NCBI GenBank assembly: GCA_965250285.1
Contig: OZ252299.1
Location: 2,272,001-2,336,000, forward strand
DNA from: Myxococcota bacterium
GTDB lineage: Bacteria > Myxococcota_A > UBA9160 > UBA4427
Length of the DNA stretch: 64,000 nucleotides
Direction of reading: 5' to 3'
In this document: positions 1 through 64,000 of the stretch, piece by piece
Layout of the letters: every line of letters starts with the position of its first letter
Numbering within the stretch: the stretch's first letter is position 1
The notes under the pieces: generated by a model
What the model was told of the DNA's origin: nothing
Seen by the model: the letters and a program-made list of their open reading frames with translations, nothing else
The model's database searches: none
Program-made: the position numbers and the translations under genes

Positions 1-1246
1 CGACGAAGCGCCCGGCCACGTGAAGAACTTCTTGTTCTATCTGTACGACGGCCGCCTGGTCGACTCGACCTTTCACCGCAGTGTGCCCGGCTTCATCGTG
101 CAGGGCGGGGAGAACCGCTTCGTCGGCGACGGATTCGAGCGGACGGAGACGTTCGAAGGCGTGGTTGTGCACAACGAACCGTGTACGCGCGACACGCCGA
201 TCCAGATCAGCGAGAGCCAGACCCTGTGGATCTGCTCCGAACGGGGCAACGAGCCCTACACGGTCGCGCTCGCCAAGATCGGCGGCCTGCCGGACAGCGG
301 CACCAACAGCTGGTTCTTCAATCTCGGCGACAATCGTCTGAACCTCGACAACCAGAACGGCGGCTTCACCGTCTTCGGCCGCGTCACCGACCCGGCGAGC
401 CGGGCCGTGGTCGACCACCTCGGCGCACCTCCGCAGCCCTACGCGACCTACGACGAGCTGTTCTGGGCCAGCGAAGGCACGCAGCCTCTGGCCGCCCTGA
501 TCTCGTCGCCCGACCCGGTCCCGCTGTTCGCGCCATTGCCGCCTCGCGTGGGCGACGGCAGCGACTGCTTCGACATGACCGAGCTGGCCACCCTGCTGCA
601 GCCCGACCTCACCACCCTGCGCCTCGAACCGCACGTGCCCGCCGATGAATCGCCCTACTACGTGACGCTCCCCGCCAGCTGCGGCACACCGCTCGCGGGG
701 CCGCTCGAGAGCTGGATCCCGCAGCCTGGACCGCCGGACTGCCCCGACCTCGATCGCGTCGCGATTCGCACGCTGGCCCCCACGGCGCAGACGGTGTCGG
801 TGCCGCGCGTCCGGGTGCCGTTCGAATACGTGACCTTCACTTGCGAGCAGCTCGAAGAAGCGATCGCGCTCCGCGACGCGTACCGAGCCGACGTGCAGGA
901 CGCGGTCTTCGACGGCCTCGTCTTCATCGACGACGCTCAGCTGCGATTTGCCCCCGAGCCTTCGAGCGGATCGGTCGCGGCGAGCGCGCTCGGCGCCTTC
1001 GCCTGGCTGCGCGGCCGAGCACGCCGGCGCGAAGCGCGCGCCTGTGGGCGCCTGGACCGAGCCCGGGGCTATGTCCGCGAGATCGGCAGACGCAGCACGA
1101 CCTGGGCGCCGCCCAGCGCGGAGTCCGCAATCTCGATGTGTCCATCGAGATCGCCCACCGCCTTCGAGGCCATCGCCAGGCCGAGGCCCGAGCCGGGCTC
1201 GTCGGTACGCGTCGTGAAGAAGGGGTCGAAGACTCGCTCGCGCTGA
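1..1246 (+). CDS. Cyclophilin-type peptidyl-prolyl isomerase with PEP-CTERM-like sorting signal (5' end outside window)
   Basis: NFLxY..FHRSVPGFIVQGG and ALAK..PDSGTNSWFFNLGDN..LDNQNGGFTVFGRV cyclophilin motifs. APEP + hydrophobic stretch + RGRARRR at 950-1030. The reading frame continues to 1246, overlapping the convergent kinase. Confidence 0.8.
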   Translation, partial: DEAPGHVKNFLFYLYDGRLVDSTFHRSVPGFIVQGGENRFVGDGFERTETFEGVVVHNEPCTRDTPIQISESQTLWICSERGNEPYTVALAKIGGLPDSGTNSWFFNLGDNRLNLDNQNGGFTVFGRVTDPASRAVVDHLGAPPQPYATYDELFWASEGTQPLAALISSPDPVPLFAPLPPRVGDGSDCFDMTELATLLQPDLTTLRLEPHVPADESPYYVTLPASCGTPLAGPLESWIPQPGPPDCPDLDRVAIRTLAPTAQTVSVPRVRVPFEYVTFTCEQLEEAIALRDAYRADVQDAVFDGLVFIDDAQLRFAPEPSSGSVAASALGAFAWLRGRARRREARACGRLDRARGYVREIGRRSTTWAPPSAESAISMCPSRSPTAFEAIARPRPEPGSSVRVVKKGSKTRSR

Positions 1247-2841
1247 TCGCGCGGTACGCCGGGGCCATCGTCCCCAATCACCAGGAGGACCGTCTCGTCG
1301 TCGATCGAAGAGCGCACTTCGATGTGGCCTCCTGCCTCGCCGACGGCCCGCTCGGCGTTGTCGAGCACCTCGACGAGGGCCTGCAGCAGCGCGTCCCGGT
1401 CGCCGTAGACCGGGCACGGCGCGTCGCAAAGGCCGACCGACAGCACGATGTGGTCCGACCCCTCGAGTGAACGCATGCCGATCGCGTCGGCCATGGCGCG
1501 GTTCGCATCGAAGGCGCGGGCTGCCGTGTTCTCGGGGCTCGATAGCCGCTGCAAGCGGTCGACGATCGTGCTGATGCGATCGATGCCCTCGAGGCTCTCG
1601 AGCAGCACGTCGCGAATCTCCTCACCGACCTCGATCTCGGACGGCTCGTCGAGATCCTTCGGCAGCTGCCCGAGCAGATGCGTCACGTTCGCACGAACGT
1701 AGGCGAGCGGATTGTTCACCTCGTGGGCGATGCCCCCGGCGAGTCCCGTGACGGCCTCGCTTCGGCGGCTCTGGCGCAGGACCTTCTCGAACCGCGTCGC
1801 AGCGGTGCGATCACGCAGGATCAGGTAGATCGCAGCGACGTCGCCTTCGATATCGCTCACACTCGCGCCTCGAATCTCGAAGACGCGACCTTGATAGTTC
1901 TCGATCAGGGTCTCGAAGCCCGTCGACGAGGCGCACATGTCGCGCATCACGCGGGTGAAGGCCTCGCGGTCGTAGTCCATTCGGCCTTCGCTCTGCACCT
2001 CGACCACGCGAGCCAGCGGTTGACCTGCCACCTCGACGAGACGCACCTCGGTCATCTGCTCGGCCGCGCGATTCATGTGCACGATCATGCCGTCGGGATC
2101 GGCCAGGATCACACCGTCGTCGAGGTGATCGATCACGTCCCGACGCGCGACCGGCATCGTGTCGAGCAGCCGGAACCGCCAATCGACCCCATAGAGGATG
2201 ATCGTCGAGAGCCCCAGCAACAGGGGTGTGCGGTCGTAGGCTTGCGGAACGATGCCGAGGGTGTGGATCACGCTCGAAGCGAAGGGCAGCAGCGCGGCCG
2301 CGGCCATGACCATCGACCGAATCTGCATGTGCCCGCGCATCAGGCGCAGGGACGCCCGCACGTACAACGCCGAGCCCACCACGACGAGCAGGTACGCCCA
2401 GGCGATCCACGGCCAGAAGAACGGGCCCGCCCATCCCGCGGCCCCGTGGTCCATCAGACGATCGGGCCGAGCGACGATCAGATGGTGGAGCGGATTCGTC
2501 ACGAGGCCGACGACCATCAAGGCCGAGGGCGCGAAGATCCATGCAAGCCTTCGGCCCGCGCCGACGAGCCGGAGACGCTCGGTGAACGACAGCGCGAGCC
2601 AGGCCCAGGCCGGCGGCACCAGGAACGCTCCGATCATGGCCGTGCAGCTGAGTACGTACGACCGCGTGACCGAAGGCTCGACCCGGGCCAGCGCGACACT
2701 GCCCGTCCAGATCATCAACGCCGCCATCAGGCCGACCACCGCGCGCGTCGAGTGACTGCGGTCGGAGCGGGCCAGCGTGTGAGCCGCCATCATGGCTGCC
2801 ATCACAAAGGTGATGGAAGATTCGATGAACTGCGGATGCAT
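1069..2841 (-). CDS. Sensor histidine kinase: 7TM N-terminal region, PAS, HisKA, HATPase
   Basis: Several TM helices; PAS (DGVILADPDGMIVHMNRAAE); H-box AGGIAHEVNNPL; DDGPGV, FDPFFTT and GSGLGL boxes. Start placed at MHPQF (ATG 2841). Confidence 0.9.
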   Translation of the reverse strand: MHPQFIESSITFVMAAMMAAHTLARSDRSHSTRAVVGLMAALMIWTGSVALARVEPSVTRSYVLSCTAMIGAFLVPPAWAWLALSFTERLRLVGAGRRLAWIFAPSALMVVGLVTNPLHHLIVARPDRLMDHGAAGWAGPFFWPWIAWAYLLVVVGSALYVRASLRLMRGHMQIRSMVMAAAALLPFASSVIHTLGIVPQAYDRTPLLLGLSTIILYGVDWRFRLLDTMPVARRDVIDHLDDGVILADPDGMIVHMNRAAEQMTEVRLVEVAGQPLARVVEVQSEGRMDYDREAFTRVMRDMCASSTGFETLIENYQGRVFEIRGASVSDIEGDVAAIYLILRDRTAATRFEKVLRQSRRSEAVTGLAGGIAHEVNNPLAYVRANVTHLLGQLPKDLDEPSEIEVGEEIRDVLLESLEGIDRISTIVDRLQRLSSPENTAARAFDANRAMADAIGMRSLEGSDHIVLSVGLCDAPCPVYGDRDALLQALVEVLDNAERAVGEAGGHIEVRSSIDDETVLLVIGDDGPGVPRDQRERVFDPFFTTRTDEPGSGLGLAMASKAVGDLDGHIEIADSALGGAQVVLRLPISRT

Positions 2842-3039
2842 GAGACGAGGCCAGGCCTTCCGTATACCGACCCTCTTCTGATCGACGAACACGCGTCCGA
2901 GGTTGACCCTGCTGACACACGTTCCGGTCACATGCCGCCCGACTGCCGTTCGCCTGCCCACCGGCCGCCCGCTGGGAACCTGCAGCGAGAGCGCCTAGAA
3001 TCGCAGCGAGCGCCCCGCGCCCTGGAACGGACGACCTCC

Positions 3040-3660
3040 ATGTTCACCGGCATCACTCGCGGCACCTTCGAAGTGGCTTCGCTCGAACGCCGCCCCGGCC
3101 TGCTCGTCTACGCCGTCGCCCTGCCCGGCACCATGCGGGAGGGGCTGCAGATCGGCGCGAGCGTCTCGATCGACGGGGTCTGCCAGACCGTCGTCGAGCT
3201 CGCCGACCACGGCGTCGTGTTCGAGGCGATCGAGGAGACGCTCGACCTGACCACGCTCGACCGCCTCGAGAAGGGCCAGTCGGTCTCGGTCGAACGCAGC
3301 GCTCGGGTCGGAGACGAGATCGGTGGCCACGACGTATCGGGACACGTCGTCGGCACCGGCACGATCGTCGCGCGCAGCGAGGCGGGCGAAGGGCTCGATC
3401 TGACGATCGAGGTCCCCCCCGCGTGGATGAAGTACATCCTCCACAAGGGCTTCATCGCGGTCGACGGCTCGAGCCTCACGGTCGGCGAGCGCGCCGCCTC
3501 GCAGGGTCGCTTCGAGCTGCACCTGATCCCCGAAACCCTGAGACTGACCAACTTCGAGCGGCGGGCCGTCGGCGACCCGGTGAACATCGAGCTCGACCCG
3601 CGCACCGTCGCGATCGTCGACACCGTCGAGCGTGTCCTCGCCGAGCGCGACGCGTCCTGA
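3040..3660 (+). CDS. ribE: Riboflavin synthase (alpha subunit)
   Basis: N-terminal MFTGI; GASVSIDGVCQTV, GGHDVSGHV, KGFIAVDGSSLTV, LIPETL, VNIELD. Confidence 0.95.
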   Translation: MFTGITRGTFEVASLERRPGLLVYAVALPGTMREGLQIGASVSIDGVCQTVVELADHGVVFEAIEETLDLTTLDRLEKGQSVSVERSARVGDEIGGHDVSGHVVGTGTIVARSEAGEGLDLTIEVPPAWMKYILHKGFIAVDGSSLTVGERAASQGRFELHLIPETLRLTNFERRAVGDPVNIELDPRTVAIVDTVERVLAERDAS

Positions 3661-3808
3661 CGCGGCTGCGCGCCAGCAAGCGCCCTGTTCGCGAACGCCC
3701 AGGCCTTCGGCTGACCGCGTCAGTGATCGGTTCCGCGACCGCGGTGCTATCGTGCGTGGGAGCGAGCCCGAAGCCGCGTTCGCTCGACAAGCCAGAGGAG
3801 CCCAGCCC

Positions 3809-5554
3809 ATGTCCGACTACGACCTCATCATTCGCGGCGGCCAGATCGTCGACGGCACCGGCACTGCCCCCTTCACCGGCGACGTCGCCATCAAGGACGG
3901 CCTGATCGCCGCCATTGGCGAGGTCGAGGGCAGCGCTGAGCGCGAGATCGACGCCAGCGGCCTCGCCGTGACGCCCGGCTTCGTCGACATGCACACGCAC
4001 TACGACGGCCAGGTCACATGGGACGAGATGCTCACGCCAACGTGCTGGCACGGCGTCACAACCGCCGTCTTCGGCAACTGCGGCGTCGGCTTCGCGCCCG
4101 TCCGGCCCGATCACCACGACTACCTGATCTCGCTGATGGAGTCGGTCGAGGACATTCCCGGCACGGCCCTCGCCGAGGGCATCCACTGGGATTGGGAGAC
4201 GTTCCCCGAGTTCATGGATGCCGTCGGCAAGCGCGCGCTCGCGATGGACGTCGGGGCCCAGGTGCCCCACGGCGCGGTGCGGACCTATGTGATGGGCGAG
4301 CGCGGCGCGAACAACGAGCCGGCCACGCCCGAGGACATCGAGCAGATGGCCGACATCGTGCGCGGGGGCATGCAGGCCGGCGCGCTCGGCTTCTCGACAT
4401 CGCGCACGATCGTGCACAAGGCTGCGAGCGGCGATCCGATGCCCGGCACCTTTGCGGCCGAGGACGAGCTCTTCGGCCTGGGGCGCGTGCTCGGCGATCT
4501 CGGCGAGGGCATCTTCGAGCTCGCCCCGGTTGGCGCCGCAGGCGAGGACGTGATCGGCGCGCGCGAGGAGCTCGACTGGATGCGCCGCCTCTCGGCCGAG
4601 ATCCGCCGTCCCGTGTCGTTCGCGATGCTGCAGGTCGATGCCGAGCCGACGCTGTACAAGGACATGCTCGACGAGTCGATGAAGGCGGCCGACGAAGGCG
4701 CCGACCTCTGGCCGCAGGTGGCGGGCCGGCCCTTCGGCATGCTCGTCGGCCATCAGACCGAGTACCACCCCTTCGCCGATCGACCGACGTACCAGAAGCT
4801 CAAGGCGCTGCCGTTCGACGAGATGATCGCCGAGCTTCGCAAGCCCGAGACGAAGGCCCAGATCTTGTCGGAGACCGTCGAGTACGACGACCCGATGGCC
4901 GCCTTCGTGAACTCGAGCATCCACAAGCTCTTCCCGCTCGGCCCCGAGTGCAACTACGAGCCCGCGCCCGACGAGAGCGTCACGGCCCTCGCCGAGAAGG
5001 AGGGCGTATCGCCCGAGGAGATGCTCTACGAGCTGATGCTGCGCCACGACGGACGTGAGCTGCTGCTCTTCCCACTGCTGAACTACAGCGATGGCAACTG
5101 CGACCCCATCTACGAGATGATCCACCATCCGCGCGCGGCGCTGGGTCTCGGAGATGGCGGCGCGCACTGCGGGATCATCTGCGATGCATCGATCCCGACG
5201 TTCATGCTCTCGCACTGGGTACGCGACCGGAAGCGCGGGCCGAAGATCCCCGTCGAGCTCGCCGTCAAGCGGATGACCGCCGACCCGGCCGACCTCTACG
5301 GCCTCGAAGATCGCGGCCGACTCCGCCCGGGCTACAAGGCCGACGTCAACCTGATCGATCTCGACGAGGTCGCGCTCGAGCTGCCCGAGATGGTCTTCGA
5401 CCTCCCGGCCGGCGGACGGCGACTGATCCAAAAGGCCCGCGGCTACCGCGCGACGATCGTGAGTGGCGAGGTGACGATGCAGGACGGGGAGCCGACCGGC
5501 GCGCTGCCCGGCCGCCTGATCCGCGGTGCCCAGTCGGCACCGACCGACGCCTGA
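3809..5554 (+). CDS. N-acyl-D-amino-acid deacylase family amidohydrolase
   Basis: YDLIIRGGQIVDGTG, PGFVDMHTHYD, GNCGVGFAP, GDGGAH, RGRLRPGYKADVN. GAGGAG RBS upstream. Confidence 0.9.
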   Translation: MSDYDLIIRGGQIVDGTGTAPFTGDVAIKDGLIAAIGEVEGSAEREIDASGLAVTPGFVDMHTHYDGQVTWDEMLTPTCWHGVTTAVFGNCGVGFAPVRPDHHDYLISLMESVEDIPGTALAEGIHWDWETFPEFMDAVGKRALAMDVGAQVPHGAVRTYVMGERGANNEPATPEDIEQMADIVRGGMQAGALGFSTSRTIVHKAASGDPMPGTFAAEDELFGLGRVLGDLGEGIFELAPVGAAGEDVIGAREELDWMRRLSAEIRRPVSFAMLQVDAEPTLYKDMLDESMKAADEGADLWPQVAGRPFGMLVGHQTEYHPFADRPTYQKLKALPFDEMIAELRKPETKAQILSETVEYDDPMAAFVNSSIHKLFPLGPECNYEPAPDESVTALAEKEGVSPEEMLYELMLRHDGRELLLFPLLNYSDGNCDPIYEMIHHPRAALGLGDGGAHCGIICDASIPTFMLSHWVRDRKRGPKIPVELAVKRMTADPADLYGLEDRGRLRPGYKADVNLIDLDEVALELPEMVFDLPAGGRRLIQKARGYRATIVSGEVTMQDGEPTGALPGRLIRGAQSAPTDA

Positions 5555-5583
5555 CGCGAGGCCAACCTCTGGTCGATTCTCGG

Positions 5584-5618
5584 GAGCCCCGGCAAGCCGT
5601 TGCCGGGGCTCTCTTTTT
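5584..5618 (+). terminator. Rho-independent terminator
   Basis: 12-bp stem GAGCCCCGGCAA / TTGCCGGGGCTC, GCCG loop, then TCTTTTT, between convergent genes. Confidence 0.85.
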
Positions 5619-5624
5619 CGAGAT

Positions 5625-7121
5625 CTAGCCCAGGCCCGAGATCGAGGCGATCCGGCCCGCCGGCTCGAGCTGCACGTCGCGCCCGCACACCTCGACCTCG
5701 GCCATCGCACGGCAGAGATCGACCCCCTCGGTCGACGCGACGGTGCGCCGCCCATCCGGCAGATCGCAGACGACGAGCCCCTTGAAGGGCGCGTCGCCGA
5801 GGTAGAGGACCGTATAGCCGGCGACGACCGCCGGGCCCGTGTAGTCGCCGACGATCTCGCGCGGGACGGTCTGCCCCGCGACGGCGTCGGTGACGTCTTC
5901 GAAGGCGAAGGCGCCCTTCGGCGGTGCCGTGCCGTAGAGCCCGAAGCCCGCCTTCGTGATCATGCCCGAGATGCTCGTCACCAGACCGATGCCCTCCCCT
6001 GCCTCGCGCAGCCGCTCGACCATGCGCGCGGTGCTCTGCACGACGTAGTTGTTGAGCGGGCCTCCGGCGAAGGGCATGCCGCCCGTGACGGTGAGCGGGC
6101 GATCGTCGAATCCGTCTTCGTCGAGCCCGAGGCCCCGCGCGAAGATGCGTACCGCCGCCGGGAAGCAGCTGTAGAGCTCGACGTCGGTGATGTCGCGGGC
6201 TTCGATCCCGGCGATCGCGAGCGCCCGCTCGCCGGCCACGCGGGCGCCGATGTTCTCGTGCAGCACCGGCCGGGCCGAGAGGTCGACCATGTGGTTGCTC
6301 TCCGTGCCCGCAAGTGGATACACGAAGCGCGCCGGATCGAGCCCGAGCTCACGCGCGAGGCCGAGCGAGCAGAACACGAGGGCGCCCGCCTGATCGACGT
6401 TCCAGCTCGAGTTGTGCAGCTTGCCGTAGGGGAACGCGATCATCGGGTTGCGCGGCCCGGTCGTCGCCACTGTCGACGCCTCGACCGGAGCGGGGCCCCA
6501 CGCGTGCGGATTGTCGGCGGCGACGCGGCTGAAGCTGGCGTAGAGATCGCCGAGGAAGGCGCGGTGATCCTCGATCGATTGACCGTCGGCATACCGCAGC
6601 GCGTTCTCCATGATTGCGTAGTACTGAACGGGCATCAGCATGCCCTGGGCCGCTTCATGCTCCGACCACAGCGAGTCGGCCGGTTCGAGGCGGATGTCAG
6701 GGGCTTCGCCTTCCTGTACGGTGCGGGTGTCTTCGACGCCGGCGCGCTCGGCACAGCGCGCGCGGTACTTCGCCTCGGCGCCGACGACGATCGAGAGCTG
6801 CTCGCGGCCGGCTGCGATGTCACTGCATGCGGCGCTCATGATCGTCTGCTGCAGCACGCCGATCTCGGCCAGCGTGGTGCGCACCTTCTCGGCCCCGATC
6901 GCGCGAGCGACGAGGCGGCCCGGATCGCTGTAGTCCCAGAAGCCACGGGGCACCCGAATCGAGTCGACGCGCTCGAGCAGCTGCGGTGCGCCCGCGTCTT
7001 CGGCGGCCGCGCGCACCGCCTCGATCATGAGCGCGATCGGCTCCTTCGCCACGGTCGGATCGTCGATGCGCTGCTCGATCGAAGCGACGCCGACCAGCAC
7101 CGGCGTCTGTTCGCTTGACAT
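5625..7121 (-). CDS. Thiolase-like protein (acetyl-CoA acetyltransferase, TLP1-like with C-terminal extra domain)
   Basis: TPVLVGV, NPMIAFPY, NVDQAGAL, ELYSCFP, LTVTGGMPFAGGPLNNY. Confidence 0.85.
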   Translation of the reverse strand: MSSEQTPVLVGVASIEQRIDDPTVAKEPIALMIEAVRAAAEDAGAPQLLERVDSIRVPRGFWDYSDPGRLVARAIGAEKVRTTLAEIGVLQQTIMSAACSDIAAGREQLSIVVGAEAKYRARCAERAGVEDTRTVQEGEAPDIRLEPADSLWSEHEAAQGMLMPVQYYAIMENALRYADGQSIEDHRAFLGDLYASFSRVAADNPHAWGPAPVEASTVATTGPRNPMIAFPYGKLHNSSWNVDQAGALVFCSLGLARELGLDPARFVYPLAGTESNHMVDLSARPVLHENIGARVAGERALAIAGIEARDITDVELYSCFPAAVRIFARGLGLDEDGFDDRPLTVTGGMPFAGGPLNNYVVQSTARMVERLREAGEGIGLVTSISGMITKAGFGLYGTAPPKGAFAFEDVTDAVAGQTVPREIVGDYTGPAVVAGYTVLYLGDAPFKGLVVCDLPDGRRTVASTEGVDLCRAMAEVEVCGRDVQLEPAGRIASISGLG

Positions 7122-7176
7122 GACTGTGCTCTCCTGCGACGGCCACTCGAGCGGCCGTCGATCTTCGGTTCACCCG

Positions 7177-8862
7177 TCAGGCGGGATTCGAACGCTGGCG
7201 ATGCCAGAGGTACGCCGCGACGGCGGCAACGACGATCGACACGACGACGACGAGCCGACCGGTCGGGTTCGCCTTCGGCTCGAGCTCGACCGGGTCCATG
7301 GGCGCCAGGCCCCAGGGCCTGCGCTGCGACGCGGTCACGCCATCGCCTTCGTCGACGTAGCCGAGCGCCTTCAGCTCGAGCACCGACTCGGCCGACAGAT
7401 CGGTCGAGCGCGCCTCGCGCGGCGTCCGAGGCTGCTCCGCGAAAGCTGCGCGCGCGCGGTCGAGCTCGGCTTCGAGCGCCTCCCAGGCGGCTCGCAGCGC
7501 CGGGTGCTGTTGGTCGGTGAGCGCCACCTTCTCTTCGGGATCGAGCGTGAGGTCATAGAGCTCACCCTGCACGGCCATGGGCTCTCCCTCGCGCAAGATG
7601 ACCGAGCGCGTGAACTTCCACTCGGGCGTGCGCAACCCATAGGTCTGCATGTGCTCACGACGCCGATCGGGCCTCGCCTTGGTGACGTAGAGCGAGATCA
7701 GCTCGGGCCGCGACTCGAAGGGCTGCCCCTCGATGGCCGGCACCAGCGAGCGGCCGGTGACACCGGGGGGAAGCTCGAGCCCGAGCAGGTCGACGACCGT
7801 CGGCAGGATATCCGAGAGCGTGACCTGCGCTTCGACTTCGGAGACGACGCCGTCCCCCCAGCTCTTCGGCAGCACGACCAGCAGCGGCACACGGATCGTT
7901 TCGTCGAAGAGATGATGCCGATGCGTCAGCAGGTCGTGCTCGAAGAACTCTTCGCCATGATCCGACGTGATGATGATCAGCGTGTCGTCGAGGCGTCGAT
8001 GCTGCTCGAGCGCCGTGAGGATCTCGCCGACCGCCTGATCCGTCCACCCGATCTCACCGCGGTAGAGCGCGCGCAGCTGCGCGAGCCCCGCGTCGTCGAC
8101 GCGCCGATGCGGTCGGGCCTGGGTCTCGAAGATGCGCGGATCGGAGAGGACGTTGCGACCGTCGACGAAGCCGTCGTACTCGGGATCGGTGAAACGCGTG
8201 TCCCACGGCGCCGGGGGCACCCAGTCGTTGTGCGGATCGAAGAAGTGCGCGAACAAGAAGACCGGCTGGTCGGGACGAGCGCGCTCGAGGGCCATGCGCG
8301 TCAGCGCGACGACGTTCTCCGAAGACACGTAGTCGCGACTCTCGATCAGCCACGAGCGGGCGTCGCGCTCTCCCCCACGCGGCGCGACCGCGCCTGGCCC
8401 ACCTCCCGTCAGATCTTCTCGCATCATCCCGCTGCGATACACGTCGAAGCCCTCGGCGAAGCCGTAGTCGCCCCACAGATATCGAACGGTGAACGTGCCG
8501 GCGGTGAAGTAGCCCGCGTCCCGGAGCAGCTCGGGCAGCGTGGTCATCAGCGGATCGAGCGCCGTGTCGCTCGACTCGGTGCCGTGATAGGGCGGCGCCA
8601 TGCCGGTGAACATCTGGGCATGAGACGGCAGCGTCCAGCTGGTCCCCGAGATCGCCTCGGTGAAGATCGTGCCCCGCTCGGCCAGCCGCGTCATGTGCTC
8701 GGCGGTCTCGGGATCACGAAACGTCAGGAAGTCGGCGCGGGTCGTGTCGAGCGAGATCAGGAGGACGTTGGGCCTTCGGGGCTCGGCCGCGGCCGGGCTC
8801 GGCCCCATCCATGCGGCGCACGCACACGCGAAGATGAGGCCCCACTCCACGGCGGATCTCAC
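7177..8862 (-). CDS. Exported sulfatase-like hydrolase with C-terminal membrane anchor
   Basis: Signal peptide; PNVLLISLDTTRAD, WTLPSHAQMFTG, FDPH, TSDHGEEF, DPEEK, LKALGYV; C-terminal TM + HRQR. Start uncertain (GTG 8862). Confidence 0.85.
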   Translation of the reverse strand: MRSAVEWGLIFACACAAWMGPSPAAAEPRRPNVLLISLDTTRADFLTFRDPETAEHMTRLAERGTIFTEAISGTSWTLPSHAQMFTGMAPPYHGTESSDTALDPLMTTLPELLRDAGYFTAGTFTVRYLWGDYGFAEGFDVYRSGMMREDLTGGGPGAVAPRGGERDARSWLIESRDYVSSENVVALTRMALERARPDQPVFLFAHFFDPHNDWVPPAPWDTRFTDPEYDGFVDGRNVLSDPRIFETQARPHRRVDDAGLAQLRALYRGEIGWTDQAVGEILTALEQHRRLDDTLIIITSDHGEEFFEHDLLTHRHHLFDETIRVPLLVVLPKSWGDGVVSEVEAQVTLSDILPTVVDLLGLELPPGVTGRSLVPAIEGQPFESRPELISLYVTKARPDRRREHMQTYGLRTPEWKFTRSVILREGEPMAVQGELYDLTLDPEEKVALTDQQHPALRAAWEALEAELDRARAAFAEQPRTPREARSTDLSAESVLELKALGYVDEGDGVTASQRRPWGLAPMDPVELEPKANPTGRLVVVVSIVVAAVAAYLWHRQRSNPA

Positions 8863-9121
8863 CGCGCGTCCCCTGCCCTCGCACCCGTCCCGCATCGCGC
8901 GCAGTGTAACACGCACCCCCCGACGCAACTCCGCGGCAACCCGCCAGGACGCGACGCCGACGCGACGCCGACGCGTCGGCGTCGCTTCGCCGGTGAGTCA
9001 TGCGGCGGTCGGCGGCATTCGACTCGGGGCGTCGGGTGGGCGACCGTATGGCCTCCCATCGAACCGGTCGCCCGCGCGGCGCCCGGCCGTTGCGCTCACC
9101 CGCCCTTCGGAGGACCGAGAG

Positions 9122-9529
9122 ATGTTGAGTGAAGACGCGGCGCTCGTCGCTGCCCAGAATTCGTGGAAGGCCGTCATGAGCCATGACAAGGAAGGCTGGC
9201 TCGGCCTGATGTCGGATGACGTCTGCATCGAGGACCCGATCGGCACGGGCCCGACCAACCCGACCGGTCTCGGCGTGCAGGGCAAGGCCGCCGTCGCGGA
9301 GTTCTACGACAAGAACATTGCCGAGGCGAACATCGAGGTCACGACCCACGAGTCGTACTACGCCGAGCGCGAGTCGGCGCACAAGCTCACGCTCACGACG
9401 ACACTCTCGAACGGTGTGGTCTCGAAGGTGACCAGCATCTTCACGTACCGGCTGAACGAAGAAGGACTGATCACGAACCTGCGCGGCTACTGGAAGCTCT
9501 CGGACATGAGCTTCACGCAGCCCGACTGA
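9122..9529 (+). CDS. NTF2/SnoaL-like (ketosteroid isomerase-like) protein
   Basis: DKEGWLGLMSDDVCIEDPIG..GKAAVAEFYD..YRLNEEGLITNLRGYW. GGAGG RBS. Confidence 0.85.
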   Translation: MLSEDAALVAAQNSWKAVMSHDKEGWLGLMSDDVCIEDPIGTGPTNPTGLGVQGKAAVAEFYDKNIAEANIEVTTHESYYAERESAHKLTLTTTLSNGVVSKVTSIFTYRLNEEGLITNLRGYWKLSDMSFTQPD

Positions 9530-9587
9530 TCGGCGAACGCGAGACCTCGACCATGGCCCGACCCGGCTCGAACACGAGCGCGCGACC

Positions 9588-12500
9588 GTGACCCTGCGCC
9601 GATTGCTGATCGCCAATCGGGGCGAGATCGCCGTACGCATCGCGCGGACGGCCCGCGATCTCGGGATCGAGACCGTCGGCGTGCACGGCGAAGAGGAGCC
9701 CGATGCGGCGCACCTCGCTCACGTCGATCACGTCGAGGCACTGCCCGGCTCGGGCGCCCAGCCCTACCTCGACGTCGCGGTCATCGTCGAGGCCGCCCGG
9801 CGGGCGAACGCCGACGCCGTGCACCCCGGCTATGGACTGCTGAGCGAGAGCGCCGAGCTGTCGGCCGCCTGCGCCGCGGCGGCGCTCACCTTCGTGGGTC
9901 CGACACCCGAGACGCTCCGCGTCTTCGGCGACAAGGCCGAAGCCAAGGCGCTCGCGGCGCGCGAGGGCGTGCCGCTGCTCGACGGCCTCCCCGGGCCCTG
10001 CAGTGCGGCCGAGGCCGAGTCATTTCGTCGCTCGCTCGGCGAAGCCGCTCCGATCGTGCTCAAGGCCATCTCGGGCGGTGGCGGCCGAGGCATGCGCCGG
10101 GTCGGCCCCGGAGACGATCTCGAGGCCGCCTTCGCCGCCGCCGAGCGCGAGGCCGAAGCCGCGTTCGGCCGAGCGGATCTCTACGTCGAGGCGTTCGTCG
10201 ACCGCGCCCGGCACATCGAGGTGCAGATCATCGGCGATGGCGCACATGTGGCATCGCTCGGCGACCGAGAGTGCACCCTGCAGCGACGGCACCAGAAGCT
10301 GATCGAGCTCGCTCCGGCCGGCGCCCTGCCCGACGCGACCCACGATGCGATCCACGGCGCCGCGCTCACGCTCGGTCGCGCCAGTGCGCTGCGCGGCGTC
10401 GCGACCGTCGAGTTCCTCGTCGACGCGGACGATCCGAGCCGTGCGTACTTCCTCGAGGTCAATCCCCGGCTGCAGGTCGAGCACACCGTGACCGAAGAGG
10501 TGACCGGCTTCGACCTCGTCGCCCAACAGCTTCGCGTCGCGGGGGGCGAGACGCTTGCAAACCTCGGCCTCGCCGATGGCGAGCGCATCGCGTCGCGGGG
10601 CGCCGCGCTGCAGGCGCGCATCAACGTCGAACGGATGAAGGAGGACGGCAGCGTCTGGCCCTCGGTCACCGCGGTGTCCGCCGTGCGCTGGCCCGGCGGT
10701 CCGGGCGTCCGCATCGATGCGGCCTTCCGCCCCGGCGCCGTCCCGAACGCGCGCTTCGACTCGCTCTTCGCGAAGCTCGTCGTGCGCGGCAGCGATCCGG
10801 CCGAGGCGCTGCGCCGCGCGCAGCGTGCCCTCGACGAGCTCGAGATCGTCGGCCCCGAGACCAACACCGACCTGCTCGGCGCGTTGATCGCCCGGTCCGA
10901 GGTCGCGACCGGCGACGTCACGACCCGCTTCGTCGAGACGCACGTGGCCGAGCTCGTGAAGCAGGCCGAAGAGCGGCGCGCTGCGCACTCGGCCTCCACG
11001 ACGGAGGGCGGCGGCGTCGGCGCGCGAATCGACGCGAGCGACCCGCTCGCGGTGCTCGACTATGGCCGAACCGAGGGCGGCCGAACCGAGGGCGCCATGG
11101 CGCCATCGCCCGGCGCGGCGCGGGTCGTCGCGGCCCCGCACCCCGATGGCCCGCCCGGCACGGTCCCCGAATGCGCGCCGCTGCAGGGCACGGTGCTTTC
11201 GTTCGAGGTCGAGCCCGGCGATCCGGTCGCCGAAGGGACGCCGCTCGCCGTGCTCGAGGCGATGAAGATGGAGCACGTCGTCGCGGCCGCGACCGCCGGA
11301 CGCGTCCACTCGCTGGGTGCGCGGGTCGGCGACACGGTGGCCGAGACCCATCCATTGGTGTTCGTCGAGCCCGGCGAGGTCGAGGCGGGGCTCGTGCAGA
11401 GCCACGAGCGCATCGACCCCGCTCATATCCGACCCGACCTGCAGCAGGCGATCGATCGGCACACCGTCGGACTCGACGCCGCGCGCTCGGCGGCGGTCGA
11501 GAAGCGACACGCGCGCGGCCACCGCACGGCTCGCGAGAATCTCGCCGACCTCGTCGACCCCGATTCGTTCGTCGAATACGGTCCGCTCGTCGTGGCCGCG
11601 CAGCGCCGCCGCCGCGCCCTCGACGACCTGATCGAGAACACGCCTGCCGACGGCATGGTCGCCGGCATCGGCACGGTGAACGGGCACCTCTTCGACGAGC
11701 ACGCGGCGCAGGCGGCCGTTGTCTCGTACGACTACATGGTGCTCGCGGGCACCCAGGGCGCACAGAACCACCGCAAGAAGGATCGCCTCTTCGAGCTCGC
11801 CGATCGCCAGCGTCTGCCCCTCGTGCTCTTCGCCGAAGGGGGCGGCGGACGGCCCGGCGATACGGACGGCGTGGGCGGCTCGGGTCTCGACTGTCTGGCG
11901 TTCGCGCTCTTTGCCGAGCTCTCGGGGCGGGTCCCGCTGATCGGCATCGCGAACGGTCGCTGCTTCGCCGGCAACGCCGCGCTGCTGGGGTGCTGCGACG
12001 TCGTCATCGCCACCGAGGGCTCGAACATCGGCATGGGCGGTCCGGCCATGGTCGAGGGCGGTGGACTCGGCGTCTTTCGTCCCGAAGAGATCGGCCCGCT
12101 CGACGTGCAGGTGCGCAACGGCGTCGTCGACATCGCCGTCGCCGACGAAGCCGAGGCCGTCGCGGTGGCCCGCAAGTACCTCGGGTTCTTTCAGGGTCGG
12201 ATCCGTGACTTCACCTACCGGGATCAGCGCGAGCTGCGACACGTGATCCCCGAGAACCGCCTGCGCGTGTACGACGTGCGCAGCGTGATCGACGGGCTGT
12301 GCGACAGTGACAGCGTCCTCGAGCTGCGGCGGGGCTTCGGCCACGGCATGGTGACCGCGCTCGCGCGGGTCGAGGGACGCCCGCTCGGCATCGTGGCCAA
12401 CGACCCGACGCATCTCGGCGGCGCCATCGACGCGGCGGCCGCCGACAAGGCCGCGCGCTTCATGCAGCTGTGCGACGCCCATGACCTGCCGATCCTGTTC

Positions 12501-12983
12501 CTGTGCGACACCCCGGGCATCATGGTCGGCCCCGAGGCCGAACGCGAAGGCACGGTCCGCCATGCCGCGCGCATGTTCGTGACCGCCGCGAGCCTCGATG
12601 TGCCGTTCATGACGATCGTGCTGCGCAAGGGCTATGGCCTGGGTGCCCAGGCGATGGCGGGGGGCAGCTTCAAGGCGCCGCTCTTCACCGTGGCCTGGCC
12701 GACGGGCGAGTTCGGCGGGATGGGCCTCGAAGGCGCAGTCAAGCTCGGGATGCGCCGCGAACTCGAGGCCGAGACCGACCCCGAGGCGCGCCGCGCCCTG
12801 TACGAGCGGCTCGTCGACCGCATGTACGAGAACGGCAAGGCGGTCTCGACGGCCTCGTTCTTCGAGATCGACGACGTGATCGATCCCGCCGAGAGCCGGC
12901 ATTGGATCGGCCGCGCGCTCGCCTCCACGCCACCGCGCGACCCGGCGCGCGCACACAAGCGTCCGATGATCGACCCCTGGTAG
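9588..12983 (+). CDS. Single-chain acyl-CoA carboxylase (biotin carboxylase + BCCP + carboxyltransferase)
   Basis: LLIANRGEIA, HPGYGLLSE, GGGGRGMR, EVNPRLQVEH, biotin motif EAMKM, CT motifs EGGGGRPGD and DTPGIMVG. Confidence 0.93.
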   Translation: MTLRRLLIANRGEIAVRIARTARDLGIETVGVHGEEEPDAAHLAHVDHVEALPGSGAQPYLDVAVIVEAARRANADAVHPGYGLLSESAELSAACAAAALTFVGPTPETLRVFGDKAEAKALAAREGVPLLDGLPGPCSAAEAESFRRSLGEAAPIVLKAISGGGGRGMRRVGPGDDLEAAFAAAEREAEAAFGRADLYVEAFVDRARHIEVQIIGDGAHVASLGDRECTLQRRHQKLIELAPAGALPDATHDAIHGAALTLGRASALRGVATVEFLVDADDPSRAYFLEVNPRLQVEHTVTEEVTGFDLVAQQLRVAGGETLANLGLADGERIASRGAALQARINVERMKEDGSVWPSVTAVSAVRWPGGPGVRIDAAFRPGAVPNARFDSLFAKLVVRGSDPAEALRRAQRALDELEIVGPETNTDLLGALIARSEVATGDVTTRFVETHVAELVKQAEERRAAHSASTTEGGGVGARIDASDPLAVLDYGRTEGGRTEGAMAPSPGAARVVAAPHPDGPPGTVPECAPLQGTVLSFEVEPGDPVAEGTPLAVLEAMKMEHVVAAATAGRVHSLGARVGDTVAETHPLVFVEPGEVEAGLVQSHERIDPAHIRPDLQQAIDRHTVGLDAARSAAVEKRHARGHRTARENLADLVDPDSFVEYGPLVVAAQRRRRALDDLIENTPADGMVAGIGTVNGHLFDEHAAQAAVVSYDYMVLAGTQGAQNHRKKDRLFELADRQRLPLVLFAEGGGGRPGDTDGVGGSGLDCLAFALFAELSGRVPLIGIANGRCFAGNAALLGCCDVVIATEGSNIGMGGPAMVEGGGLGVFRPEEIGPLDVQVRNGVVDIAVADEAEAVAVARKYLGFFQGRIRDFTYRDQRELRHVIPENRLRVYDVRSVIDGLCDSDSVLELRRGFGHGMVTALARVEGRPLGIVANDPTHLGGAIDAAAADKAARFMQLCDAHDLPILFLCDTPGIMVGPEAEREGTVRHAARMFVTAASLDVPFMTIVLRKGYGLGAQAMAGGSFKAPLFTVAWPTGEFGGMGLEGAVKLGMRRELEAETDPEARRALYERLVDRMYENGKAVSTASFFEIDDVIDPAESRHWIGRALASTPPRDPARAHKRPMIDPW
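11064..11093 (+). repeat. Perfect 15-nt tandem duplication within the carboxylase linker (GRTEG x2)
   Basis: GGCCGAACCGAGGGC repeated twice in frame. Confidence 0.85.
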
Positions 12984-12990
12984 CCGGCGT

Positions 12991-13707
12991 TCAGGCGGCC
13001 GGAGCAAACACCAGCGCAGCGATCAGATCGCCGATGCGCGCGAATGCGCCTGCATGAGGGCCTCCGCCGAGCGGACCCGCGTGCGCCCCCCCGACGAAGA
13101 GGGCCTCGAACCGCCCTGCTCCCCCCGGCCGGATCTCGACGTCACGAAAACCGAGACGCCGACCGGTGATCGGCGACCAGGCCTTGTACGCGGCCTCTTT
13201 CGCCACGAACGCGAGTGCGGGCGGCACCGGCGTGCGCGCCGAGGCGAAGTGCGCACGTTCGACCGAAGTCGTCACGCGTGCGAACAGCGCAGTCGAGACT
13301 CGGTGAGTCGATTCGACGTCGAGGCCCAGCGCGATGAGTTCGTCGTCCCGGGCCACGATGGCCGCGCAGTGCGCGTCGGCATGCGCGATGCTGCCAACGC
13401 ATCCGCCCGGCCAGGCAGGTGCCTCCGCCGCCTCGCCACCGCCCCCGACGCGCAACAGCGGCGCCCGAGGTACACCGAGTGCGTCGAGCGCGTCGTGGGC
13501 GCAGGCCCGACCGGCCGCAAACGCGGTGCGTCGTCGAGCGTGGACGTCCTGGACGAGCGCGGCCTCCTCACGCTGGAGCGCGTCTCGCCAATCCGCACGC
13601 GCCGCCTCGCGGACGACGACGCGATCCTCCAGCCCGGCCCGCTCGACGACCTGCGCGACGAGTCCACGGGTGGACGACACCCTCGTACGCTCGCGGTTCA
13701 TGGCCAT
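12991..13707 (-). CDS. 4'-phosphopantetheinyl transferase (EntD/Sfp-like)
   Basis: RRRTAFAAGRACAH, PAWPGGCVGSIAH, LGLDVE, FVAKEAAYKAW. GGAGG upstream of ATG 13707. Confidence 0.88.
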   Translation of the reverse strand: MAMNRERTRVSSTRGLVAQVVERAGLEDRVVVREAARADWRDALQREEAALVQDVHARRRTAFAAGRACAHDALDALGVPRAPLLRVGGGGEAAEAPAWPGGCVGSIAHADAHCAAIVARDDELIALGLDVESTHRVSTALFARVTTSVERAHFASARTPVPPALAFVAKEAAYKAWSPITGRRLGFRDVEIRPGGAGRFEALFVGGAHAGPLGGGPHAGAFARIGDLIAALVFAPAA

Positions 13708-13795
13708 CGGCCCTCCCCGGGCGAGGCCGCCCTCCGAGCCTCCAGGCCGATCGCAGCCGCACCGCGCCGCCTCCCGCGTGCGCCCTGCCGAGGCC

Positions 13796-15400
13796 TCACC
13801 GGTCCCACCCGCACGCGCAGTCTTCACCGCGCCACTGCTGCGCCCGCGCGAGGCTCGCGCGAGCGACCCGCCAGACGACGGCGTCCGGCGCCGCAGCGAA
13901 GGGCACGCGGCGCGCGAGTCGATCGAACACGCGAAGGCGCGATCGCGCGGAGAGCGTCGAATCGGGAATCGCCGCGTTCAACGCCGCGAGGTCGCGCACG
14001 CGCGCCGCATCATCGAGCTTTGCTTCGAAGCGCACGGCGTCGCACTCGATCAGGAGTGCGTCGAAGCGCCCATTCGGCGAGCGACGCGCTCGCAGCATCA
14101 CTTGGGGCGACTCCAGATCGCCCGTCGAAACGTCGGCCGCGTGCAGCCGGATGAGCAAGCGCGCGAGCGCATCGGTGATGTGCGCGGGCGAGGGTCGGGG
14201 TGCCGCGGGCTCGGGCACACCTCTCGCATCGACGCCGGGCAACCGAAGGGGCGCCGTGACGGGCCAGCCGCCGCGCACGTCTTCGAGCACCACCCACGAG
14301 CCGACGAGCAGCCCGAACCGGCGCCGCTCGAGCCAGGCGAAGGGCCGCGCCGTCGCCACCCCTCGCAGGAGCAGCCCGTGGCCTTCGACGAACGCGCGGC
14401 GGCCGGACGAGCCGCGCAGGCGGCGGGCGACGCGGCGTCGCAGGCGGGGCTCGCGGCGCTCGCGCACGACCAGTCGGCGCGCGCCCACCTGAACGGCGGT
14501 AACGAGCGATCGGCCGTCGCGCTTCAGCACCTCCCCCGCGCCGGGGCTTCCGGCGCAGACGCCGCGCTCGGTCGAAACAGGGGCCGCGGCGAGGCGCGCG
14601 ACGCGGGTGTGCGCTGCGAGGGCGGCCACGACGTCGGCTTCATCGATCTCGGCCAGCCGTAGACCGCGAAGCCCCCTGCCGACGATGCGCGCGCGCCCGT
14701 CTTCGGCGCGCGCCACCCGGCGCGTCCGCGCAGTCGCGAACTGACGTGCCCGGCGACGGATGACCGGTGCGACCGCCCGGAGGCGTGCCCTCGCCTCCCC
14801 CTCGGCGGGACCCCGATCGACACCGAGGGCCGCGCGCCGGAAACGCATCCGATCGCCCAGCGGCACGCCGAGCAGCCACATCGAGTGTTCGAAGCGCGCG
14901 ACGTCCCAGACCCGGGCCGCATCACGCGCAGCATCGGGACGCGCGCGTTGCCAATCGATCAGCGCCGGCGTCTCGCCCTCGACCAGGACGTTCTCCTCGT
15001 GCAGATCGTTGTGCACCCATCCGGCGAGATGCGCCTGCCTCAGCTGTCGACCGATCGCCTCGAGGATGCGTCGACGTCGCCACGGCTCTTCGAGACAGTC
15101 GACGAGGTGGTCGCCCGGCACGAAAGTCTGTACGAGTCGGCGCGTACCCGCGCCGGTCGACGCTTCGTCGACGAGCCGCGGCGCACGCACGCCGGCCTCG
15201 GCCAGTGCCCGCAGCGCCCGCGCCTCGCGCTGCGCCGCGGCGATGCCGAACCACCCCTTGAGCCCTTCGCGCAAGCGACGCAGAGGCGTGCGCGCGAGGA
15301 ACTCCTTGCGAACGACCCGCGCCCCGCCCTCGCTCGACTCGACGAAGACGACACGACGCACGCTGCGAGCGAGGCACTCGGCCGGCGGTGCGACGGTCAT
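13796..15400 (-). CDS. Lipopolysaccharide kinase (Kdo/WaaP/InaA family), two kinase-like domains
   Basis: AQREARALRAL, HLAGWVHNDLHEENVL, LIDWQ. The second domain (RLHAADVSTGDL..LIECD) is degenerate. Overlaps the GT4 stop. Confidence 0.75.
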   Translation of the reverse strand: MTVAPPAECLARSVRRVVFVESSEGGARVVRKEFLARTPLRRLREGLKGWFGIAAAQREARALRALAEAGVRAPRLVDEASTGAGTRRLVQTFVPGDHLVDCLEEPWRRRRILEAIGRQLRQAHLAGWVHNDLHEENVLVEGETPALIDWQRARPDAARDAARVWDVARFEHSMWLLGVPLGDRMRFRRAALGVDRGPAEGEARARLRAVAPVIRRRARQFATARTRRVARAEDGRARIVGRGLRGLRLAEIDEADVVAALAAHTRVARLAAAPVSTERGVCAGSPGAGEVLKRDGRSLVTAVQVGARRLVVRERREPRLRRRVARRLRGSSGRRAFVEGHGLLLRGVATARPFAWLERRRFGLLVGSWVVLEDVRGGWPVTAPLRLPGVDARGVPEPAAPRPSPAHITDALARLLIRLHAADVSTGDLESPQVMLRARRSPNGRFDALLIECDAVRFEAKLDDAARVRDLAALNAAIPDSTLSARSRLRVFDRLARRVPFAAAPDAVVWRVARASLARAQQWRGEDCACGWDR

Positions 15401-16626
15401 CGACCCGACACCCGCGCCCGCCGCGAAGCAGCGATCCGCGTGTAGACCGCGCGCGTCTCATCGACGACGCGCTTCCAGTCGCGCACCTCGACCGCGCGCC
15501 GCGCATCGCGTGCGATCCGGCCGCGACGACGACCATCCGCGAGCCGGTCGAGTGCGGCAGCGAACGACTCGGCGTTCTCGACGTCGGCGATCACGAGATC
15601 GGGATCGACGAAGGGCGCGGTGTGCCCACATGCGCGACTCGTCACGACCGGCTTGCCGGCTGCGGCGGCCTCGAGCACGACCAGGGGCGCCGGGTCGTAG
15701 CGCGTGGGCAGCAGCAGGCCATCGCAGGCTGCGAGCCATCGATCGACGTCGCGTCGCTCGCCGAGGAATCGAACGCGCGCCTCCACCCCCAGCCTGCGGG
15801 CCAGGAGACGCCAGCGCAGCGGGCGATCGTGCCCGATCACCCAGAGCACGGAACGTTCGATGCTCGAACGCGCGAGCGCCTCGATGGCGATGCCGAGGCC
15901 CTTGCGGCGAAAGCCCGAGCCCAGGAAGAGCCAAACGGCGTCGGCACCGGCCGCGTGTTCGGCCCGCAGCGACTCGCTCGACGACGGCTCGGGCGGCGCC
16001 GCGAAGCGCGCGACGTCGACGCCGTTCGGCAGGTGGATCAGCCGGTCGTCGGGCACGTCGTAGTGTTGCCGAAAATCATCTGCGACGGCCTCGGACACGC
16101 ACTGGATCGCGATGCGCGGATCGCGGGCGATCTGTGCCTCGAGCTGAAGCTGGACGGCATGGCGCAGCGAAAAGCGGCGAGCCGTGCGAGCGAGCGCGCC
16201 ATGCACCGCGCGCAGGTAGGCCGCGTGACACCCCACGCCCGAATGGAAGAGATCCTGCGCATGGACCCGGGCGAAGCCATGCACCACGTCGAAGGGCTCG
16301 CGCTCGACGACCTGCCGCGCGCCGCGCGAGAACTCGAGCAGCCGCAGCCCTCGCACCGCTGCCGACGCGTTCACTCGGTGCACGCGCGCGCCGGTCCCCG
16401 CTTCGGGTTGCGCCGCCGCGTCGGCGTCGACGTCGCGGGCGATCACGTGGACCTCGTCCCCATGTCGCACCAGCCCGTCGGCCAGCTCGCGGACGACCCG
16501 CTCGACGCCGCTTCCGCCGCGGGTATACCGCTCGACCACGAGGGCGACCCGCAGCGGACGCCCGGCCTCGGCATCAGGGGGCACGGTGGGGCTCCTTGCG
16601 CGCACGCTCGATCGCTCGGGAGGCAA
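15397..16626 (-). CDS. Glycosyltransferase family 4 (WaaG/RfaG-like)
   Basis: RVALVVERY..GVER, LPNGVD, FLGSGFRRKGL, LLPTRYDP..LVVLEAAAAGKPVVTS. Start uncertain. Confidence 0.88.
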   Translation of the reverse strand: MPPERSSVRARSPTVPPDAEAGRPLRVALVVERYTRGGSGVERVVRELADGLVRHGDEVHVIARDVDADAAAQPEAGTGARVHRVNASAAVRGLRLLEFSRGARQVVEREPFDVVHGFARVHAQDLFHSGVGCHAAYLRAVHGALARTARRFSLRHAVQLQLEAQIARDPRIAIQCVSEAVADDFRQHYDVPDDRLIHLPNGVDVARFAAPPEPSSSESLRAEHAAGADAVWLFLGSGFRRKGLGIAIEALARSSIERSVLWVIGHDRPLRWRLLARRLGVEARVRFLGERRDVDRWLAACDGLLLPTRYDPAPLVVLEAAAAGKPVVTSRACGHTAPFVDPDLVIADVENAESFAAALDRLADGRRRGRIARDARRAVEVRDWKRVVDETRAVYTRIAASRRARVSGR

Positions 16627-16800
16627 CGCGCGAGCCCGAGCCAGGGGTCGAAGATCACGATGCTACCGGATGAACCCGGGTGACGCTGACCGACTCAGGC
16701 ACCTTCCGGGTCGAGTCGGCGTGAGCTTGATACCCTCGGCCGCTCGCGTGCCCTCGCGGTGTGCGAGCGCGAAGCCAGTCCTCGTTCATCGGAGCCCGAC

Positions 16801-18402
16801 ATGCCCCTCGACCCCGCCGACGTCGCCGCCTTCCAGTTCAACGGTCAGGACATTCCCTGGCTCGTCGAACACTGGGCGACGCACAAGCCCGACCATCCCT
16901 TCCTCGTATGGGAGCCGAAGAGCGGCGAGACGAAGACGTGGACGTACGCCGAGTTCGCCGACGCCGTCGCGCGGCTCGCCGGTGGCCTGCACGGCCGCGG
17001 CGTGCGCAAAGGCGACAAGGTGCTGATTCACGCCGAGAACTCTCCCGAGATGGTGCTCGGCTGGTACGCCTGCGCCAAGGTCGGCGCCGTCGGAGTCACG
17101 ACGAATACGCGCAGCGCCGGCGCCGAGCTCACGTACTTCGCCGAGCACACACAGTGTGTCGGTGCGATCACGCAGCCCCAGTTCGCCAAGCTCGTGCAGG
17201 ACAACTGCAAGGGGCTCGGCTGGATCGTCGTGACCGAGGACAACAGCGGCGAGGCGGCCGGCGCGGCCGACCTCGATCACGGCCTCGATGGCTTCGACAC
17301 CCTCTATGGCGAGGCCGATGCCTTCCCTGGCCGCCCCGCCGAGCCGATGCTGCCGGCGGGCATCATGTTCACGTCGGGTACGACGTCGCGCCCGAAGGCG
17401 GTCGTCCATACCCACGCCAACGCGCTGTGGGCGAGCCGCATGGGGCCCCAGAACATCAACATGCGCGAGCACGGCGTGTACCTGATCTATCTGCCGTTCT
17501 TCCACGTCAACGCCCAGAGCTGGTCGACGTGGACGACGCTCGGCGTCGGCGGCACGATCGTGCTGCAGCCGAAGTTCTCGAAGAGCCGCTTTTGGGAGGT
17601 GATCCTGCGGCACGACGTAACACACATCTCGCTGATCCCCTTCGTCTTCAAGGCCGTCGCCGATCAGCCGATCCCCGACCACAAGCTCGAGGTCGGCGTG
17701 TTCGGCCTGATCATGCCGGTGCTCGAGGGCTGGCTGAAGCTCAAGGTCACCGCGAACTGGGGCATGACCGAGACGGTGATCCACGCGACGCGCAACGACT
17801 TCTTCCAGACATATCCCGATGGCTCGATGGGCAAGCCGACGCCGGGCTACGAGTTCATGATCGTGAACCCCGAGACCGAGCAGCCCTGTCCGAACGGCGA
17901 GATCGGCGAGCTGTGGGTGCGCGGCACGCGCGGCGTCCAGCTCTTCCTCGAGTACTACGACAACGACGAGGCCAACTCGAAGTCGTTCACGAACGACGGC
18001 TGGTTCAAGACCGGCGACATGGTCGTGATGGGCGAGGCCGGGAACTTCTTCTACAAGGATCGCGACAAGGACGCACTCAAGGTCGGCGGTGAGAACGTCT
18101 CGGCCCGTGAGGTCGAAGACTGCGTGCGCACGGCCGGCGGGATCGGCGACGTCGCGGTGGTCGCGAAGAGCCACGAGATGCTCGACATGGTGCCGGTGGC
18201 TTTCGTCGTGCGCGGGCCCGATGCGCCCGAGAGCGAAGACGAGCATGCGACCAAGATCATCGATGCATGCAAGGCCAGCCTCGCCGACTTCAAGGTGCCG
18301 CGCGCGGTCTACTTCGTCGACGACTTCCCGAAGGCCACGCTCGACAAGGTGGCGAAGAACAAGCTGCGAGAGATGGCGGACGAGTATCCGGCCGTCGTCT
18401 GA
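16801..18402 (+). CDS. AMP-dependent acyl-CoA ligase (CaiC-like)
   Basis: FTSGTTSRPKAV, WGMTET, GWFKTGD, KVGGENVS, FKVP, terminal K..KNKLR. Confidence 0.9.
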   Translation: MPLDPADVAAFQFNGQDIPWLVEHWATHKPDHPFLVWEPKSGETKTWTYAEFADAVARLAGGLHGRGVRKGDKVLIHAENSPEMVLGWYACAKVGAVGVTTNTRSAGAELTYFAEHTQCVGAITQPQFAKLVQDNCKGLGWIVVTEDNSGEAAGAADLDHGLDGFDTLYGEADAFPGRPAEPMLPAGIMFTSGTTSRPKAVVHTHANALWASRMGPQNINMREHGVYLIYLPFFHVNAQSWSTWTTLGVGGTIVLQPKFSKSRFWEVILRHDVTHISLIPFVFKAVADQPIPDHKLEVGVFGLIMPVLEGWLKLKVTANWGMTETVIHATRNDFFQTYPDGSMGKPTPGYEFMIVNPETEQPCPNGEIGELWVRGTRGVQLFLEYYDNDEANSKSFTNDGWFKTGDMVVMGEAGNFFYKDRDKDALKVGGENVSAREVEDCVRTAGGIGDVAVVAKSHEMLDMVPVAFVVRGPDAPESEDEHATKIIDACKASLADFKVPRAVYFVDDFPKATLDKVAKNKLREMADEYPAVV

Positions 18403-18426
18403 GCGCGGTCGGACCACGCCGCGAAG

Positions 18427-19797
<1,371 letters not shown>

Positions 19798-19804
19798 CCG
19801 GAGA

Positions 19805-19864
19805 GTGTTTCACATGAAACGAATTGACACAAACTATGATTCACATGAAACGCATGTGAAACAC
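19805..19864. promoter_or_regulatory. Palindromic upstream activator sites (probable bEBP enhancer)
   Basis: GTTTCA-CA-TGAAAC (19807-19820), GATTCA-CA-TGAAAC (19838-19851), and a perfect 12-bp inverted pair GTGTTTCACATG (19805-19816) / CATGTGAAACAC (19853-19864) in an AT-rich island. Confidence 0.75.
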
Positions 19865-19910
19865 CATGAGCGGCCTCGCGCGAATCACGACCACGAGAGA
19901 GTTTCACGGC

Positions 19911-19926
19911 TGGCATCCCTTCTGCA
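19911..19926 (+). promoter_or_regulatory. Sigma-54 -24/-12 promoter
   Basis: TGGCATCCCTTCTGCA with exact GG-N10-GC spacing, upstream of pdo and next to a divergent bEBP. Confidence 0.85.
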
Positions 19927-19968
19927 ATGAACCCGACCGGGCACACCGCCGAGCCCGTGGAGGACGCC

Positions 19969-20829
19969 ATGGAGATCAAGCCCTTCTTCGACCCCGACAC
20001 CTGGACCCTCACGTACGTGGTCCACCAGGAGGGCGTCGGCGTCGTCATCGATTCGGTGCTCGACTTCGACCCGGCCAGCGGCCGCACGGCCACCCGCTCG
20101 GTCGACGACGTCTCCGCCTACGTCGAGGCGCAGGGGCTGGACGTGCCCTGGGTGCTCGATACCCACGCGCACGCCGACCACATGAGCGCGATGCAAATCG
20201 TGAAGCAGCGCCACGGTGCGCGGACGGTGATCGGCGACGGCATCCAGGGCGTGCAGGCCACGTTCAAGAAGATCTTCCATCTCGGCGACGCCTTCGCGAC
20301 CGACGGCTCGCAGTTCGACCTGTTGATGGCGGGCGGCAGCACGATCGATGCAGGCCCCTTCGAGATCGAGGCGATCCACACGCCCGGTCATACCAAGGCG
20401 TGCCTCACGTACCGCATCGGCGACGCGCTCTTCGTCGGCGATGTCCTCTTCCAGCCCGACTACGGAACGGCGCGCGCCGACTTTCCCGGCGGCTCCGCCC
20501 CCGATCTCTACGACTCGGTCCAGCGCCTGTACGAGCTGCCCGGCGATACCCGCGTATTCACCGGCCACGACTACCTCCCGGATGGTCGCCCCCTCGCCTT
20601 CGAGAGCACGATCGCCGAGCAACGCACGCACAACGTGCAGCTGACGACGCAGACGACCAAGGCCGAGTTCGTGAAGTTCCGTGAGGAGCGCGACGGCGCG
20701 CTGGCGGTTCCGCGACTGATCCTCCCCTCGGTGCAGGTCAATATCCGCGCCGGTCACATGCCCGAGCCCGAGAGCGATGGCGTCTCGTACCTGAAGATTC
20801 CGGTCGACGTGATTGGAGGGGGACGGTGA
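19969..20829 (+). CDS. pdo: Persulfide dioxygenase (ETHE1/Blh-type MBL-fold)
   Basis: FFDPDTWTLTYVV, IDSVLDFD, DTHAHADH, HTPGHT, GDVLF.PDYGTARADFPGG, GHDY, PRLILPSVQVNIRAG. Confidence 0.9.
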   Translation: MEIKPFFDPDTWTLTYVVHQEGVGVVIDSVLDFDPASGRTATRSVDDVSAYVEAQGLDVPWVLDTHAHADHMSAMQIVKQRHGARTVIGDGIQGVQATFKKIFHLGDAFATDGSQFDLLMAGGSTIDAGPFEIEAIHTPGHTKACLTYRIGDALFVGDVLFQPDYGTARADFPGGSAPDLYDSVQRLYELPGDTRVFTGHDYLPDGRPLAFESTIAEQRTHNVQLTTQTTKAEFVKFREERDGALAVPRLILPSVQVNIRAGHMPEPESDGVSYLKIPVDVIGGGR

Positions 20830-21404
20830 GCAACGCGACGATTCGAGAGATCGACCCGGCCGAGGTGTGGCCGCAGCTCGGCGACTACGTGGTCATCGAC
20901 GTGCGCGAAGATCACGAACTCGAGGGCCCGCTCGGCGCCATCGCCGGTGCCGTGCGCATCGACCGCAGCGCACTCGCCGACCACGTCGGCGGCTTCGCCG
21001 ACCGCGCCCTCCTCGTCGTCTGCCGATCGGGTCGCCGCAGCGCGGCGGCCTGCCAGGCGCTGCACGACCTGGGCCACGCCGATGCCACGAATCTCTCGGG
21101 TGGCATGATCGCCTGGAACGAGGCCGGGCTCCCGCTCGAGCGCCCGCCGGCACGCAGCCCGGCGGAGCTCGCCGACCGCATTGCCCACTGGTTCTCGATG
21201 ATGGTGCAGACCCCGGTCGACGCGGCGCGCGAGCGCCTCGGCCTCGATTCGGCGCCCGACGAAGGCGCGATCGCGCGCGCCCTCGACGAAGCGGTGCGCC
21301 AGCTCGACGCGGCGGGGCCGCCGGCCGACCTCGCCCTCTGCATCGGCGTCTTTCGCGCCGATCTCGCCGGCCTCGCCCAGGCGTCCAAGAGCGAAGCGCG
21401 CTGA
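20826..21404 (+). CDS. Rhodanese domain sulfurtransferase with C-terminal helical extension
   Basis: IDVRE..E, active-site loop VCRSGRRS, NLSGGMIAW..GLP; 4-nt overlap with pdo. Confidence 0.88.
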   Translation: MSNATIREIDPAEVWPQLGDYVVIDVREDHELEGPLGAIAGAVRIDRSALADHVGGFADRALLVVCRSGRRSAAACQALHDLGHADATNLSGGMIAWNEAGLPLERPPARSPAELADRIAHWFSMMVQTPVDAARERLGLDSAPDEGAIARALDEAVRQLDAAGPPADLALCIGVFRADLAGLAQASKSEAR

Positions 21405-21407
21405 CCC

Positions 21408-22325
21408 ATGTCTCCCGTCGGCCTCGCCCTCGCGCTCGCCATCGGCGTCTCGCTCGGCTTCTTCGGCGGTGGGGGATCGATCCTCACGGTGCCCCTCTTC
21501 GTCTACGTCTTCGGGCTCGACCCCAAGGACGCCATCGCGAGCTCGCTGCTGGTGGTCGCGATCGCGAGCACGATCGGCGCGGCGCAGCATGCCCGCGCGG
21601 GCAACGTGCGCTGGCGCGAGGGCCTCGTGTTCGGTGTCGCCGGCATGGCCGGCGCATATCTCGGCGGCCGCGTCAGCGAGTTCATCGATGGCGGCGTGCT
21701 GCTGCTGCTCTTCGCCACGATGATGACGATCACAGCGCTCGCCATGTGGCGCGGGCGCCGGGCGCCGCCGCCGAACGCCGCCAGCGACGTGGGCGCGGTC
21801 GATGCGAGGGCCAGTGCACGACTCGCCGCACAGGGCCTGGTGGTCGGCTCGTTCACCGGCCTCGTCGGCGCGGGCGGCGGGTTCCTCATCGTGCCGGCGC
21901 TCGCGCTCTGGGCTCGGCTCCCGATGCCAGCCGCCGTCGGTACCTCGCTGGCCATCATCGTGTTGCAGAGCCTCGCGGGCTTCGCGGGCCACGCCGGCCA
22001 CGCCACGATCGACCTGCGCCTCGTCGCGACCGTCGCCGGCGTGGCGATCGTCGGCAGCGTGCTGGGCGCGATCGCGGCCAAGGCCGCCGACCCGGCCCGG
22101 CTGCGTCGCGCCTTCGCAGGCTTCGTGCTCGCGATGGCGGCGTTCATCCTGGTGCGCGAGGGCACGCTGGTCGCGCAGGCGGCCGGCGACGCCCTGCCCC
22201 GCACGCTGCCCCAGCTGGTCTTCGCCGCGCTGATGCTCGGCGTGGGCCTGTGGACCGGCCGCGCGACACGACGGGCCGAACAGGCCGTGTGGGATCTCGA
22301 CTTCGAGCAGGGCGAAGGCATCTGA
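21408..22325 (+). CDS. tauE: TauE/SafE sulfite exporter family
   Basis: GVSLGFFGGGGSILTVP, TGLVGAGGGFLIVPAL, AVGTSL; multi-TM. Confidence 0.9.
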   Translation: MSPVGLALALAIGVSLGFFGGGGSILTVPLFVYVFGLDPKDAIASSLLVVAIASTIGAAQHARAGNVRWREGLVFGVAGMAGAYLGGRVSEFIDGGVLLLLFATMMTITALAMWRGRRAPPPNAASDVGAVDARASARLAAQGLVVGSFTGLVGAGGGFLIVPALALWARLPMPAAVGTSLAIIVLQSLAGFAGHAGHATIDLRLVATVAGVAIVGSVLGAIAAKAADPARLRRAFAGFVLAMAAFILVREGTLVAQAAGDALPRTLPQLVFAALMLGVGLWTGRATRRAEQAVWDLDFEQGEGI

Positions 22326-22351
22326 CTGCGCCCGCAACGAGGAGACACAGC

Positions 22352-22774
22352 ATGACCGACTTCTCCATCGGACCCGCGCTCGCGGGCGGATTCATGATCG
22401 GTGCAGCCGCGCTGCTGCTCGGCCATGGCGCCGGCCGCGTCGCCGGCATCAGCGGCATCCTCGATGGCCTGCTCGCGCCCGGCGCGGACGATCGCGGCTG
22501 GCGCCTGGCGTTCCTACTCGGGCTGCCGCTCGGTGCGCTCGGCGTGTGGTCCGCCGGGCTGGGCGAGCGCCCCTCGATCGAAGCCAGCACGGGGCTCCTC
22601 GTCGCCGCCGGCCTGATCGTCGGCTTCGGCACCCGCCTCGGCAGCGGCTGCACCAGCGGTCACGGCGTGTGCGGCGTGGCGCGCGGCTCGAAGCGCTCGA
22701 TCGTCGCCACCGCGACCTTCATGGCGACCGGCGCGCTCACCGTCTGGGTGCTGCGCCACGGCGGAGGGCTCTGA
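22352..22774 (+). CDS. YeeE/YedE sulfur transporter subunit
   Basis: [51 protein letters not shown]. Confidence 0.92.
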
Positions 22775-22776
22775 GC

Positions 22777-23232
22777 ATGCGCGCCCGCATCGTGCCGCCG
22801 CTCGCCGGCCTGCTCTTTGGCGCGGGTCTCGCCCTGTCGGGCATGACCAACCCCGTGCGCGTCCAGGCCTTCCTCGACGTCGCGGGCGCTTGGGATCCAA
22901 CCCTCGCGTTCGTCATGGGCGGCGCGCTCACCGTGACGATCATCGGGCCGCTCGTGCTGCAGCGCGCCGGGCTCGCGGTCACTCGCCCGACGGGCCCCCA
23001 GGCGCCGATCGACCGCCGGCTCGTGATCGGGTCGGCGCTCTTCGGGGTCGGCTGGGGCGCCGCCGGGTTCTGCCCGGGCCCGGCGATCGCCGGTCTCGCG
23101 AGCCTCGAACCGCGCGTCGCGCTCTTCGTCGCGGCGATGACCGCCGGCATGGCGCTCCACCGGCTCGTCCTGGGCTGGATCGATGCGAGACCAAGCGCGA
23201 CCCGCCGCGTCTGGGCGAGAGAGGACGGCTGA
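22777..23232 (+). CDS. YeeE/YedE sulfur transporter subunit 2
   Basis: [47 protein letters not shown]. Confidence 0.92.
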
Positions 23233-23245
23233 CGCGGCGACGCGT

Positions 23246-24499
23246 TCAGCGCGCCGGCTCGACCTCGAGGCGAACGAAGCCGCGGAAGCTCGGGATCGCG
23301 GCGTACTCGTAGCCGCCGGCCGCGATGCGCAGCGGGCCGAATCGGCCGTAGAGCGCCCGCAGGGCCTCCTGCGCCTCGACCTTCGCGAGATGGGTCCCCA
23401 GGCAGAAGTGCCGACCACCGCCGAACGCCAGGGTCGACTTGTCGACGCGGTCGAGGTCGAACGCGTCGGGGTCGGGGTGGACCCGCGGATCGTGATTCGC
23501 CGCGGCGAGCGAGACCGAGAGCGACTCGCCCTGCGCGATCTTCACGCCGCGCACCTCCATGTCGGCGCTCGCGATGCGGCCCGAGTTCGTGACCGGCGGA
23601 TCGAAGCGCAGCGTCTCGTCGACGGCGTCCGACACGCGCTCGGGGTCGTCGCAGAGCGCCTGCTGCTGATCGGGGAACGCCATCAGCGACTTCACGCTGT
23701 TGGCGATGAGGTCGGTCGTCGTGACGTTGCCCGCAATGAGCAGCAGATTGCACTGCATCACGATCTCGGTCTCGGTCAGCCGGTCGCCTTCGAGCTCGAC
23801 CGAGACCATGTCGCTGATCAGGTCGTCGCCGAGCGCGACCCGGCGCTTCGCGATCTCTTCTCGGAACAACGCATCGAGCTGCGCCTGGGCATGCATCGCC
23901 TCGTTCAGCTGCGCCTCGGAGGGCATCGGGTTGAAGCCCACCGCGACGCTGGTGTTCGACCACGCCTTGAAGTCCTCGTAGCAGCGCGTGTCGAGGCCCA
24001 TCATCTCAGCGATCACCACCGACGGGATCGGGTCGGCGTAGCGCGCGATCAGGTCGAACGAACCGTCGGGCAGCTCGGCGGTGATGCGCTCGGCGATGCC
24101 GCGCACGCGCTCGCGCCAGCGCTCGACGGCGCGCGGTGTGAACGATCGGTTCACGAGCTCGCGCAGCCGCCGATGCTCGGGGTCATCCATCAGCAGCATC
24201 GACGGGTCTTCGTCCTCGGCGTCGCGCCGCGACAGGAACTCACGCGTGAACGTGCCGGGGTTCGCCTTGCGCGGGTCGCTCCAGAGCGACAGGTCACGCA
24301 GGATCGCGTTCACGTCCTCGTGTCGCGTGAAGATGTATCGCTTGAGCTCGGCGTCGTAGTGCACCGGCTCGGTCTCACGCAGATGCGCGAGAATCGGGTA
24401 CGGGTTTTCACGGAAGTCGGCGTCGAGCGCGGTCAGCCGAAGCCCGGTCGGCCCGGTGTAGGCGCCCTCGCCCCGGTCGATGGCGGCGTCGCTGGTCAT
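23246..24499 (-). CDS. Cytochrome P450
   Basis: DDPEHRRLR, I-helix AGNVTT, ETLR, heme motif FGGGRHFCLG. Confidence 0.95.
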   Translation of the reverse strand: MTSDAAIDRGEGAYTGPTGLRLTALDADFRENPYPILAHLRETEPVHYDAELKRYIFTRHEDVNAILRDLSLWSDPRKANPGTFTREFLSRRDAEDEDPSMLLMDDPEHRRLRELVNRSFTPRAVERWRERVRGIAERITAELPDGSFDLIARYADPIPSVVIAEMMGLDTRCYEDFKAWSNTSVAVGFNPMPSEAQLNEAMHAQAQLDALFREEIAKRRVALGDDLISDMVSVELEGDRLTETEIVMQCNLLLIAGNVTTTDLIANSVKSLMAFPDQQQALCDDPERVSDAVDETLRFDPPVTNSGRIASADMEVRGVKIAQGESLSVSLAAANHDPRVHPDPDAFDLDRVDKSTLAFGGGRHFCLGTHLAKVEAQEALRALYGRFGPLRIAAGGYEYAAIPSFRGFVRLEVEPAR

Positions 24500-25234
24500 C
24501 TAGAGCAGCCCTCCTTCGGGTGCCGGGCGGGCGCGCTGGTTGTAGAGCATCGCCCGCAGCTCCTCGATGCGCTCCTTCGTGAACTGTGAGGGATCGACGG
24601 TCATGTCTTCACCGACCGCCATGCCGCGCTGCACGCCCGACCTGGCCGAGAGCTCTTCGAACCAGCGCTTGAAGTACGGGAACTCGTCGATGTCCTGGCC
24701 GTAGTTCTCGTACTTGACCGTCCACGGGTAGCTGATCATGTCGGCGATCGTATAGTCGTCGCCGGTCAGGTAGCGACGGTCGTAGAGCCGATTGTTCATG
24801 ACGCCGAACAGCCGATTGACCTCGTCCTCGAAGCGACGCACGGCATACGACTGATCACCCTGGGTGTCGCCGAGCCGCCTGAAGTGGCCGCACTCGCCCG
24901 TCTTCGGACCCTGATTCGCCATCTGCCAGATCACCCACTGCTCGACCTCGGTGCGACCGCGCAGCCCTTCGCCGCGAAACCGGCCGGCCTTGTCTGCGAG
25001 GTAGAGCATCATCGCGCCGCTCTCGAAGACCGAGATCGGTTCGCCGCCGCCTTCGGGCGCGTGATCGACGAGCGCCGGCATGCGGTTGTTCGGCGAGATG
25101 GCCAGGAACTCGTCCTTGAACTGGTCCCCCATCCCGATCGAGCAGGGGACGACCTGGTAGGGCATCTCGAGCTCTTCGAGCAGGATCGTGACCTTCTTGC
25201 CGTTGGGCGTGGGCCAGAAATGCAGATCGATCAT
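24500..25234 (-). CDS. Glutathione S-transferase (YfcG/YghU-like)
   Basis: MIDLHFWPTPNGKKV, ISPNNRMPAL, FESGA, YTIADMISYPW. Confidence 0.92.
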   Translation of the reverse strand: MIDLHFWPTPNGKKVTILLEELEMPYQVVPCSIGMGDQFKDEFLAISPNNRMPALVDHAPEGGGEPISVFESGAMMLYLADKAGRFRGEGLRGRTEVEQWVIWQMANQGPKTGECGHFRRLGDTQGDQSYAVRRFEDEVNRLFGVMNNRLYDRRYLTGDDYTIADMISYPWTVKYENYGQDIDEFPYFKRWFEELSARSGVQRGMAVGEDMTVDPSQFTKERIEELRAMLYNQRARPAPEGGLL

Positions 25235-25324
25235 GGTGGGCTCCCCGTTCAGTCGGGAAGCATCGCACACTCGCACCGCCGCCGAGGCCGCTTGCAGGCC
25301 CACGCGGTGGGGCCGGGGCCCGGA

Positions 25325-26758
25325 TCAGTCGGAGCGGCGCGTCTCGTCGGACGCGTCGAGCGGCATCGCCTCGGCGACCTCGGCGTCGTCTGCCGACCCG
25401 CTGCCCAAGGCGCGCTCGATGCGGGCGCGCATGCGGTCGACCTCGTCGTCGCTCAGCGCCTGGTGGGCCGGGCTCTCGACGCGGCTCGGGTGGTTGCGAG
25501 ATGGATCGCTCTCGTCGATCGGCTCGAGCTCGGGAAGCACGTCGAGCGCGTCGACCTCTTCGCTCTCGGTGATGTCGCCAATGACGGCGACCGCCTGGAG
25601 CTCGTCGGCCTCGGGCTCGAGAAACGAGGTCAGCCGGTCGGCTTCGGCCTCGCTGATCGGCGCGGTGATCGGGTCGGCTGCGACGGGGCGCTCGCCCGAC
25701 GCGGCGTCGGCCGCAGCGGCGACGAGCTCGGGCTCGACCACGGCTTCGATCTCGGGCGCGAGCTCGGCCGACATCGGCTCGAGAGCGATGCCCTCGTCGG
25801 GCACGACGACCGCATCGGTCGGCCGACCGAGCGCGGCGGCGTCCAACGACCCGTCGAGGGGCACGTCGAGATCGGGGCCGACGGGCGCAATGTCCGACTC
25901 ACCCGACTCGATCTCGATCGATACGGCCGCGAGGTCGGCCTCGTCGACCTCGAGCGCGTCTTCGTCTTCGAGCTCGGCATCGGGATCGAGCTCGCGAATC
26001 AGCGCCACGAGCTTCGCGCGCTTCGCCTCGTGGATGTCCTCGACGGTGAGTGCCTGATGCGCGGCCGCGAGGGAGACCGATTCGTCGAAGGGGCGCGCGA
26101 GCTCGGCGACCCGCATCGCCAGACCCGGCGAGAGCTCGGTGTTCTCGGGATGCACGCACATGCGCAGCGCGGCGAGGATGGCGGCGCGATGCGCCTCGGG
26201 ATCGGGCGCGATGCGCGCCGCGTGCGAGGCACCGGGCGCATCCGAACCGAGCTCGCGTGGCGGTGCATCGGCCTCGGCCCGTGCGGTCTCGAACCCCTCG
26301 ACGAGGTCGGGCAACATGCGCACCAGCACCTGGGGCTCGACCAGCGCAGGCTCACTCACGCTCACGAGCTCGCGGAAGAACTGGGCCGCGAGCACCGTCG
26401 CGCCCTGCCCCGCGTGATGATGGACGAGCCGCGCGGCCGACTCGGTGGCCGCACCGGGTTCACCGAACTCGATGGCCACGTCCCAGAAAAAAGCGTCGGC
26501 CTCGGGGTCACCCGGCTCGGCCTCGACGGACTCGCGCGCCAGGAAGTACGCCGCGCCGAGATTGCCGCGGGCCTGAGCGTCGATGGCGTCGCGGAGGATG
26601 CGCTTCGGCGTCACGTCCTTCACGCCGTCGGCCACGCGCCCGGCGAACTCGCCCCCGCGCCGCGCGATCGAACCCAGGCGGTCGGCGATGCCGGCGCCCG
26701 GACCCTCGGCGGTCTTCGAGGGGGCTCCGTCACCCCGGATGCGGTCGAGCAGACCCAC
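25325..26758 (-). CDS. Hypothetical protein: helical/TPR-like N-half and highly acidic low-complexity C-half
   Basis: GTG start (GLLDRIRG) with GGAGG upstream; helical repeats followed by a D/E/A/P-rich region. Confidence 0.65.
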   Translation of the reverse strand: MGLLDRIRGDGAPSKTAEGPGAGIADRLGSIARRGGEFAGRVADGVKDVTPKRILRDAIDAQARGNLGAAYFLARESVEAEPGDPEADAFFWDVAIEFGEPGAATESAARLVHHHAGQGATVLAAQFFRELVSVSEPALVEPQVLVRMLPDLVEGFETARAEADAPPRELGSDAPGASHAARIAPDPEAHRAAILAALRMCVHPENTELSPGLAMRVAELARPFDESVSLAAAHQALTVEDIHEAKRAKLVALIRELDPDAELEDEDALEVDEADLAAVSIEIESGESDIAPVGPDLDVPLDGSLDAAALGRPTDAVVVPDEGIALEPMSAELAPEIEAVVEPELVAAAADAASGERPVAADPITAPISEAEADRLTSFLEPEADELQAVAVIGDITESEEVDALDVLPELEPIDESDPSRNHPSRVESPAHQALSDDEVDRMRARIERALGSGSADDAEVAEAMPLDASDETRRSD

Positions 26759-27186
26759 GTGCGTGTACACCTCCGCCCCGCCGCCCCACCGGGCCACGAC
26801 GGTCGCGTCATCTTCTCGTTCGCCAACGCATCGTCCGGCCGGGAATGAGGCTGAACCCCGAAGCGGCCTTCGAGAACGCCCTGAGCCGCCGAGGCTGCCC
26901 CCAGCGTGACGCCTCGCACATCGCTCGATCACGCACCGGCAACACGCCGGCAACTCGCGCGGCGGATCGACGGATCGCGCCGGGGCACGTCGCGGCGCGG
27001 CCAGGCAATCGACGCCACTCGCGATGCCTGGCGTTGCTAGTCTGATCGAGCCCCGTCGCGCGTCGACCCGTCGCGCCGCGAACGCGATGCCGAGCAGCCG
27101 AGCCGGGCGCTGGCTTGGCCCGATCGACTGCGCCACCGAGCCCGCCCTCGCGTCGACGACGCACCAGCCTGGAGCCCAGCCCACCG

Positions 27187-28755
27187 ATGTTCGCCGCCGC
27201 CGAGACGGGACGTCGCGTCGACCCCGAGACCTTCGAGGCCGAGGTCACCGAGCTGCGCGTCGACCTGCTGAACGCGCAGTTCGACCTCCGCCGTGCCGGG
27301 TTCCCGGTCGTCCTGCTCGTCGATGGCGACGATCGCCTCGCGTGCAACCTCGTCCTGCAGGGCATCAACGACTGGCTCGACGGGCGCTACGTGAAGACCC
27401 ACGTCCTCGGTCCGCCCACCGAGGGCGAACGGGTGCGGCCCCGCGACTGGCGCTACTGGAGCCGGCTGCCGCCCGCCGGACGCACGGCCGTGTTCGCACA
27501 CAGCTGGATGCACGAAGCGATACAGCGCGTCGCGACCGGCGAATCGGACGAAGCGGGCCTCGAAGACGACATCCGTCGCATCCGCGCGTTCGAGCGCACG
27601 CTCGTGAACGACGGCACGCTGCTGATGAAGTTCTGGTACCACCTGCCGCGCAAGGAGCTGGGCAAGCGCCTCGAGAGCGGCATTGCCGACCACCAGCCCC
27701 GCTGGCGGCTGGGCGAGCAGGTCGAGCAGCTCTACGAGCACTACGAACCCGCCATCGCGCTCGCCGAGCGCATCGTCGCCGGCACCAGCACGGGCCTCGC
27801 CCCGTGGTTCGTCGTCGAGAGCACCGATCCCCTGTATGCCGGTCTCGAGACGGCGCGGCGCGTCTTGTCGGGGCTCACTGAGCGCATCGACGAGGTCGAC
27901 CTGCCGCCGCTCGACCCCTCGCGCGTGCCCATGCCCGTGGCGCGGCCGAGCGATGTCAACCCCGATCCGCGCGGCGACGAAGACGAGAGTCGACCGCGCC
28001 GCGTGCTCGACTCGGTCGACCTCGAGCGGCGCGTGTCGAAGGACAAGTACGCCGAGAAGTTCGCGAAGAACCAGGCGAAGCTCGATGCGCTGTTCACCGA
28101 GGCCGAAGACGTGGGCGTCTCGACCGTGCTCGTCTTCGAGGGCTGGGACGCCGCCGGCAAGGGCGGCACGATTCGACGGGTCTGCCAGCCGGTCGATCCG
28201 CGCCTCTATCACGTCGTGCCGATCGCAGCGCCGACCCCCGAAGAGAAGGCCCACCACTACCTCTGGCGCTTTTGGCAGCAGCTGCCGCGCGCGGGTCGCA
28301 TGACGGTGTTCGATCGCAGCTGGTACGGCCGCGTGCTCGTCGAGCGCGTCGAGGGCCTCGCGAGTGAGGACGAGTGGCAGCGTGCGTTCGAGGAGATTCG
28401 CGATTTCGAATCACAGCTCGTCGACGCGAACACGCTCGTGCTCAAGTTCTGGCTGCACCTGAGTCCGCAAGAGCAGCTGCGCCGCTTCGAGGCGCGCGAG
28501 CAGACACCGTACAAGAAGTACAAGATCACCGACGAGGACTATCGGAATCGCGCGCGCTGGGAAGATTACGAGATCGCGGTCGACGACATGGTGGGCCGCA
28601 CGAGCACGCGCGCCTGTCCATGGCATCTGATCGCCGCCGAGCAGAAGCGCGCCGCGCGTCTCGAGGTCGTCGAGATCGTCCGAAAGCAGCTCGGCAAGGC
28701 GATCAAGAAGGCGCGCAAGCGCGCCGAGACGGCGAACGAAGCCGGGAGCGCCTAG
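27187..28755 (+). CDS. pap: Polyphosphate:AMP phosphotransferase (two-domain PPK2)
   Basis: MFAAAE start; C-domain EGWDAAGKGG, FDRSWYGRVLVERVEG, KFWLH, KITDED. Confidence 0.92.
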   Translation: MFAAAETGRRVDPETFEAEVTELRVDLLNAQFDLRRAGFPVVLLVDGDDRLACNLVLQGINDWLDGRYVKTHVLGPPTEGERVRPRDWRYWSRLPPAGRTAVFAHSWMHEAIQRVATGESDEAGLEDDIRRIRAFERTLVNDGTLLMKFWYHLPRKELGKRLESGIADHQPRWRLGEQVEQLYEHYEPAIALAERIVAGTSTGLAPWFVVESTDPLYAGLETARRVLSGLTERIDEVDLPPLDPSRVPMPVARPSDVNPDPRGDEDESRPRRVLDSVDLERRVSKDKYAEKFAKNQAKLDALFTEAEDVGVSTVLVFEGWDAAGKGGTIRRVCQPVDPRLYHVVPIAAPTPEEKAHHYLWRFWQQLPRAGRMTVFDRSWYGRVLVERVEGLASEDEWQRAFEEIRDFESQLVDANTLVLKFWLHLSPQEQLRRFEAREQTPYKKYKITDEDYRNRARWEDYEIAVDDMVGRTSTRACPWHLIAAEQKRAARLEVVEIVRKQLGKAIKKARKRAETANEAGSA

Positions 28756-28808
28756 GGAACCTCTGGCCAGTCGGCCGTGCCAGGGCCAACTGGCCAGAGG
28801 TTCCCTAG
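28752..28808. repeat. 57-bp palindromic MITE/REP-like element with 20-bp perfect terminal inverted repeats
   Basis: CTAGGGAACCTCTGGCCAGT-N17-ACTGGCCAGAGGTTCCCTAG; each end contains the TAG stop of a flanking convergent gene. Confidence 0.85.
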
Positions 28809-29605
28809 CCGCCGTAGCTCTTCAGGATCTCGCCCCAGCGCGCCTCGAAGGCCGGCCGCAGCGGCGGATGCGTGAACACGTAGAAGTCGCCCTGCTCGAT
28901 GGCACGGGCCACCTGCTCGCCGACGTCGGCCGGGTCGGTGCCACTCTCGATCACCGCCCCCATCGGACCCACCCCGTCTCCCGCGCCGCCGTAGCGCTCC
29001 GGTCGGTGTCGTGGACTGGTTTCGAGCAGAGACGTCTTCACGATGCCGGGGCACAGCAGAGAGAGCCCCACCTGCGTGTCGGCGAGCTCGAGCCGCAGGC
29101 ACTCGGTCAGTCCGACCACGGCGTGCTTCGACGCGGTGTAGATCGAGAGACCGGCCACCGGGATATGCCCCGACACCGATGCCGTGTTCACGACGTGCGT
29201 CGGCTCGCCGAGCGCCTTGAGCCGCGGCAGGAAGACGCGGAGACCGTTGACGACGCCGTGCACGTTGAGGTCGAGGATCCATTCCCAGTCGCTATGGCTC
29301 GAGTCTTCGAGGGCGCCCACGGTGAAGGCGCCCGCGTTGTTGACGACGATGTGGACCGCCCCGAGCGCATCGCGCGCCGCATCGGCCGCGCGCTCGATGC
29401 TCTCCTGGCTCGTCACGTCGCACTCGACGGCAAACGCGGTCGCGCCGTTTTTCTGCAACGCCTTCACCGCCGCATCGGCCGCCGCGCCGTCGATGTCGGC
29501 CACGGCCACGGCGACCCCGCGTGCGGCCAGACTGCGCGCGATCGCCAACCCGATGCCGCTCGCGCCGCCGGTCACGAACGCGACCTTTCCGTTCAGCTCC
29601 TGCAT
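28805..29605 (-). CDS. Short-chain dehydrogenase/reductase
   Basis: TGGASGIG, NNAG, NTAS, YTASK. Confidence 0.95.
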   Translation of the reverse strand: MQELNGKVAFVTGGASGIGLAIARSLAARGVAVAVADIDGAAADAAVKALQKNGATAFAVECDVTSQESIERAADAARDALGAVHIVVNNAGAFTVGALEDSSHSDWEWILDLNVHGVVNGLRVFLPRLKALGEPTHVVNTASVSGHIPVAGLSIYTASKHAVVGLTECLRLELADTQVGLSLLCPGIVKTSLLETSPRHRPERYGGAGDGVGPMGAVIESGTDPADVGEQVARAIEQGDFYVFTHPPLRPAFEARWGEILKSYGG

Positions 29606-29637
29606 GGATCCTCCTGTGTCGTGGCTCTTGGTGTTGC

Positions 29638-30411
29638 TCAGGCGAGCTTCAGCGGAAGCTCGAGGTGCGCCTGGTACACGTGGTCACGATGTTCGAGCAG
29701 AATCGGGTCGAGGGCGGCGCGGGTCGCATCGTCCATCGCCCCGAACGCAGCGCGCATGGCCGGGGCCATCGGACAGTGCTCGTCGGGGAGCGGGTCGAAG
29801 AGCGCCATGAACGCCGCCGAGTAGATGTCGACACAGCTGAGCGCATCGCCCAGATAGTGCTTCGAGCCGGCGTCGCGCTGGGCGTGCAGTCGCCGCGCGA
29901 GCATCTCGAGCAAACCGACGATGCGCGCGGTCAGGCCGCTCGCCTCCCCCTCGCGGTAGCCGTACTTGTCGGCGAGATACCTGGCGACCGGCGGCGGAAA
30001 CCCCAGCTCGCCCTGCAACCCGGTGTGCACCGAAGACAGGCGCCGCATCCAACCGAGGCCGAGCTCGCCGCAGATCTCGTGCGACAAGCCGAAGGCCATG
30101 GCGCGGGTCTCGGCATCGGCCGGCAACAGCGCGGGCTCGGGCGCGAGTCGCTCGGCCAGCAGCAGGATCTCGGCCCAGCCCGCGCGCGGGGGCTCCTGCT
30201 CGTACATCGCAACGGGGCCGCTCGTGCTGCCGATCCAGTCGAGGAGCGAAGCGTTCGACTGGTCGAGCTTCACCGCGACCCACGGAATCGCCTTGATGTG
30301 CAGGATGCCCTTCGCCGCCTCGCCCCATGGGCTCGGCACGCCCGGCACGACCACCATGCGCAGACCCGACCGGTCTCGCGCAGCCTCGAACTCGACGAAC
30401 TCGAAGGGCAT
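29638..30411 (-). CDS. Divergent glutathione S-transferase-like protein
   Basis: GVPSPWGEAAKGILHIK N-terminal motif; YLGDALSCVDIY C-terminal GST motif. Confidence 0.7.
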   Translation of the reverse strand: MPFEFVEFEAARDRSGLRMVVVPGVPSPWGEAAKGILHIKAIPWVAVKLDQSNASLLDWIGSTSGPVAMYEQEPPRAGWAEILLLAERLAPEPALLPADAETRAMAFGLSHEICGELGLGWMRRLSSVHTGLQGELGFPPPVARYLADKYGYREGEASGLTARIVGLLEMLARRLHAQRDAGSKHYLGDALSCVDIYSAAFMALFDPLPDEHCPMAPAMRAAFGAMDDATRAALDPILLEHRDHVYQAHLELPLKLA

Positions 30412-30591
30412 CGACGCTCCTCATTTCATGGCGCCCGCGCGCAACCCGGCGCAGTCGACCCGTCGCGAGCTGTGGCACACCGCAGGACCCGCGAGAGTAG
30501 CGACCTCCCCCCGCCCTGGGCACCTGCCCTGCACTACGCTTCGCGGTACTTCGCTTCCATTCACCGGTCGGATCGGACCCGAGGAGCCCCC

Positions 30592-31080
30592 ATGCAGTCG
30601 CTCGAACAAGTCGCCCCCGCCTTCGTCGAAATGGCCCACAAGATCGTGTGGGCGAGCGTGGCCACCATCGACCGCCGCGATCGTCCGCGCAGTCGCGTGC
30701 TGCATCCGATCTGGCATTGGGACGGCACGCGCCTCGGCGGTTGGGTCGCAACGGGACCGACGCCCCTCAAGCGCGCGCACCTCGAGCACTCGCCCCACGT
30801 GTCGATCAACTACTGGACGCCGGATCAGGACACGTGCGTCGCCGAGTGTCGAGCGGTCTGGCACTTCGACCTCGAGACACGCGAGCGCATCTGGCGGCTC
30901 TTCGAAGAGACGCCGCCGCCGGTCGGCTACGACCCCGCGATCATCCCCGGGTGGGAGAAGCCGAGCGACGACGCCTTCGCGGCACTCGAGCTGATCCCGT
31001 GGCGGCTGCGCGTCTTCCCCGGCAGCGTGCTGATGGGTCAGGGCGGCGACGTGTTGACGTGGAAGGCGGACGACGCCTGA
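30592..31080 (+). CDS. Pyridoxamine 5'-phosphate oxidase-like split-barrel protein
   Basis: VATID...PRSRVLHPIW, K..HLEHSPHVSINYW. GAGGAG RBS. Confidence 0.85.
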   Translation: MQSLEQVAPAFVEMAHKIVWASVATIDRRDRPRSRVLHPIWHWDGTRLGGWVATGPTPLKRAHLEHSPHVSINYWTPDQDTCVAECRAVWHFDLETRERIWRLFEETPPPVGYDPAIIPGWEKPSDDAFAALELIPWRLRVFPGSVLMGQGGDVLTWKADDA

Positions 31081-31324
31081 ACGTGTCGGGGGCCGCCTGG
31101 CGGCGCGCGCGCTCATCGGCAACTCACCTGCAGCCATGCTTCGGCCGCACGCATCCGGTTTGGACGCACCTACATCCCGCGTCCAATCCCGTTCAGGATT
31201 GGACCCTCGCGGGCCTTCCGCCGAACGAATTCCGGGGCTCTGTGGCGGGTTCCGCTTTTCTTCGCGGCCGAGCTGCCGTTGAGTTCGGGATCGCCGGCAC
31301 GACGTTGTCGGCGGGAGAGCCCCG

Positions 31325-31660
31325 ATGTCGAATCACACCCATCGCATGCGCGCACACGGCCGCTCTTGGATCGCTGCCGGCGCGTTGCTGCTCGCCTGCG
31401 CGACGCCTGCGTTCGGGTTCTCCCCCGAGACGGCAGCGCCCCTGGGCGACGCGGCGCTCGAAGCGCCGGCTTCGCCCCAGGTCGAGACCGTGCTTCATGG
31501 CGCGGCCGCGACCGAGGACAGGGCCCGGCCGACCCTGATGCAGCGCATCACCGAGCGGCTTCGCCGCCTGCCGTTTCGGCCGGTCATGATCGGCGAGACG
31601 CCGCGCACGCCCGAAGACCCCGAGCCGGGGGCGGGCATGACCATCTTCATTCAGTTCTGA
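31325..31660 (+). CDS. Small exported hypothetical protein
   Basis: GGAGAG RBS; signal peptide (SWIAAGALLLACATPAFG); ends GMTIFIQF. Confidence 0.55.
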   Translation: MSNHTHRMRAHGRSWIAAGALLLACATPAFGFSPETAAPLGDAALEAPASPQVETVLHGAAATEDRARPTLMQRITERLRRLPFRPVMIGETPRTPEDPEPGAGMTIFIQF

Positions 31661-31721
31661 TCGTCGGTTCGGATCGAGACGCCGGAGCGCCGGTTCGAGC
31701 CATCGCCCCGGCCCGGCTTCG

Positions 31722-32450
31722 TCAGCTCGCGGGCATTCGCGCCTCGACCCAGCGCCGGTAGCGCTCGGGCGGGTAGAACGCGATCCAGGTCAGGACGGTC
31801 ATCGCGACGAGCATGAGGTTTGCGGCCGTCGAGATCCACCAGATGTCGATGATGCGGACGCCCATGAGGAGCGGCGTCGCCCACAGCGTCGCCGAGGCAC
31901 ACGCACCGACGGCAAAGCCCAGCCCCCAGACACGAAACCGTTCGACGACGAGCGGCTCGACGAGCCCGAGCTCGAGTCGACGCCGCAGCTTGCCCCAGTA
32001 GGCGAAGCCCTCGGCCGCGCCCCAGATCAACATGCAGGTGCTCGCGACATCGTTCAGCAGCTGTTCGAACGGACGAACCTGAATCGCGATCGGCGAGGTC
32101 GCGATGTGGAACGTACCGACGAGCGAGAGGGCGACGATGCTCGCCTGCAAGGCCCAGGGCCACCGGCTCCGCGGGTGATAGATCAGCCGGATCCCGGTCG
32201 TCATGATGGCGACCGTCCCCACCGAAAAACACGACGCGAAGATCACCGCACTGCGCGTGTCCTCGCTGACGCCGACGATGCCGTAGACGACGACGCGGAT
32301 GATCGAGCCCATGCCCGAGACGCAGAGCGCTGCGCCGTACGTGAGCTCGGGGGTCGCGCGGTTGCGGATGCCCGCCGCGACGAGTCGCGCGCCGAGCACG
32401 AGCGTCCCGATCAGGCTGATCAGGAACGCCATCATCATGAAGAGCTTCAT
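31722..32450 (-). CDS. Multi-pass (about 7 TM) membrane protein of unknown function, paralog of 43715-44479
   Basis: Hydrophobic helices; shared motifs PELxxG, RRRLxLGLxxPxVxxRF, AFxPPxxYR. Confidence 0.8.
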   Translation of the reverse strand: MKLFMMMAFLISLIGTLVLGARLVAAGIRNRATPELTYGAALCVSGMGSIIRVVVYGIVGVSEDTRSAVIFASCFSVGTVAIMTTGIRLIYHPRSRWPWALQASIVALSLVGTFHIATSPIAIQVRPFEQLLNDVASTCMLIWGAAEGFAYWGKLRRRLELGLVEPLVVERFRVWGLGFAVGACASATLWATPLLMGVRIIDIWWISTAANLMLVAMTVLTWIAFYPPERYRRWVEARMPAS

Positions 32451-32973
32451 GGCCGACCCCTCTTCGGACGATGCGCCTTCGACGGCGGCTCGCCTTCGCC
32501 TCGGTCGAGTTCGGCCAGCCGAGCGGCTTTCTGGAGCCGAATCGATCGCGCGCCGGGCCCGGACGCGCCGCGACGAATGGCTGCGGCCGTCGCGGCATGG
32601 TGGTGCGGCTCGGCCGCGTCGTCGGCTTCGAACAAGACGGGGCTTGTCCCGATTCCGGGACGCGCGCGCTCAGGCGCCGCAGGATCGACGCTCCGGCCCG
32701 CAGACGCGCGGAGGGGGATGGAGACGCGGGCAGCCACGCGACCGTACCGAACGCTCGTTCCTGGCCCGGTGAGCCAACTCGAACGGAATGACACACCGCT
32801 GAGCGATCGGTTTCCGCTTCCGTGATCCCGCATGCTAGATTGAACGACTGCGGAAGGATCCCCCCACCCTTCGGCTCGAGTTTCGAACACACTTCGAAGT
32901 CGACCGGCATCACAGCAACGAGGGTGGGAGGGACGCCGAGATCGCGGCCGTCCAGAGCCGCCCGAGGTGCACC

Positions 32974-34113
32974 ATGCCGAAGCCGATTCGTTTTGCTCTT
33001 TCTCCTGCCCTTCGCATCCACGACTCTTCGACAGCGCAACGCGTCTTAAGCACGGCGCTACTCGTGTGGCTCTGCTCCGTCGGGGTCGCGCTCGCACAAG
33101 ACGCGGCGCAGCCTGCGCCCGCGCCCACGCCCACGCCCGCACCCGCGAGCCAGGGCCCGTCGCTCGTCGAGCTGAAGGCGGCGGCGTACGACGCACAGCA
33201 GGCCGCGGCCGCGGCCGAGCAGGCCGCCGCAGCCGCCCAGGCCCACGCCGCTCAGGCGAAGTCCGCGATCGAGAGCGCGAGCACGCCCGCGCAGCCCGCG
33301 CCCGCGACGACGCCGCCGGTCTCGGCGCCGCCCTCTTCATCGATCATCGCGCAGCCCGGTCCGCCGCCGGCTCCGGTCGCGCCCCCGGCCCCGGCTCCGG
33401 CCCCGCCGCCGACGCCCGCGGCGACGCCGCCGCCCGCGCCCACGCCCGTCGTCGTCACGAAGTCGAGCTCGGCCGCCCCCGCCGAAGACGAGGTCACGCG
33501 CGAAGACCTCGACCGCGCGATGGAGAAGGCCGAGCAGGCGGCCGCGCAGGCCCGCAAGGCGATGGAAGAGCTCGAGGAGTACAAGGAGAAGCACAAGAAG
33601 CGCTTCGCTCGAAACGGCCTCTACCTGTCGGGCGGCGCCTTCTGGGCCCCCGAGCTCTTCGACGTGAACTCGGGGTACGACATCGACCCGTCGGTCGGCC
33701 TGTCGGGCGGCATCGGCTACCGCGTGCATCCGCACTTCTCGATCGACGCGACGTTCGTGTGGGCCGACGGCTTTGCCATCTCGAACCCCGACCTGGGAGC
33801 CGAGTGGGACAAGCTGCAGATGTGGAGCGCGCTCCTCGGCGGTCGCGTCTTCTTCCTCACCGGCAAGATCCAGCCCTACGCCGGCCTCGCGGTCGGCGCA
33901 TCGGGTGGGCGCACGAAGCTGCGCGATCCGTCGGGCGCCGTGCTCAGCGAGTTCAACGAGTACGGCGGCACCATCATGTTCAACGGGGGCTTCGACCTCT
34001 ACCTGTCCGAGAGCATCGCGCTCGGCGCAGACGCCGCGGTCTTCCTGCCGGGCGGGGGGCTGCGCGGGTTCGACTACTCGACGCTCGGCGCGAAGCTGAT
34101 CTACCGCTTCTAG
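32974..34113 (+). CDS. Outer-membrane beta-barrel (OmpA-like) with long Pro/Ala-rich and coiled-coil N-terminal extension
   Basis: Signal peptide; PAPAP-rich linker; barrel strands GLYLSGG, GIGYR, IQPYAGLAVG; terminal YRF. Start uncertain. Confidence 0.8.
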   Translation: MPKPIRFALSPALRIHDSSTAQRVLSTALLVWLCSVGVALAQDAAQPAPAPTPTPAPASQGPSLVELKAAAYDAQQAAAAAEQAAAAAQAHAAQAKSAIESASTPAQPAPATTPPVSAPPSSSIIAQPGPPPAPVAPPAPAPAPPPTPAATPPPAPTPVVVTKSSSAAPAEDEVTREDLDRAMEKAEQAAAQARKAMEELEEYKEKHKKRFARNGLYLSGGAFWAPELFDVNSGYDIDPSVGLSGGIGYRVHPHFSIDATFVWADGFAISNPDLGAEWDKLQMWSALLGGRVFFLTGKIQPYAGLAVGASGGRTKLRDPSGAVLSEFNEYGGTIMFNGGFDLYLSESIALGADAAVFLPGGGLRGFDYSTLGAKLIYRF

Positions 34114-34130
34114 CCCGGCCCATCGAACGT

Positions 34131-34170
34131 CGAAGCCGCCGTCCGGCCCCGAGCCGGTCGGCGGCTTCGT
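34131..34170 (+). terminator. Stem-loop downstream of the beta-barrel gene
   Basis: CGAAGCCGCCG / CGGCGGCTTCG 11-bp stem plus inner CCGGC / GCCGG; weak U tract. Confidence 0.6.
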
Positions 34171-34259
34171 GCATTCGGGCTCGCGAACGTCGACGAGCGT
34201 CGCTTCCAGGCCGTGGATGGACGCTGCGACGCAAGGGGCGCGCGCTACGCTCGCGCGCC

Positions 34260-35063
34260 ATGGAGCAGGAGCCCCTCGAACTCGCGCGCATCTTCGACCT
34301 CGAGCCGCATGGCCCGGATACCTTCGTCGGCGAGAGCCCCCACTACGAATGGGGTCGCATCTACGGCGGCCTCGTGGTCGCCCAGGCGCTCTGGGCCGCG
34401 ACGCAGACGGTCGATCCCCGCTTCTCGGTCCACTCGCTGCACGCCTACTTCATCCTCGGCGGCGAGCTCGGTGAGCCGGTGCGCTACGAGGTCGATCGGG
34501 TGCGCAACGGGCGCTCGTTCACGACGCGGCGGGTGAGCGCGCGCCAGAGCGGCGGCGCGATCCTGACGCTCGGCTGCTCGTTCCAGGTCGCCGAAGACGG
34601 CCCCGAGACGCAGCCGAACGAGTTTCCGGCCGACGTGCCGGCGCCCGAAGACCTGAAGCAGGACTGGGACGCCGGCCTCGTCCGAGCCCAGGTCGACACG
34701 CCCGACGCCCCGCCGCGCTCACGCATCTGGACCAAGTTCGCGCACCCGCTCGACGACGACCCGCGTCTGCTGGCCTGCGCCCTCGCCTATCTCACCGACA
34801 TGAACGCCGTCGGCGCGGTCTACGCTTCGCACCCCGAGGCGAAACACGACGACGAGGGCTTCATGGGCGCGAGCCTCGATCACGCGGTCTGGTTTCACCG
34901 GCCGATTCGTGCGGACGACTGGGTGCTCGTCGACATGCTCGGCCATGGCATGCTGCGCACGCGGGGCCTCGCGACGGGGATGCTCTTCGATCGTCACGGG
35001 ACTCAGGCGGCGACGGTGGCGCAGGAGGCGCTGCTGCGCGGGCCGAAGCGCAAGGCTGGCTAG
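34260..35063 (+). CDS. tesB: Acyl-CoA thioesterase II
   Basis: RIYGGLVVAQAL, VHSLHAYFI, RNGRSFTTRRV, LAYLTD, ASLDHAVWFH, VAQE. Confidence 0.92.
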   Translation: MEQEPLELARIFDLEPHGPDTFVGESPHYEWGRIYGGLVVAQALWAATQTVDPRFSVHSLHAYFILGGELGEPVRYEVDRVRNGRSFTTRRVSARQSGGAILTLGCSFQVAEDGPETQPNEFPADVPAPEDLKQDWDAGLVRAQVDTPDAPPRSRIWTKFAHPLDDDPRLLACALAYLTDMNAVGAVYASHPEAKHDDEGFMGASLDHAVWFHRPIRADDWVLVDMLGHGMLRTRGLATGMLFDRHGTQAATVAQEALLRGPKRKAG

Positions 35064-35381
35064 GGAACCTTTGCACGGTCCGCTGTGCCAGGGCCGGGGC
35101 AGGCGGGGGTACCGTGCTCAGACATTCTCGGCGCGACCCGCCTGGGAAGCTCGGATGTGGCGCACGTCGCGCCTGCGAACTGCGCGCGGTACCCCCGCCT
35201 GCCCCGGCCTCGGGACGCTTTGGTCAGAGCGCAGCACTCTCGGCCGGGAAGCGCTCGCGATGCGTCCCCTTGCCCTTCCGGTTCCAAGTCTCAGCCGCGA
35301 ACGTTGTCTGATCAGCCATCGACTTCACCTCCCAGCGCTCTTCTGGCATCGGGGGGGGCGAGCTCTGCAGAGACTCCCCAG
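35060..35381. mobile_element. About 320-bp non-autonomous MITE-like element, same family as 28752-28808
   Basis: Left end matches the 28752 element at 30/36 nt. Imperfect right end TGCAGAGACTCCCCAG. Perfect internal 23-bp inverted repeat at 35092-35114 / 35187-35209. Confidence 0.65.
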
Positions 35382-35411
35382 CCGCTCTGCAGGCCGCGAC
35401 GCGAAAGTCGC

Positions 35412-36602
35412 TCAGTAGCGATCGGAGCCCCAGGTGAACGGGGTGCCGGTCGGGAAGAGCGCGTCGAGCAGCTCGAGGTCGGCTGGCACAGCCGGCGCCG
35501 CGTGTTCGACGAGCGCCGACGTCACCGAGCGAAAGCCGAAGCACCACTGCAGCAGCACCGACGCGGGCACGGCGAGCTGCACGTCGCGTCGCGCACCCGA
35601 GCCGACCCCGTCGAGGGCCAACGTCTCGTCGAAGCCCGAGCCGCCAAAGGCGAGCGCCAGCGGCGGCAGCGCGAGCTCCTTCGAACGCGCATCGAGGCCG
35701 GGCCGCACCGCCGCGACGAAGCTCGCCGGGTCGAGCACCATGCCCATGCAGCCCGAGCGCTTCGGCACCCGCGTCCTCAGCTCGATGCCATAGCGCCGGG
35801 CCACGTCGCAGAAGGGGTGATCGGGCGGAATGCGGCCCCAGATGCGCGCATGCCCGGCGGCTCGCGCGAGTGCGCTCAGCTTGCGCGCGGCAAGGTCGTA
35901 GAAGGCCGGGTCGCGGGCGCCGACCTCCTTCAGCTCGAGCTCGTTCTCGGTCTCGATCACGCCGATGTAGCCGTCGTCGGTGATCCAGTGCGTATCGGGC
36001 TTGCGCACCATCCACGGCCAGTACTCGGGCGTGCGCACGAAGGTGCCGCTGCGCCCGGCATTCGTCTCGTTGTAGACATCGAGCACGAAGGCGACGTCGT
36101 CTTCGCTCTCGAGCAGCCGAAAGGGGTCGTCGGCAGCGGGCAGCGGTGGCACCGCCCGCGCGTCGAGGTCGATGCGGTACTCGGGCGCGATGGGGACACC
36201 CCCGAGCTTGACGTAGAGCCCCCCGCGCTGCGCGAAGCCCATCACCATCGTGAAGCCCTCGGCGACGACGTCACCGATGGCCTGGCGCGCGATCAGCGCC
36301 GGATAGCCCTTGAAGTTCTCGTCGGGTGAAGCGACGACCCCCTGGATGCCGGCGACGCGCAGCACGTTGCCCGCCACCCGCACCGAGAAGTCGAGGATCT
36401 GCCACTTCGCGGCGAGCCGGTCACCGTCGAAGGCGCCCCAGCACAGCGACGGCGGCATGTAGGGGCACGTGCGGTAGGCCGCGTCGAGCAGCTTGGTCAT
36501 GCCCGCGCGTTCGTCTTCGGTGCTCGCGAAGATGCCGGCCGTCATGGCCGCCGCGGCGGGCACGTCGTCTTCACCGAGTCTACGTACGTGAATGTCGGGC
36601 AT
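35412..36602 (-). CDS. GNAT-family acetyltransferase (Eis-like architecture)
   Basis: WGAFDGDRL, RVAGIQGVVASPDENFKGY, GLYVKLG, C-terminal LLDALFP..PFTWGSDRY. Confidence 0.75.
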   Translation of the reverse strand: MPDIHVRRLGEDDVPAAAAMTAGIFASTEDERAGMTKLLDAAYRTCPYMPPSLCWGAFDGDRLAAKWQILDFSVRVAGNVLRVAGIQGVVASPDENFKGYPALIARQAIGDVVAEGFTMVMGFAQRGGLYVKLGGVPIAPEYRIDLDARAVPPLPAADDPFRLLESEDDVAFVLDVYNETNAGRSGTFVRTPEYWPWMVRKPDTHWITDDGYIGVIETENELELKEVGARDPAFYDLAARKLSALARAAGHARIWGRIPPDHPFCDVARRYGIELRTRVPKRSGCMGMVLDPASFVAAVRPGLDARSKELALPPLALAFGGSGFDETLALDGVGSGARRDVQLAVPASVLLQWCFGFRSVTSALVEHAAPAVPADLELLDALFPTGTPFTWGSDRY

Positions 36603-36745
36603 GAGCTCGCAGGGGCTTCGCGGCCGCACGACCCGTGGAGATCGACGCAGACCGGATTCGAGGGCGGACGCAACCGGAACGCCGGGTATCCTAGCCGAGT
36701 CTCGGAGCGGGGCCGGGACGCTCGCCGCCCGACCGGGCTCGCCCC

Positions 36746-38035
36746 TTGCGCGATGCGAAGCCGGGACGACGCACCGACCCACCGCACGGAGCCCACTTGG
36801 CCGCCCAGCGAGACGACGCCCGACGAACCGACCGACCGAAGCGCGTCCTGCTGATCCTGCCCGACCTGCGCGGCGGGGGCGCCGAGCGCACCAGCCTCAA
36901 CGTGCGGCGCGCGCTCGAGGGCAGCGCCCTCGACGTCGAGATCGTGCTGATGGACGCGCGCGGCGAGTACCTCGATGCGCCCGAGCACCGCGACTACATG
37001 CTGCCGCCCGGTGCGTGGCTGCGCGCGCTCGCGCGCCGCTGCCCCCTCGACAGTCCCCAGCGCGCCCTGCTGCAGGTGCCGCAGATGATGCGGCTGTTGT
37101 GGGCCGAGCGACCCGACGTCGTCATGACGAGCATGGCCGACATCAGCATCCCGATGCGCGTCGCGCTCGCCCTGCTGCCGCGCCGGGTGCGGCCGTTCTG
37201 GATCGTGCGCGACGGCAACAACGCCAAGGTGGTGCTCGAAGAGGCGTATCCCCAGCCGACACTCCTGCGTGTGATCGAAGCGCTGTTTCGCTGGACCTAC
37301 CGGTCGGCCGACGTCGTGCTCGTGCCGTCGCGGGGCGTGGGCGATTGCCTCGTGCGCGACTACCAGATCGCCGAAGCGTCGATCCAGGTGATCGGCAACC
37401 CGACCGACGTCGCGCGCGTGCGCGAGCGGGCGCGCGAGGCGCCGACGCTTGCGCTGCCAAGTCGCTTCATCGCCGCCGTGGGTCGCCTCGCCGTGCAGAA
37501 AGGCGTCGATCTGCTGATTCGCGCCCTCGCCGAGCTCGACGATCGGGGCGTTTCGCTCGTCGTCTGCGGCGTCGGGCCCGAGCAGGCGGCGCTCGAGCGA
37601 CTCGCAAGCGAGCTCGGGGTGCGCGATCGCGTGGTGTTCGCCGGCTTTCAGGCGAACCCGTGGTCGATCATGGCCCGCGCCGACGCGTTCTGCCTGCCTT
37701 CACGGTGGGAGGGCTTCGGGCACGTCGTCGTCGAAGCGCTGGCGTGCGAAACACCGGTCGTGATCAGCGACTGCGACTTCGGCCCGGGCGAGATCGTGCG
37801 CGATGGGCGAGAGGGTTGGGTCGTTCCGCCCGACGACGCGGCCGCGCTCGCAAAGGCACTCGACGAGCTGCTCGCGCATCCCGAGACCGCGAAGGAGCGG
37901 GTCGAGGCCGGCATCCCGCGCGCCGAGGCGTTCGACATCGAGCCGATCACCGCGGCGTACGCGCGGCTCTTCGACCGCGGCGTGGCGTACGACCGAGCGT
38001 CGGGCGACGCGCCGAATCCACTCGACCCGCTCTGA
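36746..38035 (+). CDS. Glycosyltransferase family 4 (WabH-like)
   Basis: LPDLRGGGAER, IGNP, AVGRLAVQKG, LPSRWEGFGHVVVEALAC, DCDFGPGEI. Start uncertain. Confidence 0.9.
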   Translation: MRDAKPGRRTDPPHGAHLAAQRDDARRTDRPKRVLLILPDLRGGGAERTSLNVRRALEGSALDVEIVLMDARGEYLDAPEHRDYMLPPGAWLRALARRCPLDSPQRALLQVPQMMRLLWAERPDVVMTSMADISIPMRVALALLPRRVRPFWIVRDGNNAKVVLEEAYPQPTLLRVIEALFRWTYRSADVVLVPSRGVGDCLVRDYQIAEASIQVIGNPTDVARVRERAREAPTLALPSRFIAAVGRLAVQKGVDLLIRALAELDDRGVSLVVCGVGPEQAALERLASELGVRDRVVFAGFQANPWSIMARADAFCLPSRWEGFGHVVVEALACETPVVISDCDFGPGEIVRDGREGWVVPPDDAAALAKALDELLAHPETAKERVEAGIPRAEAFDIEPITAAYARLFDRGVAYDRASGDAPNPLDPL

Positions 38036-38063
38036 GCGCATCGTTCGGAAGACCGCGAAACGA

Positions 38064-38100
38064 GAACGCCCCTCCCGCCTCGAGGGCCGGAGGGGCGTTC
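38064..38100 (-). terminator. Terminator hairpin between convergent genes
   Basis: GAACGCCCCTCC / GGAGGGGCGTTC 12-bp stem; TCGTTTCG tail on the minus strand. Confidence 0.7.
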
Positions 38101-38141
38101 GTGATTCGATGGATCCAAGACGGATCCGCAAGTTCGCTCAG

Positions 38142-38717
38142 CTAGAAGGTGAACTTGCCGCCGAGCGTGTAGACGCCAGTCGCACCGCCGACGCCGCCCG
38201 TCTTGAAGCCAGGCGTCGCGTTGAGGCTGGCGTCGGTGTAGAGCCCCAGGTGGTCCGTGAGCATCCAGTCGAGGCCTACTCCGAGGCGGTAGATGAACGT
38301 GCCGGTCGACGGGCCGTTCTTCACGCCGCCACCGCCGCCACCCATGCCGGTCACGATGTAGGGTTGGAACGACTGCAGCGTCTTCGGCGAGAACAGTCCG
38401 ATCGGATACAGCTTGCCGTTGAAAGTCAGGCCCCACTGTCGCGACTTGAACGGGCCCTGGTCGCGCCCGCCCCAGTACAGGTCGACGTCGGCGCCGAGCC
38501 AGTGGATGAAGCGATAGCCCCCACCGATGTTGAAGCCGACGTTCGCATCGCCGCCCCCGAAGTTCGTCTTCGCGACGGCCAGACCGCCATAGGCGTACAG
38601 GCCCTTGGCGGCTTCGTACTTCGTCCCTGCGGCCTTGTTCTTGTCCTGTGCCTGCGCGCCGGCCAGCGGCAGCGCGATCAGCAGCGCCACCACGGCGCCC
38701 ATGATGATCGATCGCAT
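38142..38717 (-). CDS. Small outer-membrane beta-barrel (OmpA-like/porin family)
   Basis: Signal peptide; KYEAAKGLYAYGG, GGYRF, FQPY; terminal KFTF. Confidence 0.85.
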   Translation of the reverse strand: MRSIIMGAVVALLIALPLAGAQAQDKNKAAGTKYEAAKGLYAYGGLAVAKTNFGGGDANVGFNIGGGYRFIHWLGADVDLYWGGRDQGPFKSRQWGLTFNGKLYPIGLFSPKTLQSFQPYIVTGMGGGGGGVKNGPSTGTFIYRLGVGLDWMLTDHLGLYTDASLNATPGFKTGGVGGATGVYTLGGKFTF

Positions 38718-39066
38718 CGTCGATCCCCCCGAGATTGGAGTTGTCAGTACCCGTTCACCCAGGTGAGGCCGACTGAAGAAGCCCCGCGCCGAGTGGCGTC
38801 GTCCCCACATGCGCCGCATCCGACTCGCTGGACGCCCTGAGGGACCGCGCGAATTCTGACGGAGAACGAACCTCGACGCTACGAAACGAAGCGTCTTTTC
38901 GTCACATCGCCAGTTCCAAAACATCGTTCGAGTTCACACAGTCAGCGAATTCGTGGGCCGAGTCGCCCACCTTGGTCGCGCGGCGAGGGAGGGAATCCCT
39001 ACGAATCAGCCAGGCACGATCTCCAACCGATTCGGCTCGCGGGTCGGCCGCGCCGCGACGCCGGCG

Positions 39067-39678
39067 CTAGAAGCGAAACTTGAACCCGACCTGGCCGAGG
39101 CCCGTGAGCCCGCCGCCCGACGTGAGCCAATCCTTCGTGCCCGGCGTCACCAGCATGCTGCCCTCGCCGTAGAGGCCGAACGCGTCGGCCATCCACCAGT
39201 CGACGCCCGCCCCGAGACGAAACACGAACGTGCTCTGCTGCGGACCGTTGCCTCCGCCCGGCCCGGCCGACTCGGTGCGACCCCCGCCGAGCCCGGTGAC
39301 GACGTAGGGCTGCAGCGCATCGAGCGCGTCCGACCCGAAGAGCGCCACGGGATAGATCTTGCCATTCAGCGTCAGCGCGAACTGCTTCGCCTCGCCGCTC
39401 CCCTGGCTGCGCTTCGCCCAGAAGAACTCGACGTCGGCGGCCAGCCAGCTCGAGAAGCGATAGCCCTGGGCGACCGTGAAGCCGAGCAGCGGATCGATCT
39501 GGATCGTCGCCGTGTCGAAGTTCGTCTGCGACGCCGCGAACCCGCCCTGGACATAGGCACCCTTCGCCGCCTCGTACCGCGAGCTCGGCGCGGTTGCACT
39601 CGGCTCCTGGGCGCCTGCGGTCGCGGCGCCCCAACCGACGAGCAGCGCCAAGAAGACCGACGTTCCCCGATGATGCAT
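39067..39678 (-). CDS. Small outer-membrane beta-barrel, tandem paralog
   Basis: RYEAAKGAYVQGG, QGYRF, LTLNGKIYP, LQPY; terminal KFRF. Confidence 0.85.
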   Translation of the reverse strand: MHHRGTSVFLALLVGWGAATAGAQEPSATAPSSRYEAAKGAYVQGGFAASQTNFDTATIQIDPLLGFTVAQGYRFSSWLAADVEFFWAKRSQGSGEAKQFALTLNGKIYPVALFGSDALDALQPYVVTGLGGGRTESAGPGGGNGPQQSTFVFRLGAGVDWWMADAFGLYGEGSMLVTPGTKDWLTSGGGLTGLGQVGFKFRF

Positions 39679-39942
39679 GCCCTCTCCCCCTCCGGCCCAG
39701 GCCGCTTGCGCGTAGGCTGCGCCAGGCACCGTGGCCCCGCCAGCAGCGTGCGGCGAAGCTTCCTCAACCGGGTAGGCAAAGCCGGCGCCCGGCTCGAGCC
39801 GACCGCGTGGGCACGTTGCGTCGCCCCCGATCCTGAGGGACATTGCCTCGATACGAGACGCAGCGTCTCCTATCTCTCACAGCCGTTTCGCCTCGCCTTC
39901 GCCGGCCTCGTTCGGACGAGGCGGCCCTGCCGAAAGACCCCC

Positions 39943-40926
39943 ATGTCCCAGAGCAAGAAGGAAGCCCTCGAAGCCGAGCTGCGAAGCTTCGTCGGCAAGC
40001 CGATCGCGCCGAAGGCGCCCGGCCGCGACCCCGTCAATGCCCCGATGATCCGCCAGTGGTGCGACGCCATGGGCGAGGCGCACCCCGCTTATCTCTCCGA
40101 CGAGACCGCGGCGGGCACCGTGCACGGCGAGATCGTCGCGCCGCCCACGATGCTCCAGGCCTGGGTGATGGAGGGCTGGGTCATGCACGAAGGCTACGAC
40201 GTGCCCCGCAACGAGCAGCATCGCCTGCACAAGGTGCTGACCGACGCCGGCTACACGGGCGTGCTCGGGACGAATACCGAGGAGCACTACGAGCGCTACC
40301 TGAAGGTCGGCGACGAGGTGCACGCGCAGACCTTCATCGAAGAGATCAGCGACGAGAAGGCGACCGGCGCGGGCATCGGATACTTCATCACGACCCGCAC
40401 CGTGTTCGAGGACCAGCACGGCGAGCCGCTCGGCTGGATGACCTTTCGCGTGCTCAAGTTCAAGCCCGCGCAGGCGCAGGCCGCTGCGAGCGACGACGCG
40501 GGGGCCGACGCGATGCCGGCCAAGCCGTCGCGCATCAAGCCGCCGATGGCGCACGACAATGGCTGGTGGTGGGAGCGCGTCGCCGAAGACGGCGTGCTGC
40601 CGATCCAGCGCTGCAGCGACTGCGGCAAGCTGCGCCATCCGCCCCGGCCGATGTGCGACGCCTGCGGCAGCCTGGCGTACGACTCGATCGATGCCAGCGG
40701 CAAGGGCACCGTGCACACGTTCACGATCATGCACTCGCCGCAGATCCCCGGCTACGAGTACCCGCTCGTCGGCGCCCTGATCGATCTCGAAGAGGGAGAG
40801 CGCATCGCCTCGAACGTGATCGAGTGCGCCCCCGAAGACGTCTCGATCGGCATGCCCGTCGAGGTGGTGATTCACGAGGACGAGGACGGCTTCAAGCTGC
40901 CCATGTTCCGGCCGGCCGCGAAGTAG
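39943..40926 (+). CDS. chsH2: MaoC-like hydratase + DUF35 (Zn ribbon/OB-fold), ChsH2-like
   Basis: DPVNAPMIRQWCDAMG, APPTMLQAW; C-terminal QRCSDCG..HPPRPMCDACGS and GKGTVHTF. Confidence 0.85.
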   Translation: MSQSKKEALEAELRSFVGKPIAPKAPGRDPVNAPMIRQWCDAMGEAHPAYLSDETAAGTVHGEIVAPPTMLQAWVMEGWVMHEGYDVPRNEQHRLHKVLTDAGYTGVLGTNTEEHYERYLKVGDEVHAQTFIEEISDEKATGAGIGYFITTRTVFEDQHGEPLGWMTFRVLKFKPAQAQAAASDDAGADAMPAKPSRIKPPMAHDNGWWWERVAEDGVLPIQRCSDCGKLRHPPRPMCDACGSLAYDSIDASGKGTVHTFTIMHSPQIPGYEYPLVGALIDLEEGERIASNVIECAPEDVSIGMPVEVVIHEDEDGFKLPMFRPAAK

Positions 40927-40936
40927 GAGCCCCTGC

Positions 40937-41347
40937 ATGACCGAGACGTTGAACTCGAATCAGGTCGAAGAAGGCCTCGCCCTCCCCGACCTCGACATCC
41001 CCGTCACGTCGACGCTCGTCGTCGGCGGCGCGATGGCCTCGCGCGACTACACGCCTGTGCATCACGACGCCGGCGAGGCGCGCAAGCAGGGCCTGCCCGA
41101 CGTGATCATGAACATCCTCACGACCCAGGGGCTCTGCTCGCGCTACGTCACCGACTGGGCCGGCCCGAACGCCATCGTGAAGAGCGTCAAGACCAAGCTC
41201 GGCGGCCCGAACATGCCCGGCGACACGCTCAAGCTGCGCGGCAAGATCGTCCGCGCCGAGGGGCCCGAGGTCGACATCGAGATCGAGGGCAACAACAGCT
41301 GGGGCAATCACGTGACCGCCACCTTCACGGTCGAGCTGCCCGCCTGA
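40937..41347 (+). CDS. chsH1: MaoC family hydratase, ChsH1-like
   Basis: TLVVGGAMASRDYTPVHHD, MNILTTQGL..YVTDWAGP, GNHVTAT. Confidence 0.88.
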   Translation: MTETLNSNQVEEGLALPDLDIPVTSTLVVGGAMASRDYTPVHHDAGEARKQGLPDVIMNILTTQGLCSRYVTDWAGPNAIVKSVKTKLGGPNMPGDTLKLRGKIVRAEGPEVDIEIEGNNSWGNHVTATFTVELPA

Positions 41348-41417
41348 GCGGCGGGGCGCCGCGCGTCGAGACGCGACACGAACAGAACCAAGCAGAGAAA
41401 CGAGAGAAGAAGCGAAG

Positions 41418-42587
41418 ATGCCCACCTCCCTGCACAACGAAGCCGCCATCGTCGGCGTCGGCCAGACGGCCTACACGAAGAACTCGGGCGTGAGTGAGCT
41501 GCAGCTCGCCTGCGAGGCCGTGCGCAACGCGATCAGCGACGCCGGGCTCGCGCCCGACGAGGTCGACGGGCTCGTGACCTTCACGATGGATTCGAGCGAC
41601 GAGGTCGAGGTCGCGCGCGCCGTCGGCCTCGGCGACATGACGTTCTTCAGCCAGATCAACTACGGCGGCGGCGCCGCGGTCGGCCTCGTGCACCAGGCGG
41701 CGATGGCCGTGGCGACGGGGGCCGCGAAGAACGTCGTGGTCTACCGCGCCCTCAATGGGCGCTCGGGCCAGCGCATGGGCCAGGGCGTCTCGGGCAACAT
41801 CATCACGAGCGACACGATCCACTGGTCCTGGTACATGCCCTACGGCCTGCTGACCCCGGCGAGCTGGATCGCGCTGCAGGCGCAGCTCTACATGCACAAG
41901 TACGGCGCGACGAGCGAGAGCCTCGCCCACGTCGCCATCACCCAGCGCAAGCACGCCAACAACAACCCGAACGCCGCGATGCAGCACAAGACGATGACGA
42001 TGGACGACTACCTCGCGTCGCGCATGATGTGCGAGCCGCTGCGGCTCTTCGACTGCTGCCAGGAGGACGACGGCGGCTGCGCCCTCGTGATCACTACGCC
42101 CGAGCGCGCGAAGGATCTCGCCCAGCCCGCGGCCGTCATTCGCGGCGTCGCGCAGGCCTCTTTCGACGGCCAGGAGCAGATGACGAGCTTCTACCGCGAC
42201 GACCTCGCCTTCCTGCCCGAGATGGAGCTCGCGGCGAAGCAGGTCTACGCCCAGAGTGGCCTCGGGCCCGACGACATCGACGCCGCCTGCCTCTACGACG
42301 CGTTCACGCCCGAGGTGCTCATGCAGCTCGAAGCGTTCGGGTTCTGTGGCAAGGGTGAAGCGAAGGATTTCGTGACCGAGGATTCGCTCGGCGTGAACGG
42401 CCGACTGCCGAACAACACCCATGGCGGGCTGCTCAGCGAGGCCTACATCCACGGCGTGAACAACATCGCCGAGGGGGTCCGGCTCGTCCGCGGCACCTCG
42501 GTCAATCAGCCCGAGGGCGTCGAGCACGTACTGGTCTCGAGCGGCGTGGGCGTCCCGACCGGTGCGCTGATCCTCGGCCAGGCCTGA
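41418..42587 (+). CDS. ltp2: SCP-x-type thiolase-like lipid-transfer protein / steroid side-chain aldolase, Ltp2-like
   Basis: KNSGVSELQLACEA, YRALNGRS, PLRLFDCCQE, YDAFTP, NTHGGLLSEAYIHG; follows chsH2-chsH1. Confidence 0.88.
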   Translation: MPTSLHNEAAIVGVGQTAYTKNSGVSELQLACEAVRNAISDAGLAPDEVDGLVTFTMDSSDEVEVARAVGLGDMTFFSQINYGGGAAVGLVHQAAMAVATGAAKNVVVYRALNGRSGQRMGQGVSGNIITSDTIHWSWYMPYGLLTPASWIALQAQLYMHKYGATSESLAHVAITQRKHANNNPNAAMQHKTMTMDDYLASRMMCEPLRLFDCCQEDDGGCALVITTPERAKDLAQPAAVIRGVAQASFDGQEQMTSFYRDDLAFLPEMELAAKQVYAQSGLGPDDIDAACLYDAFTPEVLMQLEAFGFCGKGEAKDFVTEDSLGVNGRLPNNTHGGLLSEAYIHGVNNIAEGVRLVRGTSVNQPEGVEHVLVSSGVGVPTGALILGQA

Positions 42588-42692
42588 TTGCGAAACGGAT
42601 CCATCCGAAACGAAACGGCCCTTGCCTGACGCAGCCCCCGATGGGAGAGCCGATCTGCCGAGTCTGACACCGCGAGCGTGTGGAGAGCCGAC

Positions 42693-43538
42693 GTGCCGAG
42701 CCTGAGCCCCGACCAGATCGACCACTACCGCGAGCACGGGTGGGTCGTGGTACCGGGTGTGCTGAAGCCCGACGAGATCGAGCGCTACCGGGCCCGCGCG
42801 CGCGAGATCACCCTCGGCGACCTGCCCGAAGACGCGACCAACCGCCGGGTCATCGACATCGCGTTCGCCAAGGGCCAGCGCCCCATGCCCGACGATCCCG
42901 AGCACGCGATCTGGAAGATCATGAACCCGGATCGCTTCGATCCCCTGTTTCGCGACTTCATGCGCACGCCGGCGGTGCTCGATGCAGTCGAGAGCCTGCT
43001 CGGTCCCGACCTGCTCGCCTTCCTGCTGATGTTCATCTACAAGCCGCCGCGGCTCGCGAGCTCGGTGCATCCGTTTCACCAGGACGCGCTCTACTTTCCG
43101 TTCGAGCCCCAGGATCTGTGCTGCGGCGTCTGGATCCCCCTCGACGACGTCGACGCCACGAACGGCACCCTTTCGATCGTGCCGGGCTCGCATCGACGCG
43201 AGGTCATCGCGCACGAGATGCGCGAGGGGATCAACTTCGGCGCGCTGGCTGCGACCGAGGTCGAAGGCAATGCCGTCGAGCACGCCGCGGCGCTCGACAT
43301 GGAGATGCCGGCCGGCGACTGCCTGCTCTTCAACACGCGCCTGCTCCACCGTTCGGGCGGCAACCAGACCGACCGCCACCGACGCGTGCTCACGCTCCAC
43401 ATGGCGAGCGCGCGGTGTCGACCGACCGGGGCGCAGTTCAACGAGTTCGGCTTCACGTCCGTCCGCGGGCGCACGTTCGAAGGCTGCCTGCAGCCGGTCG
43501 ACGCGCCGAGCCTCGAGCTTCGCCACCAGATGATCTAG
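42693..43538 (+). CDS. Phytanoyl-CoA dioxygenase family (Fe/2OG)
   Basis: HQD motif, WIPLDD..TNGTLSIVPGSH, GDCLLF..LLHRSGGN..RR. Confidence 0.92.
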   Translation: MPSLSPDQIDHYREHGWVVVPGVLKPDEIERYRARAREITLGDLPEDATNRRVIDIAFAKGQRPMPDDPEHAIWKIMNPDRFDPLFRDFMRTPAVLDAVESLLGPDLLAFLLMFIYKPPRLASSVHPFHQDALYFPFEPQDLCCGVWIPLDDVDATNGTLSIVPGSHRREVIAHEMREGINFGALAATEVEGNAVEHAAALDMEMPAGDCLLFNTRLLHRSGGNQTDRHRRVLTLHMASARCRPTGAQFNEFGFTSVRGRTFEGCLQPVDAPSLELRHQMI

Positions 43539-43714
43539 CGCCCGGGCACGCCGCGTGCCCTTCCCCACGGCACGGCCGGGGTCGTGTCCCGAATTCGGGA
43601 CGCGATGCCCCCGCTTGCGCGGGCCCCGCTTCGATGTTCACCCCGGGCCCCGTCACGCCGATGCGTGCGAACGAAGACCCTACGCGCCACGGCGTAGGCG
43701 TTCGGGGGACATCG

Positions 43715-44479
43715 ATGTCGGGCGCACAACTTCTCCAGGCCGTCGCGGGCACGGTCTACATGGCCACGATCACGACGGTCGGGCTCCGCCTCATCTTCCT
43801 CGCACGGCGCAATCGCACCTGGCCCGAGCTGATGCTCGGCATCTCGCTCTTCGTCGGCGGCACGATCGCCGCGACCGTCGAGGCGGCCGGCATGAGCGGC
43901 CACGTCTACTTCACGCCCGAGGTGAGCGGTACGCTGCTCGCCATCGGCAAGGCGCTCGGCATCGCCGGCTTCATCCTGCAGGCGCTCTTCGTTCGGATGG
44001 TGTTCCGCCCCGACGACCGCTGGGCCCTCGGCCTCGTCTTCGCCATCGCGATGCTGCTCACGGGGACGTTCGCTGCGTTCTACCTCGCAGGGAGCTTCTC
44101 GACGGGCCAGATGCCGCTGCCCATCTTCCTCTCCGAGCTGACCGCTCGCTGTACCGGCTCGTTCTGGCTGATCTTCGAATCGCTGCGGTACTACGGGTTC
44201 ATGCGCAAGCGGCTCGGCCTGGGCCTCGCCGATCCGGTCGTGGCCGATCGGTTTCGCCTGTTTGCCATCGCAGCCATTGCCGGGCTCTGCCTGCTGGCCA
44301 CCTCGGTGCCGCCGATGATCTGGCCCGCGGCCGACTCACGCTGGCTCGACCTGCTGATCCCGTTCTTCGCCGCTTCGGGCGTGACGGCGAGCGTCGCCTT
44401 CCTGCTCGCGTTCTTCCCGCCGGCCTGGTACCGCGCGCGCATCGAGCGGCAGCATGCCGACACGGCGCCGGCGCACTAG
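43715..44479 (+). CDS. Multi-pass membrane protein of unknown function, paralog of 31722-32450
   Basis: About 7 TM; PELMLG, MRKRLGLGLADPVVADRF, AFFPPAWYR. Confidence 0.8.
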   Translation: MSGAQLLQAVAGTVYMATITTVGLRLIFLARRNRTWPELMLGISLFVGGTIAATVEAAGMSGHVYFTPEVSGTLLAIGKALGIAGFILQALFVRMVFRPDDRWALGLVFAIAMLLTGTFAAFYLAGSFSTGQMPLPIFLSELTARCTGSFWLIFESLRYYGFMRKRLGLGLADPVVADRFRLFAIAAIAGLCLLATSVPPMIWPAADSRWLDLLIPFFAASGVTASVAFLLAFFPPAWYRARIERQHADTAPAH

Positions 44480-45096
44480 AGATTCTCGGCGTAGTCCTTC
44501 TCGATCGCCTCGTCGACGAGATCGGCGACCTTGTCATCGAGATCGAACCGCTTCTTCGCCATCTGACCGAACGAGACCTTCAGGCGTTCGCCCCACGTCT
44601 CGGGCTTCCAGAGCTTCGAGCGGATGAAGGCCTTGGCGCAGTGATGGAAGCACTCGTCGACCTCGACGCGCAGCGCGAGGAGCGCGGGCTTCCCGCGCGC
44701 AGAAAGCCGCTCGCAGGTCGCCGGATCGGTCGTGATCGAGGCCCGACCGTTCACGCGCACCGTCTCGTTCGTCCCCGGCAGCATGAAGAGCAGCCCGACG
44801 TGCGGGTTGTCGATCACGTTCACGAGCCCGTACGCCAGCTTGTTACCGGGGCGCTCGGGCAGCACGATCGTCCGCTCGTCTTCGACCCAGACGAAGCCCG
44901 GCGCGTCCCCCTTCGGCGACGCATCCTGCTGGCCGTCGCTGTTCGACGTCGAAACGACGACGAACGGGGCTCGCTCGATGTACTCACGCGCTTCGTCGGT
45001 GACGAAGTCGGTCACCTTGGCGACCGTACCGGGCAGGGGCTCACCGAGCACCCCGCGCAGCGCCTCGATCGATTCGATCGCGTACTCGTCCGACAT
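44476..45096 (-). CDS. FMN-binding PPOX-type flavoprotein (MSMEG_1061-like)
   Basis: DASPKGDAPGFV, PERPGN, NPHVGLLFMLPG.NETVRVNGRA, HCAKAFIRSKLW. Confidence 0.9.
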   Translation of the reverse strand: MSDEYAIESIEALRGVLGEPLPGTVAKVTDFVTDEAREYIERAPFVVVSTSNSDGQQDASPKGDAPGFVWVEDERTIVLPERPGNKLAYGLVNVIDNPHVGLLFMLPGTNETVRVNGRASITTDPATCERLSARGKPALLALRVEVDECFHHCAKAFIRSKLWKPETWGERLKVSFGQMAKKRFDLDDKVADLVDEAIEKDYAENL

Positions 45097-45412
45097 GCTG
45101 GCCTCCATTTCGATCGGCTCCCGGTGCCGCCCGAACACGGGACCGGCGGCCTGCACAGAAGGGCTGTGTGCGAGACCGCGCGGCGATGGGCGGTACATCG
45201 AGGGCGGGTTGGAGGGCAGCTGGCGGCGCGCTCGCGTGCCCCATCTTCGAGCCGAAGCTAGCCGAAGCGGGACCGAGACGCGCGGGCACGGACGACAGCG
45301 ACGGGTCGAACGCCCATCGAGCGCTCGCGGGCCCGGCTCCGGCGGGCGGGCGGTTCGAGCCGAATCGTCGAGGCAAACCCAGCGGCCGGCGGGTACATCG
45401 CCCGCTTCGGCC

Positions 45413-47482
45413 TCAGATGTTGAAGCGACCGACCTCTTCGTCGAGGACGCGCGCGCGCTCCGAGAGCTCGCCGAGGCTCTCCTGCATTCCGACCCGGCGG
45501 TGATTGCTCTCGCCCACCGCTTCGCGGAAGACCTGGATCGCCTGCAGGATCTGATCGCCCTGCTTCGCCTGCTCCTTGGTCGACGCGAGGATCTGCTCGA
45601 TCCGCGAGGCCACCACCTCGACGCTGCGGGTGATGTGCTCGCTCTCCTTGCGCTGTTCCTGGGTCGAGTGCTTGATTCGCTGGCCGAGGTCACGCATGTG
45701 CTCGACGGCGCGCGTGATGTCGGCACTCGCGTTGTCCTGCTCGTGCGTCCCGCGGTTCAGCTGCTCGGCGATCGTCCGCAGCTGGGTCATCTGCTCTTCG
45801 ACCTTCTCGATGTCGCGGGTCTGCCCCTCGGTCGCCGAGACGATGTCGTCGACGCGCCGCGCCGACTCTTCGGCGGCCTCACCGATGCCGCGCAGGATCG
45901 TGCCGGCCTCTCGTGAGAGGGCCACACCGTTGCGCACGCGATCGTTGCCCGTGTTCATCGCGACGACCGCCGCCTCGACACCGCCCTGCACGGCGGTGAT
46001 CAGCTCGGAGATCTCGCGGGTCGACCCGGCGGTGCGCTCTGCGAGATTGCGGACCTCTTCGGCGACGACGGCGAAAGCACGGCCGTGCTCGCCGGCCTGG
46101 CTCGAGATGATCGCGGCGTTGAGGGCGAGCAGATTCGTCTGCTCGACGACGCCCTCGATGACCTTGACGATCTCACCGATCGAGCCCGACTTGTCGGACA
46201 GATCGACGATGATCCTCTCGAGGCCCTCGAAGCTGACCTGGATCTCCTGCATGCCGCGCACGGTCTCGTCGACGCTCTTGACGCCCTCCGAGGCCTGGTC
46301 GGCCGTCTTGGCCGAGAGCTCATGCGTCTCGCGCGCGTTGCCCTCGACGCGCTTGACGGCGCCGAGCAGCAGCTGCAGCGCGCCCGACGTCGACTCGCTC
46401 GAGCCGTTCAGGATGTCGGCGCTCTGGGCAATCTCGCGAATGGCCGTGGTCATCTCGACGACCGAGGACGCGGTCGCGTCGATGGTCTCCGAGAGGCTGT
46501 CCATGTGCGTCGCGATCTGGCCGATGGCGACGTCCATCTGCGACGCCGCCGCCGAGGTCTCCATCGCGGTGCCCGAGAGAGTCTCGACGTTCGTGTTGAC
46601 GTCGCTGATCGAGTGGTGGATGCGCTCGATCGCCTCGCTCGTCCCTTCGACGGCCTGCTCCTGTCGCGTGGCGTCGCTGGCCATCGACTCGCCGGCGAGC
46701 TCGAGGGTCGACGTCACGCCGCCGACGGCCCGGGTGTTCTCGCGCACCTGAGAAACCAGGCCACGCAGGCTGCCGGCCATGCGGTTGAACGCCCGGGCGA
46801 GCTCGCCGATCTCGTCCTCGGAGCCCACCGCGACCTGCACCGACAGATCGCCCTCGGCCATGCGGCCGGCGCCGTCGACGAGGTCGATGATCGGCGTCGC
46901 GATCTGACGCCGCATGATGGTCGCGCCCAGGTAGCAGAAGCCGAGCGCCGCCAGCAGAACGCCGCCAACGATCAGCATGAAGACGCGCGCGAAGGCCGTC
47001 AGCTGGCCGGTATCCATCTGGATGAACACCAGGCCCTGCTCCTCGCCGTCGACGAGGATCGGCTCGGTCAGCTCGAGCCGGCCCGGATGAAAGCGGTTGC
47101 CGACCTGGGGCGCCTGGGGCACCTCGAAGTTGGTCACGTCCGATCGCAGATAGCCCGCGAAGGCCTCTCCGCCCTGGTCGTAGACCACGGCGGCCATGAC
47201 GTGCTCTTGTGCCGCGAGGGCGCTGAGCGTCTCCTCGGCGGTCTGTGCGTCGTTGAAGAGGAGCGCAGCCGACGAGTTCATGCCGACCACGCGGGCGAGC
47301 ACCTCGCCCTCACGCACCATGTCGCCGCGAAACGCGACGAACTGAAACGCGAAGATCGCCCCCGATACGAGGACGAGGGCGATGACGGTGGTGAGCATGT
47401 AGCTCACGACCAGTCGGTTGCGAATCGACGTCGAGGCCATGAACGACGCCCCAGGGAGCTTGACCTTGCCTTCCATCGGCAC
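45413..47482 (-). CDS. Methyl-accepting chemotaxis protein with CHASE8-like periplasmic domain and HAMP
   Basis: Two TM; SAALLFNDAQTAEETLSAL; HAMP DEIGELARAFNRM; signalling tip QTNLLALNAAIISSQAGEHGRAFAVVAEEVRNLAERT. Confidence 0.92.
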   Translation of the reverse strand: MPMEGKVKLPGASFMASTSIRNRLVVSYMLTTVIALVLVSGAIFAFQFVAFRGDMVREGEVLARVVGMNSSAALLFNDAQTAEETLSALAAQEHVMAAVVYDQGGEAFAGYLRSDVTNFEVPQAPQVGNRFHPGRLELTEPILVDGEEQGLVFIQMDTGQLTAFARVFMLIVGGVLLAALGFCYLGATIMRRQIATPIIDLVDGAGRMAEGDLSVQVAVGSEDEIGELARAFNRMAGSLRGLVSQVRENTRAVGGVTSTLELAGESMASDATRQEQAVEGTSEAIERIHHSISDVNTNVETLSGTAMETSAAASQMDVAIGQIATHMDSLSETIDATASSVVEMTTAIREIAQSADILNGSSESTSGALQLLLGAVKRVEGNARETHELSAKTADQASEGVKSVDETVRGMQEIQVSFEGLERIIVDLSDKSGSIGEIVKVIEGVVEQTNLLALNAAIISSQAGEHGRAFAVVAEEVRNLAERTAGSTREISELITAVQGGVEAAVVAMNTGNDRVRNGVALSREAGTILRGIGEAAEESARRVDDIVSATEGQTRDIEKVEEQMTQLRTIAEQLNRGTHEQDNASADITRAVEHMRDLGQRIKHSTQEQRKESEHITRSVEVVASRIEQILASTKEQAKQGDQILQAIQVFREAVGESNHRRVGMQESLGELSERARVLDEEVGRFNI

Positions 47483-47485
47483 TTC

Positions 47486-48043
47486 CTACTCCACGACCTG
47501 GGCGATGCGAAGCAGGCGCGAGCTGATCTTCAGCCCCGCCGCATCGGCGGCCTTCTTGTTGATCACGAAGCGGATCTTGTCGTCGACCGTCACGAAGTTC
47601 GCGACACCGCCCCGCTTCGCGAAGCCATCGTTGTCCGAGACGGTGAGGACGCTGCGCTTGCCGAAGGTCGCCAGCACTTCACTCTCGTCGCCCTTGCGAC
47701 CGGCCGCGACGTAGAGGATGTGACAGCCGCGCGAAGCGAGGACGCTGGGCGTGGGCTTCACGACGACCTCGCGCTCGCCGACGGCCCGGCCGTTGATGCT
47801 GTCGGTGGCGACCTGCGTGAACGATGCGTCTCCGAGCACGCAGATCTTGACCGGATCCGACTCGTCGCTGAACGCGGATTCGGGCCACTCGACGAAGCGA
47901 ACGAAGTTGAAGAGATAGGCCGCCTGCACGTCGTTGGCCGACGGGCTCCCCGCCGCCGACGCCTGCAGCGCCACGAAGCCGATCCCCGCGAGCGCGCATG
48001 CGCCGACCGCCGCGGCGAACTTGCGAATCGTGGACGTCTCCAT
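47486..48043 (-). CDS. yfiR: YfiR family periplasmic protein (DUF4154)
   Basis: Signal peptide; VQAAYLFNFVRFVEWP, ICVLG, CHILYV, VLTVSD, GLKISSRLLRIA. Confidence 0.9.
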   Translation of the reverse strand: METSTIRKFAAAVGACALAGIGFVALQASAAGSPSANDVQAAYLFNFVRFVEWPESAFSDESDPVKICVLGDASFTQVATDSINGRAVGEREVVVKPTPSVLASRGCHILYVAAGRKGDESEVLATFGKRSVLTVSDNDGFAKRGGVANFVTVDDKIRFVINKKAADAAGLKISSRLLRIAQVVE

Positions 48044-48381
48044 CGAACCCTCCGAGTGGCCGTCGAGGCACGCGCAACGAAGTCGGCCGCGCACACGCCT
48101 CGTCAGCCGCATCGACACGCCGCGTCCGTTGGACGACGCACGTCTCGAGCGACTCCTGCGTACGCCCTCTCATCGGCACGTCATGCGCAGAAGTGGACTT
48201 CAATCTGCAGTGGAACCGCAGCACTCGGGCGAATCACGTGCAGCGTGCGCGCAGCCGCGCACCGCCTGCTCACCGATTCTCGGCCTGGCCGGAACCGACG
48301 ATTCCAGCCCGAGCGGAACCCCCCGGGCGCCTGTCGAGGGTGGCGCGCCCCCACGCGGGCGAGGGAGCCTCGCGACGGGCG

Positions 48382-49122
48382 TCACGCGAGATGCGATTGC
48401 AGTGCGGCGCGAACCTTCTCGGGATCGGAGCGTTGCTGATAGTTCTCGGACTGATCCATCCAGACGATCGTGCCGGAGGCGTCCGCGAGAATCGTCGTCG
48501 GCACCGGCTGGGGTCGCCCGGGCGGCCCGGTCTGGATCAACTGATTTCGCAACCCGAATCGATCGGTCACCTCGAGGTCGGGATCGGCGAGCATGATCGC
48601 CTTCAGACCGTGCTTCGTGCGGCCTCGCGCGATCGCACCGGGCGAGTCAGTACACACCGTGACGATCTGAACGCCCTTCGCGTCGAGCTCGGGCCGAAGC
48701 TCTTCCCATCGCCGCAACTCGGCGACACAGTAGGGTCACCAGTGGCCGCGGAAGAACTTCAGCAGGATCGGCCGCCCCTCGATGCCCGAGAGCGTGAAGG
48801 GCTTCGCATCGTCGTCGAGGGCCGTGACGTCGGGCAGCTTCGTGCCGACACGCACGGCGTCGGGCGCCACCTGCTGGCGGCTGATCGCGACGAGCACCGT
48901 GAAGAAGCCCCCCGCCGCGAGCCCGAGCCCACCGAGCAGGCCCCCGATCCAGCCGGGTGAGCTCGTCAGGGCCGAGGCACCGAGCCCCGCCGCGACGACC
49001 CAGCCGACGACGAACGGGGTGCGCGCGCCCTCGAGGGCCACAGCGTTGGCGCGGCGAAACCAGAGCACCGAGGTGACGGCGAGGATCGTGAAGGAGACGA
49101 TTCCGAGTGTGAATCCGCTCAT
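48382..49122 (-). CDS. Membrane-anchored peroxiredoxin-like (AhpC/TSA) selenoprotein, 246 aa with Sec at TGA 48736-48738
   Basis: The two track ORFs are in one frame and join as LLKFFRGHW-(TGA)-PYCVAELRRW, a UxxC motif. SECIS-like hairpin follows. About 3 N-terminal TM helices. Confidence 0.88.
48705..48738 (-). other. Bacterial SECIS-like element
   Basis: UGA-CCCUACUGU-GUCGCCG-[AGUUG]-CGGCGAU-GGG: 7-bp stem, loop starts 16 nt after UGA, G at loop position 2. Confidence 0.7.
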
Positions 49123-49311
49123 GGCCGAGGCTCCTTCTGGCTGGCACAGCTGGATCGAACCGACCGGGCGCTGCAGCGAGTCTCGCACGCAGCGCGCCGC
49201 CGGGCGACCCGATCCGCCTGACGGCTTCGATGCCGGAGGGTACGCTTCGTTCTCGATGCTCGCGGCCGTCCGAGCCGAACCGAACCGCGACCGCCCACCA
49301 CCGAGGTCCTC

Positions 49312-50340
49312 ATGGAACGACCGATCCTGCTCGCCGGCGTGCCCGGCTCCCCCTACTCGCGCAAGATGCGCGCCGTCCTGCGCTACCGACAGATCCCGCA
49401 CCGGTTTCTGTCGGCGCACACGACTGCCGTGAAGGGCCTGCCGCCGACACCGCGGCCGCTGCTGCCAGGCATGTGGTTGCCCGAAGGCGACGACGGCTGG
49501 ACGGCGGTGAGCGACTCGACCTTTCAGATGGCCGAGCTCGAACAGCTCTACCCCGAGCGAAGCCTGCGCCCGGTCGACGGGGGCATCGCCTTCATCGACG
49601 ACCTGATCGAGGACTACGGCGACGAGTGGGTGACGAAGCCGATGTTCTTCTACCGCTGGGGCATCGACGAGAACGTCGATCACGCGTGCAATGTGCTGCC
49701 GCTCTGGAACATCGGGGTCCCCGATGCGTTCGTCGAGCAGTTCCGGGGCTCGTTCGGCCAGCGCCAGATCGATCGGCTCTCGGGCGTCGTCACGGGCGAC
49801 CTCGAGGTCTGCGGACCGATCATCATGCAGAGCTACGAGCGACTGCTCGCGATCCTGCGCGACCGGCTGGCCGCGAGCCGCTTCGTGCTCGGCGAGCGGC
49901 CGGGCGCGGGCGATTTCGGCCTGTACGGCCAGCTGACCCAGCTGGTGGGCGTCGAGCCCACTTCGATGGCCGCGGCGCGCGCGATCGCGCCGCGCGTCAT
50001 GAGCTGGGTCGACGTCGTCGAAGACCTCTCGGGGCTCGAGGTGTCGGGCGACGCGGGCTGGGACGGGCGCGACGCCGTACGCGAAGGCCTGCGCGACCTG
50101 CTGGTCGAGATCGGCCGCACCTACGTCCCCTTCATGCTCGCCAATGCCGCGGCGGTCGACGCCGGCGACGAGCGGATGGAGTGCGAGATCGACGGCCAGA
50201 AGTACTGGCAGAAGTCGTTCGGCTATCAGCGCAAGTGCGTGGGCTGGCTGCGCGAGAAGTACGCCGCCCTGGCCGACGACGATCGCGCCTTCGTCGACGC
50301 GACCCTCGCCGGCACGGGCTGCGAGGCGCTGGTGGCCTGA
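49312..50340 (+). CDS. Glutathione S-transferase family protein
   Basis: GVPGSPYSRKMRAVLRYR, SDST, EDYGDEW, FVLGERPGAGDFGLYGQL. Confidence 0.88.
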   Translation: MERPILLAGVPGSPYSRKMRAVLRYRQIPHRFLSAHTTAVKGLPPTPRPLLPGMWLPEGDDGWTAVSDSTFQMAELEQLYPERSLRPVDGGIAFIDDLIEDYGDEWVTKPMFFYRWGIDENVDHACNVLPLWNIGVPDAFVEQFRGSFGQRQIDRLSGVVTGDLEVCGPIIMQSYERLLAILRDRLAASRFVLGERPGAGDFGLYGQLTQLVGVEPTSMAAARAIAPRVMSWVDVVEDLSGLEVSGDAGWDGRDAVREGLRDLLVEIGRTYVPFMLANAAAVDAGDERMECEIDGQKYWQKSFGYQRKCVGWLREKYAALADDDRAFVDATLAGTGCEALVA

Positions 50341-50367
50341 CGCGCGGCCGAGGGCTCGGCCCGCGGA

Positions 50368-50706
50368 TCACGGCGCGAGGCGTGCCTTGTCGAACAACAG
50401 CTCGACGCGCTGCACCGCGCCGTCGGCCACCGTCACGGCCTCGGCCATGGGCACCGGCCCGTCCGGCAAGCCGAGGTCGAAGTCATAGACGGTGACGGCG
50501 GTCGAGCCATCCCAGGCCTGGTGCCGAATCTCGAGCCCCTTCACCCGCTGGGTCAGCCCCCCGAGCGCGCCGCGAAACGCCGCGGCCGAGTCGAGGTTCA
50601 TCATCGGGCTGGCGAACGCGAGCCCCTCGTCCATCGGCACCGCATCGAGCTCGATCTCGCTGCGCAGGGCCGCGTAGTACGCGTCGACCACTCTCTGTCG
50701 ATCCAT
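50368..50706 (-). CDS. SnoaL-like/NTF2 protein
   Basis: VVDAYYAAL..FASPM..VYDF..MAEAVTVADG..VELLFD. GGAG RBS. Confidence 0.8.
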   Translation of the reverse strand: MDRQRVVDAYYAALRSEIELDAVPMDEGLAFASPMMNLDSAAAFRGALGGLTQRVKGLEIRHQAWDGSTAVTVYDFDLGLPDGPVPMAEAVTVADGAVQRVELLFDKARLAP

Positions 50707-50783
50707 CTGGGTCTCCTCGGACGGCGGAGCCGCCCTCTGCTGCGGCGGATCATCCCGCCGAGTCCCCAGGTCTACCGCGCACG

Positions 50784-50805
50784 AAATATGACAGCTAACA
50801 TATCT
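50784..50805. promoter_or_regulatory. Probable TetR operator
   Basis: AT-rich ATATG-N8-CATAT immediately before the tetR ATG, between divergent genes. Confidence 0.6.
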
Positions 50806-50807
50806 GC

Positions 50808-51419
50808 ATGGGATACAGCGAAGAACACGTCGCAGACACTCGCCGGCGCATCCTCGAATCAGCGGGCAAGCTGTTTCGGGCGCGTGGCTTCCAGGGCGTC
50901 GGCATCGACGAGATCATGGCCGGCGCCGGACTCACCCGGGGCGGTTTCTACGCGCACTTCCGCTCGAAGGAGGACCTGCTCAGGCGGGTGCTCGAGCAGG
51001 AGTTCGAGTTCACGATGCGGCTGCGCGATGCGCTGGAGCAGGATGCCGTGTCGGACGCCCGCGCCTGCTCCGACGCTCTGGCCGCGATCGACTACTACCT
51101 TGCGCCCGGCAATCGGCGTCGCATCGCGCGCGGCTGCACGCTGGTTTCGAACACGCCCGACGTGGCGCGCGCCTCGACGCAGACGCGCGACGCGTACACG
51201 GCGAGCTTTCGAGACCTCGCCGATCAATTCGAAGCCCTGCTCGCGGCCTCGACCGACGGCGACCGCGACCGGGCCCTGGCGGCGATCGCCACGTGCGTCG
51301 GCGGCGTCTCGCTCGCGCGCTGCCTGCGCGACGAAGCCCTGGCGACGCGCATGCTCGGCGCCTGCCGCGCCGCCGTGCATCGCGAGCTCGGCTACGGGGA
51401 CGCGCCGCCCCGCTCGTGA
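50808..51419 (+). CDS. TetR/AcrR family regulator
   Basis: TRRRILESAGKLFRARGF..GIDEIMAGAGLTRGGFYAHFRSKEDL. Confidence 0.95.
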   Translation: MGYSEEHVADTRRRILESAGKLFRARGFQGVGIDEIMAGAGLTRGGFYAHFRSKEDLLRRVLEQEFEFTMRLRDALEQDAVSDARACSDALAAIDYYLAPGNRRRIARGCTLVSNTPDVARASTQTRDAYTASFRDLADQFEALLAASTDGDRDRALAAIATCVGGVSLARCLRDEALATRMLGACRAAVHRELGYGDAPPRS

Positions 51420-51447
51420 GCGTGGCTCCGTGCGGTGAAGTGCGGCG

Positions 51448-51930
51448 CTAGGAGCGGGCTTCAGCCACGACCCGGGCCGCGTTCGCCTGCAAGCGCAGGA
51501 GCAGCCGCGCGAGCTGCTGACGCTCGGCCCGCGAGATGTCGAGGCGCAGGGCAGCCCGCACCTCGCGATCGATCTCGTTGATCGGCCCGACGAGACTCTG
51601 GCCGCTCGGGGTGACCGAGACGAGCCAGGCCCGTCGGTCGGCGGGATCGGTGCCCCGCTCGACGAGGCCGCGGCGCTCGAGCCCTTCGACGATGGTGCCC
51701 GTCGCGGCCCGCCCGACGCCCAGCCCCTTGGCGAGCTGGGTCTGTCGGAGCGGACCGCGTTCGAACACGAAGGCGAGCAGCGTCGCCTGGGTGAGGTTCA
51801 GCTCGAGCGCAGCGTAGGCCTGGTCGTACGCGATGCGCACGAGTCGCGAGGTCGCCATGAGCGTCGACTCGACGCGCTGCCAGGGCGGCGCGTCGAGCTC
51901 GTGCTCGGGGCTGCGGGCCTCCGCCGTCAT
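51448..51930 (-). CDS. MarR family regulator
   Basis: LNLTQATLL, QTQLA, LERRGLVER..DPADRR..LVSVT..G. Confidence 0.92.
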   Translation of the reverse strand: MTAEARSPEHELDAPPWQRVESTLMATSRLVRIAYDQAYAALELNLTQATLLAFVFERGPLRQTQLAKGLGVGRAATGTIVEGLERRGLVERGTDPADRRAWLVSVTPSGQSLVGPINEIDREVRAALRLDISRAERQQLARLLLRLQANAARVVAEARS

Positions 51931-51950
51931 CTCGAGCCGCTCGCCCCGCC

Positions 51951-53132
51951 CTACTCGCGGCGCAGCAGGGTGCCGGTGCCGAGGCCACCACCGCAGCACA
52001 TGGTCACGATCGCGTGCTCCTTGTCGACGCGCGCGAGCTCGTGAATGGCCTTGGTGAGGAGCACCGCACCGGTGCCGCCGAGCGGGTGGCCGAGGGCGAT
52101 GGCGCCGCCGTTCGGGTTCACCTTCGCCATGTCGGGCTTGAGCTCCTTCTCCCACGCCAGCACCACCGAGGCGAACGCCTCGTTGATCTCGACGAGGTCG
52201 ATGTCGCCCATCGTCAGGTCGTTGCGCGCGAGCAGACGCTGGGTCGCGCCGATCGGGCCCGTCAGCATCAGCGCCGGATCCGAGCCAGTGAGGCAGCTGT
52301 CGACGATCGTGGCCTTGGGCGTGAGCCCCAGGCTCTTGGCCTTCTCGCGGGTCATCATCAGCACCGCACCGGCGCCGTCCGAGATCTGCGAGGACGTGCC
52401 AGCGGTGTGCACGCCATCGGGCAGGTTCGTGCGCAGGCCAGCGAGGCTCTCGACGCTGGTCTCGCGCAGGCCCTCGTCCCGGGTGATCGTCGTGGTCGTC
52501 TCGAGCGGGTTGCGATCCTCATCGAGCTCGGGGGCCGTGATCGGCGTGATCTGCGTGCTGAAGCGATCGTCGGCCCAGGCCTCGGCCCCGCGCGCCTGAC
52601 TCTGCGCGCCGAAGGCGTCGGCGTCCTCGCGCGTGATGCCCCACTGCTTCGCGATCATGTCGGCGCCCTGGAACTGCGAGGTCCACTCGTGGTGATCCCA
52701 GTAGGCCTTGGTCACCGGCTTGCCGACGTTCGGGTCCTTGGGGATCGTCGCGCCCATGGGCACGCGGCTCATCACCTCGACGCCGCAGCCGACGGCGACG
52801 TCGACGACGCCGCTCTTGACGAGGCCGTAGGCCAGATTCGTCGCCTGCTGCGACGAGCCGCACTGCGCGTCGACGGTCGTCGCGGGCGCCTCGAGAGGCA
52901 GCCCCTGGGCCAGCCATGCCCCGCGCGTCACGTTCATCGTCTGCATGCCGACCTGCCCCACGCAGCCGCCGACCACCTGGCCGACCTCCATCGGGTCGAT
53001 GCCGGAGCGATCGATGAGCGCCTTCTGGACCTGCCCCAGCAGATCGAGCGAATGGGTGCCCGAGAGTCCGCCCTTGCGGCGGCCAATCGGGGAACGGACG
53101 GCTTCGATGACGACGACGTCTTGATCGGACAT
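51951..53132 (-). CDS. 3-ketoacyl-CoA thiolase (FadA5-like steroid thiolase)
   Basis: TTVDAQCGSSQQA, EINEAF, NGGAIALGHPLG, MCCGGG. Confidence 0.93.
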   Translation of the reverse strand: MSDQDVVVIEAVRSPIGRRKGGLSGTHSLDLLGQVQKALIDRSGIDPMEVGQVVGGCVGQVGMQTMNVTRGAWLAQGLPLEAPATTVDAQCGSSQQATNLAYGLVKSGVVDVAVGCGVEVMSRVPMGATIPKDPNVGKPVTKAYWDHHEWTSQFQGADMIAKQWGITREDADAFGAQSQARGAEAWADDRFSTQITPITAPELDEDRNPLETTTTITRDEGLRETSVESLAGLRTNLPDGVHTAGTSSQISDGAGAVLMMTREKAKSLGLTPKATIVDSCLTGSDPALMLTGPIGATQRLLARNDLTMGDIDLVEINEAFASVVLAWEKELKPDMAKVNPNGGAIALGHPLGGTGAVLLTKAIHELARVDKEHAIVTMCCGGGLGTGTLLRRE

Positions 53133-53272
53133 GAAGATCTCCTGTCGGGCGGATCCGCCCGGGCTGCGTGGTCCGGTCCTGGACCGGCCCCGTGATGACT
53201 GAGAAGGGTTGCTCTCGAGCCGAAGCGGCTCGCGAAGAGGCTTGGCGCAGCGGATTCGGGGGGCGTCCGCAG

Positions 53273-53295
53273 AAAGTAAGTTAGCGTACTATTTT
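53273..53295. promoter_or_regulatory. Candidate MarR operator upstream of the thiolase-marR operon
   Basis: AT-rich imperfect palindrome AAAGTAAG-TTAG-CGTACTATTTT in a GC-rich background. Confidence 0.5.
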
Positions 53296-53530
53296 CGGGC
53301 GCAAGCCCCGGGCGCGATGCGTCGCGCGGAGCGGGGCGACCCCACCGCCCGGCTGGCTGCCCCAAGCCCAAACGCCCCCCTGGCCTCGGCTTCGAGGTCC
53401 GGGGAGGCGCTCTGTGTGCGCGGTCGCCGAGGCCTGCGGCATCGCGTCCCCGACCGAACCCCGCCCGGTCGACGATGCGATCGCGCCCGTTCTGGCGCGC
53501 CGGGCCCTGACGCGCGCTCCGGGCTTGCCC

Positions 53531-53914
53531 TCAGCCGGCCAGGTAGAGGAACTCTTCCTGGACGACCTTGCCGTTCTTCACGGTGTAGAGACCGACCTCC
53601 TCCATCTGCGATCGCTCGCCGGTCGGCTTGAACGTCACATCGAGGTTGAAGCGCACGACGAACTGGTCGTCGCGAAAGCCCGCGTACGGGCCGGTCGCCG
53701 AGCTCTCGTGAATCTCGTGGTTCTCGTACCACCACGCGCCCTTCTGGCGCACGGCGTCGAGCCCCTCCATGCGGGCCGGCATGGCCTCGCCATCCTGGCC
53801 CTCGATGCTCACGACCTTCTCGTCATAGAGCTGCTCGACGGCTTCCTCGCCCTTGCCGTCATTGCTCATGGCGACGATCTGCTGACCGATCTCGATGTTG
53901 GTGGGATTCGACAC
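53531..53914 (-). CDS. SnoaL-like/NTF2 family protein
   Basis: LYDEKVVSIE, GLDAVRQKGAWW, MEEVGLYTVKNGKVVQEEFLY. AAGGAG RBS before GTG. Confidence 0.88.
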   Translation of the reverse strand: MSNPTNIEIGQQIVAMSNDGKGEEAVEQLYDEKVVSIEGQDGEAMPARMEGLDAVRQKGAWWYENHEIHESSATGPYAGFRDDQFVVRFNLDVTFKPTGERSQMEEVGLYTVKNGKVVQEEFLYLAG

Positions 53915-54087
53915 GGGGTCTCCTTCGTTCCTCGCTCCCGACAGCGCGGGGTGCATTCGAGGGGTGGGGACGACGCGCAACGCTCGCGAGATGCGCCTGC
54001 GTCCGGGGTTCCACGCCGGACCGCCGCGGCCCGACGCCATGGAGTGTAGGCACGTCCGTGCCCGGACGGCACGCGGCTGCGGACCGA

Positions 54088-54140
54088 CTGCTGACAGGGC
54101 CCTGTCAGCAGCGCCTGTGACCTGCTGACACATGCTGTCA
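54088..54140. promoter_or_regulatory. Tandem TGACA-N5/6-TGTCA operator-like palindromes
   Basis: Perfect 24-bp palindrome CTGCTGACAGGGCCCTGTCAGCAG and a second copy CTGCTGACACATGCTGTCA 34 bp downstream. Confidence 0.7.
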
Positions 54141-54225
54141 CCCTCTTCGCCGAAGTCGAGACGGCCGCGCGTGGACCTGGGTCCACCGCGCAACCCCGCA
54201 GGCCGCGGCGCGGTACGATCGCGGC

Positions 54226-54873
54226 ATGCCGATCGACCTCGCACCCCTGCTCGCGCCGCAAGAGACCGCCGTCGTCGTCTTCGAGTGCCAGGAGCGCATC
54301 GTCGGCGAAACGAGCGTGCTGCCTGGGCTCGCCGCGGCCGTCCGCGAGGCCGGGGTGATCGACCGCATCGCGGTGCTCGTCGCGAGCGCGCGCGACGCAT
54401 CGGTGCCGGTGATGTACGCCACGATCCGCCCCGACCCGCATGCCGCCCCCCGCCCGGCGGCGACCCCGCTCGAGCACCGGCTGCAGCGCGAAGTGGGCGG
54501 CGACACGGCGGCGCCCGTCGACATGGGCCCGGTGGTCGACGCCCTCGCTCCACGCGAGACCGACATCGTCGTCGAGCGACACGTAGGCCTCACGGGCTTC
54601 CACGGCAGCGGGCTCGACGTGACGCTCCAGCACCTGGGGGCGCGCCAGATCGTGCTCGTCGGCGTGTCCCTGAACGTCGGCATCGTCGGCACCGCGATCG
54701 AGGCCGTGAACCGGGGCTATCCCGTCGTGGTCGTGTCGGATTGTGTCGCCGCAGATCCGGGCGAGTTCGCTGAACCGGCCCTTCGCCACTCGATTCGGCC
54801 GGTCGCGTTCGTCGCAACGAGCGCCGAGGTGCGCGCGGTGTGGGCCGATGCGAGGCGGGATGGCGAAGCCTGA
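54226..54873 (+). CDS. Isochorismatase/cysteine-hydrolase fold protein
   Basis: TAVVVFECQ, LAPRETDIVVER, FHGSGLDVTL..LG, GVSLNVGI..TAIEAVNRGY.VVVVSDCVA. Confidence 0.85.
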   Translation: MPIDLAPLLAPQETAVVVFECQERIVGETSVLPGLAAAVREAGVIDRIAVLVASARDASVPVMYATIRPDPHAAPRPAATPLEHRLQREVGGDTAAPVDMGPVVDALAPRETDIVVERHVGLTGFHGSGLDVTLQHLGARQIVLVGVSLNVGIVGTAIEAVNRGYPVVVVSDCVAADPGEFAEPALRHSIRPVAFVATSAEVRAVWADARRDGEA

Positions 54874-54918
54874 CCGGGGTTCGCCATCATTCGGCGACCC
54901 CGACCGAGGAGAGCCGAC

Positions 54919-56325
54919 GTGTCCGACTTCACGCTCACGATCGACGGCGCCGCCGTCGCCACCGACAAGACCTTCGAAGTGATCGACCCCGCCACCGAGA
55001 CCGTCTACGCCCACGCGCCCGATGCCGCGCGGGACGATCTCGACCGCGCAGTCTCGGCCGCGAGCGCGGCCTTCCCCGGTTGGCGAGACACGGCGCTCGA
55101 AGAGCGGCGCACCGCGCTGCTCGCGCTCGCCGACAAGGTCGAGGCGGCGCTCCCCGAGCTCGCCGAGCTGCTCGTCCACGAGCAGGGCAAGAGCCGGATG
55201 AACGCCGCGATGGAGGTCGGCATCTCGGCGATGTGGATTCGCGCCGTCGCAGCGACCGACCTGCCGGTCGAGGTGCTCTCGGAGGACGATACGAAGCGCG
55301 TCGAGGTGCGTCGCAAGCCGGTCGGCGTCGTCGGCGCGATCACGCCGTGGAACTTCCCGCTGGTGCTCTCGGTCTGGAAGGTCGCACCGGCCCTGGCCAC
55401 CGGGAACACGATGGTCCTCAAGCCCTCGCCCTACACCCCGCTCACGATCCTGCGTTTCGGCGAGATCGCCCGCGAGGTCCTGCCCGCCGGCGTGCTCAAC
55501 GTCGTGACGGGCGGCGACGAGCTCGGTCGCTGGATGACCGAGCACGACGGCATCCACAAGATCTCGTTCACGGGTTCGGGCCCGACGGGCAAGAAGATCA
55601 TGGCGAGCGCGTCGGGCAGCCTGAAGCGCATCACCCTCGAGCTCGGCGGCAACGACGCCGCGATCGTGCGCGCCGACGCCGACGTCGAAGCGATCGCCGA
55701 GCCGATCTTCGCGATGGCGTTCCAGAACAGCGGGCAGGTGTGCGGAGCGATCAAGCGCCTGTACGTGCACGACGACGTCTACGACCGCATGTGCGACGCG
55801 CTCGCAAAGAAGGCGGCGACGATGACGGTCGGCCCCGGCGATGCCGACGGCACCGACTACGGCCCGGTTCAGAACCGCATGCAGTTCGAGAAGGTGTGCG
55901 AGCTGGCCGAGAGCGCGAAGGCCGACGGCGGACGTTTTCTCACCGGCGGCGAGCCCATGGAAGGCAAGGGCTACTTCTTCCCCATCACGCTGGTCGCCGA
56001 TCTGACCGACGGCCATCGCCTGGTCGACGAGGAGCCGTTCGGGCCGATCCTTCCGATCATCCGCTTCACCGACGACGACGACGTCGTGCGGCGCGCGAAC
56101 GACTCGTCGTTCGGACTCGGCGGATCGGTTTGGAGCGCCGATGTCGAGAAGGCGACCGACATGGCGGCGCGACTCGAAACGGGCTCGGCCTGGGTCAACC
56201 AGCACTTCGACCTGAGCCCGATGGTGCCCTTCGGCGGCGTGAAGGAGAGCGGCATGGGCGTCGAGAACGGCGTCGACGGCCTGCGCGAGTTCACGACCTC
56301 GCAGGTGCTGAACGTCAAGAAGTAG
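54919..56325 (+). CDS. NAD-dependent aldehyde dehydrogenase
   Basis: ITPWNFP, FTGSGPTG, LELGGNDA, NSGQVC, EEPFGP, PFGGVKESG. Confidence 0.96.
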   Translation: MSDFTLTIDGAAVATDKTFEVIDPATETVYAHAPDAARDDLDRAVSAASAAFPGWRDTALEERRTALLALADKVEAALPELAELLVHEQGKSRMNAAMEVGISAMWIRAVAATDLPVEVLSEDDTKRVEVRRKPVGVVGAITPWNFPLVLSVWKVAPALATGNTMVLKPSPYTPLTILRFGEIAREVLPAGVLNVVTGGDELGRWMTEHDGIHKISFTGSGPTGKKIMASASGSLKRITLELGGNDAAIVRADADVEAIAEPIFAMAFQNSGQVCGAIKRLYVHDDVYDRMCDALAKKAATMTVGPGDADGTDYGPVQNRMQFEKVCELAESAKADGGRFLTGGEPMEGKGYFFPITLVADLTDGHRLVDEEPFGPILPIIRFTDDDDVVRRANDSSFGLGGSVWSADVEKATDMAARLETGSAWVNQHFDLSPMVPFGGVKESGMGVENGVDGLREFTTSQVLNVKK

Positions 56326-56347
56326 CGCGCCCGACCGGGCGCGCCGC

Positions 56348-58972
56348 TCAGCGCGCTTCGTCGAGCACGCGCTGCACCAGGGCCTGCAGCTGGCCGAGAT
56401 CGTAGGGCTTGCCGAGCGACTCGGTATGCGGCTCGAAGAGCTCGGGGTCGTCGAAGCCCAGCAGGCCCGACACCAGGATCGCCGGCGTTCCGGGTCGGAT
56501 CTCGCGGATGCGCTTCAGCGCTTCGAAGCCGTCGACGAACGGCATGGTCACGTCGAGCAGCACCAGGTCGACTTCGGTGGGGGCGGCTTCGAACGTCTCG
56601 ACTGCCTCGCGACCATCGGCAGCCTCGATCACCTCGTAGCCCGCGCGCGAGAGAACGCGCGCGACCAGCTGCCGCAGCTTCTCTTCGTCGTCGGCCACGA
56701 GCAGCCGACCGCGCCCTGCGCTGCCGCGCGTGCTCGGCGTCGGCTCCGCCGGCTCGACGCTCTCGGTCGTCGCCGGGATCGCCACGCGGAACGTGCTGCC
56801 CTGCCCGGGCTCGCTGTCGACGTCGACCCAGCCCCCATGGGCGCGGGCGGCGCCGTACACCACGGCCAGGCCGAGGCCCGTGCCTTCGTGCACGCCCTTG
56901 GTCGTGAAGAACGGGTCGAAGATGCGCTGGCGCGTTTCTTCGTCCATGCCCGGTCCGTCGTCGTGCACGACGAACTCGACGAAGAGCCCGGGTGCCGCAT
57001 CGTCGACGACCGGCCGCAGGAACTCTCGCGCGCGCACGCCGAGCGAGATCTCGCCCTCGCCGCCCACCGCATCGCGTGCGTTCACCACGAGGTTGATCAG
57101 GATCTGCTGCAGCTGGGTCGGGTCGGCCATGAGGGCCGGCAGAGCCGGGTCGCTCTCGACGCGAAAGTCGATGGTCGCGGGGAGCAGCGATCGCAGCAGC
57201 CCGACGGCCTGGTCGACGACCCGGGTGGTCGACACGACTTCGGTGCGCAGCGGCGCGCGGCGCGCGAACGCGAGCAACGACTTCGTGAGGTCGGCACAGT
57301 GCTCGGCGGCCTGCACGGCGTCGCCGAGGGCTTCACGCGCCTCGTCGTCACAGTCCCCGCTCTCGAGCACGAGCCGCGCGTTGCCCAGGATCGCCGTCAG
57401 CTGGTTGTTGAAATCGTGCGCGACGCCACCGGCGAGGGTGCCGAGCGTCTCCATCTTCTGCGACTGCCTCAGCTGCGCCTGAAGGCGACGCTCTTCGCTG
57501 ACGTCGCGCGTCACCCAGACGCGCCCCGCGACCCCGCCATCGTTTTCGTCGGGGATCGGCGCGCTGAACACCAGCAGCTCCCGCGGTTCGGCGCCGCCGA
57601 TATGGGCACTCACCGTCGTCGGCGCTTCATCGACGTCGGTGTCGAAGCAGCGGTTGAGGTCGCCCGGCTCGTCGACCCGCGCCGCGACGCTCGCCGGCAG
57701 GCGCGCGACCGGTCTCCCGATCCATTCGTCGGCCTCGGCGAGCCCCATATGGAACGCGAACGTGCCATTCATCAGCTCTGTGCGGCCGCCCGGGTCGGCG
57801 ACGAGGATGCCGGTCGGCGACGCAGCGAGCACCGAGCCGAGCTTGCGCCGCTCGACGGCGAGCCGCGCGACCGCTTCGACGTGCTGCAGCGCCAGCGAGA
57901 TCTCGCTGGCGGCGGTCTGCAGGATCCGCCGGTCGCTCTCGTCGAAGGGCTCCAACCAGCTTCGACCGAGCAGCAGGAAGCCGAGTGCGTCATCGCCGCG
58001 GCGCAGCGGCAGAATGCAGCCCGAGCGCAGCCCCGACTCGGCGTAGAGCGGGTGCACGGGGAGATCGGGCACCGCCAGGAGATCGTCGATGTAGATCGGC
58101 TCGCCCGTGGTCAACACCATCTGTGGCAGAGGCCGATCGGCCGAAGGCCGCAGCATGTCTTCGGGCATCACCAGCTCGATGTGCATGATGGCGTGCACGC
58201 ACTCGAAGTGGCGCTCGTCGTCGCAGAGCAGCCAGATGCCGCCCGCGTCGACGTTCATTCGCTCGTAGAGCGCATCGAGCGCGCAGCGACTGACTTCGAC
58301 CGGCTCGCTCTCGACGGTGCCCGCGTGGGCGATCGTGCGCAGCAGCTCGAGATCCTTCACGTGCTCGGCACGCACCTGCTCACCCAGCGCGAGGATCTGC
58401 GTCAGCGCGAGGGCCAGGGTGCCCGCCATGCCGAGACTGAAGTAGCTCGTCGAGGGGGTTGCGCTGCTCGACGTCAGATAGACCGTGTTGGTGATCTCGA
58501 GGACACCGAAGCCGATCAGGAGCAAGCCGAGCGTTCCGATGATGGGTGCCCCCTCCGACCGACGCGCGTGCAACAGCACGAGCCAGCCCGCGAGGAAGTC
58601 GACGGGCGCCTCGAAGAGATAGACGCCCGCGAGACGCACTGGCTCGAGGTCGGTCACCGATCCGAGGCCGCGCACGAGGCCGACCGCCAGCCCGATGGGC
58701 ACCAGCGCGCGCGGCACGGTGAGACCGGTGAACGCGAGCGCGCCCGCCAGCAGCAGGACAGGAAACGCGGTCCCGAGGCCATGCGCCACGAGGTCGGCCA
58801 AGACACCGGGCACGACGCTCGCCGCGAGCGAGACGAAGAACGCGATCCACGCCCAGGCCCACCACTTGGCCGATGAGCCGACGGCGATGCGGCGCACGTA
58901 GAAGAAGCCGACACCGACGAAGGCGCCGATGGCAGAGACGATCGCGACCTTGTCGAGCAACGCTCCGTCCAT
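56348..58972 (-). CDS. Hybrid sensor kinase (about 7TM-GAF-PAS-HisKA-HATPase-REC)
   Basis: QSQKMETLGTLAGGVAHDFNN, NLVVNARDA, DDGPGM, GTGLGL, REC LLDVTMP. Start at MDGALL. Confidence 0.92.
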   Translation of the reverse strand: MDGALLDKVAIVSAIGAFVGVGFFYVRRIAVGSSAKWWAWAWIAFFVSLAASVVPGVLADLVAHGLGTAFPVLLLAGALAFTGLTVPRALVPIGLAVGLVRGLGSVTDLEPVRLAGVYLFEAPVDFLAGWLVLLHARRSEGAPIIGTLGLLLIGFGVLEITNTVYLTSSSATPSTSYFSLGMAGTLALALTQILALGEQVRAEHVKDLELLRTIAHAGTVESEPVEVSRCALDALYERMNVDAGGIWLLCDDERHFECVHAIMHIELVMPEDMLRPSADRPLPQMVLTTGEPIYIDDLLAVPDLPVHPLYAESGLRSGCILPLRRGDDALGFLLLGRSWLEPFDESDRRILQTAASEISLALQHVEAVARLAVERRKLGSVLAASPTGILVADPGGRTELMNGTFAFHMGLAEADEWIGRPVARLPASVAARVDEPGDLNRCFDTDVDEAPTTVSAHIGGAEPRELLVFSAPIPDENDGGVAGRVWVTRDVSEERRLQAQLRQSQKMETLGTLAGGVAHDFNNQLTAILGNARLVLESGDCDDEAREALGDAVQAAEHCADLTKSLLAFARRAPLRTEVVSTTRVVDQAVGLLRSLLPATIDFRVESDPALPALMADPTQLQQILINLVVNARDAVGGEGEISLGVRAREFLRPVVDDAAPGLFVEFVVHDDGPGMDEETRQRIFDPFFTTKGVHEGTGLGLAVVYGAARAHGGWVDVDSEPGQGSTFRVAIPATTESVEPAEPTPSTRGSAGRGRLLVADDEEKLRQLVARVLSRAGYEVIEAADGREAVETFEAAPTEVDLVLLDVTMPFVDGFEALKRIREIRPGTPAILVSGLLGFDDPELFEPHTESLGKPYDLGQLQALVQRVLDEAR

Positions 58973-59291
58973 CGGTTCCCGCGTCGATGCGCGCTGCGGC
59001 CGCGCGTGGGCTCGTGACGCGCCGGGCCGGGTCCATCCCGGCCGAGTGCACGGTGCGCGCCGGGTTCGTGGCGGCGCTGCGCTCGGCCTGCGTCCTCCTG
59101 GAGATCGGCCGATTGGCCAGAAAGGTGTAGGCGGGCCGGGTCGATCTACCCCGCCGGGATCCGGACCCGCCGCGCAGCTTCTCGACACGCGTCCGCCCGT
59201 CGTCTGAATCGCGCACGCCAGGGCGCTTGCGTAGCGTGTGCGCGATTCGGCCCGGTGATCCGCTCCGCCGGGCCCCGCAAAGAGGATCCGG

Positions 59292-60086
59292 ATGCCCACG
59301 CTCACGAGTCGCCAGCGACGCGGACGCTCGCTGCTGAAGCGCTTCCTGTACTCGCAGCTCGCGCAGCGCGATGCGCTGATGATCGCGTTCGGCAAGCAGA
59401 AGCCGCTGGTGCACTTCATCGTCGAGGCCGAGCCGCCCTCGGTCTACTGGAACTTCGAAATCCGCGCCGACCGGGTCGACGACCTGCAGCGCGACCTCGA
59501 CTGCCCGATGCCGCTGACGCCGCTGCGCTGCCTCGAGGGCGAAGCGCCCTTCTACTGCATGACGCTCAACATGTACCGGGTGTCGGGCCTGGCCAACGGC
59601 ATCCGCGCCGAGTGGTCGGTGTTCGTGAAGGACGAACACGACATCACGCGGTACATGGTCGTCGAGGCCGCCGCCGATTCGGGCGCCGTCGATCCGATCA
59701 ACCTCGTGACCCGCGGTGGCGAGGCCGGGCACGTCGACGACGGTCAGACGCTCGAGAGCTGGGCCGTCGACGAGACGGGGGGCCGCTTCGACAGCGTGCT
59801 CCAGGCTCCGCACGAGGGCGAGACGGTGCGCGCCGACCCCGAGTGGGTCGAGGCGAACGACTACATCTACTGGCTGAACGGCATCTGCGACCGGACGTTC
59901 TACGACTCGGGCATGGCCAACGCGAAGATCCACCTCGTCTCGCCCGATCGCTGCAAGATCGAGGACGGCTCGCAGTGGGCGCAGTATCTCGAGCCCACGC
60001 CGCGGCACGTCGTGGTCTACGAGCACGCGATCGAGTTCGCGATGTCGCCGTGGTGGAACATTCGCGACAAGGGGCTGGAGGGCTGA
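59292..60086 (+). CDS. Hypothetical protein, possibly acetoacetate-decarboxylase-like beta fold
   Basis: GAGG RBS; typical GC3 bias; LNMYRVSGL..RAEWSVFV pattern. Confidence 0.65.
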   Translation: MPTLTSRQRRGRSLLKRFLYSQLAQRDALMIAFGKQKPLVHFIVEAEPPSVYWNFEIRADRVDDLQRDLDCPMPLTPLRCLEGEAPFYCMTLNMYRVSGLANGIRAEWSVFVKDEHDITRYMVVEAAADSGAVDPINLVTRGGEAGHVDDGQTLESWAVDETGGRFDSVLQAPHEGETVRADPEWVEANDYIYWLNGICDRTFYDSGMANAKIHLVSPDRCKIEDGSQWAQYLEPTPRHVVVYEHAIEFAMSPWWNIRDKGLEG

Positions 60087-60104
60087 CCCCAGCGCGGGGG
60101 ACGC

Positions 60105-60689
60105 TCAGTCGGCGTCTTCTTCGCGCAGCCGCACGGGCCCGAAGAGCTCGGGGTAGCGACCCTTTCGCCCTTCGTAGAACTGGCGAATCTGCTCCATGTC
60201 GGCGACGACATCGCCGGTCGGGTGCACGGCCGGACCGATGCCGCCCGTCCCGCGCTCGTAGTCGAGGTACGAGAGCACGATGGGCACGCCGGCCTTGCGT
60301 GCGATGTGGTAGAAGCCCGACTTCCAGTGCGATGTGTAGGCCCGTGTGCCCTCGGCCGGGATCACCATGCAGAGCGGTCGATCGCCGCGGACGTCGAGAT
60401 CGACGATCGCCTTGGCCATCGCGTCGACCATGTTGGTGCGCCGCTCGCGAATCACCGGCACCCCACCGAGCGCACGAAAGAACGCGCCGAAGGGCCACAT
60501 GAACATCTGTCGCTTGCCGAGCCACGCCACCTGCACGTCGTAGTACCAGGCGAAGGCGATCATGTGCGGCATGTCCCAGTTCGACGTGTGGGGCGCCGCA
60601 ATCAGGACAGTGCGGGGATCGGTCGGGCGGGCGCCATCCGGGGTCCAGCCGAAGACACGAAGCCAGATGCGCGCGAGAAACTGCTTCAA
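60105..60689 (-). CDS. Lysophospholipid/glycerol-3-phosphate acyltransferase (PlsC family)
   Basis: APHTSNWD, LGGVPV, PAEGTR, WKSGFYHIA. Start uncertain. Confidence 0.9.
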   Translation of the reverse strand: MKQFLARIWLRVFGWTPDGARPTDPRTVLIAAPHTSNWDMPHMIAFAWYYDVQVAWLGKRQMFMWPFGAFFRALGGVPVIRERRTNMVDAMAKAIVDLDVRGDRPLCMVIPAEGTRAYTSHWKSGFYHIARKAGVPIVLSYLDYERGTGGIGPAVHPTGDVVADMEQIRQFYEGRKGRYPELFGPVRLREEDAD

Positions 60690-60868
60690 AGGGAGCTCCA
60701 CCCGGGGCGATCGGGGCGCGGGGCGCGAGGCGGAAGGCACGACGCGGCGGCCGCCAGACCCCGTCGCGCGCATGCTAGCTCGCGCCCGCAACCCCCCGTC
60801 GCCAAAGCGCGCGCGCTGTGTGTCAGCTGTGTAAAATCGTGACGCGACGGGGCCGTGTCGGCGGCGTC

Positions 60869-61498
60869 TCAGCCGAGCGCCCCGTCGAGCTGGCGCTGCA
60901 TCCACTCGGCGAGCGCTTGCGCGACCGGATCACCCGTCGCCCGCAGCCCGGCGACCGTGCCTGCGCGATGCGCACGCGAGTGGTTCTGGCCGAGCTTGGC
61001 CTTGGCCTCGATCCGGTCGATGGGCAACTCGAACGCGACGACCGCGCGCCGCATACGCTCGAGGAAGTCGGCGGCCTGCTCGGTCTCCGACCAGCCTCCC
61101 GGCGGCTCGAACTGCGCGACGAGGCGGGACAGCAGCGCCTCGACGGTCCCGTCGTCTTCGATCCGCCGCGGTCGGCCGGTCACGTGCGCGGTCACGTAGT
61201 TCCAGGTGGGCACGCGCGGACCGTCGGGGTATCAGTCGGGCGAGACGTACGCGTGGGGGCCGGCGAAGACCACCAGCGCCGGGCGGCCCTCGTCGAGCAT
61301 CCCGGCGTGGTCGTTCGCCCGGGCAAAGTGTGCGCGCAGCGTGCCGCGGGGCCCGGCAGACGCCTCGAGCTCGAACGGCAGGTGGGTGCCGATCGGCGCC
61401 CCCTGCCCCGCCGAGACGATGAGCCCGAACGGGTGCGACCGGATCACCTCGTGCTGAAGCGCGAGATCATCGAGTGAGAAGGGGTCGGGGACGTACAT
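60869..61498 (-). pseudogene. paiB: FMN-binding negative transcriptional regulator (PaiB-like) interrupted by in-frame TGA at 61232-61234
   Basis: MYVP..F, THLPF, HFARAN, GPHAYVSPD-(TGA)-Y..VPTWNY, KAKLGQN; both halves in one frame. Confidence 0.8.
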
Positions 61499-61570
61499 CG
61501 CGGCCTTCCACGACGCTTCGGCGCGCCAGGGAGGTGGCCGAAGCCAGGGCGTCGCCCGAAGGCGAGCAGG

Positions 61571-62563
61571 TCAGATCGGCAGCGTCAGTTGCACCGTGCC
61601 GGTCGCGTGGTCGCCGAGGTCGTTCGCGGCGTTGACGGCGACGTCGATCACCCGCTCGCCGCCCTCTTCGCGCTCGGTGATCACCTGCCCCGTGAAGCGC
61701 AGCACCTTGTTCGGAACGGCCGGCGCGCCGAGCTTGACGTCGATCTTCGTGATCCGCGCCTCGGGGCCCGCCCAGTCGGTGACGTATCGCGCGACATAGC
61801 CGTTCGTCGTGAGGATGTTCAGAAAGATGTCGGGTGCGAACTGGGCCTGGGCATAGTCCTTGTCGTGATGCACGGGCATGAAGTCGCGCGAGGCGATCGC
61901 ACCCGCCACCACCACCGTCGCGGTCACGTTCAGGTCCCAATCGGGCAGCTTGTCGCCCGACGGCACGACCGGCTCGGGCTTGGGCGGCTTCGGCCCCTTG
62001 CGCTTCGGCCCCTCGGCGCCGGGTTTGAACTTGAACACGCGAAAGATCTGGCGTCCGACCTCCTCGTCGCCCACGAGATACGTGGTTACCCAGGTCACGA
62101 AGTAGCCCGCGCCTAGCCCGGTGCCCTTCAGCTCCGAGATTTCCTGCATTTCGGCGGTCGACTCGAGCATCTCGCCGACGGCGAGGTAGCGATCGAACTG
62201 CAGCTCCGAGTTCGTCGCGAGCGTGCCCACGAACCCCGCCTCGTCGAGCTTCACGAGGGCGCTGTCGGGATCCATCTCACCCGGCGCGCCGCCCCGCTCG
62301 GCGATGCCTTCGATGGTCGGCTCGGGAAAGGTCCACACCTGGAGCATGGCCGGCGGCGCGACGAGGTGGCCGAAGCGAGACTGCTTCGCCGCGGCCTCGT
62401 CGAGATACACGGGGTTGCGATCGTCGAGCGCTGCGACCCAGTGCCGAATCATCGGCACGTTGACGGGATCGGGCGCGGGCATGGCGTCCCCGGTCGACGT
62501 CAGCGAACGACCCACATACCGCGATACCAGCTCTTCCCTGAAGTCGTCTCGCTCTTCCGACAC
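61571..62563 (-). CDS. Fused double MaoC hydratase (ChsH2-like N-domain + ChsH1-like domain)
   Basis: DPVNVPMIRHW..APPAMLQVW, then VVVAGAIASRDFMPVHHD..NILTTNG..YVTDWAGP. Confidence 0.85.
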   Translation of the reverse strand: MSEERDDFREELVSRYVGRSLTSTGDAMPAPDPVNVPMIRHWVAALDDRNPVYLDEAAAKQSRFGHLVAPPAMLQVWTFPEPTIEGIAERGGAPGEMDPDSALVKLDEAGFVGTLATNSELQFDRYLAVGEMLESTAEMQEISELKGTGLGAGYFVTWVTTYLVGDEEVGRQIFRVFKFKPGAEGPKRKGPKPPKPEPVVPSGDKLPDWDLNVTATVVVAGAIASRDFMPVHHDKDYAQAQFAPDIFLNILTTNGYVARYVTDWAGPEARITKIDVKLGAPAVPNKVLRFTGQVITEREEGGERVIDVAVNAANDLGDHATGTVQLTLPI

Positions 62564-62892
62564 CCCGCGCTCCCTCTATTCATCGATTCGTGCACGCCCA
62601 TGCGCCCGAAGGAGAGCGATTGTAGCCGCGTGCATCGCCTGGGGGTCGTCGGCTTTGGCTTGCCTGGTCAGCCAGCAGGCCGCGCGCGGGCCGCGCGCTG
62701 AGTCGCATTGGCCAGCGCGTGCCCACGAAGTCCGGCGCGTCGCCCACGGCGCCCCCAACGCGCCGGTGCGCCGGATCGCGCCCGCAGCTGGAGGCGCCGA
62801 GCCGCTTCTGGTAGAAACTGGGCCGCCGCTGCAGGCCGCTCGCTGTGCGTCCGCCCCGATTCGCGACCGAAACCGCCTTCCCCAGAGGAATC

Positions 62893-64000
62893 ATGAGTCA
62901 GTCTCCTCCGATCATCTACACGTGGACCGACGAAGCGCCGGCCCTCGCCACCCACTCCTTCCTGCCGATCATCCGCGCGTTCGCGGGAGCGACGGGCGTG
63001 CCGGTCGAGACCCGCGACATCTCGCTGTCGGGTCGCATTCTCGCCGTCTTTCCCGACGTGCTGACCGAGGCACAGCGGCTGCCCGACGGCCTCGCCGAGC
63101 TCGGCGAGCTGGTGAAGACGCCCGAAGCCAACGTGATCAAGCTGCCGAACATCAGCGCGTCGATCCCGCAGATGAAGGCGGCGATCGCCGAGCTTCAGGG
63201 CAAGGGCTACGCCCTGCCCGACTACCCCGAAGAACCCGCCGACGACACCGAGCGCGACGTGCAGGCTCGCTACGACAAGGTGAAGGGCAGCGCGGTCAAC
63301 CCGGTGTTGCGCGAGGGCAACAGCGACCGGCGCGCGCCGAAGGCCGTCAAGGAGTACGCGCGCAAGAACCCTCATCGCATGGGCGCGTGGTCCCCCGACT
63401 CGAAGACGCACGTCGCGACCATGGACGCCGGCGACTTCAGGCACAACGAGCAGTCGGTCACCGTCGAGGCAGCGACCACGGTGTCGATCGAGCACGAGGC
63501 CCGAGACGGCACCCAGACCGTGCTCAAGGATGGCATCGCACTCCAGGCGGGCGAGATCATCGATTCGACCTTCATGAGCCGCAAGGCGCTGGTGGCCTTC
63601 CTCGAGGCCCAGGTCGCCGACGCGAAGGCCCAGGGCGTGCTCTTCTCGCTGCACATGAAGGCGACGATGATGAAGGTCTCGGACCCGATCATCTTCGGGC
63701 ACGCGGTGCGCGTCTTCTTCGCGCCGGTCTTCGAGAAGCACGGCGCCACACTCGACCGCCTCGGCGTCGACCCGAACAACGGCTTCGGCGACCTCGTCGG
63801 CAAGATCGCCGAGCTGCCCGACGCCGAGCGCAAAGAGATCGAGGCCGACATCGCCGCGGTCTACGCCGAGCGACCCGCGATCGCCATGGTCAACTCGGAC
63901 AAGGGCATCACGAACCTGCACGTCCCGAGCGACATCATCATCGACGCATCGATGCCGCCGATGATTCGCGACTCGGGCGGCATGTGGAACGCGCAGGGTG
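62893..64000 (+). CDS. icd: Monomeric NADP-dependent isocitrate dehydrogenase (3' end outside window)
   Basis: My translation: [77 protein letters not shown]. Absent from the ORF track because no stop lies in the window. Confidence 0.96.

Follow-up and report, generated by a model that had tools for sequence, protein, structure and literature searches.

An interrupted reading frame

In a stretch of 64,000 nucleotides from a Myxococcota bacterium (hereafter the window), two open reading frames, 48736-49683 and 48382-48717, share one frame and are separated only by a TGA. A reading made from the sequence alone had proposed that this TGA encodes selenocysteine (Sec) and that both frames belong to a single membrane-anchored enzyme. 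We asked whether the TGA is indeed read as Sec and, if so, what the protein does and on which side of the membrane it does it.

Both halves are present in the list of open reading frames, in one common frame, as had been described. The gene coordinates given at the time were correct, with the strand left unstated; translation of window:48382-49122:- puts the gene on the minus strand, from 49122 to 48382 (Table 1). It is one frame of 246 codons with a likely ATG start at 49122, and its sole interruption is the TGA at 48738-48736, codon 129, within K-F-F-R-G-H-W-(TGA)-P-Y-C. No match to a sigma-70-type promoter was found between 48000 and 49400, and the intergenic region aligns poorly with the locus from the same genus. 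Among public runs, none with RNA was listed as containing the sequence, which is uninformative about expression.

Table 1. Features of the selenoprotein locus (positions in the window)
Feature	Position	Strand	Remarks
Selenoprotein gene, 246 aa	48382..49122	-	Three membrane helices and a Prx-like thioredoxin-fold domain; translation, PF00578 82.6 bits (cut-off 26)
In-frame TGA, codon 129	48736..48738	-	Very likely selenocysteine, first position of U-P-Y-C
Bacterial SECIS hairpin GUCGCCG-AGUUG-CGGCGAU	48708..48726	-	7-bp stem, loop AGUUG; loop 16 nt past the UGA
Cys132, predicted resolving cysteine	48727..48729	-	Alignment
Three predicted membrane helices, residues 3-26, 34-52, 57-79	48886..49116	-	Structure models (pLDDT 93) and charge bias; predicted N-out/C-in
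Prx-like catalytic domain	48385..48867	-	Nearest fold AhpE/BCP, Z 21.8, rmsd 1.9 A, 151 residues
Pro208 of P-V-P-T-T, where peroxiredoxins have their catalytic Arg	48499..48501	-	Thioredoxin/ResA-type cis-Pro, predicted cis
Likely ribosome-binding site AAGGAG	49131..49136	-	8 nt upstream of the ATG; sequence reading, putative function
Divergent GST-family gene, 342 aa	49312..50340	+	Recurrent but minority neighbour of the selenoprotein family

Homologues carry Cys or TGA at codon 129

If the TGA is a Sec codon, homologues should have either Cys or TGA at this column, as the sequence-only reading had expected, and this is what the alignments show. A protein search gave 157 matches in total; the 120 homologues listed are full-length, 45-60% identical to the selenoprotein, and all of them have a Cys at column 129 and another at 132. 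In the DNA of 61 genomes (its own and 60 relatives), the 41 matches with E<1e-40, found in 34 of these genomes, each carry exactly one TGA, which is always at the codon-129 column in the full-length sites that were inspected (n = 32). Furthermore, a scan of GTDB confirmed 230 stretches, the best 80 of which hold 81 sites, 80 with TGA and one with TGC; according to the records, these 80 come from Myxococcota/Deltaproteobacteria, Gammaproteobacteria, Acidobacteriota, Binatia and others. Cys132 is invariant in both forms (95/95 Sec and 136/136 Cys rows).

Potentially, the TGA could be a true stop or an error, that is, the locus could be a pseudogene, two genes, or a gene with a miscalled TGC or TGT. 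Gene callers do end the protein at this point, as had been anticipated: when the 87-residue membrane part was compared by phmmer with 1.84 billion representatives, 30 of the 48 matches ended exactly at the UGA motif. The other 18 are shorter or have unrelated tails, and no further intact fusion of the membrane part was evident by eye among the 48. However, the TGA is kept over many genera at about 50% protein identity, the half of the protein downstream of it is conserved as strongly as in the Cys forms, and the synonymous sites of the hairpin that follows are frozen in the TGA forms only. As for a base-call error, three public runs, all of one study and possibly of the source sample, gave contigs that agree with the window and have no differing letter between 48300 and 50400. 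We consider a stop or an error to be effectively refuted.

The genome also has the means to insert Sec. We found all four of the genes that the sequence-only reading had proposed to look for, namely selA, selB and selD above cut-off and a tRNA-Sec with the anticodon TCA (selC). They are not clustered: selC, selB, selA and selD lie scattered at 2.05, 4.61, 5.01 and 5.31 Mb of the contig G000:C1. Among the 47 other TGA-carrying genomes, selA is above cut-off in 45, the exceptions being G008, with two selA pieces, and G068, with a weak match only. In the one Cys-form genome tested, for which completeness is not given, selA had no match.

A hairpin frozen at synonymous sites

The hairpin that had been pointed out 9 nt past the UGA was borne out. 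According to PMC13188914, a bSECIS element has a loop of 3-9 nt, a stem of 4-16 bp, a G within the first two loop positions, a distance of 16-37 nt from the UGA and an MFE <= -7.5; the hairpin, which begins 9 nt 3' of the UGA, fits this model with a distance of 16 nt, the loop AGUUG, 7 bp and -13.7 kcal/mol. Its z-score is -2.57 in a 36-nt window and -0.82, -0.55 and +0.42 in three longer ones. Since the value is low only in the shortest of the four windows, folding energy alone is weak evidence, and the case rests on conservation.

To quantify the conservation, we compared 118 sites that remained after identical contexts had been dropped, 96 with TGA and 22 with Cys, most of the latter coming from a pattern scan for the Cys form. 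Letter for letter, the 18-nt hairpin occurs in 89 of the 96 TGA genes and in none of the 22 Cys genes. In its four degenerate stem codons (GTC, GCC, CGG and CGA) the dominant codon makes up 98-100%, compared with 37-65% in 18 flanking degenerate codons, and the Leu of the loop is encoded by TTA or TTG in 92 of the 96 TGA genes. This nearly letter-identical element spans genes with a local GC content of 48-75% and about 50% protein identity. The stem is nearly invariant. A simple bSECIS filter is less selective, as it passes 90 of the 96 TGA genes but also 6 of the 22 Cys genes.

One gammaproteobacterial Sec subclade (L103, L117, L118 and L120, including "Marine gamma proteobacterium HTCC2143") has Lys rather than Arg at +8, and its hairpin is weaker (-7.8 to -12 kcal/mol) and has a larger loop, which makes it a variant SECIS. 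The near-invariant form offers a clean natural SECIS standard and a search probe.

In summary, four independent lines, that is, the Cys of the homologues, the conserved TGA, the frozen hairpin and the Sec machinery, make it very likely that the UGA at codon 129 is read as Sec. SelB bound to the hairpin would, with the same certainty as this reading itself, deliver the residue, and judging from the sequence Sec would take the place of the nucleophilic first Cys in a CxxC of the thioredoxin type. The central proposal, a 246-aa Prx-like UxxC protein with UGA as Sec, thus passed every computational test; the three observations named beforehand as speaking against it (a residue other than Cys in homologues, a genome without Sec machinery, a sequencing error) were all absent.

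Reductase or peroxidase?

Residues 92-237 match PF00578/PF08534. No NCBIfam model reached its cut-off for the selenoprotein: ResA scored 42.4 bits (cut-off 170), TlpA 25.4 (230) and DsbE 15.6 (123). The Deiodinase domain was not among the Pfam matches at E <= 0.01, and the core of mouse Dio3 gave a Z of only 13.6. An AlphaFold model of the whole protein (pLDDT 93, pTM 0.88) has the peroxiredoxin fold: the best matches are 5id2 (AhpE; values in Table 1) and 3drn (Z 21.7, rmsd 1.6, 146 aligned residues), and true peroxiredoxins score Z 21-22, compared with 15-18 for ResA/TlpA (ResA 17.9). ResA is the best sequence relative in the PDB.

The catalytic residues give a different picture from the fold. 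The peroxiredoxin motif P-x-x-x-T/S-x-x-C/U is absent, the positions of its P and T being filled by R125 and U129 in gap-free alignments to 5enu and 2cx3. The catalytic Arg is absent as well; that of 5enu (R-S-T-F-L-I-D) aligns with Pro208, which is invariant in 95/95 Sec rows. Since the peroxiredoxin triad is missing, the protein is likely a thioredoxin-type U-x-x-C reductase that, at the surface of the membrane, likely acts as a selenol/thiol reductase. It presumably resembles PRX_like2 (cd02970) of the CDD. W21, Q83, K122, R125, H127, E135, R138, H171 and R231 are also invariant in all 95 Sec rows, suggesting that a conserved site lies where the membrane part and the catalytic domain adjoin. 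Caulobacter PrxL, a Prx-like protein that lacks the same residues, had no detectable peroxidase activity (PMC3322552), which favours a disulfide-type reductase, though Sec may change matters.

By analogy with established CxxC chemistry, the selenolate of Sec129 would attack an oxidised substrate, probably one that is lipid-soluble or membrane-bound, such as a disulfide or a sulfenylated protein or small molecule. Cys132 would resolve the adduct to an Se-S bond, and thioredoxin or glutathione would then re-reduce the enzyme. We find this sequence of attack, resolution and re-reduction reasonably probable.

On the other hand, the protein could be a dedicated peroxidase for lipid or organic hydroperoxides that works with the GST next door and glutathione. 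A peroxide or glutathione link had been hinted at by the sequence-only reading, which correctly described the selenoprotein gene as divergent from a GST gene (the gap is 189 nt). That its nearest folds are the AhpE/BCP/Tpx peroxiredoxins fits this alternative, and so does the neighbourhood. Of 92 Sec loci, 9 have a GST of this family no further than 1.5 kb away (8 of the 68 with full flanks), compared with 0.8% for a random position in the genome of the window, although some of the queries were taken from these same loci, a single genome supplied the background, and related loci do not count as independent. The control families are not enriched (SDR 3/92 against 4.6%, LLM 4/92 against 2.7%), and the GST arrangement relative to the selenoprotein gene differs between loci in several ways, which suggests repeated events. 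The hint is only partly borne out: the Pro, Thr and Arg positions of peroxiredoxins are lost, and PrxL, lacking them too, showed no peroxidase activity. We consider a dedicated peroxidase unlikely and prefer the reductase.

Gene neighbourhood

A fixed GST operon was considered and rejected, as most loci have no GST and the arrangement varies. The GST-like protein of the window has S-P-Y-S at its N-terminal motif and about 10 relatives in its own genome; no sequence relative better than E 0.0055 was found in the PDB. It appears to belong to an expanded group of uncharacterised GSTs.

Downstream of the selenoprotein gene, at window:45413-48118 (-), there is a YfiR/HmsC-like gene (PF13689) and then a CHASE8-HAMP-MCP chemoreceptor; a YfiR gene also adjoins the selenoprotein gene in a genome of the same genus (G001). 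The Cys-form orthologues (L139-L160) have a different neighbour. In 14 of 20 distinct loci they are divergent from a conserved TetR gene (TetR_C_1), which none of the Sec loci has. This neighbour suggests that the Cys forms are induced by a small molecule.

The membrane domain and its orientation

The N-terminus had been described as an unusual three-helix membrane domain of about 95 residues. Three helices are indeed predicted, but the domain is shorter, about 80 residues, and its description as unusual is not supported: all of the family has it, whether in the Sec or in the Cys form, and a dataset from 2008 already contains Sec orthologues of full length that carry it. Modelled alone, it again gave a confident three-helix model (pLDDT 94). 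A fold search with it returned designed helical bundles as the best matches (Z 8.2), hence no specific relative and no proof of a new fold. A relay through the helices of the DsbB/DsbD kind was rejected because they contain no conserved Cys; 64 of 95 Sec rows have none at all.

With three helices, the catalytic domain shares its side of the membrane with loop 1, while the N-terminus is on the opposite side together with loop 2. The cytoplasmic side can be predicted by the positive-inside rule (PMC11867995), and we calculated the K+R bias between the two sides after rows more than 90% identical had been removed (91 Sec and 120 Cys rows left). A quick maximum-likelihood tree of the 91 Sec rows and 44 of the 120 Cys rows, midpoint-rooted and without an outgroup, separates a clade of 33 members, all Sec, with an SH-aLRT of 100. 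We call it clade B; it was defined from the tree and not from charge. The tree requires three changes between Sec and Cys and hints at Cys reversions.

Outside clade B the bias is uniform. It is positive in 58/58 Sec rows (mean +5.3) and in 120/120 Cys rows (mean +5.5), with +6 for the protein of the window; loop 1 has 3.7-4.0 K+R, and the N-terminus and loop 2 have 0.0-0.1. The result for this type (the query type) is stable under three choices of boundaries. The basic loop 1 (WFRR...R) is thus predicted to be cytoplasmic, and so is the catalytic domain of the query type, in a modelled N-out/C-in topology. The basic residues of loop 1 would, with good confidence, fix this orientation, and the thioredoxin-fold domain would face the cytoplasm as a reductase at the membrane surface.

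A clade with reversed charge bias

Of the 33 clade-B rows, 25 have a negative K+R bias, 6 a bias of zero and 2 a positive one (mean -1.2). The N-terminus has 2.3 K+R, loop 2 has 1.8, and loop 1 has 1.9 together with 1.8 D+E, so that loop 1 is neutral; the linker is acidic. The net charge bias is negative in 32 of the 33 rows under all three boundary choices. Across homologous loops, the K/R distribution is thus reversed between the query type and clade B, and the catalytic domain of clade B is predicted, on this model, to be periplasmic.

The genome of the window has a clade-B copy, too, at G000:C1:3873447-3874184, with a K+R bias of 0 and 1.55 Mb away from the first. Eight genomes have two classifiable copies, and in seven of them (G000, G006, G021, G027, G035, G038 and locus L113) there is one copy of each type; the additional copies were typed by FFRAHW and TM3-Pro markers rather than by the tree, and the second copy of G008, a fragment, was left out of the count. 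G006 has the two types in tandem, and in L113 about 5 kb separate them. The copies of L111/L138 are both clade B.

The neighbours of the two types fit the predicted flip, with reservations. Of the 33 clade-B loci, 7 have a DsbD-family gene directly upstream on the same strand, compared with 0 of 59 others; among further clade-B loci, it is found in 1 of 3. All nine DsbD-family loci checked (the seven and two near-duplicates) have a Lys eight residues after the first Cys. This Lys is typical of ScsB, which reduces periplasmic proteins (PMC3322552). The loci with an ScsB neighbour form one subclade and therefore represent about one evolutionary event. For GST neighbours, the two types (8 of about 59 non-B loci, 1 of 33 in clade B) do not differ significantly (Fisher p 0.15); further non-B loci had one in 2 of 5 cases.

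In the genome of the window, in the region G000:C1:3870977-3874184 (L161:4978-7320, L050), the clade-B Sec paralogue is directly preceded by the ScsB-type DsbD gene and followed by a luciferase-like monooxygenase. About 5 kb downstream there is a GST that is 45% identical to the GST of the window.

Could the query type itself face the periplasm, as TlpA, ResA and CcmG do, with the charge differences between the clades leaving orientation unchanged? W-U-x-x-C and P-T-T resemble ResA/TlpA, and one subclade of the family does follow a DsbD-family gene. However, this gene is found in clade B only and goes back to essentially one event, the ResA and TlpA models remain far below their cut-offs (42 against 170 and 25 against 230), and the bias of the query type is positive in every row. 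We think that a periplasmic query type is improbable and keep to the cytoplasmic placement.

We are slightly inclined to the view that the family was duplicated and one Sec clade flipped; cells with both types, this one included, would then have this kind of selenium redox enzyme at the cytoplasmic as well as the periplasmic face of the inner membrane, the outward copy being fed by ScsB. The clade-B paralogue would perform the same task on the periplasmic side, with ScsB as its electron source, and the inward copy is predicted to be fed by cytoplasmic thioredoxin or glutathione. Alternatively, the two types may form an antiparallel pair, or clade B may have a mixed (dual) orientation, rather than being enzymes of two compartments. 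The joint occurrence of the types in seven of the eight classifiable genomes, close together in G006 and L113, would agree with this, as would the weak K+R-only bias of clade B, which is zero in the copy discussed here. On the other hand, most gene-bearing genomes have a single strong match (two in 7 of 34), the copies of this genome are far apart, and the net charge bias is negative in nearly all clade-B rows. We therefore regard an antiparallel pair or dual orientation as improbable.

Taken as a whole, the explanation we find moderately probable is a Sec-reading U-x-x-C reductase of the inner membrane that faces the cytoplasm, plus a periplasmic paralogue fed by ScsB. Two points speak against it: by fold, the protein is closer to true peroxiredoxins than to ResA/TlpA, and with Sec it might act as a peroxidase even though the triad is missing. 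If the flip is real, the pair directly tests the role of the enzyme on each side of the membrane, with ScsB as a candidate electron donor of the outward copy, which would then be a periplasmic ScsB substrate that contains selenocysteine. It would also be an example, among redox enzymes, of topology inversion by charge reshuffling.

Comparison with known systems

The selenoprotein is not a new class. It was catalogued in 2008 under "Prx-like 1" in the GOS data (PMC2398784), with which it shares PF00578 and UxxC (here U129-P-Y-C132); "Prx-like thiol:disulfide oxidoreductase" is the class name in a review of 2026 (PMC13188914). In GOS Dataset S1 there are 17 occurrences of FFRGHW/FFRAHW (PMC2398784). 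Compared by eye, JCVI_READ_1929089 and _1947009, under the "Prx-like 1" heading, contain all of the three-helix N-terminus, and a run of 22 residues, KFFRGHWUPYCVAELRRWEELR, is common to JCVI_READ_1092403976278 and the selenoprotein (PMC2398784). With 225 members, Prx-like UxxC proteins were among the commonest marine selenoproteins (PMC2398784), yet they are still without an assigned substrate. The GOS set is one broad bin; the membrane subfamily, its orientation and its neighbours are undescribed in the accessible parts of that source (PMC2398784), and the word "membrane" is absent from its main text. As the supplements were searched by motif and heading only, this does not establish that no description is in print.

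What is new here is the split of the family by membrane charge bias and the predicted pair of an inward and an outward enzyme. Our literature search, with most subscription papers outside its scope, found neither an oppositely oriented selenoenzyme pair nor an account of the topology of the subfamily. The analysis also corrects a systematic annotation error, as a widespread selenoprotein is stored as a 128-aa "membrane protein" and an orphan fragment. There are probably more unannotated cases. Three distant Prx-like matches in the same genome have one TGA each (G000:C1:2346179-2346628, 1311442-1311924 and 4424366-4424623; L051, L053 and L057) and are probably further selenoproteins; L057 reads F-Y-R-G-F-W-(TGA)-P-P-C, with a similar G-A-G-U-U-G hairpin. 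Related genomes contain two other Prx-like subfamilies with TGA and differing hydrophobic N-termini (L171-L176; F-Y-R-G-D-W-(TGA)-P-F-C and F-Y-R-G-H/Y-W-(TGA)-P-F-C). Sec proteins of the Prx-like kind with a membrane anchor are thus a recurring feature of these organisms.

Among characterised families, the BCP/PrxQ/AhpE peroxiredoxins have the closest fold, and Cys132 of the selenoprotein is at their peroxidatic position; the differences are P to R125, T to U129, R to P208 and the three-helix membrane domain. In the PxxxTxxU Sec-peroxiredoxins Sec is at the peroxidatic position (PMC13188914), whereas here it is at the position of the Thr. With ResA, TlpA and CcmG the protein shares the W-C/U-x-x-C and P-T-T motifs and the membrane anchoring, but it is below the cut-offs of these families, has Sec, has three helices instead of one anchor or signal peptide, and, in the query type, is predicted to face inwards. 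The Caulobacter PrxL genes are near scsB (PMC3322552), and clade-B copies likewise follow an ScsB-type DsbD-family gene.

Proteins of opposite orientation within one family have precedents. RnfA and RnfE are reportedly oppositely oriented paralogues. Phytoplasma FtsH has paralogues of predicted opposite topology, with K/R reshuffled between loops (PMC6981957), as between the query type and clade B. Unlike either of these, the pair described here would be a selenoenzyme with a soluble redox domain and an ScsB neighbour that matches the compartment of the outward copy.
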